A stretch of 64,000 bases of DNA from the human T2T-CHM13v2.0 reference genome, Homo sapiens, in the NCBI RefSeq assembly GCF_009914755.1, contig NC_060927.1, one strand, 5' to 3'. Within the stretch, counting starts at the first letter, position 1; every line of letters begins with the position of its first letter. Shown here one piece after another: positions 1 through 64,000 of the stretch. Made by a program: the position numbers and the translations under genes. The notes under the pieces were generated by a model. That model did not search any database and was not told the origin of the DNA. It saw only the letters and a list, made by a program, of their open reading frames with translations.

Positions 1-862
1 TTATGTTCAAGAGCGAAGCGCTAAGAAATTGACTGACATCTTCTTGTACAAGGGTGGCATTGTATGATGGTGGGTTACACTGCAGGGCAATAGAGAGGCA
101 GCTGGCTTTTTACTTGTGAATCTTCTATGTCAATATTAGTATATCTTTTCTCTGGAGTTATTGTCTCCACAAAAGGAGATTCCAGCTCCTATTTGGGAGA
201 TGAAGTGGTGACAAGAAAAGATAAATACACTGGCTGCTGGTGCTCTTCTGGTGCTGGGTAGGGAAAGGAAACAGGATTATCAACATTCAGAACTTTCTTA
301 TTCACCTAGTTATACTGTTGTCAGTATGCCACTGCCTTCCACTACCTGTCTGCTGTGCCTGGTGTTTCCAATCCAGAACCTCTACTTTGGTTAATCTAGA
401 GAATAAACATCCAATTTCCTGCTGGAGTAGAGTAAAGGAAGCACTGTGACAGTGCAGGATAGAAGTGACAAGAAATGATCCCATTTTCAGAACCTACCTC
501 CAATCTCTCAGGCTGTCTCAGGTCTATACAAAATATCTGCTTGCTCCTGGTTGTCACCCTCCAAATGTGTGCACACACATCCACACTCACTTAGACGTGG
601 ACCTTCCTCCCACCTGCTACATCATTTATGATGACTCCATCTTTTTTCTGTGTTCATGTTTTATTTGAATTAAACATCTCTTGTCTCATTGGCAATGGAA
701 TATGTGTTTTTGTTTCTTGTTCCTGTTATTGTTTGGGGATGATCTTTGAAGACGAGGAGTCAAAGGTATTTTAATTAAGCTACCTTGAAATAAAAACTTC
801 CTGGAACATGATTGAAGAGTAGATAATTTCTGTGACTGTTGAGGACTGCCTCAGTTTTAGAT

Positions 863-1066
863 CAGCATTGTCCAAAAAAAATTTTTGAGGGAACAAAAAT
901 ATTGTATTCTGGCACTGTACAATATGGCAAATACTAGCTATATATGGAAATTAAACACTGAAATGTGACTGAGGAACTGAATTTTTTATTAGATTTCATT
1001 TTTATTAAGTTAAACATTAATTTAATACCCACATGTGGCTACTAGCTACTGTATTGGGCTGTGCAG
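863..1066 (+). mobile_element. MER3 (hAT-Charlie non-autonomous DNA transposon)
   Basis: Ends cagcattgtcca...tattgggctgtgcag; internal ccacatgtggct and gactgaggaactgaatttt motifs; 8-bp TSD ttttagat/ttttagac. Confidence 0.85.
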
Positions 1067-1704
1067 TTTTAGACAGTAAATAAGTTGAGAAGCCAAACCA
1101 AGATTCCAGGTAGATAGATAGCTGTTTCCAATCTGGCTGTAGATTTGGTCTGTTCTCACTCATAAATGTTTAATTCAATTCCCAAAGTACTATCCTCTAC
1201 ACTTCTACAATATTGTGGAGATTACTTTTTTCCCCCATATCTTAATGCTCAGAAGAAATTACTCTATGCTGGAAGTCCTATTTGTCATTCGTCACCTCTA
1301 TATAAAATGTCATGAGCATGCCAACAGAATATTTAATTATTTTTAAGAAACTTTTTAAAAAATGGCCAGAATTAATTGACTACCAGTGGCCCTCACCTCT
1401 CCAAAGTATGAATTAACTTTTCTACTATAGGAATAATATTGACTATGTATTAACTAAATTTTAGATAAAATGTGCTAAAATTAACTTTTTAGTTTCAGAA
1501 TAATTAATATTAAATTATCTTATGGCACTTATTGAAGAATCCTTTATTCTCTGAGGCACCTCAACATTCACTGTCATAAAAACACATAATTTATATACAG
1601 AAGAAATATTATTTGTTCTACCTGTTGTAGTCAAGAGGCATATATTTACATAATTCTAAAGCAGTTTAAATCATTGAGATACAGGATTAAGAAAAGTACA
1701 AATA

Positions 1705-1998
1705 GGATGGGTGAGGTAGCTCATACCTTTAATCTCGGTACTTTGGGAGGCTGAGGCAGGCAGATCATTTGAGGTCAGGAGTTCGAGACCAGCCTGGCCA
1801 ACATGGTAAAACTCCCATCTCTACCAAAAACACAAAAATTAGCTGGGTTTGGTGGTGGACGCCTGTAGTCCCAGGGAAGTTGCGGCATGAGAATCGCTTG
1901 AACCCAGGAGGTGGAGGTTGCAGTGAGCTGAGATCACACCACTGCACTCCAGCCTGGGTGACAGAGTGAGTAAGACTCCATCTCAAAAACAAGAAGAA
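1705..1998 (+). mobile_element. Alu (AluS-type) with a small deletion in the right arm
   Basis: Dimeric Alu; TSD aagaaaagtacaaata (1689-1704) / aagaaaactacaaata (1999-2014). Confidence 0.95.
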
Positions 1999-4539
1999 AA
2001 GAAAACTACAAATACCACAGCTCCATTTTGAGCTCAAAAGAGTAAACAGACTATTTCTGTGGAGTCTAATTCTCATATTAGTGACTAGTAAATAGGTTTC
2101 AGGGAATTTTAAGTAACTAGGAGTCTGTATTGATTCTTTGCGAGTCATTCGTTATAGTTCCTACCTCTGGAACCAAATACCAAGGAGATGTATATAAAAG
2201 TTGAAAAACACATTATAATAATTATAATGTTATAATAATATAATATATGCTGTAATTATAACAAAATAATAATTTTTAACAGATTTCTCCATGGGATAAT
2301 AAAGTATAAAAGCATAATCAATGATGAAAGAGCCATTCCAGAGACCTGCTTCCTCTGTGTAAACTATTAGCCTGGGAGACCCAGACTTGCAGGTCATTTA
2401 GGAGTCAGCTGGAATAATGTAAAGCTGGGATTTTCATCAAATCGATAGTTCCACACTTGGGGAGTCATGAAATATTATCTTTTTATTTGTAATAAGAAAA
2501 AATTATACTGTTAATATTGTACTCATGGAATCCTAACTACATTCACTGTTCTTCAGTAAAAATTTCTTATCACAGTTTAGTTGTTAACAATAATCATTTT
2601 TGATACAAAGGTAAACAGAAATACCAAAGAAGCATTTTTTGCATTACCAGGGCCTGATGGTGACTGCTTTGTTATATGTAATATTTGTGTTAAAATTGAA
2701 AAGCTGAATACTTATTAGATTCTGCAATTGAGAATATTACCAAAAACATGAATTTTGGTCCCACTTTTAAGCTATTATTCTATTGTGATAATTTGTTAGT
2801 CTAAATAAAGGTCTACATCTAAATCCCAGAAAATGATGGCCTAAACCTGGGCCCCTGTGCAATGGGAGTGATGTGTGAATCAAACACACTTATGAAACCC
2901 AAGTGTTCTCTGTATACTGAAGGGTACTAATGACTTTAATAAGACTGAAACGTTGTGCTTAAAGCAAACTGATTGACCTTGACAACAGAAGTGTAAACAA
3001 GAGTCTAATGAATATTAATTTTTCTTCTTTCCTGCATTAGCTGTAGCTGTTGACTGATTAGCTCTGACACCTACATGGTCAAATTAACAAGCACATTTGT
3101 AAGACATTTTCCATTGTTTATAATGTCAACAAAATTTCTGAACCTTGGTAGGTGACTATTAGTAAGTTATCATCATTTCTTAGAAATCTACCAGATTACA
3201 TTTAAAACAATCGCATATTTTAGCTCCCATAATGTATAAGATGCATATTTTGAAATGGATGCATATAGTTCCAATAATTTATGATGGGATTTCAGAGGCT
3301 AAGCCAAAATGTAATAATTATTCCATTATTAGACTTACACATGAGCTGGATTAGTTATCAGCAGCATTGATGCAGGGCAGGTTTGATGTATCCTGAGCTA
3401 CCATATTGAACTAAGTGCCATTTCCCATTGTGCCCTTGCCATCTGTATAATGACATCAAAGGAGAGAAGGCAGGAGCAGATGGCATCAATGGCATACAAG
3501 AGCAAAAGTCACACCCACAGCATGCTGCTGAGTAATGAAAGTGAGGTGATGTGCAGGCAGAGAGCAGACGGAAATTAAGAAAGGTCATGGTGGTGCTATG
3601 GACTGCTTAGCTCCTACCATCATTACAAGAGCAGCATGCTCCACTCATTCCTACCTTCCTTTTTATGAGAAATGCTCTTCTACCATTCCTAGCATGTGCT
3701 TCTAGCAGGGGTTGTCGTGTTTTACAGGACCCCCTTCTTTCTGGCCATAGTTGATTATCCAGGAGGTCAGACCCTGACCCCATTTGGACCCCTTTTGTCC
3801 AGAATTTGAACTAGGTAAAAAGAAGTATTCTCTCTTCAATTAAGGAGGGACACAAGATGAAAATGTGCGATCTGTCAGTAGTCATGTCTCCAGCCATGAG
3901 TAGAGACCCATTCATTCTACAGTGAGAATGACAAATGACATCACCATGAGGTGAAAAGCGAAGACAGGAAATATTTGAGGCTGGGTTTCAAAGAGTAAAA
4001 AATATCTGAAATGGAATAGAGATGGAACTCAGTTGAAACTGTTTCTATTGATCCCTGTTCATGCAAGTAAAGACATAAACTTTTACAGGCCATAGTGGAA
4101 ATGTGTAAAAACTACAGCCTCCAACCTTGTCAGCAACAGTCAAGACTGGCCAGAGCAGCACCTAGATCATTTTCTTCCCCCTATCTAAACCTGTAAAATA
4201 GGCTGGGCCTTTTTATAGTTAGCCACTTTTCTCCCAACAAGGAAGACAATTTAGCTTATGCCCAACAATGCCTGACTGTCTTCAAATTTTACTTCATTCA
4301 GAAAACTGATTTGGGACTCTTGAAGTGTTTGATTAATACTCTAGATCTAGTAGAAGCAGACCACTACTATAAATAGATCCTTAGAGATCAAAACATTGGA
4401 ATGGTTGGGTTCTCTGTTGTAAGCATAATGTGGGTTATCTCTGCAGAGGATTAGAGTTAGGGAGAGAGGTAGTAAGCAAGAGGGAATCTTCAGTGCATCT
4501 ATATTGATTTCATTATTTTATAGTGATAACATTGTAATA

Positions 4540-4755
4540 ATGATGTGTGAAGTTTCCTGGTAAATAATGTATATATATTACTTCATTATATTCTGGCAAC
4601 AACCCCATAAGGCCAATACTAAAATCATCACCATTTTATAGATGAGGAAACTGGGCCACTGCCAGATGAACTTACTCAAGGTCATATGACTAATAATTGA
4701 CAGATCCCAGGTGCTAACAAGATAATCTAGAGTCTGTGCCCTTAACTGCTATGTC
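4540..4755 (-). mobile_element. MIR SINE
   Basis: Core ccattttatagatgaggaaactg...ctcaaggtca, reverse of the MIR consensus. Confidence 0.8.
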
Positions 4756-6059
4756 CTACTATGTCTAACATGAAGGAAATTTATTCATGTATTAGTTTTG
4801 TTAATATCAAAGTAATAAAGGCTTTATATTTTTATAAGTTTGGAAACATGTACACCAAAATGTGAACAGTAGAAATCAATTTTTAAATATTAGGGATAAT
4901 TGTTATTTTATTTATTATTTTAAAAATTGTTATTTATTCTTTCCAAATAGGTATGCTTTACTTCTGCAATAAGAAAAAATACCATAAGTTTTCATAGTAA
5001 CACAATTCAAACCATCTTGTGAGACTTTCCACTCTGTCACAAGGGAACTCTAAAGTATGCAGCAGCTTCCTTTCCAACTGGTAATTGGGTCATTCTGTTC
5101 TATGCTGATTGGCAGCAAGAGTAAGATTTTGCAGAGATGTTGCACATGTTCTTTTTAACCCCTCTGGCACAGTGTGCTATTTGGGAAAATGTATGTTATA
5201 CCAAATAAATATGAAGATAGATGTAACAAGGTTGGTTTGCAACTGATACCTGATTAATACTATAAAGTATGAGCCCTGAAAATTTTCTCATGGTACAGTG
5301 AATATAATATCTGTAATTTCTGTAATCTCTGTCTGGGAAAAGTCATGCCTAACAACTTGACTAATACGGAGTAGCAGCATGAAACTGAAAAGAACATGAG
5401 ATTGGGAATTAGCAGACTGAGATTTATGGAGAATGGGTAATTTATCCTGTTAGAAAAGGTTTTAATTCCAACGGACCTTAAATTTTGTGACCTTGTGCAA
5501 GCCATTTAATCCTGTTGGCTCTTAGTTTTCTTGTAAATATTTAGTAGATTTTAATTTTAAAATTATAATATTCCATGATTATATGCTAATATATTTGGTC
5601 ATGTCTGAGGAACTCACTGTTATACTTTTGATTAAAAGTGAAATTTCCTGATCATTCAAAAACTGAAATTTCCCATCTTTTGGACAGATGTATAACACTC
5701 CCTCAGGGAAACAGGCTGCTATAGTTACTTAAATGTGTTTTTTTTTTTTATCTAAATGAAAGTCAAGTATACACATCTGAAAAGGCAGGGCTGGCTGGTG
5801 AAAGTAACCCATGAGACATGTGAGTTTCAGGCTTGTTATCAACAGCACAATGGATGCCAGCTTTCAGCTCACATAGAGTAAGCAGCATTTAATATTGATA
5901 GCTTCAAGTCAATGGTTTCTGACACAGATTCTAGCAGAAAAGAAAACAGACATGTATAAATATTAGTTTCTGCCTGAAGACAGTTTATTTAGTAATGGGA
6001 TGGCCTATTTCTAAAAAACTTTATTTATCTCTCTAAAAAGAAAACTGAAAGTAAAAGGG

Positions 6060-6490
6060 ATCAGTTCTCAAAACATGGAAATTGCTAATGAACACAGGGG
6101 AACTTGAGAGTAAAGGAAATGTTCTATTTCTTGATTATGGTGGTGGTTACATAAGTGTATACATTTGCCAAAACACTGAACTGTATAATTAAGGTGGCTG
6201 TATTTGATTATATCAATAAAGTTGATTTTTTAAAGAAACCTCATGGGTACATGTCAGCATATTCATATAGATTCCTTTTCATTTATTTGTGCTAAAGATA
6301 ATCAAAAATCCCAAAATGCTTAACTTAAAATATGCCTACCTTTCAACTCAGAAATTTCAGCTCAATAAATTATCATTATAACGAAACACTAACTGATGAG
6401 AACTAAAATTTATTTTCAAGGATGTTCCCTGCAATGCTGCTTATAATAGCAAAAAAAAAAAAAAGATACAATGTAAATTAACTATGGAGA
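6060..6490 (+). mobile_element. Ancient L1M 3' fragments
   Basis: ggaaatgttctatttcttgattatggtggtggttaca...caataaagttgatttttt, typical of an L1M 3' end. Confidence 0.55.
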
Positions 6491-6499
6491 ATGGCAGCT

Positions 6500-6740
6500 G
6501 GGTGAATAATTAAGACCCCAGACACTGAAGCCAGGATCTTCAGTTCAAATCCTAACTGTTGCTTAGTAGCTGGAAACGTTAACAGTTTCTTAACATCTCT
6601 TGCCTTAGTTTCCACATTTCTAAAATGGGGTTAATAATGGTGCCTATTTAGCGGTATTATTATGAGGATTAAATAAGTTAATATTTGGAAAGTGCTTAAA
6701 ACCTTGCCTCACATATAATAAGTGCTGAATATGCATCATT
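6500..6740 (+). mobile_element. MIR SINE
   Basis: ttcaaatcct...ccttagtttccacatttctaaaatgggg...tgaggattaaataagttaat. Confidence 0.85.
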
Positions 6741-6959
6741 AAAGTGAGCAGTGTTTTTCTTCTTAAAAAGCAGGGTTCTAGCCTTACAATAGTTAAATTT
6801 AATATAATTTCTTCCACTAGGTCTATGCTAACATAATAATCTTATACTAAGTGGATCTGAATTTTAAGAATAAAAATAATATGTTATTTTTATTAAATAA
6901 CTTTTTTAATGAGTAGTACCTTAAGATTTGTGAAGATCTGATATGTGGAACTTTATTTA

Positions 6960-8888
6960 AGAGCAGTCTAAATGCTGTCTTCTTCAGAATAGTATGTATA
7001 CTGTGCTATCTTTTTGTAAAAAAGGAGGAATATAAAGGTACTTGTGATTTTTTTAAATGAATGAGTAAACCGAAAATAAATATAAATGGTTATCTATCTA
7101 TAAGGTGAGATGAAAGAGATGAAAGCTAAACTTTTCTGAAAGCAATTAGTTTTATACCTTTGTCTTTGGACTCATGTAAATGTTTTATATAACAAAAAAA
7201 TTAACCTAACATTTAAAAAAATTTCTAAAAAATAAATAAAAATGAAACAAATCAATATAACTATGTAAGTTGTTGGCTTAACCACACAGATAGTAATTAG
7301 TCTAATGACTTTAATTATGTATATGCTTTATCTGTAACTATAAATCTATATATTTATAAGTATATTTACATATAATTAAAATAAACATTGATATATCACA
7401 TGTATATTTAGTAACACATATTTAGTGGAATACTAAAGACAAAAACTATAAATAAATCAAACAATATTTAGTAATTATATTGCTGGTAATAATATTGGTA
7501 TATAATTTTGAAGTTTTACATTGCTAGCATAAAGCAAAGAAATAATACATTTATGTCATTAATAACAGATTTTTCAGTATATGAGAAAGGAACTACAACT
7601 GTAAAATCAAATAAGTTAAATAAAAATTCTGAATTTATGTTGGAAATATTACTATGAACTCATGATGTAATTTTTTGAAAACGTAAATATTTTCTACTTC
7701 TGTCTGTTGGAAAGGCCTAGAAACAGTGACCAATCCTGTGGCAATGAGCACCTTTAGTGCTCAGATTATGGTTTCTAAAGACCACTTCCCATTGAAAGGA
7801 AACAGGGTTCCTTGGAGAAATGGCTGATTGTAGACATGAGTAAGTACAAAATGAGGCTCTTGTCATTCCAGAAAGCAAGGAATCCCATGAAGATATCAGA
7901 GGAGAGTCAAAAGGAACATAAAGCCAACTTGAAGGACTCCCTTAGGGCAAAGATGGACAAATTTGTGCATTTAAAATATATGTTATTTTATTTCAATGTA
8001 TTGAAGCACATCAAAAATTTTTAAAAATCCATGAATTGCTAATAGACAATTTTTAAATATCCTGATTAAGCATTTCTTCTATACTTCTTTAGTAAACTAT
8101 TGCCTCAAGGTAATGGCCAACTTTAAAACAGTTGGATCAGACTAACAGCATGTGAATTCAATCATCATCACCAAAAAAAGAGATAACCAGACATTAAATA
8201 CCTCCTGATATTACATAGTAAGACTCAGCCCCACTCATGAACTATTCTTGAAGAAAAAAATCTAATCTAATCAAGCCTCTAAGTCTAATTATTGGTTTGT
8301 TGGAAACTCAGGGGCTAGGATAACATGTTACATAACAATTAATCAGTAAATCCAGAAAGTGGAAATTTATACATAACAAATGCCCTGGTTCTTCACAAAA
8401 TAAATAGCAAGCAAAAAAAATAAAAACAGTGAAGAATCTATAAATTAAATGAGACTTAAGAAGTATATCAACCTATTTCATGTGTGATTCTTATTGCATC
8501 TTCATTTGAACAACAACAAAGGAAAACTGCCATCAAATAAAAATTATAAGACAACTGGAGAAATTTGAACAATAACTAGATATTTAGTGAATTGATGAAT
8601 TATTGTTACTTTTATTTTACATATCATAATGGCAATCTATCTGTTTTTTAAAAGTTCTCTTTTAAAGATAAATATTGAAGTATTTATATGTGAAATAATA
8701 GGATGCCTGAGATTTGCTTTAAAATAATCTAGGTTGAGTATCAAGGGTAAAAAGTAGGTGTGGTTATAAATGAAACAAGTTATGTCATGTGATAATAATT
8801 ATAGAAACTTAGTGATGGGTTCATGGAGTTTTTATACTAGTCTTCCTACTTTCATACGTATATATTTGAAAAAATCCATAATTAAAAG
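6960..8888 (+). mobile_element. Old L1 3' region (L1MC3/L1MC4-like)
   Basis: gaaaggcctagaaacagtgaccaatcc...ccttggagaaatggctgatt and terminal tttgaaaaaatccataattaaaa resemble the L1MC 3' UTR. Confidence 0.65.
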
Positions 8889-9989
8889 GAACCACCTTTT
8901 TCTGATTTCTAATCTGGTTTTTAGATTCTTTGTTCTTTTTGGACTATTCCTGGTTTAGGGTAGATGTTTATAATTAAATTGTCAGCTGATGCTTCTTACA
9001 ATTGAATCAAAACAAGGCATGGGAATGGAGTGATATGTAGGAAGCCACAGGTATATTAAACCTAAAAATCTTCTAGCTTCCAAGTAACTATATATTACTA
9101 TATAATTACGTGTGTCCTCACTTTTGTTTGACTTCAAATGAAGCTGCATTTCTTCAATTGCCTGCCACTGGATAATAGTGTGAGATGAATGTCAAACATA
9201 ATTAAAACATAGCAGAGCACAACGAGAGACATTGTCAGCAGCCAGTGAATACAGTGCTGTTCTCAACCAGTAAAAAACTGTGCCACAGGCAGATGAACAG
9301 ATGCTACATTTACCTCAAAAGGGTTTATAGTAAAAGGAAGCAATTTCACAATACAGTATAACCCTGTTCATTTCATCTCCTGGTCCTTATTAACTGAACT
9401 ATTCAGAGGGTCTCTTACCTGTTTTCCTTGCTTCGAGACTTTCCCACTCTAATTCTTATTTTCCTAAAATTTGCCTGGCTCAGATCCTGCCCTTGGATAC
9501 TCAGATCCCGTACAACCTGCTCAAGTCAATTCTGTTCCTTATTCTATCATTCAAAGCCTTCCACCATCTGTCTGGAACCTTTGTTTCGGGTCCTAACTCC
9601 AGCTACTCATTATTTCCTGATCACAACCAAACTCTTCTTGTAGAATTGCCACCAAGTTATACCCATTTACTCCCCAACTTTACACTTCACTTCCTACCTC
9701 CCCCAAACCATAGTCACTCCATTTACTCTGAAAGCTTCTTTAAGAAAGCAAACAAGACAGACAAAAAAAGCTTCCAATTTTTAGCTTATGTCAGTTCCTA
9801 TCTCAATGTCTGCCAGTAGTCTTTCAACGTCATATATAAATATGAAATCAACTTTCTCCTTCAAATTCCAAAGCCATCTGTCAGTGTTATTTTATTTTCC
9901 TTATATCCTTTTTCTCCTGCCAGTTCCTTCTTTCTAGTCAAACTCCCATTTCACCCTGTATTTGGTGGGTTTGTATATTCTTCCTCTGT

Positions 9990-10130
9990 GATAATTACTT
10001 GAACAATGTGTATCTCCCCAACTAAACTATAAATTCTACATGGCAAGGACTATGTTTGTCTTTTTCACATTGTAATCCCAGGACCTAGAGCAAAGAGACA
10101 AAACAAGTATTTTCAGTGATTGAATAAATT
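9990..10130 (+). mobile_element. L2 3' end
   Basis: tctccccaactaaactataaattc...ggcaaggactatgt...cccaggacctag...gaataaa. Confidence 0.6.
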
Positions 10131-10577
10131 CAGCAACATAAACATAATTTTCATCCAATATTAATTTTGTTTTCTCCTTATGTTAGGAATCATCTCACTC
10201 TATATCACGAATCATCTTTTTCTTTCCTTTTCTCATTCGAAAACATTTTTAAAATAGAAAGTTCCTTTATAAAATTTTTTTTCAAACGGAGTTTGTATGA
10301 ACTCCAGCAATCCTAAAACACCCAAAAAGCATATTTTCTTTCCCTTATATATCCATATTAAGGCTCCACAATAGAAAAATTGTAAAATAAATACAGGTGA
10401 CCCTCTAACAATCTAAGAGTTAGGGGCACCAACCCCTACACAGTCAAAAATTGTAATATAACTTTTGACTCCCCAAAGCTTAATTACTAATAGCTTACTT
10501 TTGACCAAAAGCCTTACTAGAAACATATGATCAATTAACACATATTTGGTATGTTATGCATTATGTACCGTATTCTT

Positions 10578-10900
10578 TTTTTTTTCTTTTCTTTTCTTTC
10601 CTTTTTTTTTTTTTTTTTGAGACGGAGTCATGCTCTGTCACCCAAGCTGGAGTGCAGTGGCACCATCTCGGCTCACTGCAAGCTCTGCCTCCCAGGTTCA
10701 CGCCATTCTCCCGCCTCAGCCTCCTGAGTAGCTGAGACTACAGGCGCCCGCCACCACGCCTGGCTAATTTTTTGTTATTTTTCAGTAAAGACGGGGTTTC
10801 ACCGTGTTAACCAGGATGGTCTCGATCTCCTGACACGTGATCCGCCCGCCTCGGCTTCCCAAAGTGCTGGGATTACAGGCATGAGCCACTGCGCCCAGCG
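10578..10900 (-). mobile_element. AluY
   Basis: Diagnostic gcaagctc and ttcacgccattc; TSD tatgtaccgtattctt / tatgtactgtattctt. Confidence 0.95.
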
Positions 10901-10964
10901 TATGTACTGTATTCTTACAAGAAAGTAAGCTAGAGAAAAGAAAATGCTATTAAGAAAGTCATAT

Positions 10965-11096
10965 AGCCAGGCATGGTGGCATACACCTGTAGTCTCAACT
11001 ACTCAGGAGGCAAAGGCAGAAGGATGGATTGAGCCCAGGAGTTCCTGAATTTAAATACAGCTTGGGGAACATAATGAAACCTCATCTCTTAAAAAA
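10965..11096 (+). mobile_element. FLAM (free left Alu monomer)
   Basis: Monomer of about 130 bp with A tail; degenerate TSD aagaaagtcata/aagacaatcata. Confidence 0.8.
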
Positions 11097-11371
11097 AGAC
11101 AATCATAAGGAAGAGAAAATATATTTACTATTCATTAAGTAGAAGTGGATCACCATAAAGGTCTTCATTCTTGTCATCTTCATGTTGAGTAGGCTGAAGA
11201 GGAGGAGAAAGATGAACAACTGGTCTTTCTGTCTCAGGGGTGGTAGAGGCAGAAGAAAATCCATATCTGGACCCTGGCGGTTCATGCCCATGTTGTTCAA
11301 GGGTCAACTTTTTATGTTTGGGGTAAAGTTAAACCTAACCAATGACAGTGATATGTGTATAGACTTATTAT

Positions 11372-13745
11372 GGTCCCAGCATGGTGGTATAGACACAAGC
11401 TGGTTTCACTCCCCTATACAGAAAACTAAAAACAAATGCACAATGCTGAAATTATTACCAGCAATACCCAAGAATTCAAATGTGAAGATGAGACAGTTCC
11501 CAGAGAACTGAAAAAGAGAAGTGAAAAAACTCCAAGCAGACAGGAAGAGAGTCAGGCTTCCACATTTGAGACCTCCTTCCCACATTCTCCCTGGCACCAA
11601 GCACGAAGAAAATTTTCCTTCAACTTAGCTTCTATGCTGGAAAAAGTGAGATCAAGGTGAACAGCCAGTAGACATCTTGGAATTGAGACGTATGTTTGCT
11701 GAACTGAAAAATTCAATGGCAGAATGAATCAAACAAAGAAAGGAACAGTGAGCTCAAAGACAAGCTATTCAGAAATATACAGAGGACAAAAAACAATAAA
11801 AAGCAACAAAGAATGCCTATGAGATATAAAAAATTACCTAAAATGAGCAACCACCAAACAAAGAAAAAACAAGCAAAAAAAACTTCTACATGTTAACTTC
11901 ACCCCCCTCCCCACATTTTGACTTTTGTCACAATTTATATATTTTTATATTACTCAATAATAGCTATAGGTCCCTGTAGCTATTATTGTTTTTGATAAAT
12001 TTATCTTTTGGGCTTCACACTAGAGTTATGAGTGGACTGCCACACCACAATTACAAAATTAGAGTTCTGGGTTTCTCTGTTGTACTTCATTATATCAGTG
12101 GGTTTTATACTTTCAATTTTTTTTGCATGTTAGTATTTTATGGGTATTTTTCTAATGACATCAATGCTGAATTATACCAAACATTTAAAGAACTATTCCA
12201 AATCTGCTCAAACTCTTCAAAAAATCTAAGAGGAGATAATACTTCTAAATACATTCTGCAATGCTAGCATTATCCTTGATAATAAAACCAAACAAAGACA
12301 CAACAACAACAGAAAAACTACAGGCCAATAACACTAACGCACATACATGCAAGAAAGCCAAATTCAGCAACACATTAAAAAGATCATTCACCATGATTGA
12401 GTGGGATTCATCCCAAGAATGCAGGGATGGTTCAACATACTGTATCAAATCAACAAACATGATACATCACATTAACAGAAGTGAAACAAGAACTATGTGA
12501 TTATTTTAATAGATGCTTTAAAATCAATAAAATTGTACATCTCTTTATAATAAAAACCCTCACTAAACTGGGTATAAAAGAAATATACCTCTAAAAATTA
12601 AAGGCCATATTTGACAAACTGACTGCTAAGATCACACAAAATTAGGAAAAATTGTATACTTTTCTTCTAAGATCTGGAACAAGACAAAAGAAGGCCACGT
12701 TTATCACTTGTATTCAATGTAGTACTGGAAGTCCTGGCAAGAGCAATTGGGCCAAGTAAAGAAACAAAGGACATCCAGGTTAGAAAAAAAAGAAGTTAAA
12801 TTAGCCTTGTTTTCAGATGCCATTATCTTATACTTAGAAAAATCTAAAGACCACCAAAAAACTGTCCGAACTGATTAAAAAGTTCAGTAAAGTTGCAGGA
12901 TACAAAATCAACATACAAAAATCAGTAGCATTTATCTACACCAACAGTGAACAATCTGAAAAAGGAATCAGGAAAGCAATTCCATTTGCAATGGCTTCAA
13001 AAAATATAAAATACCGAAAAATATATGTAACCAAAGAAGTGAAAGTTCTATAGAAGAAAAGCTATGAAATGATAAAAGAAATTAAAGAGGATACAAAAAA
13101 TTGGACAGATAGTCAATGTTCATGGATTGGAAAAAGCAATATTCTTAAAATGGCAATACTTTCCAAAGCAATTTACAGATTCAATGCAATCCCTATCAAA
13201 ATACGAATGACATTCTTCACAGAAGTAGAAAAAAACAATTCCAAAATGTATATGGAACCATAAAAGACCCTAAATAGTCGAAGCAATCCGGAGAAAAAAG
13301 AACAAAGCTGACAGCATCATACTATTTGATATAGTTTGGAAATCACTACAATGCTGCCATGTGAAGAAGGACATGTTTTCTTCCCCTTCTGCCATGATTG
13401 TAAATTTCCTGTGGTCTCCCCAGCTCTGCAGAACTGTGAACAACTAAACCTCTTTACTGTATAAATTACCCAGTCTCAGGTATGTCTTTATTAGCAGCAT
13501 GAGAATGGGCTAATATAGTAATCAACCTAAGTGTTCATCAACAAATGAATAAATAAAGAAAATGTGGTATATATACACAATGAAATATTATTTAGCCATA
13601 AAAAAGAATGAAATCCTGTCATGTGCAGCAACATGGATGGAATTGGAATTATGCTAAGTGAAATAAGCCAAGCAGCGGAAGACAAATATCACTTGTTCTC
13701 ACTCATATGTAGGAGCTAAAAAAGTGATTTTCATGAAGATAGAGG
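11372..13745 (+). mobile_element. Rearranged old L1 (L1MA-type): 5'UTR and ORF1 pieces, inverted inter-ORF piece (~11885-12150), ORF2 piece, 3'UTR piece
   Basis: ORF2-like peptides ([16 protein letters not shown] at 13069-13263); L1 3'UTR at 13518-13745. Confidence 0.75.
13352..13517 (+). mobile_element. THE1C/D MaLR LTR, 3' half
   Basis: gctgccatgtgaagaaggacatg...aaattacccagtctcaggtatgtctttattagcagcatgagaatgggctaatata. Confidence 0.85.
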
Positions 13746-16562
13746 TATATTGAAAGAAAATCAGGCAGAAATTCTGGAACTGAAGAATTCATTGAGGGAA
13801 ATACATTCAAAACCTTCAACAGTAGACTAGACCAAGCAGAATAAATCATTTCAGAACTTGAAGAAAGGTATTTTGAAATAATCCAGTCAGACAAAAATAA
13901 TTTTAAAAGAATAAAAAAGAATGAACAAAGCCTTTAAGGCATTTGGAACAATATAAAGTGACTGAATTTATGAATTATTAGTGTTCTAGAAAGGAAAGAG
14001 AGATAAAAATGTTTAGAAAACCTATTTAACGAAATAGTAGATAAATACTTCCCAAGCCCAGCAAGAGATTTAGACATCCAGATAAGTAGGCTCAGCGATT
14101 CCCATGCAGAAACAATGAAATAAGGACTTCACCACAGCACATCAGAGTGACATAAGACTGTCTAAAGGCAAAGGGGAAATAGTGAATTGTAGAAACAGCA
14201 AGAGAAAAGTGTCTGGTCACCTGTAAAGGAAATCTCATCAGACTAACAGTGAACTTCTCAGCATAACCTCACAGGCCAGAAGAGAATGGGATGATATATT
14301 CAACGTGCTAAAGAAGAAAAAAATAACTGGCAGTCAATAATTTTATATGCAGCAAGATTAGCATTTATAAATGCAGGAGAAATAAAGAGTTTTCCAGACA
14401 CGCAAATCATGTGGGAATTTTCATGACTAGACTAGATCTACAAGAACTACTGGGAGTCCTAATCTTGGAAATGAATAGACTTGCTATGATTAAAAAAAAA
14501 AAAAAAAAAGAAAATATAAAACTCATTAGTAAAGCAATCACACAAAGGAGGAAGAGAAAGGAGTCCAATGATACCACTACAGAATTCTAACCACAATGAC
14601 AAACACTAAGAGAAAAAGAAAGAAAGAATTTATAAAACAACTAGAAAATAATGGCAATATGACAAGAACAAAAGTTCACATATCAATAATAACTTTGAAT
14701 GTAAATGAATTAAACACTCCACTTATAAGAAATAGATTGGCTGAATGGATTTTTTTTAAAAGATCCAACTATATACTACTTACAAGAAACTCACTTTACA
14801 TGTAAAGACACATAAAGACTCAAATTAAAGAGTTGGAAAAATATATTGCATGTAAACACAAACCAGAAGCAAGTAGGAATAGTTATACTTACATCAGATA
14901 AAACAGACTTTAAGTCACAAATGATAAATAAAATTTAAAAAAAGACAAAGTAGATATTATTTAGTGGTGCAGTTATCAATTCAGCAAGAGCATATAACAA
15001 TTCTAAATTTCTATGCAGACAACACTGGAGCATCCAGGTTCATAAAGCAAATATTACTAGACCTAAAGAGAAGGACACACCACAACACAATAATTGTGGG
15101 GGACTTCAACACCCAATTCATAGCACTAGATAGATCACCTAGAAAAAAACAACAACAAAGAAACATTGGACTTAAACTGGACTTTAGACCAACTGAAACT
15201 TACAGACATTTACAGAACATTCTAACTAACAACTGCAGAATGTACATTCTTTTTATCAGCAGATGGAACATTCTCCAAGATAGATCATATGTTAGGTCAC
15301 AAAACAAGTCCCATCAAATTTTTAGAAATGAAAATCATATCAAGTATCTTCTCAGACCACAGTGGAATAAAACTAAAAAATAATACCAAAGGGACCTTCA
15401 GAAATTATAGATACATAGAACTCAAACAACATGCTCCTGAATGACCCTTCAGTCAATGAAGAAACTAAGAAATAAGAAAAAATTTTGAAACAAATCAAAA
15501 TGGAGACACAACATACCAAAACCTGTGGGATACAGTAAACAGTGCTAAGAGGTAGATTTATAGCATGAAATGCCTAAACCCAACAAGTAGAAAGTTTACT
15601 AATTAACAATCTAATTATGCACCTCAAGGAACCAGAAAAGCAAGAATAACTCAAACCCCAAATAAGCAGAAGAAAAAAAATAGCGAAGATCAGAGCAGAA
15701 CTAAATAAAATAGAGACTAAGAAAACAAAACAAAGATTCAACAAGACAATAAGTTGGTTCTTAAAAAAGATAAATAAAATTGATAAACTGCTAGCTAGAC
15801 TAACCAAGAAAAGAAAAAAATAAACAAACTCAAAAATGAAAAAGGAGACATTACAACTGATACCATAGAAATACAAAAAAAAGATAATCAGAGACTTATG
15901 AATAACTATATGCTCACGAACCAGAAAATCTAGAGGAAGTGGATAAATTCCTGGAAACATACAACCTCCCACAATTGAACCAGGAAGAAATGGAAAACCT
16001 GAACAGACCAATAATGATTTCATCAGTAATTTTAAAATCTCCCAACAAAGAGAAACCCAGGACCAGATAGATTCAAATTCATGCCAAATTCTACCAAATG
16101 TACAAAGAACTAATATCAGTCCTCCTGAAAGTATTCCAAGAGTTGAGGAGGAGGGAATTCCCTCTAACTCATTCTACAAGCCCAGTATCATCCTGATACC
16201 AAAACCAGACAAGGACAAAACAAAAAGATAATATCCTTGATGAATATAGAAACACAAATCTTCAACAAATTACCAAAGTGAATCCAACATTACATCAAAA
16301 AGATAATGTACCATTATCAAGTGGGGCTTATACCAGTAATTCAAGGATAGGTCAACATACATGAATTAATAAGTGTGATAAATCACATTAACAGAATTGA
16401 GGACAAAAACCATATGATCATCCTAACAATACAGAAAAACATTTGATAAAATTCAACATCCTTTTCAACAACTGGGGAAAAAAAAATCCAGCAATGCTTT
16501 ATGATAAAACCCTCAACTGGACATAGAAGAAACATACTTCAAAATAATAAAGATAATTTATA

Positions 16563-16879
<317 letters not shown>

Positions 16880-18404
16880 TTACGAAAAACCCAAAGGTAA
16901 CATCATACTGAATGGGGAAAACTGAAAGCATTTCTTCTAAGAACTGGAATAAGACAAAGATTCCCACTTTCACCATTTCTATTAACATAATATTGGAAAT
17001 CGTAGCTAGAGCAATCAGGCAAAAGAAAAAGTAAAATACATTAAATTTAGAAAAGAAGAAGTCAAATTATCCCTGTTTGCTGATGATATGATCTTGTTTA
17101 CAAAAACCTAAAGACTACATTGAAAAATTCTTAGATTTGATAAATGAATAAATAAAGTTGCAGGATACAATATCAATGTGCACAAACCATAGCATTTCTA
17201 AACATCAATAATGATCTAGCTGAGAAAGAAATCAGGAAAGCAATCCCATTTACAAGAGCTACAAAAATATAAAGTACCTAGGAATAAATGTAACCAATGC
17301 AGAAAAAAACCTCTACAAGGAAAACTACAAAACATTTTGAATATAACACAAATGGAAAAATGCTGCATGCTCATGGATAGAAAGAATTAATATTGTTAAA
17401 ATGATCATGCTGCTCAAAACATTGTACAGACTTAATGTAATCCCTATCAAAACACCAACTTCATATTTCACAGAATTAGAAAAAAATCCTAAAATTCATA
17501 TGGAACCAAAATTAGCTCAAATAGCCAAAGCAATCCTGAGCATAAAGAACAAAACTGGAGGTATCACACTACCTCACTTCAGAATACATTACAAAGCTAT
17601 GGTAACCAAACAACATAGTACTGGTAAAACAAACAAAACAGACACATAGATCAATGGAACAGAATAGAGAACCCAGAAACAAAGCCACATATTTATAGCC
17701 AACTAATCTTCAACGAAGCCAACAAGAATATACATTGGGAGAAGTCAGTAAACGGTGCCAGGAAAATTGGATATTCATATGCAGAAGAAAGAAACTGGAT
17801 CCATACCTCTCACTATACACAAATATCAACTCAAGGTGGATTAAAGACTTAAATGAAGACCTGAAACTAAACAAATACTAGAAGAAAACCTAGAAAAAAC
17901 TCTTCTGTACATTTGTTGAGATGAAGAATTTATGACTAAGACCTCAAAAGCACAGGCAACAGAAATAAAAACAGACGAATGGGACTTAAACTAAAAACCT
18001 CTGCACAGCAAAATAACCAATGGAGTAAAGAGACAACATGTTGAGTGGGAGAAAATATTTGCAAACTTTGCATCCAGCGGGGACAAATATCCAGAATATA
18101 CAAGGAACTCAAAAAACTCAACAACAAGAGCAAAACCCCCACAACTATTCCCATTAAAAAGTGAGCAAAGGGCATGATAGATGTTTTTCAAAAGAAGATA
18201 TACAAATAACCAACAACTATTTGAAAACTGCTCATCATCCCTAATCATCAGAGAAATGCAAATTAAAACCACAATGAGATATCATCTTACTCCAATCAGA
18301 ATGGCTATTATTAAAAAGACAAAAATAACAGGTGTTGGTGAGGATGTGTAGAAAAGGAAACTCTTATACAGTATTGGTAAGAATGTAAAATATGCATACA
18401 TTTA

Positions 18405-18460
18405 ATATATGTATATATGTGTATATATATATATATGTATATGTGTATATATATATATAC
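18405..18460. repeat. (TA/TG)n microsatellite within the L1 3' region
   Basis: Alternating tatatatgtgtata tract. Confidence 0.85.
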
Positions 18461-18825
18461 ACAATGGAATACTATTCAGCCATTAAAGTAATGAAATCAT
18501 GTCTTTTGCAGCCACATGGATGGAACTGGTGGTTGTTATACGAAGTGAAATAAGCCAGACACAAAAAGACAACTATTGCATGTTCTCATTCGTAAATGTT
18601 TGCTCAAAAACGTATTCACATGGATGTAGAGAGTGGAATGATAGATAACGGAGACTTAGAAGCGTGAGGAGGGTGGAAGAGGGGAGGATGATGAGAAATT
18701 GCTTAATGGGTACAGAATACATTATTCAGGTGATTAATACCCTAAAAGCCCTGACTTGACCACTACTCAATCTGTGCATGTAACAAAACCGCACACGTAT
18801 CCTATAAATTTGTATAAATAAATAG

Positions 18826-19290
<465 letters not shown>

Positions 19291-19769
19291 GGTATAAAAA
19301 AATTAGTTTTTGAAAGATGATGCTGAAAGGAATTGTGACTCAGTCCCTACCAGGGAGAAAGACATTTCAAGGTAATACAGTTTTAGCTATATACAGATCT
19401 CAATGAACTCTTTGCAATGTCTAGTAAACTCCTCAATAAAAAGGAAAAAAATTAAGATGTAATGTTATAAGGAAAAGATATATGCCTAAAGGAAAATAGT
19501 TCATTGTTAGAAAAACAGCAATAACAACAGAGATGCTGTTTCCAGTTTGAGAGAACTTGTGAAGTATTTCCAATAATTTTCCAAGGAAATTATTCCAAAC
19601 CCACATTATTGTCAAGTGTGCTGCCCTGAATTATCGGAGAGTTTGCTTTTGATGTTAAACTAGCGGTTTTTTGGTGATTTGGTGGACAATTCTCAGAATC
19701 ACAATTATATTAGGAAACCAAGGAATAGAAGAAAGTAGTGAGCAGAGAATGAAAAGTGTAGAGGGGGCA

Positions 19770-19910
19770 CACAGCTGGTTGTCCTTGGGCAAATGAGTTC
19801 ACCAACAACTCTGAGCCTTCATTACTGCACATGTGAGATGGGAGATAACATTACATAAAAGCTTAAAGAAGAAAATGTATGGGAAAGTGTCTGGCATAAT
19901 TAAATAAATA
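19770..19910 (+). mobile_element. MIR fragment
   Basis: ccttgggcaaat...ctctgagcct...gtgtctggcataat. Confidence 0.6.
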
Positions 19911-20508
19911 TATCTGGCTAGACTAAGTGGAACACTACAATTGATAACGAATGGTTTTGTAATAATCATGGATAGTGACAGAGTAAACTCTCCATAAATA
20001 ATAGTGTTTATTTTTACAGTAAGAATATGTATAAATGTCCATACAGGGTTGCTTTTCCTCAACCAGCCATAGAAGCAAAAGTATTGTACTGTTTCTTATA
20101 TGATGTGGGTAGTAACCGAGCATTGTCTCACAGACATGACAACTTGCCATTTTTTAGTACTAATTACCATGATATCCTCTCTGTGAAACTGTACTATCGC
20201 TTCTGTCTAAATGATTAATTTTATGAATCCTCCTACTCCCCAATAACCTGGAATTAGTGTTACATTGTCCCCCGATCTCCAAAGTCACGTAAGAAAATAC
20301 TGACCATGTGAAATTAAATAAACAAGTAGTATTACCTACTTCACAGTCTTTCCTGCTCTTCCTTTAAGAAAACCTCTGTTCTGTTTGACAATGACTCCTC
20401 TAGAAGACCAAGGAATTGCACTTAAATGGCATTTTTCTTTGCCCTTCTACAGGGAGCAAGATTTCATTGGTTCATTGATGGTGCACAATGTGCCAGAAAG
20501 TCTTCTAA

Positions 20509-20845
<337 letters not shown>

Positions 20846-20864
20846 AAATATTCATTTTTCTTAA

Positions 20865-21330
20865 GGTAATGCAAGCTGCTGTAATGAATAAAACTCCAGA
20901 TCTCATTGGTTTAAACAAACAAACATGTATTTCAAATGAATGTGTATTTCTGGCTTCTGTAAAGTCTAATCACGGGAAGGAGAAGGGGGCACTCTGCTCC
21001 ACACGCTAATTCAGGGATCAGGATGATAGAGGCCTTGCCAACTTCTATACATACATTCCAAAAAGGTCCTAAGCTTTGACATTCAGCTAGCAGATTAAAG
21101 ATAAGATAGCAAGAAGGATGGTCCAGAGATATTATAGGACAGGTCTGGAAAGGGGTATACCCTACTTCCATCCACTTTCCACTGGCCAGAGTTTAGCCAT
21201 GTGGCTCCACTAAGATTCAGAACATGCTGAAAAATGGTGTATAGGGCTGGAAACTCCTTTCCTGCAACAATTCTATGCTGTTAAAGGGCAATATGAACTT
21301 TTGCCAAGGGCTGACCATACTGCAACCTTC
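20865..21330 (-). mobile_element. Old MLT1 (MaLR) LTR
   Basis: gctgctgtaa...gtttaaacaaac...ttccactggccagagtttagccatgtggc, typical of an MLT1 LTR in reverse. Confidence 0.55.
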
Positions 21331-22295
21331 CCTATAAATGTGAGGCACTATTAACAGTGACATGCATAAATATGTACATGGGATCTGAGTTCTGAAAAAA
21401 GCAAGCTTGTCAAAGAAATGCAGAAGTTCACATTTTCTATCACAAAAAGGCTCACTGAGAAATTTTAGTATGCTGTATCAAAGCTTCTGAATGCAACCCA
21501 TAGGTGATTTCACACCAAAAGCAGAAGAGGACAGGTAGGCATAAAACAAAGGTTAATACGGGTTTTTCTTTTTTTTAGTGTAACTTTATTTTACCACTTT
21601 TATTAGATCATTTGGTTGTTTTCTCAAAATTTTTCCTTCTTGGATTTATTACTATAAACTCAGAGGATGCTTGAATGAATAAATAAATAAATCTCTGTTG
21701 GAGATTTGCTTGATGAGCATCTGTCACGGTGTTTAATTATATATTAACAGTAACCCAAAAAAAGTCTTAATGGCTCTTTCAATTTTGAACTGTTCATCAT
21801 GAAATTGTGTTGATCATGCGTTGTTGTACTATGAAGTTTTTGTCAGGAAAAAAAAAGAAGTTTCTGATATCACAGGAATTCTGGGTCCTAATTAAGCAAT
21901 CAGATTCAACAAAGTGTATATTAATTTAAGATCACATACCTCAGGGGCATTGAAAAGCTGAAGGCTGTTCTCTGAAAGTCATTTACAATTTGTAGTGTCA
22001 CAATATCGCTGTAAAGTGTCCTAAATTGTAACTGAAAGTATCTCCAGAGGTAAGCAAAGGGAGAATATTTTAATCCTGTCACTGTAGGTCACTCAGTCTG
22101 AAAGACATTTACTTCTTGATCCATATATAATTTTATTGTGTAATAGTTCTGTCTGCTTTTACCTAACAATGTAAGTATGTAATTATTTATTGATGTCCCT
22201 TTTACGTTACATTATGCCAGGTAATGTTATTTGTCAGCTATAATGATGAAATACAAAAAGATATAATATTTAGAAAAGAACACATTTACTGACAG

Positions 22296-23189
22296 ACGGT
22301 ATGTTTCAACAGGAGCAATAATGTTCCTTCAGGGTCTTCAGAAATATGTGAGGGCATATTTGGTTGTCCCAATTATTGGAAGACACTACCTAGTGGGCAG
22401 TGTCCAGGAATGTGAGACATCCTGCAATGTGCAGAACACTTCTATGGAATGCAGAATTGTCCAGGAGTTCACATAGCTTTAGCATCCCTCCAGACATCCA
22501 TGAAGATGACATACCTTCATTACATAAGCTTAGAAGCTAACTTTGTTTTATATATTAACACAAAGTCTATCTTTGCACAATTTAAAGTTTTTTATTTATT
22601 TCTTTATTTTATTTATTTATTTATGATGGAGGCAGAGTCTCCCTGTGGTGCCCGGGCTGATCTCAAACTCCTAGTTTCCAGTGATCCTCCCATCTTGGCC
22701 TCCCAAAGTGCTGGGGTTACAGGCATGAGTCACCGCACCTGACCTATGCTTGCACAATTTATAGATTCACAGACCTTTCCAGAAATGTAACTACCCTGTA
22801 AACTGATAGAAGATTACTTTTTGTTTTGTGCAGAACTTTACAAAGAAATATTTATTTCAAAATACCATATATATCATTTCAACAAATTATGTTTCTAACT
22901 GCAATGCTGGTTATGGTATTTGAATCATCAGTACTGGACAGTCAGCATTGTTAGCTCTACCATTTGTGTGGACTCTAATTTTAAGTAAACATGTGACTAC
23001 ATTTTTGTTTTCTTATACAGTCTATGCCTGAACTTTCGTAATTCTTTTATTATATACTACTATCCTTTTATTTTCTTTTATCATTTATTTGTTGGTAGGG
23101 TTTTATAGTTTTGGGGTTTTTTAACATACAAATATCAGAAGACTTAAAAATCTTTGTGGCACTGAATCTGAGAGAATTGAGAACCACTG
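22296..23189. mobile_element. MER20B-like hAT element, with an Alu left-monomer insertion (~22590-22745, minus strand)
   Basis: ttggttgtcccaa...catcctgcaatgtgcag MER20-like motifs; terminal ttgagaaccactg. Confidence 0.6.
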
Positions 23190-23439
23190 TTTAGGACAGT
23201 GTAGGTTTTCAGGATTGCAATGAAATCATAATTATAATAATAGCTGCAATTTATTGATTGTTGACTATGTACCAAGCACTGTGCTGATCAGTTAACCACT
23301 CTGGAAAAGATTGATTATTGACTGAGGGAATAACCAAAAGCAAGTAATAACTGTAAGTCTGAACTATCATTGCTTTCAGTGCAGCAAAACTATTATAGTC
23401 TCCTAATTTCAGGAGATGAGAAAGACCCTAAAAAGTACT

Positions 23440-23550
23440 ACTCAAACTTACCTGTGTACTGCTGAACACACTCACCTGGGGATCTTATTAAAATGTAGAT
23501 TCTGATTCAGTAGGTGGCTGCTGGTCTACAAATCACTTTCTAAGAAGCAA
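23440..23550. mobile_element. MER5A fragment
   Basis: cacctggggatcttattaaaatgtagattctgattcagtaggt. Confidence 0.7.
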
Positions 23551-24234
23551 AGATCTAAAAATAAGTTTCAAATATTAATGCATCACAGGTGTACAAAATT
23601 GTTAATATTAATATAATTAAAGGAATTTTTAAATGCAAATTAAAAAGGACATGCAACACTTTCAACTTTTTCATAAATGAACATTTGCATTACTATGAGG
23701 TAAAAAATAAGAAAATACACTAGAACAAATCAGAGAAGTTAGTGAACATAACATAGAACTTGTATATATAATGAGGGACTCTCACCAAAACCTCAAAACA
23801 TAAGCCCCCAAATTAGCATATATTTAACATAGAAAAATATAAATATTAGGTGAATACAATATATACTAGCATATATATATAAATAATAAAATATGTCAAT
23901 TGATCTAATATAAATATATTAAATATTATTTATTAGACTAAAACATATTAAAATAAGCAATTAGCCATAATTTTGCTCCCAGTATGCTAGCTAAAATATA
24001 GATACATATCTACTAACTTAAAGCCAGTTAAGCTGTGGAAAAATGTGTACATTGGAATTTCTGGTTGCAATATAAACAAATGTGAATATTTTGTTAGGAT
24101 ACTCCCAACTATTATTAAAAACCATTAAAAAGTTCATACTCTATGACTAAAAATTATTTTTATACTAAGCTACTTACAATACCCAATAATTTACTCTGAG
24201 AAAAGAATTCACAAGAGAAAAAGATGTCTAGCGC

Positions 24235-24740
24235 CATAGATTAACAAATATTAATTGAGTACCTACTGTGGTCTATGCTTGAGGCATTGTTGTAGGTACC
24301 TGGGGTACACTGGTGAATGAAAAAGGTGAAGGTCTCTGCCTAGCCAGGGGAACCAGGCAATAAATGAAAAATGTAACAAGGAAATTTTATTATAGTATGT
24401 TAGAATGTGATCAGTGCTGTAGAAGAAAAAGAAAGCAGAGGAGGTTAAGAAGCATCAGACTTTTAAGATGAGGGTATAGTCAGGCACTGTGGTGCATGCC
24501 TGTAGTCCCAGCTACACAGGAGGCTGAGGCAGGAGGATCACTTGAGTGCAGGAGTTGGAGGCTGCAGTGAGCTATGATTGAGCCAACTCACTCTGGGCAA
24601 CAGAGTGAGACCCTGTCTCTATAAAAAAAGGAAGAAGAAAAGAAGATAAAGGGCTAGGGTGAGGCGGGCAGGGATTATCTCAGGTTTTTAAGCTGCATGC
24701 AACATAGAACCCTTGTAGGGTCCTGAGCAGAGGAGGAGCA
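24235..24740 (-). mobile_element. L2 3' fragment, interrupted by FRAM
   Basis: aacaaatattaattgagtacctactgtg...ggcattgttgtaggtacctggggtacac. Confidence 0.7.
24478..24645 (+). mobile_element. FRAM (free right Alu monomer)
   Basis: Single right-arm monomer with ggaggatcacttgag and an A-rich tail. Confidence 0.8.
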
Positions 24741-27734
24741 ACAATAGTTATAATATTGCAAAAATAAAAACAACTGACAATGTGTGTTAAAACAAATGAC
24801 ACTGTTCGAACACAGAAGAAGAGTTTAAGACTTTGAAGATAATAGACTCCATGGAAAAATACAAAGTATTTACAATAAAATAAAAAATAACAGCACTATT
24901 TCTAGATTGAAATCATGGGACATGGAAAAGATAAAATAAAATTGAATATAATCTTTGTTTATCACCATATTGAAGTAAGAGATAAGATAGTAAAAAACAG
25001 GAGTAAGTGAATTTTTTTACATACATATAGTATAGGTGTTTTTACCTGACCAAGTGGCAAAATAAAGAAAAAAAGAAAAGGAAAAGAAAATCTCTACATC
25101 AACCAAGTAAGTCCTCAAACTAGTAGCACTGTACGTGTGACAGCATAACATCAAAGTCACCATGACACACATTCCTATGGTCTTCTTTCCACACACTAAA
25201 AGTAGATACATTCAGGCCAAATATACAACAAAATTAAATCTTTCTTAAGGTCTGCAGAGTTCTTCCCCCTTGGACTCTTTTTTCACCTTTATATTTTACA
25301 GTGATAGATATAAGTTTCTTTCTAACTAAAAATCTATGATTCTTTGGTACTTTTACAATTAATTTAGGTGCAAACCTCTGATCTCTATCTCTGTGGCACC
25401 TATGGCAAGGCTCAAAGCTATCAGGAGAGGCAGAAAGAAGAGCTACGGGTATACAGAGTTAACAACAAACTTCAAGTATAGCTGCTTCTCCCAATTTAAA
25501 AGTAAAAATGCAACAGAAGTCTCCAAGGTCAAAATCTCCTCTGTTCTGCTCTTCTCCATGAACAACTTCTTTTTATACTCACGCAAAACCTTTGACCCCT
25601 AAGAAGCCTAACAGCCTTCATAATGATGTCTCAAAAATAACTCTTTATATGGTATCCAGTGCATAATGGATTCAGAGACATGAATAAAACATCTTAATTT
25701 TCAAGTATTTCTTTTTAAATTAATTTTTGAAAGAAAAATGTCTTGTAAAGAAAGAAGGTTTTTTTAAGGCATGCAGCTCTTGCATAGAAGGATATAGTTT
25801 TCATGGCCTGTCTTGTTAAAAATGTCCTAGTACCCATCTGATGCACACTTATTTATGGATTTTAGACTAAAAGCTCTTTTTTGCCGGTTTTCTTCACAAG
25901 CACTTATCTCGACATCCTCATTAGGTGTTTTTTTTTTCTTTTCTTTTTTGTTGAGGCCTAGTCATGCCCTTGGTACTCTCTTTTGTTCCATGCTGCAAAA
26001 GGAATGGTTTTTAAAGGCTCCCTCTCCACCAGTCCCACCTTTTTTTTCTTTGTAATTAGCCTTATTTGAGGACCAGAAAAGCAAAAGACTGGAAAAAATA
26101 CAAAAACTATTGAACAAAAGATAGGATGTTTTTTCCCCCAACCATATGCCGTACAGCTCATGTACAACCTGGGTCAGATGACTTGCATATATGCCTTTAA
26201 AATGAAAAGTGAAAGAAAAAAGAAAGGAAAGGCATTGACTTACACAGCAGCTGCATTGGTATAAACAGGCTCAGAGTAAATGTCACAATGAAAGGAGAAT
26301 AATACATTTTATCTTTATTGCAAAAGTAATTCACTTTAAAACCAAAGAACATGATGAAACTAGGTGCCTGATGACAATACTTGCAGGTAGCCATTTGAAA
26401 TATCTTAATATTAATTTGGTTTAATTAGAATGAGAGAAACAATTTTCTTTCTTCAAATGCAAATGCTTTTTTATTGGAGCAACACACAACTGAAATTGTT
26501 CAGCTCTTTCCTTTAAAATGGGTTCATTAGAATTGTTTTGATGCAGTGATGATTAATGAAACATTTTTTCTGCCTTCTCTTTCCTTAGTTTACTTACTAT
26601 TTAACAGCCTATGTCTAAGTAAAGGGCCAAGGGATTTATACTATCCTTGCCTCTAGAAACAAAATTCTAGCTTTCAAAATATTAAAATTTATAAATAATA
26701 ACTGGACTTTTGGGCCTATAATAGAGTTGCTCACTTCAAAAAAAATTTTTTTGTACAAATATGGTTCTATGAAAATGATTATCAAAGGCAGCTTTAATGA
26801 GAGAAATGTTAGGAAAACTAAGGATTCTGGAAATACAGTTGTCAAGAAGCCAACCAGTCTTCTTCCCTCCTCTAATCCATGAAGAAAATACTTTATCAAA
26901 ATATGGGCTTTCTTTGTTGTTTGTTTTCCATGCTGATTAGGCAAGCATGAGTCAATATCCAGAAGGAAACATAAGGCATACTCTCACTGGGTAATTTAAG
27001 GAGAGTTCAATACACAGACTATCTCCAAAGCTATGAAACAGGTTCAGGAAAACCAAAAAGGGGTAGTGTTGATATCAACTTCCAATCCTAGGCCTGAAGG
27101 GGAAAAAGAAAGAAACCACTATTGAATCTACAGAGGTAACTATGTGAAATAAATATGGCCTTTGAAAGAGACTTGTGGGCAACCCACAAGACTTGGCAAT
27201 GCAGAAGGTAAAGGAACACATGCACCATCCATTCTCTCCTCCTGCCCTCTGATTTTCTGCAGATGTTTCACATTAGACAATCTCACCTGGGAACCAAAGA
27301 ACAAGGAAAGCCATCCACATAGATAAACGTTCCAGGCATCAAGCAGTTGGAGACAGAATCAGAAGCAAATTAACGTTATCCTTATTTTTTTTAAGTCATC
27401 AATAAGTACCTCTTTTTCTCTGCTTTTTATTATAGATACAGCCATCTATTCTCCTTAAGCTTTCTTTTCTTTTTACATCAAATCAGTTTAATTAAATTTT
27501 TTAGGAACAATTTTGAACAGTGAGCTTATATCCTCTTAATTATTTTAGCAATTCAAAGAGCTCAAGATACCTAAAAATGTTAATGCTTTCTTCTCACCCC
27601 TATTGGGTGTACATTGATTAATGGATATAGCCATTTCACTCAGCAAGTATTTATTGAGTACTTACCATATGCAAGGCACTATCCGAGAACCATGGGGTAC
27701 ACAAAGGTAAATCAAGTAAGGATGCTATCACTAG

Positions 27735-28186
27735 CATATATCTCTGGTTTTCTCTTTCCTGCATCCCTTTCTGTTTTTTTTTCTGCCACCCATGATCAGA
27801 CACAAGATTGGGCACATGATTTAGGCCTGACAATCAGTATGCCCCTTCCTCCTGACCAAAGTGATAAGCCAAGACAGACAAATTGCCTAAGTTAGATCAC
27901 TACAGTTTTATTTGGAACTTTCCTGCCATATTTATCAAGAAAGAGGTACTCTTTCAAATGGAATTGTTCAGTGAAAAACATGCAGTCAAACTGAGATAAA
28001 GAGCTGAAAAGGAGAGAGAGACTAAGACTCCAGCCCAGCTATTCCTGGCCCCCATTCAACTTCTCAGTGTTCTGAGACAGTAAATTATCTTGTTTGGGAT
28101 AATACGTTAGTCAAATCTTATCTGGTTACAAGGGATAAAATCATATGATTTTATCCCTTGTAACCAGATAAGATTTGACTAACGTA
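27735..28186 (+). mobile_element. Old MLT1-type LTR; its 3' terminus forms the right arm of the palindrome
   Basis: ttgggcacatgatttaggcctgacaatcag...ttctcagtgttctgagacagtaaattatctt...cttgtaaccag...tgactaa resembles an MLT1 3' end. Confidence 0.5.
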
Positions 28187-28192
28187 TTATCC
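28097..28192. repeat. Perfect 96-bp palindrome (two 48-bp arms, no spacer)
   Basis: ggataatacgttagtcaaatcttatctggttacaagggataaaatcat|atgattttatcccttgtaaccagataagatttgactaacgtattatcc, checked base by base; centre at 28144/28145. Confidence 0.98.
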
Positions 28193-28282
28193 TCAAGAAG
28201 TTTATATCTAATAGATAAGATATGTGTGTATGCAAAACACAAAATATAGTTATAAATGGATTTTTTAAAAGATAGAGTTCAA

Positions 28283-28843
28283 CCATTTGATTCAGCACTC
28301 CCACAACTGGGCATCTACCCAGAGGAAAAGAAGTCATTATACGAACAAGATTCTTGCACACACATGTTTATAGCAGCACAATTCATGATTGCAAAAACAT
28401 GGAACCAACCCAAATGCCCATCAATCAATGAGTGGATAAAGAAATTCTGAGAGGTACATATATATATATGACGGAATACTACTGAGCCATAAAAAGGAAT
28501 AAATTAATGACATTTGCAGCGATCTCGATGAGATTAGAGACTATTATCCTAAGTGAAATAATTCAGGAATGGAAAACCAAACACTGTATGTTCTCACTTT
28601 TAAGTGGGAACTAAGCTATGAGGATGCAAAGGCATAAGAATGACACAATGGACTTTGGGGACTCAGAGGGAAAGGGTGGGAAGGGGTGAGGGATAAAAGA
28701 CTACAAATAGGGTGCAGTGTATACTGCTTGGATGATGGGTGCACCACAGTCTCACAAATCACAACTAAAGAACTTACTCATGTAACCAAACACCACCTGT
28801 TCCCCAATAACCTATGGAAATAAAAAATTTTAAAAAAATAAAA
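28283..28843 (+). mobile_element. 5'-truncated L1PB1-like LINE-1
   Basis: L1PB1-type 3' end; perfect 17-bp TSD taaaagatagagttcaa (28266-28282 / 28844-28860). Confidence 0.92.
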
Positions 28844-30287
28844 TAAAAGATAGAGTTCAAGGAGGCTAGGTTTACTTACAGAAGCAATTATCTGAACAGT
28901 CGAGGCAATTAAGATGTCATCTGAACTAAGACCTAAATCATAGATGAAATTGTGGGCAAGTTGTTCATTGGGGGGAGGGGCACAGAAAGAGGTAGCAGAT
29001 GTGGTATTTGTGTATTTGTATTTCACAAAGAAAGTGAGGTGAATAATACAGTGGGGAACATGTTACAATCTATTACTTGTGAGAACACAAACATTTAAAC
29101 AATGTATATGACTCCAAGAATATATAGAACATTATTTAACAATGGTTGAATTTTGATAGTAGGACTGCATATAATTTTTTTTCTTTGTGCTTTTCTACTT
29201 TTCAGACTGCAGTTTGGAATAAGTAGAAAATAGAATTATTTATTACATGAAAAAATGCCAAAATCTATCAAAAAAGGGGAGGGTGTCACAATTAATGTTG
29301 AGTTTTAGAAATATTAATTCTTAAGCTCATTTAGTTTTGAATTGTTTGAAGACTGACGGTGCATTGGTCAACAACAGTTCTTAATTTCACGCCCACAAAT
29401 TCAAGGGTAGAATTCACTCAGACCATTGCAGCTCTAGGCTTCATGCCACTTACTGTTTTTACAGGTTGCCTAAGATCAATGTATGTGTCAGGGAACTTGT
29501 TATCACACTTTTTTATCACTTTAGGAAACTAGATTTTTAGTACACAGTTTTATCAAGGAGAGCCCAAAATTCAAAGAACATAATGGCATGAACCTAACAA
29601 AACCATCAAAACCTGATAAATTCAAGCAGATTATGTAAGTGGTGGGGCTGCATCAAAAACTAGGAAGAGTTTGAGCATTCGTTTACATGAGGGAAAAATT
29701 GATTTTATTTGTGTAAAACTAAACAGGACTAAATGTGAACATACCAGCCTCCATCCATTTGAACTGACAAAGTGAAAACAAAATGCCTTTAAAAATTAAT
29801 TGAGGTATTTTAAAGACTATGCCCAGTTTAGACTCAAGAGGAGTTAACAATCTTCTCTCTTCTGTCACTCCTGAAAAATATTTTTTAAAAAGCCCTCCAG
29901 TGTATCTTAGGCTGTTATAGACACTATTATTTTATCAATTAACCTAAACAGGCTTATAATCAGAATTTAGAAAATAAATTATTAGCATCCTTCCTCCCCA
30001 GCCGACTTTAATCTTCTCAACAGTCTTCTTTTTCCTTTAGTTTTAGGTGGTACTCATTAGCTTTTAAGGGCTAGGGAGTTTGGGAAAGCAGAAAGAGAAG
30101 GATTTAGATCCCTCAGAAAATAAAATTGAAGACTATTTTATGGACATCACAGAAATATTTTGTCAGGTTAATCTTTATTATTTCTTTCAGGTATTGTTTG
30201 TTTTGCTACTAGAGCTTCTTTTTATAGTTCCAAGATGAAATATGATTTGTATGTATTTCTTTTACAAAATGTCTAAGTATGCATTAG

Positions 30288-30343
30288 TATTTTGTTGGTC
30301 CAAATGTAATTGCGGCTTTTTGCCATTAAAGTGGCAAAAACAC
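30288..30343. mobile_element. MADE1 (Hsmar1-derived MITE), partial
   Basis: ttggtccaaatgtaattgcggctttttgccattaaagtggcaaaaac matches the left MADE1 TIR and part of the right TIR. Confidence 0.8.
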
Positions 30344-30363
30344 TAATCTGATAGATTAGACAG

Positions 30364-30426
30364 ATATATATATGTATATATATACATATATATATACATA
30401 CATATATACACACATATATATATATA
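30364..30426. repeat. (TA/CA)n microsatellite
   Basis: atatatatatgtatatatatacatata... tract. Confidence 0.9.
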
Positions 30427-30539
30427 ACCCTGCTGTTTGACATATAGGATTTAATTATTTCAAATTTTGGAGTGGGCTGAACAATTAACATCACTATGCT
30501 AAAGAAAGACTCATGATAATTTCAAGAACCATGCTAATG

Positions 30540-31440
30540 TATGAACAGAAAAAAAAATCAATGGAAGAAATAGTGTCTGAAAACAATCTAGGTAACTTTC
30601 AGGGTCTTAATAGCATTTTAAGAAAGCAAGAAAATGGCAAATTATTCAATAAATAGTTTGGGGACAATTGGTTATCCACTTGGAAAAATAATAATATAAC
30701 CTTTACAAAAACAACCTCCAGCTAAATAAATATTTAAACCTATTTTTTGAACTGTGAATGTTCTAAAAGAAAATATACTAAAATAATTTTTAAATCTTAT
30801 TATAGGAAAAATCATTAAAAACTTTGCCAAAAAATGTAAAAAACATGAAGGAAAACTCTAATTCCTGACTTTATAAAATTTTATTTTTTATCTTTGTAAA
30901 TTGAAAGACACCATAACCAAAAATATGTGGTTTATATATCAATACATTGGAATAAAATATTTTGCATACTTATCTCAAAGGGCTAATATTCTTAATACAT
31001 AAATGCTTCTTAAAATCAATAGTGAGAAAAGCAAACAACCCAATTAAAAATGGTCCCAGAAGAGAGAAAAGTAGGTGTTAAACTCATATAAAGATATTTA
31101 ATGCCACTCATCAAAGAACTCTTGTTAAAATAGAGCTTCTAAAAATATAGAAGCTTAATAACAGAGTATTGGCAAGGATGTAGAGAAATAAGCAATGTAA
31201 TCAAGTATTGGTATAAGTATAAATTGAAATAGACCTTAGGAAGACATTATGACACTATCAATATGTTAAATCCACATTCTCAACTACCCAGTAATCTCAC
31301 CAGGGAGATTCTATGTTATAGAAATACAGGCATGAGTGTGCAAACATATCTATAAAAGAATGATGATTAGATCTTGTTTAAAATAGCAGAAAAAGTACTA
31401 ATTTATATATTAATAAGACACTAGAAAAATGAATTATATT
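30540..31440 (+). mobile_element. Ancient L1ME-type ORF2/3' fragment
   Basis: ttcaataaatagtttggggacaattggttatccacttggaaaaa; aacaacccaattaaaaatgg; ttggcaaggatgtagagaaa. Confidence 0.65.
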
Positions 31441-31663
31441 GTATCTATGTGTTTCAGTCATCTATTACTGTCTAATAACACTCCAAAACTTATGGCTTAA
31501 CACAACAATTCTGTGGGTTGGGAATATAGACAGTTCTTCCTTTCTATGTAGTATTGACTATGGCCAATCGCATGCCACAACAGCTGGTGACTGGCCCATG
31601 CTGGAATTTCCAAAAGCCTTCACTCATTCATGTCTGGTGCCTCAATGCTTCTCCACATGACCT

Positions 31664-32031
31664 TGTATTAGGCCATTCTTTGCACTGCTATAAACAAATA
31701 CCTAAGACTGGGTAATTTATAAAGAAAATGAATTTAATTGGCTCATGGTTCTGCAAGTTGTACAAGCATGGCATCAGCATTTGCTCAGCTTCTGGGGAGA
31801 CCACAGGAGTTTTACTCATGGCAGATGGTGAAACGGGAGCAGGCACTTCACATGCCACACACTTTTAAACAACTAGATCTTGCAATAATTCACTTACTAT
31901 TGGGAGGACAGCACCAAGCCATGAGACATCTGTCCCCACAGACCCAACACCTCACACCAGGTCCCATCTCCAACATTGGAGATTATATTTTACCATAAGA
32001 TTTGGGTGGAACAAATATCAAAACCATATCA
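31664..32031 (-). mobile_element. MSTB-like MaLR solo LTR nested in an older MLT1 LTR (~31450-32300)
   Basis: tgtattaggccattc...actgggtaatttataaag...aaaccatatca. Confidence 0.85.
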
Positions 32032-33113
32032 GCCTAGTTGAGCTTCCACACATCATCTCACAATAGTCAGACTTCTCACATGGCAGATGACTTTCAAGAG
32101 AGAGCATTCCAAGAAGATAAGCCCTGACATAGAAGTTCTTATCAAGTTTTGCTATCCCATCAGTCAAAGCAAGTAACATGGCCAACCACAGCATCAGTGT
32201 ATGCTGATGCAGCATCAGCATCAGAGCAACCTCAACTACATATAGGCATCATTACCAGGAGGTGTGATTCTTTAGGTATCACTAACATAATAGTCTCCTA
32301 AACATGCAATAGAAAATAGCAGAGCCATTTTTTTAAAGGAGTAAGACATTTGTATATTTTTTGATAAATAGAAACTTGTTCTGGATGTATTTTTAAGTGC
32401 AAAAAGCAAGTTATAGAACAATATTCATAGTCTGATCACATTTGGTTTTTCTAAAAAGCAAAATTACTGCATGTGTATATAATACATATGATATATATAT
32501 ATGTGTATACACATGTATGCATGTGCATGGGTATACACACACAAATAGATATTGAGAGAGAGAGAGAGTGATCAAAAAGGATATGCTCCATATACTCCAA
32601 GCTGGTATTAATGGTGATTACTGGGGATTAGGATTGGAATGAACAAAGGTTTTTTAAAACAATTATTGTTTGACTTGGGTTATAATTTTTATTTTATCTC
32701 TTGTATTCTTTAAATTTAGTACAACTAGCATACGTTATTTCTGTGTTTTTTAAAGAGAAAGTATTCAGAACAATCTTTAGTTCATGCTACAGACCTATAA
32801 GCAGCTGCAATAAATCATGTTGATTGTGGTCTGCCAAAGCAGGGCACTAAAGAAGGGTGACAGGTTAGTAAAATAGTACAGGCTCATCAATTATGACAGG
32901 ACAATCTACCATAATATCTCTTTAAACAGCTTTAAAGCATGAAGAGTTACTTTGATAATTTCTCCCTTTCCTGAAAGTGATTTGTCTTAGGCAAAACCCA
33001 AGTATAATTTTGGTAGTAATTAAAATTTTATTTGTTTTGACACACACACACAAAATCTACTAGATGAACTTTTAATTTCTCTTTCCTTGTCGACTGTGTA
33101 ATAACTAGAATGG

Positions 33114-33330
33114 AATGATGATGGTGATGATGATGATGATGATGTTGATGATGATAATGACAAAAATAGTGCTTACTTACTAAGCATGTCACCTGCACAA
33201 CAACCTGATAGGGTATCTACTACTGTTATGTGCATTTTGCAATCAAGGAAACTGACACTCTATATCATATAGCCAGCATTGTGGAAACTGAGATGTGACC
33301 TCAGGTAGCCCTGGTCCAGAGCTCTTTTTA
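33114..33330 (-). mobile_element. MIR with a (GAT)n-expanded tail
   Basis: (gat)n at 33114-33160; cattttgcaatcaaggaaactga. Confidence 0.65.
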
Positions 33331-34079
33331 TACTGCTTCTCCTGAGAATGATGATAGATGATCTCTGTGTATATACAAATATCCTTAAAGAATCAGGAGT
33401 CCTATTTTTAATACAAATGAAGAAAGAGTAATAAAAGTTTTCGCTATTTAAAATCCATTTCCGATTACCTTTTAGGGTATAACTAGTAGAGGTTAAGCAT
33501 TCATTTATGCCTATGATCTTGGTTTTGGCATCACACTAAGTCAAAGACAACTCAAGTTGTCTAGGCTGCTTCTATAACCACATATAAGTCTCTCTGTGCC
33601 ATAAGAATTCTCTGTGCCAGGCTGAATTCAATCTACCAATATTCTAACACTGAAATTAGAGAGCTCAAACAACAGCTGATTGCACACCGTGAGATCCACT
33701 AAAATCTGACAGCAGGTGCATTCACCAACTTTGACCATAATGATGGCAATAAGGAGACTCTGTTAAAGGGACAAGAGCACAGATATCTGGCACCAGGACC
33801 TGGAAAAAAGCAAGACAGTTTTAAACAAGTACCACATGTGGTGACTCATTAGATGTTGAGAGCTAATAAGAGGCTGAAGATTTTTAGCTTAGCACTGATG
33901 CTGTGGACAGCAGGATATCGTAACATCTAGAAATTGAGAATGAATCAGGAGGTAGTGATAAATCCTGTGCTGATACCTGGTATGTAGAATGGTTATATTT
34001 TCAGGATAAATGCAAAGATGTAAAAATTAAAGAGCATGCTGGAGTGAAGCAAATATACAGCGAGATCTGCACATTTGTG

Positions 34080-35190
34080 GATTCATTCATTCACTAAGCA
34101 AGTACTATTTGATGGTAGCATCCCAGGTTTCAAAACATAGAAGCAGACCAAAAAGACATGGCCCTTTTCTTATGGAGCTGAGAGTTTAACAGAAATGAAA
34201 CAACCAGATAATGATTATAATGTGCAATGGGTGTTATGATACTAGAAATATAGGATATCATGGGACCATTGTCTAGAGAAGTGAAGAAATTCCAATGGAG
34301 GTGTGGGTCCAGGACAAGGACAAGGAAAAATGCATTCATGGAGAAAAAGCCCATAAATGTGGATATCAGCATGTAAGGAGGTCAGAGATGTCAGGAGCTA
34401 GGTCATAAGTGGTGAGAAATGAGGAGATGGAGAGATGGACAGGGGCCAGATGTTGGTGTTCCATGAAAAAGCATCTCTGTTTTTACAGACATGAAAATTA
34501 TTTTAATAGCTACTTTTATTTAGAAGCAGCCAGCAAACCAATATTTATGAAACTACTATGTGCCTCACAGTGAACAAGACAGTCTCTGTCCTCAAGGAGC
34601 TTATCTATTAGTGGAGGGATCCAGACAAAAAAAAAAAAAAAAACTCATAGAAAATACAAATAAATATCTAGCAAGTGTTAAGAAGAAGAAGAAATCAAAT
34701 TCTATGAAGAAGAATGAGTGAAGGGGCACATTTTAGCTCCCGTGGTCAAGAATGACCTCTCTAGTGGAAGAAATATTTGAATTGAGATCTGAACAACTGA
34801 GAAAGAGGGAGGCACGTGAAGGTCTCGAGAGAGCATTCAACGCAGAAGGAACAGCAAGGGCAAACAAAGGGGGGATCAAAGCAAGTGTGTGTTCAAAGCT
34901 CAGAAATTAGGCCAATGTGGCCAAAGACAGTGAATGAAAGGAGGTGTAAGGGAGTTGATGTCAGAGAAATAGCTAAAGGACAGATCAGGTAGAACCTTAA
35001 AGAAAGACCAGCTAAGCATCTCACTTGCCCAAGATTATCCCAGTTACCATTCTTTAGCTCTGTTTAGTTAAGAAAGCCCATGCTTTACTCAGAAGTTTAT
35101 AGGGTATGGCAAAGAGCTTAGACATTGCAGTTCTGATGAAAGTCACTGGAGGGTTTTAAGCAAGACAACAACATGATCTGATTCACACCT
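34080..35190 (-). mobile_element. L2 fragments (two copies); the second continues after the L1 at 38538
   Basis: attcattcattcact tail; ctgtcctcaaggagcttatc; ggagggttttaagcaag...catgatctgattcac. Confidence 0.75.
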
Positions 35191-35207
35191 TAGAAAAGTT
35201 GCTTTGG

Positions 35208-38521
<3,314 letters not shown>

Positions 38522-38829
38522 AGAAAAGTTGCTTTGGCTACAATTTGAAAACGTTCTGTAAGGAGGAAGGACAAGGCTAAGAGCTTACACTTTCATTAAT
38601 TCTGTTTAAGGCCCAGATACCCAAATAACTTTTTTGATTTCTCACAGAACTCCAGAATCTTGGAATTTGGAAATAATTTTGGAGTTTATCTCTATTCTCC
38701 TATATCCTGTAAGAATGCCTCCTACAATAGCTGATGCCTATAACTGGCTTTAATGAAACAGAAATCAGTGTCAGATTTTAAAGAGAAAACTTCCACTGGA
38801 TAAAAAGGCAGGAGACTTAAAATAAAAAG

Positions 38830-38990
38830 AGCACGGTCATTGGAGAAAGACAGAGCCAGATGTGTGTCCTGACTGGTTAGAAGCTTTTTAACCTTAGGCA
38901 AATTTCTTAACCATTCTGAATATTCAATTTGCCATTGTCAAAATCAGGCACACCAAAGGAAACTTTTATATAGTTTCATAATACGGAAAG
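38830..38990 (+). mobile_element. MIR fragment
   Basis: aagagcacgg...accttaggcaaatttcttaacc. Confidence 0.6.
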
Positions 38991-39267
38991 AAGAAAATTA
39001 TTGAAGGTCTCTAGCAATCACTGCAATAATGTTTTGCAGGCCATATGAATTTTTTGTCCTGAAAAATCTAGACAGGGCTGACTGTTGATGAAATATACAT
39101 TCGCATGGTCTCCTTTACTGTTACAACTAGGATAAGGCAACCCAAATCTGTGTGATTTACCACTGGTGCCAAGAGACTAGACCACAATCATCAACACCTC
39201 AAGGGGCCTCCTTTTTCAGAAAAATATACTAGCTCTAGTAAGTCACCATGAAGATATTATAGACACT

Positions 39268-39742
39268 TATATTAGTTTTCTAGAGCTGCCATAACAAAGT
39301 ACCACAAACGAAGTGGCTTAAACAACTAAATTTATTGTCTCATAGTTCTGGAGGCTAGAAGTCTAAGATCAAGGTGTTGGCAGAGTTGGTTCCTTCTGAG
39401 GGCTGTGAGAAAGGATCTGTTCGGTGCCTCTTTCCTAACTCCTGGTGGTTTGCATCTTTGGCATCCATTGGCTTATACATGCATTGCCCCAATCTTTGTT
39501 TTCATGTTCACATGATGTTCTCCCTGTGTTTGTGTCTGTCTCTTCAAACGGAATTATTTTCGAATGGACACCAATCATATTGAATTATGGGCCCACTTTA
39601 CTCGGTATGACCTCATTTTACCTTAATAAATTACATCTGCAATGACCCTATTCCCAAATAAGGTTACATCTTATTTGGAAGTACTGGGAGTTAGGACTTC
39701 AATATATGAATTAGGGGGCAGGAGAAAATTCAATCCATAACA
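39268..39742 (-). mobile_element. MLT1C-like MaLR LTR
   Basis: tattagttttctagagctgccataacaaagtaccacaaa...tacatctgcaatgaccctattcccaaataagg...caatccataaca. Confidence 0.85.
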
Positions 39743-41051
39743 ATGCTGAAATAAATCATCTTTATTTTACGTTAGTTGATGTCCCCTAACCCCCAAAAAA
39801 CATTCTGTTTAAACTTTTCTAGTGAAGAAAAAAACATTTTTAGAATTACTTAGGACATTCTGTTTTAAAAATATTTTCTAAAAGCATCTACCTTGTTAAA
39901 AAATATATATACAACATTATAAAAAGGAATTAAAAATGGAGATGAATTTGATGCAGACCTCCCCACAGGGCTACCACTGCCACCACTTGTTCTCAACATT
40001 GACATTTGAATCTCAAGGGCAATCACAAACATGGAACTCATTCTGAAAATCTCTGTTGCCCTGTTGGAACAACTGTTCGTGTTTATAAGGCACATGGTAT
40101 GATGAAGATTATATTTATTTTATATTAGTCTGGGGGCTGGCATTGTTGTTCTAAAAGTCTGAAGATGAAATTACAAATTTAAATAGTTCCTCTTTGTAGC
40201 AAAGCCTGCTGTTTGCTATAGCAGATGCTGACAGTGTTCTGCCCATATCCTATAGGCACTCATTCTACTGAAAGCACCTGTGAGTCTCTGCCAGAAGGCT
40301 TTCTTTAAGCCTGTGTGTAGCGCAGACTAGAAGTGCTGGGGGTTAACACCACTGGGAGCACCCCTCAGCCAATGCTAGATGGGAGTTGGCAGATAAATGC
40401 TCCATTTTCTTTGCAACTTGGTTGGAAAATGTCTGCACTGACTTCCAGCAACTCTAAGAAATGTCTACCCTGACTTGCAGTGTTCCCAGCTGCATTAAGC
40501 TTCCGTTGCCCATTCTTGCAACTTGATTTATAATGTACCTTTTTTTAGCCGCCTTCCTTTTCTTCTCTCACTTCCCTACATACCCAGAATTTCCTAGTTT
40601 CATCCCCTAAATAAACCACCTATACAGTTGATCCTTGAATAAAACAGGTTTTAACAATGTGGGGTCCACTTATATGCAGACTTTTTTCAATATATTAGAA
40701 AACCTTTTGGAGATTCGAGACAATTTGAAAAAACTTGCAATGAACTGCATGGCCTAGAAATATTGAAAAATTTAAGAAAGTCAGGTATGTCTATTTTATC
40801 ATTTGCTATCATAAAATGAACACAAATCTATTATAAAAATTAAAAGTTATTAAAACATATGCACACAAACACAGATTACACATGGAACTATTCACTGTCA
40901 AGAGAAATGTAAACAAGTGTGATGATGCAATATTAAATCATAACTGCATAAAATTAACTATAGTACATATTGTACTACTTTAAAAATGTTATAGCCACCT
41001 CCTGTTGCTATTATGGTAAGCTCAAGTGTTGTATTTGCTTAAAATTCCATG

Positions 41052-41407
41052 TGTATTAGTCCATTCTCATGCTGCTATGAAGAAATACCTGAAACTGGGT
41101 AATTTATAAAGGAAAGAGGTTAAATTGAGTCTCAGTTCCACATGGATGGGGAGGCCTCAGGAAACTTACAATCATGGTGGAAGGTAAAGGGGAAGCAAGG
41201 CATCTTCTTCACAAGGCAGCAGGAAGGAGAATGAATGCAGGAGAAAATACCAAGCACTTATAAAACCATCAAATCTCATGAGAACTCACTATCACAAGAA
41301 CAGCATGAGGGAAAATGCCCCCATGATCCAATCACTTCTCACCAGATCCCTCCCACGACACGTGGGGATTATGGGAACTACAGTGAGGACACAGCCAAAC
41401 CATATCA
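41052..41407 (-). mobile_element. THE1D-like MaLR solo LTR inside Tigger2
   Basis: tgtattagtccattctcatgctgctatgaagaaatacc...cagccaaaccatatca; catg duplicated on both flanks. Confidence 0.88.
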
Positions 41408-41599
41408 CATGTGAGGCTAATCATTACCGCATGAGCAGTTCATCTCTCCAGTAAATTTCATTTTGCAGTAAAGAGTGATCTCTTGCAGTTCTCACGTATT
41501 TTTCATTGTGTTTAGTGCAATTTCATAAACCTTCAAAAACACCAGGGGACCCATAAAAGCTACCACTAGTGATGTTGGAAGTGCTCCCAACAAACAGAG

Positions 41600-43500
41600 A
41601 AAAGTCATGACATTAACAAGGAAAAGTTGAATTGTTTGATATGTACCATAGATTGAGATCTGCAGCTGTGGTTGCCCGCCATTTTGAGATAAACGAATAT
41701 AGTGTAAAAATCATTGTTTAAAAAAAAAAAAAACAGAAAAGGAAAAGAAATTAGGGAAGCTGTCTCTGCAGCTATGCCAGCAGGTGTGAAAACTTTGCAC
41801 TTTTTGTGTGAAATACTTTATCTCATATTGAAAATGCAGCTTTATATGGGTGAGGATTGCTATTAAAAAGGCATACCTACAGACTCAAACATAATACAAC
41901 AAAACATGGTTGGCTGGGCATGATGGCTCAGGCCTGTAATCCCAGAGCTTTGGGAGGCAGAGGCAGGAAGACCATTTGAGCCCAGGAGTTCATGACCAGC
42001 CTGGCCAGCGACCCCCACCTCTACAAAAATTTTTTAAAATTAGCCAGGTGTAGTGCTGTACACCTGTGGTTCCAGCTAATCAAGAGGCTTAGGTGGGAGG
42101 ATCACTTACGCCTGGGAAGTCAAGGCTGCAGTTAGCTGTGATTATACCACTGTACCCCAGCCTGAGTGACGAAGCGAGACCTTGTCTCAAAAAAAGAAGA
42201 AGAGGAAAAGAGGAGTCATTATATGACAACTTAGAGCAAAAGGAAGGTGAAGGATCTAAAGTGAGAGAATTTAATGCCAGCACAGGATTGTCTGATAATT
42301 TTAGAAAGAGGTTTGTCTTTAAAAATGTCAAGATAGTAGGAGGAGCAGCAGCAGACAAGTTCTATGACTATATGCCATTAAGAAAATTGAGAAAAAAGGA
42401 TATCTGCCTGAAGAGGTTTTTAATGCAGATGAAAGTGCCTTATTCTGGGGGAAAAGTGCCACAAAGGACATTTCTTAGTCAGGAAGAGAAGTGAGCACCA
42501 GAATTTAAGGCAGGAAAGGATAGGCTAACTCTAGTGTTTTGTGCAATTGCAGTCAGGGTTATCATCAGAACTCCCTTATCTATAGAGCTGCTAATCCCAG
42601 AGCCTTGAAGAGAAAAGATAAACACAAGTTGCCAATCTTTTGGTTGTACCAGAAGTAGTCCTGGACAATAAGAACACTTTTTCTGGATTGGTTCTATTGA
42701 TGCTCTGTCCCTGAAGTCTGGAAGTACCTTGACAGTAAGAGACTGCCTTTTAAAGTACTTTTGATATTGAACAATGCCCCTGGTAACCCATAATCCTATG
42801 AGTCAACACCAAGGGAGTTGAAGTGGTCTACTTCTTCCAAAATGCAACATCTGTAAATCAGCCTCTAAATCAGGAAGTCATAAAGATCTTTAAAGTTCAT
42901 TACACAGAGTACTCTATGGAAAGGATTAAGGTCTGCGGTCAGCATTACGAAAGAAAACCCCCCAATATAGAGAACATCCTAAAAGTCTGCAGAGATTAAC
43001 CATTGAAGATGCTATTGTAGTTATAGAAAAAGTTGTGAAAGCCATCAAGTTTGAAACAATAAATTCCTGCTGGAGAAAATTGTGTCTAGATGTTGTGCAT
43101 GTCTTCACAAGATTTGTGACAGAGATACTCAAGGAAATCATGAAAGAGATTCTGGATATGGCCCCCCAAAAATGGTAGGGAGTGAAGGATTTCAAAATAT
43201 GGATCTTGGAGAAATTCAAGAGCTAATAGACACCACATTAGAGGAATTAACAGATGATGACTTGATGGAGATGAGTGCTTCCGAACAAACGCCACATGAT
43301 GTGGAAGAAGATGTAGAAGAAGCAGTGCAGGAAACAAATGGACATTAGGTAATCCAGCAGAAGAGTTCCAATTATTCAAGACTGCTTTCGACTTCTTTTA
43401 CAACATGAACCCCTTCTTTGATACAGGCACTGAAACTAAAGAAAATGGTGGAAAAAAGGTTTGTACCATATAGAAACTTTTAGAGAAATAAAATAGCAGA
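41600..43500 (+). pseudogene. Tigger2 transposase remnant (HTH/CENP-B plus DDE domain), frameshifted and interrupted by an Alu
   Basis: Peptides FNASTGLSDNFRKRF, VFNADESAL (~42416-42442), LLILNNAPG (~42758), QPLNQEVI (~42859), GFQNMDLGEIQELID. Confidence 0.85.
41912..42208 (+). mobile_element. AluJ inside Tigger2
   Basis: AluJ diagnostics (ttgagcccaggagtt, ggaggatcactt, caaggctgcagt). Confidence 0.9.
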
Positions 43501-43999
43501 AAAGTCAGACAGAAATTATGATGTTATATTGAGTATGCCTGCCTCTCCTGTTTCCCATTCCGCTTCCTCTACCTCTTCCACCTCTGCCACTCTTGAGACA
43601 GCAAGAACAACTCCTCCTGCTCCTCCTCTGCCTCAGCCTACTCAGAGATAAGACAATGAGAATGAAGATCTTTATGATGATCCACTTCCACTTAATGAAT
43701 AGAAAATACATTTTATGATTTTCTTAATAACATTCTTTTTTCTCTAGCTTACTTTATTGTAAGAATACAGTATATAATACATGTGATATACAAAATATGT
43801 GTTAACTTACTGTTTAGTCATTGATAAGGCTTCGGGTCAACAGGAGGCTATTAGTTAAGTTTTGGGGAAGTTAAATATTAGGCATGGGTTCTTTTATTGC
43901 AATGGGGGAATTGGCACTCCTAAACCCCTTGTTGTTTGAGGGTCAACTGTACATTGTTTAAGCATTTGCCTCTGGCATAATTCAAACTAAGACCATTAT

Positions 44000-44522
44000 C
44001 TTCTTAACAGCTATTCCCTTCTTCCTTATTTACATGACTTCAATTTTGTGAAGTTCCTATCCTCCTCTGCAGTGCCATAGACTTTAAGAAAGGTTGGCCC
44101 AGTCCCATCTCTGGAAAGCATCCTGAGTGATCTAAATTGATAATGATTTCTTATTTTTCTAGGCATGAGCAGGCAGCTCAGTTATGACCAATGAGAGACA
44201 TGCAGGAAAGTCAGCTATAGGACTCTGGAGACATAGAAAACACCAGTTTATTTTCAGCCTCTGGATTTTGTCATGTCTAGATGAGATGCTAAAACTGTTG
44301 CAGCCATCTTGCAACGATGAAAAGAGGTATTGGGAGGACAGAGCCAACACAGTGGTAGGGGCAGAGCCATGAGAATACCCAAGAAGAGCCGGAGCTCTAG
44401 TTACACTGAACCTGGAGCTGCCCTTTCTTTAGAATTCTTGTTATGTGAAATAACTCTCATGCTTCTGATCAGTCTAGTCAGGGTTTTTTGTTACTTCAGG
44501 CAGTAAGCATCTAATTAATACA
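44000..44522 (+). mobile_element. Old MLT1-type LTR
   Basis: gcagccatcttgcaacgatga...tttttgttactt...catctaattaataca terminus. Confidence 0.6.
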
Positions 44523-46229
44523 TTTATGAGTAGAGAAAAAAACTTCACAATCCTTAGGCTGTGTAGAAGCTGGATGTGGCCACTGAAGCAGAAATCAAGA
44601 GCCAAAAGGGGTCAAACAGACATCAGGACAAACAGACCATGGGCAGGAGGAGAAAATAGGGAATAATGGTCAACAAGTAATAATGGTGAACAAAGCTAAA
44701 ATGCACAGACTCCAAAAAAGTAGGCATCGAGGTTGGAGAATCTTACAACCTGTCTTATTTCTTTCCTCCCTTCCTTCAACTATCATTCACTGAGCACATA
44801 CTGTATTCCAGTGCACATTTAGGAACTGGACATTCAGAGGTGGACAGGAACAATGGGGCCAGAGCCCTTGGGAGGCTTGCATCCAAGAGAATCACTGGCA
44901 AGTTAGGGCCTAGGATTACATTCTGGAGCAAGAAAAAGGAAAGTGGACACATGCACAGGCCCAGATAAAACTCTGGTTGCAGCTGAGATGCTATTTCTGC
45001 TGCTGTCTTCCACATGTGGATACCTCCATCTAGGCTTCAAAGGAGCCAAGAATGACTTCTGACCGCAGACAAAAATATTAGGGAATAAGCCATGCTAAAG
45101 AAAGAAAACTCTTCAGAAGGCCACTATGGAAACCCTGATATTGGTAAAACAGCCCTCAGAGAGAGAAAAGTCACTTTTATTAAAAATATAACATGAGGTG
45201 GATAGTGGTGCTTGGCAAACTATTTTTCTCCTCAGGTAAGCAATAGTCTAAGTTGAGGAGGTCAAATAAGATCAACTGAACAGCTCCGTGGAAATCTGTT
45301 GGTAAGTTCATTCTCAGTAGGAGAAAAAAATGGCAGTAATGTCTGCCATGGGTACAGAAAAAATGGCAGCCATTTGGAAACCCATTTGCAATAGCCTAAC
45401 TGCAGGAAAATGTGAAATAAGAGAAGTTTTGACTCCCATTCCTATGGGAGAAATTATTTTGTAGCTGAGAGAAAAACAGAGCCAAAATATAAAACTATAC
45501 TTATTTTTCTTCTTGTGGTCAAACTTATGCCATAAAAACTGCGAATCTTGACATTGGCAAGTACGCATTCCTGAGTGTTGAGCAAAAAAATGAATCAGTT
45601 GACCTAAGCATCTCTTAAATGCAAAGTACAATATTACTTATACAATTTAAAAGTAGATTTTACCATATTATTTATGATCCTGTGAGATTTACTTAAAGTG
45701 TACTGAATGTTTATCATTTGTACATTAAATCTGATAACACCTTTTCTTTGCATTGAATTGCAAATGGCTGTGTTACCTAATGTCGTTCTACTTTGCATAT
45801 GCTCTACTTTATTTACAAACATATTAAAAATATCCACTTATACACATTTATGCTCTCTTTTCAAGGCAATATGGCTAAGCATTTTATTAAAATGTATAAT
45901 TATTGCTAAAAATAATTGTGTTTGTTAGCACATTATGAGAGCATAAAGACTAGTTTTTATTCATTTATTTATTCACTCATTCAACAAATATTTGTGGAAT
46001 ACCTATTAATTGCCAGGTGTGAGAACACTGGGTTAAAAGCTAGATTTATCACCAAAAGTCTGTTTATAAACCTAATTTTCTACTGCAGCCTTATGATGGA
46101 ACCAGTTAACCATGAATTATTTGTACCAAGGTCTAAATAATGAATCAACACAAGACAAAAAAAAACCTTGATGGGACATGAGAACTAAGTTTTGGGGGCA
46201 AAAGCAGAGTTGGGGCAAGGCCAGATTCA

Positions 46230-46595
<366 letters not shown>

Positions 46596-47096
46596 CTATG
46601 AAGACCATGGAAAAATCTAAAGCCAATGACTACAGAAACTTACAAATAGCAAGGAAAGCACACTTTAATCTGTGCTTGGTTTGTGTGAGCAAATTCTCAT
46701 TGACAGAGAACTGTGTTGAAAGCTCTGAGCTCCATTCTCTGAGAGGTGCATCTAGTAGCACCTACAAAGTACTATTTTCAACTACTTGAGACTTTACCAC
46801 TTTGTCACAGAAAGCTAATCCTTCTATAATCTCTGTTTTATGTTTGTTCCTATCAAGTTTCAGTTGATTTCCAATTCAGATGCAGAATTCTGACACTATT
46901 AGAAAAGGTGTGATACGTATTTCTTCTCCCACATTAGACTATGGTACATCTTCTTTGACTCATGACCTAGCATTCACTTAAGCAAACATCCCTATCCTCT
47001 AAGATGCAAAAAACAGAATATTATATCATCAAAGCCAACAAGTTAGAAAAAGGGAGACTTGAAAACAGTAACAAGTTCCAAATTAAAATAAGCTCA

Positions 47097-47558
<462 letters not shown>

Positions 47559-48439
47559 TCAGGCCCTAGAAGCCGACATATATTAACTATCTCAGAAGAG
47601 ATAGAACTATGTATCAGTAAGTCAATTACTTTTTTATGAGAAGAAATGGTCAATATCCTTACATCTCCTTTCCCAATTTCAAGGTATTTCTAAATCTCAT
47701 CAACAGTTTTTTTGGGGATCACAAACTAAAAATAACAAAAGTCAAAGTTTCTTGATGAGTCTTTTATTCAGGCCTGGTGATATGACCATTCCATGTCATT
47801 AAACTCTCATGCCTAGCAGGTGGGGCTGTGGGGCTCTGAATAAGGCTTCATTTCCAAGTCCTACAGTTTTAAGAGTCAAGAATGAATACTGGAATGGTGT
47901 TGAGCTGACCCAGAAACTAGTTTGTATGAAGCAAGTAGAGAGATAAAGATGGAGGTTTTCAAAAGGAAAGTCATAACTGAGAAAAAGGAATAATTAATCT
48001 TTGAATAGACAGGAAATAAAGTCCAGAGGGAGACTCAAAGTGCTGGGTTAGAGTCCAGGACTCTTTCCTGGGGGCACTTATGGGCCTCATCAATAAATGG
48101 AAAAGATCTGTCGAGGTTGCCAAGTAGTTCAGATACATGACACGGGAATTCCATTGACTGGAAACTTTGTGCTCCTGGAGTCTGTTGGATTAAAACTGAC
48201 AGACTTACCTTCTGTTTTATTAAAGTCTGAAAATCACTACCTTTCTTTATACAACCTATGAATTTTATTAAACATTAATGGCAAGGCCGAAGTACCAAAA
48301 AGGATGGACCTGACAAGCTGCTTGCTCAGTTTTACTATGCAATGCTGATGACATGAAAAAATAGATGATAAAAGTATTTAGTAGTATATTCTCATAGGCA
48401 TTTTAAAGATTATGGATTAAGCCCAATACAGCACACAGA

Positions 48440-49385
48440 TTATCTCTGCTAGATGTTCTGTGTTTGCCCCTCAGCATCCACTCTGTACCTCATCCACTCT
48501 ACCCTGTGCTGCAGGAAGCTGACATTTATGGATACATCAACCAGGTTAGCTCCTCTTCTGCCTTCCACTTCTGTCTGGCAGATGGGAACTACTAGCAGTA
48601 AATCAGAAAGTGGAAGAAGGATGAGATTATAGCAGCATAATTGAAAGACTGTGGCCTCAGAACTTATTAATACCCTTAAAAATTGTGTTCATTGATAAGA
48701 GAAACTAAGACAAAAATTATATCTATTGATTTTACCATATGAGAAATTAAAACAGAAAAATTTACATTGATATAATTTATTTTAAAAAACAAACTCATTG
48801 TACATTAATATAAATAACATGTTTATATGAAAAGTAACTCTATTTTCCCACACAATAGCAATTAAATTGGCATTGTTTTATGTTTTTGCAAATCTTCTTA
48901 ATACCTAGCTTAATATAAAACAGCAGGATTTTCATATCTACTTCTGCATTCAATCCGTTGCAATATTACATCATGTGGTCCCTGGAAAACTCCACCATAC
49001 TCTCATGAGAACATTAGAGAAAATAAGGCAAATAACATCTCAGTATTAGTATAAAGATATTTTTGAAAATAGTTATCAGAGGTCTTGAGAACATCCAGGA
49101 GTCCCCAAAAAAACTGCTGGTTAGACTATGCCCCTGGGTCCGCTCTGCCAAGCTGCAAGTTGGCAGTGGCAATGTTCCCTTATCAAAACTGCATCTCCTA
49201 TTGGGCAGCCAACCCTCTCCTATAGTTATAGGATAAATATTCCATCCCCTAGCCCTCTCTCCAAACCCCGGGGGTGATAAAGGCTCCCTGTTGTTGCTAG
49301 TCCTAGGGTGTTTCAAGATTCCTTGACTTGCCTTAATCTTGCCCATACCTTTGTAAGTAGGCCCTTAATTAAACTCTCCTCAATC
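48440..49385. mobile_element. Old ERVL LTR (LTR33-like) split by MER119
   Basis: ccctgtgctgcaggaagctgac...; continuation ctgcaagttggcagtggc...ttaaactctcctcaa. Confidence 0.5.
48633..49120 (+). mobile_element. MER119-like (hAT-Charlie) element
   Basis: tttttgcaaatc...cttctgcattcaatccgttgcaatat...ctggaaaactccac...aaggcaaataacatct. Confidence 0.7.
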
Positions 49386-49399
49386 TTTTGTATGTATGC

Positions 49400-49980
49400 C
49401 GGTGGTAGACAGATGTAAGTTGGACCTCAATGATCTCCATCTCCTAGTATGTGCCTTTGTGTAATCTCATCCTCTTGAGTGAGGGAGGACTTGTGACTTG
49501 CTTCTAACCCACAGAATGTGGCAAAGATGATGAGACTTCACTTCCATAGTTTTATTGTGTTGTGCAAGACTCTGTCTTGCTAACAGATGCATTCTAGTGA
49601 TGGACTTGCTGACTTGATGAAGTAAGTGACCATGTTTGGAGATGTGGCCATATGTCAAGGAGCTGTAGGCAGCCTCCAGAAGTACAAGGCAACTTCTAGC
49701 CAACAGCCAGCAAGATGCTGGACCTCAGTCCTGCAGCCACAAGTGAATAAAATGTGCCAACAATGTGACAGAACTTGAAAGCAATTCTTTCCCAGTTGAC
49801 TCTCCAGATAAAAACACAGCCTCATCAATACTTTGATTGCAACCCTAATAAGACTCAAAGAGAGGAGCTGCCAAAAATGTACCCAGATTCCCTGATTCAC
49901 AGAAACTGTGAGATACTAAATGCATATTGTTTTAAGGTGCTAAATTTGTGGTAATTTTTTACACAACAATAGATAACACA
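49400..49980 (+). mobile_element. MLT1E/F-type MaLR LTR
   Basis: cttgtgacttgcttctaacc...cacagaaactgtgagat...ttttaaggtgctaaatttgtggtaat...aatagataacaca. Confidence 0.85.
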
Positions 49981-50259
49981 GTGCCATTTTCTCCCTAAAA
50001 CCCTAACTCAATACACACCAATTAAAAAAAAATTCTTTTTACCACTGTCTTCCTATTTTTATCAGCCTTTCCATTTATTTACATATTACCTAATGTCTAC
50101 AAAGCCACTAGCAACTAAAAATGTGAAGAAGTATGTAGTGATGTTGGAGTTAAGCATTTTAATCATTTAAAATCTTGCTCCAGTTGACTTTTTCCTGAGT
50201 TGAAAAAATTTAGTATATACTAGTCATACAAGCAAGGCCCATTTGTTTTTAACTTAACA

Positions 50260-52160
50260 ATTATTCATTATTCATTTACTCAACACATATTTATTGAAGG
50301 CTTACTTTAGATCAGGAAGTATTATAGGAACTGTGAATGCAGGAGTGAACAAAACAAGCCAGCTAATCTCATAGAATTAATGTTCTACCAGATGGAGACA
50401 GGCAGTAAACAAGAAAAATAGGTAAACTATATAACACATTGGAAACTGATCAATACAGTCAAAGAAACAATGTCATACAAGGAAGGAGCATAGGGTGCAT
50501 TGGGGTGAGGAAAGAGGTACAATTTTAAATTAGTTGGCCAGGGAAGTATTATCTGAGAAGAAGACATCTGAGTAAAGTCCTGCAAGGAGGTAATAAAGGA
50601 GCCACGAGAAATCTGTAGGAAGAACAATCCAGGAAGACCAAATAGCAAGTGCAACAGCCCAGAGATGGTAGCACATCTGGTGTGGCTGAGCAAGGGTAAG
50701 AGTAATGGAGTTACAATCTGTAAAAGGGGAATGGAGATCAAATAGGGCATTTAGGTCATTGAAAGGACATTGACTTTTACTCCAAATGACACAGGAAGCC
50801 ATTGAAAGGTTTTGAGCAGAAGTATGATATGACTTGACATGTATTTTTAAATGCATCACTGGCTGCTGGGTTGAGATAGTCTACAGGGGACCAAAGAGGG
50901 AGCAGGGAAATGTTTAGGAAGTAAAGGCAATAATTTAGGCAATGGATGATGTTGGGTAAACCTGAATGATAACAGTAAAGGTGATGGGATTTCTAGACTG
51001 AGCAGCAGGGTTTGCTGGTAGACTGGTTGTTGGTGGAGAAGGTGGCAAACGTGTGAGAAAAAGAGAGTTGCCAAAGATGACTCCACCTTTTTTGGCTTGA
51101 GCAACTGGAAGGGTAGAGGTGGCATCAGTTGAGCTGGGAAAGGGTGTAGAAAGGGTAGGTTTGAGAAATAGTCAGAGAGAAGTTTGGATATGTTAAGTTT
51201 GAAATATCCATTAGATGTCCATATGGAGATGTTAAATGCTCACTTGTATATATGAGAATGAACCTCAGCACTATCGGCATTGGGCCAGGTAATTTTTTGT
51301 TGTTGAGTGTCGTCCTGTGCATTGTTAGATGTTTAGTGACATCTTTGCCCTATGCCCACTAGATGCAAGTAGCACCTTTCCCCCCATCCTCCAGTTGTGA
51401 CAGCCAAAAAGGCTCCAGGCATCCCTAAGTATCCCCCAGGTTCAGGGGTGAGGGACATAATTGTCCTGAAGTAAGAACCACTGTAATGAAATGAAGTTAT
51501 GAAGAGAAGTCTGGCTGAAGATATAAATTTGAAAGTCATCAGCATAAAGGTGATATTTGAAAGCATTAGACCAGTTGATAGCACCAAAGTGTAGCAGAAA
51601 GAAAAAGAGGTTAAAGAACTCCAATATCTGGAAGTCAAAGAAATGAGGAGGGACCAGCAGAGGTTCAGCAAAAGAAACATATAAGGAGCAGTCATGTGTG
51701 AGGAAAACTAAGAGACTGTAATGTCAAGCATGGGGGAAAAGATGTGCACAAAAGAGAGAATGTACAACTGTGTCAAATACTGTTGATAAATCAAGTAAAA
51801 TAAGAACTGAGAGTTAATCGTTGGGCTTAACACAAAGGTTACTGATCATGACATTATCTATTTCTGGAGTAAATGGAGCAAAAATACATCCTAATTGATT
51901 TCAGAAAGAACAAATTATAGACATTGACTAAAACCATATAAAAATAATGATAGATGTTGACTATTTTTTCAATGAGTTTGCTATGAAGGGAAAGAGGGAA
52001 ATCAGGCATCAACTAGAAGGATAAATGAAATGATGGGGAAAACAGAAGAGCATGTTTTGGTACTGATGCAAAGAAAAATTCAGTTCAAAGAAAAAAATTT
52101 GAAGCTGCAGAAGAGAGGAGAAAATTATTAGAGTGATATCATTGGATAAGCAAGAGATAA
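50260..52160 (-). mobile_element. L2a LINE (~1.7 kb), interrupted by MER20; retains the RT motif
   Basis: cattcatttactcaacacatatttattga tail; minus-strand peptide FKYHLYADDFQIY (within 51442..51624). Confidence 0.88.
51258..51483 (-). mobile_element. MER20 (hAT-Charlie)
   Basis: gtcctgtgcattgttagatgtttag...cccactagatgcaagtagcac...ccagttgtgacagcc...agaaccactg. Confidence 0.85.
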
Positions 52161-52234
52161 TTGACCATGACATGTAAGTCATAATATATACATGTCAGTA
52201 TATATAGTAGATGCCAAGGATGTTAAGTTTGAGA

Positions 52235-52643
52235 TGCATATAGCAAATGCCCATGTTCTCTTGGCACTCTCCATCCTATACATGCCACAGCTCCTACCTC
52301 ACGCACAACATGAGGGCCTTCACTAACTGGAAGAGCAAGTTTAGTCCACAGGTGTTGACCTCATCTCTTCCAAGCGGCCCTCAGCCAATGACAGATGGGT
52401 ACTGGATATAAATACCTAAGGAAGTTTCTGTACCATCTCTTAGAGGTCTCCAGTAGACCTGGGCTCCAGTTGTCCATGGCAGCAATCTGCTCATTAGCAC
52501 ACATTTCACTTGCTGCTTTCCCTTCTCTGTCTGACTTCATCTGCTGATAGCGCTAGTGCTTCCCGGGATCACCTCCCAAATAAGCTACCTACACTCAGAC
52601 CCTTGTCTCGGTGCCTGTATCTGGGGAAACCCCACCCAAGACA
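52235..52643 (+). mobile_element. LTR16-family (ERVL) solo LTR
   Basis: ccctcagccaatgacagatggg...aataagctacctacactcagacccttgtctc...ggggaaaccccacccaagaca. Confidence 0.75.
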
Positions 52644-53440
52644 GTGTAAACTCAAATGATTTTTAACTAAGCCCTACCTACTAGTTAGTAGTACAGTCCT
52701 TCCTGTAAGAAAAATTGTCATTCCAGGCTAACTTCAAACAATGCCTTTCTGCCTTAACAAATTTCAATCCAGACTATAACACAATGGATTATTTATCTTG
52801 ACTAAAATGGCCCCATATCTGTGCTTGAGTGTCAGTCTTTGTCACATCAGTGTGATAGCACTAAGTGTTTAGCTCGAATAAAGTGGTTCCCCGTCCTTTG
52901 ATAATACAACATGGGTCCAGAGTTCTCTTCGCTACAATTTTCAGCTCCATCAAGAGTAGCCTAAGACATCTCAGAATTCCCAGAGATTTTCAAAGTGTGT
53001 TTCATTTATTCTATTATGCACTCATTCTGCCTTGTCCGTTTGAACTGGATTCACCAGGGAATACAATTTAGTTAGCCATTTTTTTTTCTTTTTGCACTCT
53101 CTAGCCTGCCATTTTATTTTTACTTTAAATTGCGCTGCTTCCTCATTCTTCACCCACTCCACCTCACTCAACCTACACTTAAAATCTCATAGAGTTGGAC
53201 AACTATAATGTAGTTCCTTCTCTTTTCTTAACACCTGAAATTTCAGTTTGCATAGTTAGGTAATACCAATATTTATGTAGTGCTTCATACGTGCCAGACA
53301 CTGTTTTAAATGAATCAATTTTTTCTTCACATCAACAGGTACTATTATTATCTCCATTTTACAAAATTGAATTACTACTGATTTTAATTGGGATTTTGAA
53401 TTTCATAGCACCTCAGGGCTAGAACTAACCTTGAAAGTTT

Positions 53441-55264
<1,824 letters not shown>

Positions 55265-55507
55265 TAGGTAAGCTTTTCTTGATAGAGATGTGTCCAAGCA
55301 CCTCTAGGATAATTATAGACCTAAATCTTATTAATAGCCTGCAGATTTCTGTAAGACTTAGCCTGGCCTTTCTGTCCTGCCAATCTGCCATAAATGCTCC
55401 TTTGCTCTAACGCTTCAGTCACAGTGGCCTCATTCTGTTTCTCCAGTGAGAGAAGCTCCCTCAATTTCAGGATTTTGATCAATGCTTTCCCCTCTGCCTG
55501 CCACTCT

Positions 55508-55942
55508 GTAGTAGACATAATAATAGCCTGCAAAGAAGTCCATGTCCTAATCTTCAAAATCTGTGACTATGTTACTTCATGTGACAAAGGGACTTTAAAA
55601 TATGATTAAGCATCCTGAAATGGGAAGTTTATCTTGGATTATTCAGGTGGGGCCAATGTAACCACCAGAGTCCTTATGAGAGGGAGGCAGGAGAATTAGA
55701 GTCAGTAAAGAAGATATGATCACAGAAGTAGTGGTCAGAGTGTTGCCATCACTAGAAGAGAGACTTTAGCCCTGGGATGTGAGCAGTCTCTAGAAGCTGA
55801 AAAAACAAGGAAACAGATTCTCTCCTAGAGCCCCCAGAAAGAATGCAGCCCTGCTGATCCATTTTAGAATCTAAACTCCATAACTGTAAGATAATAAATT
55901 TGTATTCATTTATGCCACTACGTTTGTGATAATTTGTTACAG
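55508..55942 (+). mobile_element. MLT1D-like LTR nested in an L2 (55340-56285, plus strand)
   Basis: gtccatgtcctaatc...ttggattattcaggtggggccaatgtaa...tttgttacagcagcaatagaaac. Confidence 0.85.
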
Positions 55943-56416
55943 CAGCAATAGAAACAAAAACACTCTATTTCACCCATCTCCCCTCTTCATTTTCCCTCTT
56001 ACTAGTCTTTTAGACTAATAAGACTAAATATCTCTTCCTCAAGGACACTACCTTTATCACATAAACTCACCAAGAAATGCCCCTGTTACATTTTCAAAGC
56101 ATTCCATACTTTCCCTTCATGATACTCAACAATACTGTTTGATTATTTAATTAATATCTTTGTAACCTACCAGACCACAATTTCCATGAGGGTAGAGTCT
56201 ATTATGTTTTTTTCTCATCATTATATTCCAGGCATCTCACACAGTAATATCACAAGCAGTCAATAAAGTGTTGTTTAATGAATAATTAAATAAGCAAAGT
56301 AATTAATATAGGATCTGAAAATGATTTGATAGCTCTAAGGCATGTAAAGATTATTGTTATAACTAACTGGTTAGCCCTCCAAACGAGAATCAATGCTATA
56401 TACCAAGGGTACCCTA

Positions 56417-59400
56417 GGAGGGCAGGGCCAAGATGGCTGACTAGAAGCAGCCTCTGACCATCAGAGGCTCCCATTGAAAAGAACCATAATACTGTGTGAA
56501 TCCCGCACTGTCAACCAAGGTATCCAGGTTCTCCCAACAGGAATGATTAGGCAGCTGCTGTGATCCACAGAGAGGAAAAAAGAGCAGTGTGGTGTGGCAG
56601 CCCACCTGAGAGCCACACAGGTCAGGGGAGCCCTTACCCCCCAGCTAAGGGAGGTGGTGAGTGAGCATGCTACCCAGCCAGGGAAACTGTGCTTTTTATA
56701 TAGAACTGTGTAACCCCTGGATCAGAAGATCCCACTTGCAAACCCATGCCATTGGGGCCTAGGGTCCCAACTCTGGAGCCATGCAGATTCTCAACAGCCT
56801 CTAAACTAGAATATGCTTAAGCCTGCTGAGTTCACAGCGGGGAGGGGGCAACCAGTACCACATCTGTGGCTTCCTGCTCTCTAAGCCATTTCAGCTTCTT
56901 GGGGAAGGGACAGCAGCCAGCACTGGGACTCATAACTACCTAACATGATAAGCTCCCTGCACTGGGGAAAGGCAGCATGCATCTCTATAGCTCCAGGCCA
57001 CACTTTTCCTCTGTTGGAGCCAGTGAGGCTGGACAACTTGGTCCCAAGAGGTGTCCCCCACAGCCCAACATACCAGCTGTGGCAGACTGTGGCCAGAATG
57101 CCTCTTTAGGACTGACCCTGACCCATCCTTCCACACTGGAATGGACCTCCCTGCAAGAAATCTAACAACTCCAGCCAGAGGCTCAGGGACAGAACCCTTA
57201 TCTCCCTGGGCCTGAGCCCCTAGTGGGAGGGGCAGCTGCAGTCTCTGTGGACCAGCAGACTTAGCCTTTCCTCCTCGTAGTTCTGAGGAATCCAGGCAGC
57301 CCAGACAAGTGGGTTCCCTCCAGAGAAACACACTCCCTCCACCAAGGGACAGTCAAAGTGCTTCGTTAAATAGGTCCTGTTCCCTATGCCACCTGACCGG
57401 GTGAGACCCTCCAACAGGAGTTGTCAGACACCCTATACAGGAACAATCCTACTGGCATCAGATTGGTGCCTCTCAAGGTCAGAGATTCCAGAAGAAGGGG
57501 AAGGCACCCATCTTTGCTCTTCTCCAGCCTCGAGTGACATCTCCAGGTGTGGGAGCAAATCAGACGAATAGGGCCTGAAGTGAACCCCCTGCAAATTTTG
57601 GCAGCCCTACAGAAGAGGGACCTGACCATTGAAAGGAAAACAAACAAACAGAAAGCAATAACAACAGCATCATCAACAACAAAAACGTCCCCACAAAAAA
57701 CCCATCCAAGAGTCATCAGTCCTAAAGATCGAAACTGACAAACTCATGAAGATGAGAATCAATGAAAAACTGCTGAAAACCCAAAAGACTCTTCACCTCC
57801 AAAAGATCTCAGTACCTGGCCAGCAAGGGCACAGAACTGGATGGAGGATGAGATGGATGAATTGACAGAAGCAGGCTTCAGAAGATGGGTAATTAAAAAC
57901 TCCACTGAACTAAAAGAGCATGTTCTATCCCAATGAAAACAAGCTAAGAACTTTGATAAAATGTAAGAGGAGCTGCTAACTGGAATAACCACTTTAGAGA
58001 GGAACATAAATGACTTCTTGGAGCTGAAAAACACAGCACAAGAATTTTGTGAAGCATACACAAGTATCAATAGCTGAACTGAACAAGCAGAAGAAAGGAT
58101 AGCAGAGTTTGAAGACCACCTTGCCAAAATAAGGCATGCAGACAAGATTAGAAAAAAAAAAAATGAAAAAGAATGAACAAAGCCTGCAAGAAATACGGGA
58201 CTATGTAAAAAGACCAAACCTACAATTGATTGGAGTACCTGAAGGAGACAAGGAGAATGGTTACAAGCTGGAAAACACACTTCAGTATATTATCCAGGAG
58301 AACTTCCCCAACCTAGCAAGACAGGCCAACATGCAAATTCAGAAAATACAGAGAACACCACTAAGAGACTCCATGAGAAGATCAACCCCAAGACACATAA
58401 TCATCAGATTCTCCAAGGTCGAAATGAAGGAAAAAATGTTAAGGGCAGCCAGAGAGAAAGGCCAGGTCACCTACAAAGCAAAGCCCATCAGACTAACAGT
58501 GGGTCTCTCAGCAGAAACCCTACATACCAGAAGAGATTGGGAGCCAATATTCAACATTCCTAAGGAAAAGAATTTTCAATCCAGAATTTCATATTCAGCC
58601 AAACTAAGCTTCATAAGCAAAGGAGAAATAAAATCCTTTCCAGACAAGCAAATGCTAAGGAATTTTGTCACCACCAGGCCTGCCTTCCAAAAGCTCCTGA
58701 AGAAAGCACTAAATATAAAAAATGAAAAACCAGTAGCAGCCACTGCAAAAACACACCAAAATATAAAGACCAATGACACTATGAAGAAACTGCATCAACT
58801 AATGGGCAAAATAACCAGATAGCACCATGATGACAGGATCAAATTCACGCATAACAATAGTTACCTTAAATGTACATGGGCTAAATGCCACAATTAAAAG
58901 ACACAGACTGGCAAATTGAATAAAGAGTCAAGACCCATTGGTGTGCTGTATTCAGGAGACCCATCTCATGTGCAAAGACACACATAGGCTCAAAATAAAG
59001 AGATAGAGGACAATTTACCAAGCAAATGGAAATACAAAAAAAGGAGGGGTTGCAATCCTAGTCTCTGACAAAACATTTTAAGCCAACAAAGATCAAAAAA
59101 GACTAAGAAGGGCATTACATAATGGTAAAAGGATCCATTCAACAAGAAGAGCTAACTAGTCTAAATATATATGCACCCAATACAGGAGCACCCAGATTCA
59201 TAAACCAAGTTCTTAGGGACATACAAAGAGACTTAGGCTCCCACACAATAATAGTGGGAGACTTTAACACCCCACTGTCAATATTATACAGATCAATGAG
59301 ATAGAAAATTAACAAGGATATTCAGGACTTGAACTCAGCTCTGGATTAAGTGGACCTAACAGACATCTACAGAACTCTTCACCCCAAAGCAACAGAATAT

Positions 59401-59928
59401 ACATTTTTCTCAGTGCCACGTGGCATTTATTCTAAAATCAACCACATAACTGGAAGTAAAACACTCCTCAGCAAATGCAGAAGAATGGAAATCATAAACA
59501 ATCTCTCAGACCACAGTGCAATCAAATTAGAACTCAGGATTAAGAAACTCACTAAAAAACAGACAATTACATGGAAATTGAACAACCTGCTCCTGAATGA
59601 CTCCTGGGTAAATAATGAAATTAAGGCAGAAATCAAGAAGTTCTATGAAATTGATGAGAACAAAGAGACAATGTACCAGAATCTCTGGGACACAGCTAAA
59701 GCAGTGTTAAGAGGGAAACTGATGGCACTGAATACCCATATCAGAAAGTTAAGAAAGATCTCAACTGGACACCCTAACATCACAATTAAAAGAGCTAGAG
59801 AAACAAGAGCAAACTAATCCAAACGCTAATAGAAGACAAGACATAACTAAGATCAGAGTAGCACACGTATAACTATGTAACCAACCTGCATGTTCTGTAT
59901 GTGTATCCCAAAACTTAAAGTAAAATTT
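56417..59928 (+). mobile_element. L1PA8-like LINE-1: complete 5'UTR, ORF1 and EN domain, joined directly to the terminal ~70 bp
   Basis: Starts ggagggcagggccaagatggc; ORF1 peptide at 58136..58822; ORF2 ATG near 58830; junction at 59860/59861. Confidence 0.92.
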
Positions 59929-59949
59929 TGTTAAAAGGCACCTTGTCTA

Positions 59950-60371
<422 letters not shown>

Positions 60372-60479
60372 TCAATGTTTCTGTTTCTAAATTGTGTATT
60401 TTTCTTGTTTCCACCAATTCAAATAAATGAAAATTTTGAAAAGAACGTTAGTTCTGTAACTGCTTTAATAACTCTATTA

Positions 60480-60830
60480 GTCAAGATAATCCCTGCTATT
60501 TAGTAAAAAAAATCCCCAAGTCTCACCAGTTTTATACACAGATAAAATTATTTCCTGTGCTTACAAAGGCTGAAGAGAGTCAGCAGAGTTGTTCTCTGTC
60601 TGTGATTCAAGAATTCAGAGTCCTTTCACCCTGTGATGCCACCATTTCAACCTCTGACTTCCAAGGCTATTGTGTCAGGCAAAGTACAAAGAACTCGTAG
60701 TTCTTGACTGCCTTGGTCCAGAGGTGACACAAATCCTTCCACTCACAAGACATTGGCCAGAACTTGAAACTTGGCCCAACCTAACTACAAGGTAGTCTGG
60801 GAAATTTAAGGGGACACCGGGAATATTTGG
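60480..60830 (-). mobile_element. Old MLT1-type LTR fragment
   Basis: gaggtgacac...ttccactcac...cattggccagaact...ggtagtctgggaaat. Confidence 0.55.
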
Positions 60831-61063
60831 TAAGCATCATTTTCTTTTCTACAATAGTTATAAATGTTTTTGGCAATGTTTCACTATTTATAAGTGAAAC
60901 AAAATGTTGCTTCTCCAAGTATATTTTAATGCACATAGAAAATTCCAGCTCTTCAAAGAAGTACAGTGACACATTTGTAAACAGTCTTTTTGAATAATCA
61001 TTTCAAATTTTTCTCTTTTAATGAAAGATGTGTTCATATTGGCTTTTCTTAAAATAGCATATG

Positions 61064-61280
61064 CAGAGATGTGCTGGAGCTGGCTCGCACTAGTTCTGAA
61101 GCTGATTTTGCACCTCTTCGTAACTCCCAACTTCGTGTTAGGTGATATCGTAATGGTAGCTTGAACGTGGTCACAAGTGAAAGTATTTACACCATGGAAA
61201 TCAGCAAATGCAACAAATCAGGACTTTTGTTTGTTTTTCAAAGAGTCAGTTGTTAAACATTTGCTAGCATGCTACTATGT
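61064..61280 (+). mobile_element. MER63A (hAT-Blackjack)
   Basis: tgtgctggagctggctcgc...tatttacaccatggaaatcagcaaatgc...gttgttaaacatttgctagca. Confidence 0.8.
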
Positions 61281-61879
61281 ACACTGGTATTTAAAATGAT
61301 TGTTTGCTCCTGGAAATCAGATTGTAACAGTGTTAAAATGACTGAGTTCTAAAATTTTAAGACCAAATTTTTTGTTCCTGTGTGTCTGGCAATGCAGCAT
61401 AGTAAAAGGCTCTAGTAGAAGGGTCAGAAAATCAAATCTATTCCACATTTCGCCACTAATCATTCATGAGTCCTTCACCAAATCAATCTCTCTTGGATGC
61501 GGTTTCTCTAGTGTAAAAGAAGGAGATTGTGACAGCTAATCTCCCAAGCCCAGTTCCAGGCTGAGTCAAAACATGACCTCTTACTCTGTGTTAAGATTGA
61601 AGCTACCTAGAAACACCTAATTATTTCAAGGGCAGAATATTGCAGTTTATTTCTGGATGTTTCTGTTAGAATTTGTTTTTTACTCTAGAAGTAGTGTGTG
61701 GGAATAGCACAAATATATATATATATATGAAATAATGGTGCTGTGTTATTGCAAATTGAATAAAACATTAACATTGCAAGGAATTCACAATTTAAGCTCT
61801 GTCGTCTTGAGAATTAATCTACCACATCAGCAGCATTTCTTTTTTCTTTTCGATCATGTTCCTTTATTGGCTTTTGTTT

Positions 61880-62310
61880 TAACTATACATTGCTGCATAA
61901 TATCATCCCCAGACTTAATTACTTAAAACATAAACTCGTTTACTACAATTCACAATTTTCTGGGTCAGGGATTCAGGCATCAAATAGGATTGGTAGGTGG
62001 TATTCAGCTGGTGCTCGGCTGATCTAGACTATCCAAGATGGCTTTATTGATGTGCCTGGTAAATTGTCAGGGACAGTGGCAGGGCTGGGTTCACCTTGGC
62101 CTCTCTTTCATTCTCCAGCAAGATAGTCAGACTGCTATATGGCATCTCAAGTTTTCCAGAGACCAAAGCTGAAGATGCCAGTTCTTGAAAAGGCCAGGTC
62201 TGAAATGGACATATGTCACTTCTCCCATATGCTTTTATTGAAGCAGCCACAAGCCAGCCCAGATTCAGTGGGAGCAATGTCAAGTAATTTGTGAGCACTT
62301 TTAATCTTCT
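61880..62310 (-). mobile_element. MLT1-type LTR
   Basis: attgctgcataa...tctgggtcagggattcaggca...atccaagatggc...cacaagccagcccagattca. Confidence 0.7.
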
Positions 62311-62699
62311 ATAAAATCAAGACATATCTTAATACCACCAAGCCTTCATGAAGACCCTCTGCAATCCTGACTTCTCCCAAATATGCCACTGCCACCAACA
62401 ACAGCAGAGAGAATAAATCTCTCTCTTAAGCTCCCACTACATCACAATTCCTGTTTTAAGGCCTGTGTTTTTTTATTATAGCTACTTTGCATTCTTGCCT
62501 TAGTGTCACCATTCATGTTAGGTGTTAACGCTATGCTTTGCCCCTCTATACAAGCTTTGCTGCGTTTACCACAATATTAGTATATAGTAATTATACAAAA
62601 ACATGTTAATTGTATCAATACATTACAAAATATTGTTTGTCTACAAAATTGTATATATTATGGCTAGAAACCCTGGTGCTTTATTTAACTTCTAGTAAA

Positions 62700-63950
62700 G
62701 AAAATATAGAATACACCCATGACCTTGCCAAAAATTTTGACAAAATCAAAATTTAAATAAATCTGTATCACAAAATACCATAAACAAAGTTCAAAGAGAC
62801 ATGAAAGATTTGGAGAAAATATTTGTAACGTATATGATTAGAACATGAATTAGTATCCAAATTTTACAAGAAAACCTACAAAACAATAGAAAAAGATAAA
62901 CCACACAAGAGAAAAATGTGCAAAGGATATAAATAAACCATTCACAAAAGTAAAAATACAAATGACCAAGAAAAGATGCTAAATCTCACTAATAAACAGG
63001 GATTTGCAAATTACAATCACGATAATAGCATTCTGCATTTTAAAACTTGGCAATATCAATTCTTAGCAATACTCTAAAGAAATGGGAACTGCTATATAGA
63101 AAGCAATATTCTAAAGAAATGAGAACTGCTGATAGAACTGAAATTGGTACAGATACTTTGGAAGCTAATTCAGCGGTATTTACTGAAACAAAAAATATAT
63201 ATATACACCCTCTGTGACCCAGTAATTCCACTTCTCATTAACTTTCCTTGTTCCCATGCAAAAGGAAACATTTTTATATTGTCAAAATTATTGACAAAGT
63301 TTATTATATTTTACTATACTTTAAAATAGCAGTTAAATAAAATGCCTGTTGTACTAGCCATAACCTACACATTTTTGTAGGCAGGTATTATCTTGAGTGT
63401 ATTAATATAATTGATCTCTTTCATATAATTATTATGTGTAAAGAATTATGTTAAAAGTTAGTAAGTTATATAGAATTATTTTTAAACATGAAAAAAAAAA
63501 AAACAACCAGAAACAACCTAAATGATCATCAATAAGGGAAGTGCTAAACAAAAGTTATTATAATCTCAGGTTTTAAAATGGGGGTATATTTTTGTGTATT
63601 AACATGTACTGGTCTCCAGGACAAATTACCAAGTAAAGTAGAACATGGTAGAACATGGTAGAACATTATATATATAATTCATATATATATATATATATGA
63701 ATTCTATTTATGTTAAATAAAAACAATACAATACTATATATTGTTATGATTTTGTAATAATGACATGTAAGTGCAAAGAATAAGGTCTGGAAGAATATTT
63801 AGAGAGTTGTTTATAGCGGTGAACTGGAGAGACAGTGAGAGGGGCTGAAATTCAAAGCAGAGATTAAAAAAGGACTTTAGTCCCATGTTTCAGTTTCTAC
63901 TAAGACAATATATTTATTTGTGACAAGTAAAAATAATTTTTAAAATTAAT
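62700..63950 (+). mobile_element. Ancient L1ME-type 3' fragments
   Basis: ttggagaaaatatttgtaa; tgtgcaaaggatataaa; tgacccagtaattccactt; aaacaacctaaatg. Confidence 0.65.
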
Positions 63951-64000
63951 CACAAATATTTTTATTTCAGAACATTTGAAGAGGTAGGTTACTATATATC

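What the first reader, a model, noticed from the sequence alone, without database searches (positions are those of the whole stretch)
28091..28200. Perfect 96-bp palindrome with no spacer, apparently made by fold-back duplication of an old LTR end
Seen in sequence: the two 48-bp arms (28097-28144 and 28145-28192) are exact reverse complements with no loop. Both arms keep an intact CpG (acgt), although they sit in heavily decayed repeat DNA. Beyond the arms the flanks stay partly complementary (left cttgtttg-ggat; reverse complement of right cttcttga-ggat). I do not recognise it as a MITE. Inference: the right arm (ttttatcccttgtaaccagataagatttgactaa) resembles the normal 3' end of the MLT1 LTR just upstream. 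The left arm would then be an inverted copy that overwrote part of the LTR, which is the signature of replication template switching or quasipalindrome correction. Zero mismatches suggest a recent event or ongoing arm-to-arm correction. Established knowledge: long perfect palindromes can extrude cruciforms, stall forks and break, and if transcribed they form a fully paired hairpin that ADAR or Dicer could act on.
Basis: partly seen in the sequence, partly recalled or inferred. Interest (0 to 1): 0.75.

Follow-up and report, generated by a model that had tools for sequence, protein, structure and literature searches.

The report
Fold-back copy inside an old LTR
A perfect 96-base palindrome on human chromosome 3 is real and was most likely made when the last 42 bases of an ancient retroviral LTR plus 6 bases of its flank were copied backwards over about 18 bases of the same LTR, an ordinary example of a known mutation type.

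Summary
Window 28097-28144 and 28145-28192 are exact reverse complements with no spacer, and the sequence is unique in the reference genome.

It lies at the 3' end of a real, old, multi-copy LTR. A sequence profile of 40 other copies matches the window on the + strand (23.0 bits, E 1.8e-6; minus strand 12.7 bits).

Searched apart, the DNA left of the palindrome matches profile positions 45-134 and the right arm matches 158-194. The right arm is therefore the native LTR tail.

The left arm occupies the place where other copies carry a median of 18 bases. The copied stretch runs 6 bases past the family's 3' boundary, so the event came after integration.

None of 40 other copies has a comparable inverted repeat. 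This fits a single template-switch (fold-back) mutation, a well-described class.

The LTR is probably older than about 60 My. The palindrome is much younger, but zero mismatches only bounds it to roughly 23-57 My or less.

I could not confirm the name MLT1 with these tools. No function is shown. Interest is modest.

The parts
27620..27730 (-). Neighbour: fragment of another old interspersed repeat. I recall it as the 3' end of LINE-2; no call confirms that name.
   Evidence: A whole-genome DNA search with 27620-28270 gave 4 non-self hits, all confined to 27635-27682. Local BLAST extends them to 27635-27729 at most.
27805..28186 (+). Solitary LTR of an old multi-copy family with the architecture of ERVL-MaLR LTRs. 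The 5' bound is uncertain and may lie further left. The 3' bound is firm. Compared with the longest copies, an internal stretch of roughly 90 nt is absent.
   Evidence: Profile R2, built from 40 copies, hits 28029-28184 on the + strand at 23.0 bits, E 1.8e-6, model 45-194 of 196. MAFFT with 10 long copies aligns the body from about 27805. That part is seen by eye only and pairwise BLAST does not support it. The family's 3' boundary lies 4 nt after the shared heptamer, which is 28186. There is no CpG in 27805-28096, where 12.1 are expected.
28029..28096 (+). LTR stretch just left of the palindrome ('piece A'). It contains a poly(A)-signal-like hexamer at 28079.
   Evidence: Searched alone, 28029-28095 scores 9.7 bits, E 4.2e-4 in 1.1 kb, model 45-134. 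AGTAAA at 28079.
28097..28144 (-). Left arm: an exact inverted copy of 28145-28192, sitting where other copies carry a median of 18 nt of LTR.
   Evidence: On the minus strand the profile reaches only 12.7 bits, against 23.0 on the + strand.
28145..28192 (+). Right arm, the source of the copy. 28145-28186 is the native LTR tail and 28187-28192 is 6 nt of non-LTR flank.
   Evidence: Searched alone, 28148-28184 scores 10.4 bits, model 158-194. The motif taken from this arm finds 20 other places in the genome against 1 in the control, and 14 of the 20 share the LTR tail. Boundary.
28097..28192 (.). The perfect 96-bp spacerless palindrome. It is 68.8% A+T and unique in the genome.
28084..28096 (.). 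Left outer flank. It is LTR-derived and partly complementary (8 of 13) to 28193-28205, which may have served as microhomology for the first switch.
28193..28205 (.). Right outer flank. It is non-LTR DNA and the partner of 28084-28096.
28283..28844 (+). Neighbour: a later retrotransposon insertion of 562 nt with an A-rich 3' end, flanked by a perfect 16-nt target-site duplication at 28267-28282 and 28845-28860. I recall it as a LINE-1 3' fragment.
   Evidence: RefSeq masks 28351-28511 and 28527-28748 as repeat.

Best explanation
One local template-switch (fold-back) mutation struck the tail of an old solitary LTR long after the LTR had integrated.

DNA synthesis moving through the LTR left its template after 28096. 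It copied 48 nt in reverse-complement sense from the stretch that is now 28192 down to 28145. That stretch is 42 nt of LTR tail plus 6 nt of flanking host DNA. Synthesis then returned to the original template at 28145.

In the four-point description of PMC5453318, point 1 is 28096, point 2 is 28192, and points 3 and 4 coincide at 28145. The copy replaced about 18 nt of LTR, a net gain of about 30 nt. Because points 3 and 4 coincide, the result is a palindrome with no spacer.

Shown: the exact inverted copy, the colinear LTR pieces, the missing LTR stretch, the inclusion of non-LTR flank, and the absence of the structure in other copies.

Inferred: that it was a single event, that it occurred at a replication fork, which strand served as template, and when it happened. 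I assign no function. The palindrome is best read as a neutral by-product. It can form a hairpin or cruciform and may therefore be prone to breakage or length change.
For: - The arms are exact and spacerless and unique in the genome.
- The LTR family is real. A 28-nt stretch of one copy finds 49 places at up to 3 mismatches, against 0 in the control. One good copy gives 146 candidate places, of which 40 were scored.
- Orientation: profile R2 scores 23.0 bits on + and 12.7 bits on -.
- The pieces searched apart are colinear, with model positions 135-157 missing.
- The copies carry a median of 18 nt there (quartiles 17-18, range 9-18).
- The distance from the poly(A)-like hexamer to the LTR end is 108 nt in the window. 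It is a median of 79 nt in the 9 of 40 copies that keep such a hexamer. That is +29, which matches 48 minus 18.
- Identity among copies falls to background (0.27) from the fifth base after the shared heptamer. The arm therefore includes 6 nt of flank, and the copy was made at this locus.
- There is no pre-existing inverted repeat in the family. The longest perfect one in 40 copies has 9-nt arms. Folding at the same centre gives a median of 13 of 48 pairs against a background of 12.
- Literature, passages read: template switches with copied fragments of 25-125 bp occur in human variation, and the longest pattern is 318 bp (10.1101/2021.11.26.470150). A total of 53,666 putative events were found in genic DNA of the primate lineage, and 31,007 of them made a new stem (PMC10710096).
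Against: - The ancestral allele was not seen. No other primate genome, human haplotype or read set was available, so 'what was replaced' rests on other copies of a diverged family.
- The support for piece A is moderate: 9.7 bits. Pairwise tests had no power: BLAST found nothing, and in global alignments 28 of 300 shuffles matched the observed mean identity.
- The two bases next to the left junction are not complementary to the right flank, so the microhomology is imperfect.
- A break-repair origin gives the same product and cannot be told apart here.
Confidence: 0.75

Rival explanations
1. Same product, but made during repair of a double-strand break inside the LTR. The 3' overhang on the right side of the break folded back on itself and was extended using itself as template (snap-back synthesis, as by polymerase theta). 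It was then joined to the left end, with loss of about 18 nt.
For: A deletion combined with a reverse-complement insertion templated from the immediately adjacent DNA is the pattern of snap-back synthesis (PMC4912351, passages read). The partial complementarity of the outer flanks (8 of 13) could equally have served the final join.
Against: Reported snap-back tracts are short: a median insertion of 7 bp, with tracts of 8 and 15 nt described in that paper. This copy is 48 nt. A zero-length spacer needs a symmetric turn. Nothing in the sequence separates this rival from a fork-based switch.
Confidence: 0.2
2. Two steps. An older inverted copy (or a chance quasipalindrome) at this locus decayed. 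Its inner 48+48 nt were later made perfect again by quasipalindrome correction, or are kept perfect by repeated arm-to-arm correction.
For: The outer 13 nt on each side are more complementary than chance (P about 0.01). The arms are flawless while the surrounding LTR is heavily decayed (no CpG in 292 nt). The classic model converts near-perfect repeats into perfect ones (PMC5453318).
Against: The left outer flank is explained by LTR homology, since it lies inside the piece that matches model positions 45-134. The family has no quasipalindrome at this position. Zero differences in 96 sites is expected for a median of 5-13 My without any correction. The step from 0 of 48 to 5 of 13 mismatches is what a single event with a sharp edge would give.
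Confidence: 0.1
3. Assembly or library artefact: the palindrome is not in the cell line's DNA.
For: None from my calls. Reads could not be consulted.
Against: By my own reasoning rather than any call: the palindrome is short, lies in unique sequence, and replaces about 18 nt rather than merely adding sequence. Fold-back library chimeras are read-scale and would not survive a consensus of many reads.
Confidence: 0.03
4. A palindromic mobile element (MITE-like), or two LTR copies inserted tail to tail.
For: Palindromic shape only.
Against: There is no other copy in the genome. A 120-nt query and a 28-nt pattern at up to 3 mismatches hit only the two arms. Two independent insertions of a family whose best copies are 69-87% alike would not be identical. 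They would not share 6 nt of flank, or a CG that 0 of 40 copies carry.
Confidence: 0.01

Closest known systems
Template-switch mutations, four-point model (Loytynoja & Goldman 2017, PMC5453318; Loytynoja 2022 preprint 10.1101/2021.11.26.470150; Monttinen et al. 2023, PMC10710096)
   Same: A short fragment is replaced by the exact reverse complement of nearby sequence in one step, which creates a perfect stem. The 48-nt copy lies within the reported range.
   Different: Points 3 and 4 coincide, so there is no loop at all. The ancestral state is inferred from paralogous LTR copies, not from an outgroup. I did not find this locus in the passages I read.
Ripley-type quasipalindrome correction
   Same: It yields a perfect inverted repeat by intra- or inter-strand switching.
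   Different: It needs a pre-existing near-perfect inverted repeat. The family shows none at this position.
Polymerase-theta snap-back templated insertions (PMC4912351)
   Same: A deletion combined with a reverse-complement insertion copied from the adjoining DNA.
   Different: Typical tracts are several-fold shorter, with a median of 7 bp.
PATRRs and other long human palindromes (PMC7999016; catalogue PMC7680136)
   Same: A spacerless or near-spacerless palindrome able to form a hairpin or cruciform. Longer arms, higher identity and a shorter spacer raise the risk of instability.
   Different: PATRRs are several hundred bp long and more than 90% A+T. This palindrome is 96 bp and 68.8% A+T. 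The catalogue counts 69,888 palindromes longer than 50 bp and 783 of 100-200 bp. It allows up to 4 mismatched pairs, and the longest are AT-rich. This one is uncommon but not unique in kind.
ERVL-MaLR LTRs of the MLT1 group
   Same: An abundant, very diverged interspersed repeat with a sharp 3' end, a poly(A)-signal-like hexamer about 79 nt before the end, and a terminal A. Print places MLT1 before the radiation of placental mammals (PMC10735291, PMC3836709).
   Different: No repeat library was on hand. Five loci where print places named MLT1 elements gave no match or only weak matches.

Membership tests
Template-switch mutation (four-point model) | The inserted fragment is the exact reverse complement of sequence nearby | tested here: met
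   48 of 48, directly adjacent.
Template-switch mutation (four-point model) | The fragment replaces ancestral sequence between points 1 and 4 | tested here: met
   Model positions 135-157 are missing between the colinear pieces. The copies carry a median of 18 nt there. The hexamer-to-end distance is +29 nt. All of this is inferred from paralogues, not from an orthologue.
Template-switch mutation (four-point model) | The ancestral allele is observed in an outgroup or another haplotype | not testable with these tools
Quasipalindrome correction (Ripley) | A pre-existing near-perfect inverted repeat at the site | tested here: not met
   40 copies folded at the same centre give a median of 13 of 48 pairs (maximum 21), against a background median of 12. 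The longest perfect inverted repeat has 9-nt arms. This test uses paralogues, so a locus-specific precursor is not excluded.
MITE / palindromic DNA transposon | Many dispersed copies of the same palindromic unit | tested here: not met
   Only the two arms themselves are found in the genome.
MITE / palindromic DNA transposon | A target-site duplication flanking the unit | tested here: not met
   The bases flanking 28097-28192 are not direct repeats of each other (read).
LTR of an endogenous retrovirus (generic) | An interspersed multi-copy family with a sharp shared 3' boundary | tested here: met
   49 pattern hits against 0 in the control. 146 candidates, 40 scored. Pairwise identity falls from 0.42 to 0.27 four bases after the shared heptamer.
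LTR of an endogenous retrovirus (generic) | Termini TG...CA | tested here: inconclusive
   At the 3' end, 14 of 40 copies end in CA and 28 of 40 end in A. The window ends in TA. The 5' end could not be defined.
LTR of an endogenous retrovirus (generic) | A poly(A) signal upstream of the 3' end | tested here: inconclusive
   A hexamer is kept in 9 of 40 copies, a median of 79 nt from the end. The window has AGTAAA at 28079.
ERVL-MaLR, MLT1 group | A match to a curated MLT1 model (Dfam or Repbase) | not testable with these tools
   No repeat library was on hand. RefSeq's masking carries no names and does not mask this LTR.
ERVL-MaLR, MLT1 group | Similarity to copies that print names as MLT1 | tested here: inconclusive
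   The MIR558 (MLT1C) and MIR3927 (MLT1H2) loci gave nothing. The region upstream of PPCS (MLT1B in print) gave 11.6 bits, E 0.0014, but the hit lies in AT-rich DNA that does not look like an LTR. The DDX10 first-exon region (MLT1D in print, antisense) gave 7.3 bits, E 0.03, on the expected strand. The tail of a MaLR-type LTR upstream of NT5C1B was not significantly similar (17 of 500 shuffles as good, and a reversed control scored nearly as high).
ERVL-MaLR, MLT1 group | A 5-bp target-site duplication | not tested
   It needs the 5' end, which I could not define.
PATRR | Several hundred bp long and more than 90% A+T | tested here: not met
   96 bp and 68.8% A+T. Definition from PMC7999016.
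Known RNA family (Rfam miRNA precursors) | A score at or above the family's gathering threshold | tested here: not met
   The best hit is MIR6440 at 68.5 bits against a threshold of 95. Several unrelated hairpin families hit both strands. This is what any perfect hairpin gives.

The most novel reading that the evidence does not exclude
The palindrome is a very young, perhaps human-specific or still polymorphic, template-switch allele. Its perfect 46-48-bp stem is transcribed and feeds small-RNA or RNA-editing pathways. Alternatively, its perfection is actively maintained by hairpin-templated correction, which would make it a natural reporter of that process in the human germ line.
Probability: 0.1. 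Interest if true: 0.55.

Novelty: new member of a known kind. Interest (0 to 1): 0.3.

Why it matters
The locus is a clean, textbook-quality example of how one replication or repair slip can turn decayed retroviral DNA into a perfect hairpin-forming sequence. Both the donor (the LTR tail plus 6 nt of flank) and the overwritten target can be identified from other copies of the family.

Such events are the proposed raw material for new hairpin RNAs (PMC10710096). Spacerless palindromes of this length are candidates for fork stalling and breakage (PMC7999016). If the site proves polymorphic or lineage-specific, it could serve as a dated marker of template switching.

No gene is annotated in the window. 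I have no evidence of transcription or function, so it matters mainly as an example.

Tried and rejected
Finding relatives of the LTR by whole-genome DNA search failed. Queries 27620-28270, 27760-28096 and 28145-28268 returned only themselves, plus 4 hits to the neighbouring repeat.

A random sample of twenty 10-kb stretches plus the rest of the window gave no nhmmer hit at E<=10 and no convincing BLAST hit. A self-search of the window also gave nothing.

Pairwise BLAST of 27700-28096 against 60 fetched loci gave nothing. The best plus-strand hit had E 0.15, and a minus-strand hit did better at E 0.008.

Column identities on the 40-copy alignment were too noisy to date anything (mean 0.475, K2P 0.94). 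Optimised global alignments gave shuffled sequences 0.60 identity against 0.64 for real pairs. For piece A, 28 of 300 shuffles reached the observed mean. I draw no date and no support from those two calls.

The first profile (R1, 14 copies) did not separate the strands well and did not find piece A.

Naming the family from print failed, as set out in the membership table. A 15-letter stretch of one copy is in no searchable paper. The original description of the superfamily (Smit 1993) is not held.

Rfam gave only sub-threshold generic hairpin matches.

Rejected readings are the MITE, two LTRs tail to tail, PATRR and a known miRNA; the reasons are given under rivals and membership. The supplementary tables of the template-switch papers and of the palindrome catalogue were closed. 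They may list this locus.

Full report
1. The observation.

Reading outward from the centre 28144|28145, the window shows exactly 48 complementary pairs and then a mismatch. The arms are 28097-28144 and 28145-28192, with no spacer. The repeat finder sees the same structure as 61-nt arms at 92%, because 8 of the next 13 pairs also match.

The next longest spacerless perfect palindrome in the 64 kb has 16-nt arms and lies in a TA-rich simple repeat. With a local chance of 0.267 per complementary pair, a 48-nt arm is expected 9e-19 times in a genome of this size.

As a single strand, the 122 nt around it fold into one hairpin. As DNA the energy is -53.1 kcal/mol (z -20.2). As RNA it is -81.2 kcal/mol (z -17.6). 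No shuffle folds as well.

The palindrome is 68.8% A+T and has one CpG per arm, at 28105 and 28183.

2. It is not a repeated element.

A 120-nt query across the palindrome finds only itself on both strands in the whole reference. A 28-nt stretch of the arm with up to 3 mismatches finds only the two arms, and the control finds 0. The search tool warns that it skips common words and closed regions. Even so, a family of palindromic elements would have shown up.

3. The surrounding DNA is a real, old LTR.

Direct searches with the LTR body found no relatives. I therefore searched with two short motifs of the right arm at their natural spacing. That gave 22 places against 1 for the reversed control. 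Two of the 22 are the arms.

Of the other 20, 14 share about 110 nt of alignable sequence upstream of the motif. The remaining 6 look like chance hits.

A 28-nt stretch of one of these copies then found 49 places at up to 3 mismatches, against 0 for the control. One well-kept copy used as a query gave 146 candidate places. Forty were scored. The 39 non-self hits are 69-87% identical, and all lie in the 3' half of the query.

Among 40 copies, ungapped pairwise identity is 0.43 just upstream of the stretch used for selection. It is 0.42 over the four bases that follow the shared heptamer, and 0.27 and 0.26 beyond that. So the family has a sharp 3' boundary. In the window that boundary is 28186.

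The last base is A in 28 of 40 copies, and the last two are CA in 14 of 40. A poly(A)-signal-like hexamer survives in 9 of 40 copies, a median of 79 nt from the end. These are the features of the U5 end of a retroviral LTR.

4. How the window fits the family.

A sequence-only profile of the 40 copies (R2, 196 positions) scores 23.0 bits on the + strand over 28029-28184 (E 1.8e-6 in the 64-kb window, model 45-194). On the minus strand it scores 12.7 bits over 28105-28237. A palindrome reads the same on both strands, so the difference of about 10 bits comes from the flanks. The DNA to the left continues the LTR, and the DNA to the right does not.

Searched apart, the left piece matches model 45-134 (28029-28095, 9.7 bits, E 4.2e-4 in 1.1 kb). 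The right arm matches model 158-194 (28148-28184, 10.4 bits). The right arm's score is partly by construction, because the copies were selected with a motif from it. The left piece is independent of that selection.

Twenty-three model positions fall between the two pieces. When the pieces are added separately to the family alignment, the 40 copies carry a median of 18 nt there (quartiles 17-18, range 9-18). The window has the 48-nt left arm in that place.

The hexamer at 28079 lies 108 nt from the LTR end, against a family median of 79. That is +29, which agrees with 48 in and about 18 out.

Further upstream, a MAFFT alignment with ten long copies lines the window up from about 27805. A stretch of roughly 90 nt present in those copies is absent from the window. 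That part rests on inspection only, because pairwise BLAST does not support it. I give the 5' bound as uncertain.

5. The event.

The right arm is native: 42 nt of LTR tail (28145-28186) plus 6 nt of host flank (28187-28192). The left arm is its exact inverted copy. Since the copy includes host flank, it was made at this locus after integration and is not a property of the element.

Other copies confirm this. The longest perfect inverted repeat (spacer up to 12) near the tail of the 40 copies has 9-nt arms. Folding each copy at the equivalent centre gives a median of 13 of 48 pairs (maximum 21), against 12 for random centres. So there was no family-borne quasipalindrome to 'correct'.

The pattern is replacement of a short fragment by the reverse complement of adjacent sequence. 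That is how the four-point model defines a template-switch mutation. The model notes that an inverted repeat arises when the copied fragment overlaps the sequence after the return point (PMC5453318, section 4 read in full). Here points 3 and 4 coincide, which is why there is no loop.

The outer flanks are complementary at 8 of 13 positions (P 0.0086 binomial, 0.0097 empirical). The left flank is itself LTR sequence. I therefore read this as pre-existing imperfect microhomology that may have helped the first switch, not as the remains of longer arms. The step from 0 of 48 to 5 of 13 mismatches is abrupt (Fisher P 2e-4).

I cannot tell whether the switch happened at a replication fork (intra- or inter-strand) or during break repair by snap-back synthesis. 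The 48-nt length fits published template switches. These include copied fragments of 25-125 bp, a longest pattern of 318 bp, and a 30-55 nt stem class. It fits polymerase-theta snap-back tracts less well, since their median is 7 bp.

6. Ages.

The LTR. The best 39 genomic relatives of one good copy have a median identity of 77% over local alignments. Under a star-like history and a recalled neutral rate of 2.2e-9 per site per year, that gives at least about 62 My per lineage. This is a lower bound, because only the best hits and the best-conserved stretches are counted.

The LTR body has no CpG in 292 nt, where 12.1 are expected. If the family is MLT1, print places it in the ancestor of placental mammals. 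It is present across eutherians and absent from opossum, with two exceptions (PMC10735291, passages). It was 'active before mammalian radiation', and orthologous copies are at least 90-98 My old (PMC3836709, passages).

The palindrome. Any change at 96 sites breaks perfection. I used recalled germ-line rates of 0.4-1.0e-9 per year at ordinary sites and ten times that at the four CpG positions. Perfection then lasts a median of 5-13 My, and the 95% bound is 23-57 My. The event is therefore far younger than the LTR. 'Recent' could still mean anything from a segregating human allele to an event in early catarrhines. No correction mechanism is needed to explain zero mismatches.

The CpG in each arm is not an old survivor. 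None of 40 copies has CG at that place. It looks like a change in this copy that preceded the duplication.

7. Family name.

RefSeq's masking has no names and does not even mask this LTR.

I tested five loci where papers place named MLT1 elements:
- MIR558 (MLT1C) and MIR3927 (MLT1H2), named in the table of PMC10671384.
- The regions upstream of PPCS (MLT1B) and NT5C1B (MLT1E1A), and the first exon of DDX10 (MLT1D), named in PMC3836709.

They gave nothing or only weak profile hits. The best was 11.6 bits, E 0.0014, in DNA that does not look like an LTR. The DDX10 hit was on the expected strand at 7.3 bits, E 0.03.

The tail of a MaLR-type LTR upstream of NT5C1B looks similar in layout by eye but not statistically.

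I therefore file the element as an old LTR with ERVL-MaLR-like architecture, probably of the MLT1 group, with the subfamily unknown.

8. Function and significance.

No gene is annotated in the window. RefSeq lists one enhancer-type element 1.8 kb upstream. Rfam gives only sub-threshold matches of several unrelated miRNA hairpin families on both strands. This is what any perfect hairpin produces.

The review I read states that longer arms, higher identity and a shorter spacer raise the recombinogenic risk of palindromes (PMC7999016, passages). By that rule this site is a candidate for instability, but it is much shorter and less A+T-rich than PATRRs.

The hg38 catalogue counts 69,888 palindromes longer than 50 bp and 783 of 100-200 bp, with up to four mismatched pairs allowed. 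The longest are AT-rich (PMC7680136, passages). A perfect 96-bp palindrome of complex sequence is uncommon but not unique in kind.

9. Verdict.

The finding is a new member of a known kind: a template-switch-generated perfect inverted repeat inside an ancient solo LTR. Interest is modest. It would rise if the allele proved polymorphic, lineage-specific or transcribed.

Noticed in passing
window 44378-44522 (+): A second LTR-like tail. Profile R2 scores 17.8 bits (E 7.5e-5, model 21-169). The sequence runs on to an end whose last letters resemble those of the family's copies. It is probably a related but different old LTR subfamily.
   Followed up: partly
window 28283-28844, with 28267-28282 and 28845-28860: A 562-nt retrotransposon 3' fragment (recalled as LINE-1) with a perfect 16-nt target-site duplication, inserted 75 nt to the right of the palindrome. 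The perfect duplication suggests it is much younger than the LTR. I found no link to the palindrome.
   Followed up: partly
window 27620-27730 (-): A fragment of another old repeat (recalled as the LINE-2 3' end) abuts the region to the left of the LTR. Four other genomic places match 27635-27682 at 87-91% identity.
   Followed up: partly
window 30354-30436: A TA/CA-rich simple repeat that holds the window's second-longest spacerless palindrome (16-nt arms). It draws sub-threshold Rfam hits (mir-297, mir-1277), an effect of low complexity.
   Followed up: no
window 26198-26287: RefSeq lists an enhancer-type functional element ('active region_19620') 1.8 kb upstream of the palindrome. It is the only annotated feature nearby.
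   Followed up: no
window 46142-46242 (-), 31694-31768 (-), 44645-44774 (-), 63846-63979 (+): Weak R2 profile hits (9.8-11.7 bits, E 0.006-0.023). They may be further decayed LTR fragments or chance matches.
   Followed up: no
locus L036, oriented positions 395-496: In one family copy, a stretch just upstream of the tail matches (71% over 104 nt, E 5.6e-9) the start of a MaLR-type LTR that lies in opposite orientation upstream of NT5C1B (L088). This is an unrelated neighbouring insertion, not part of the family.
   Followed up: partly
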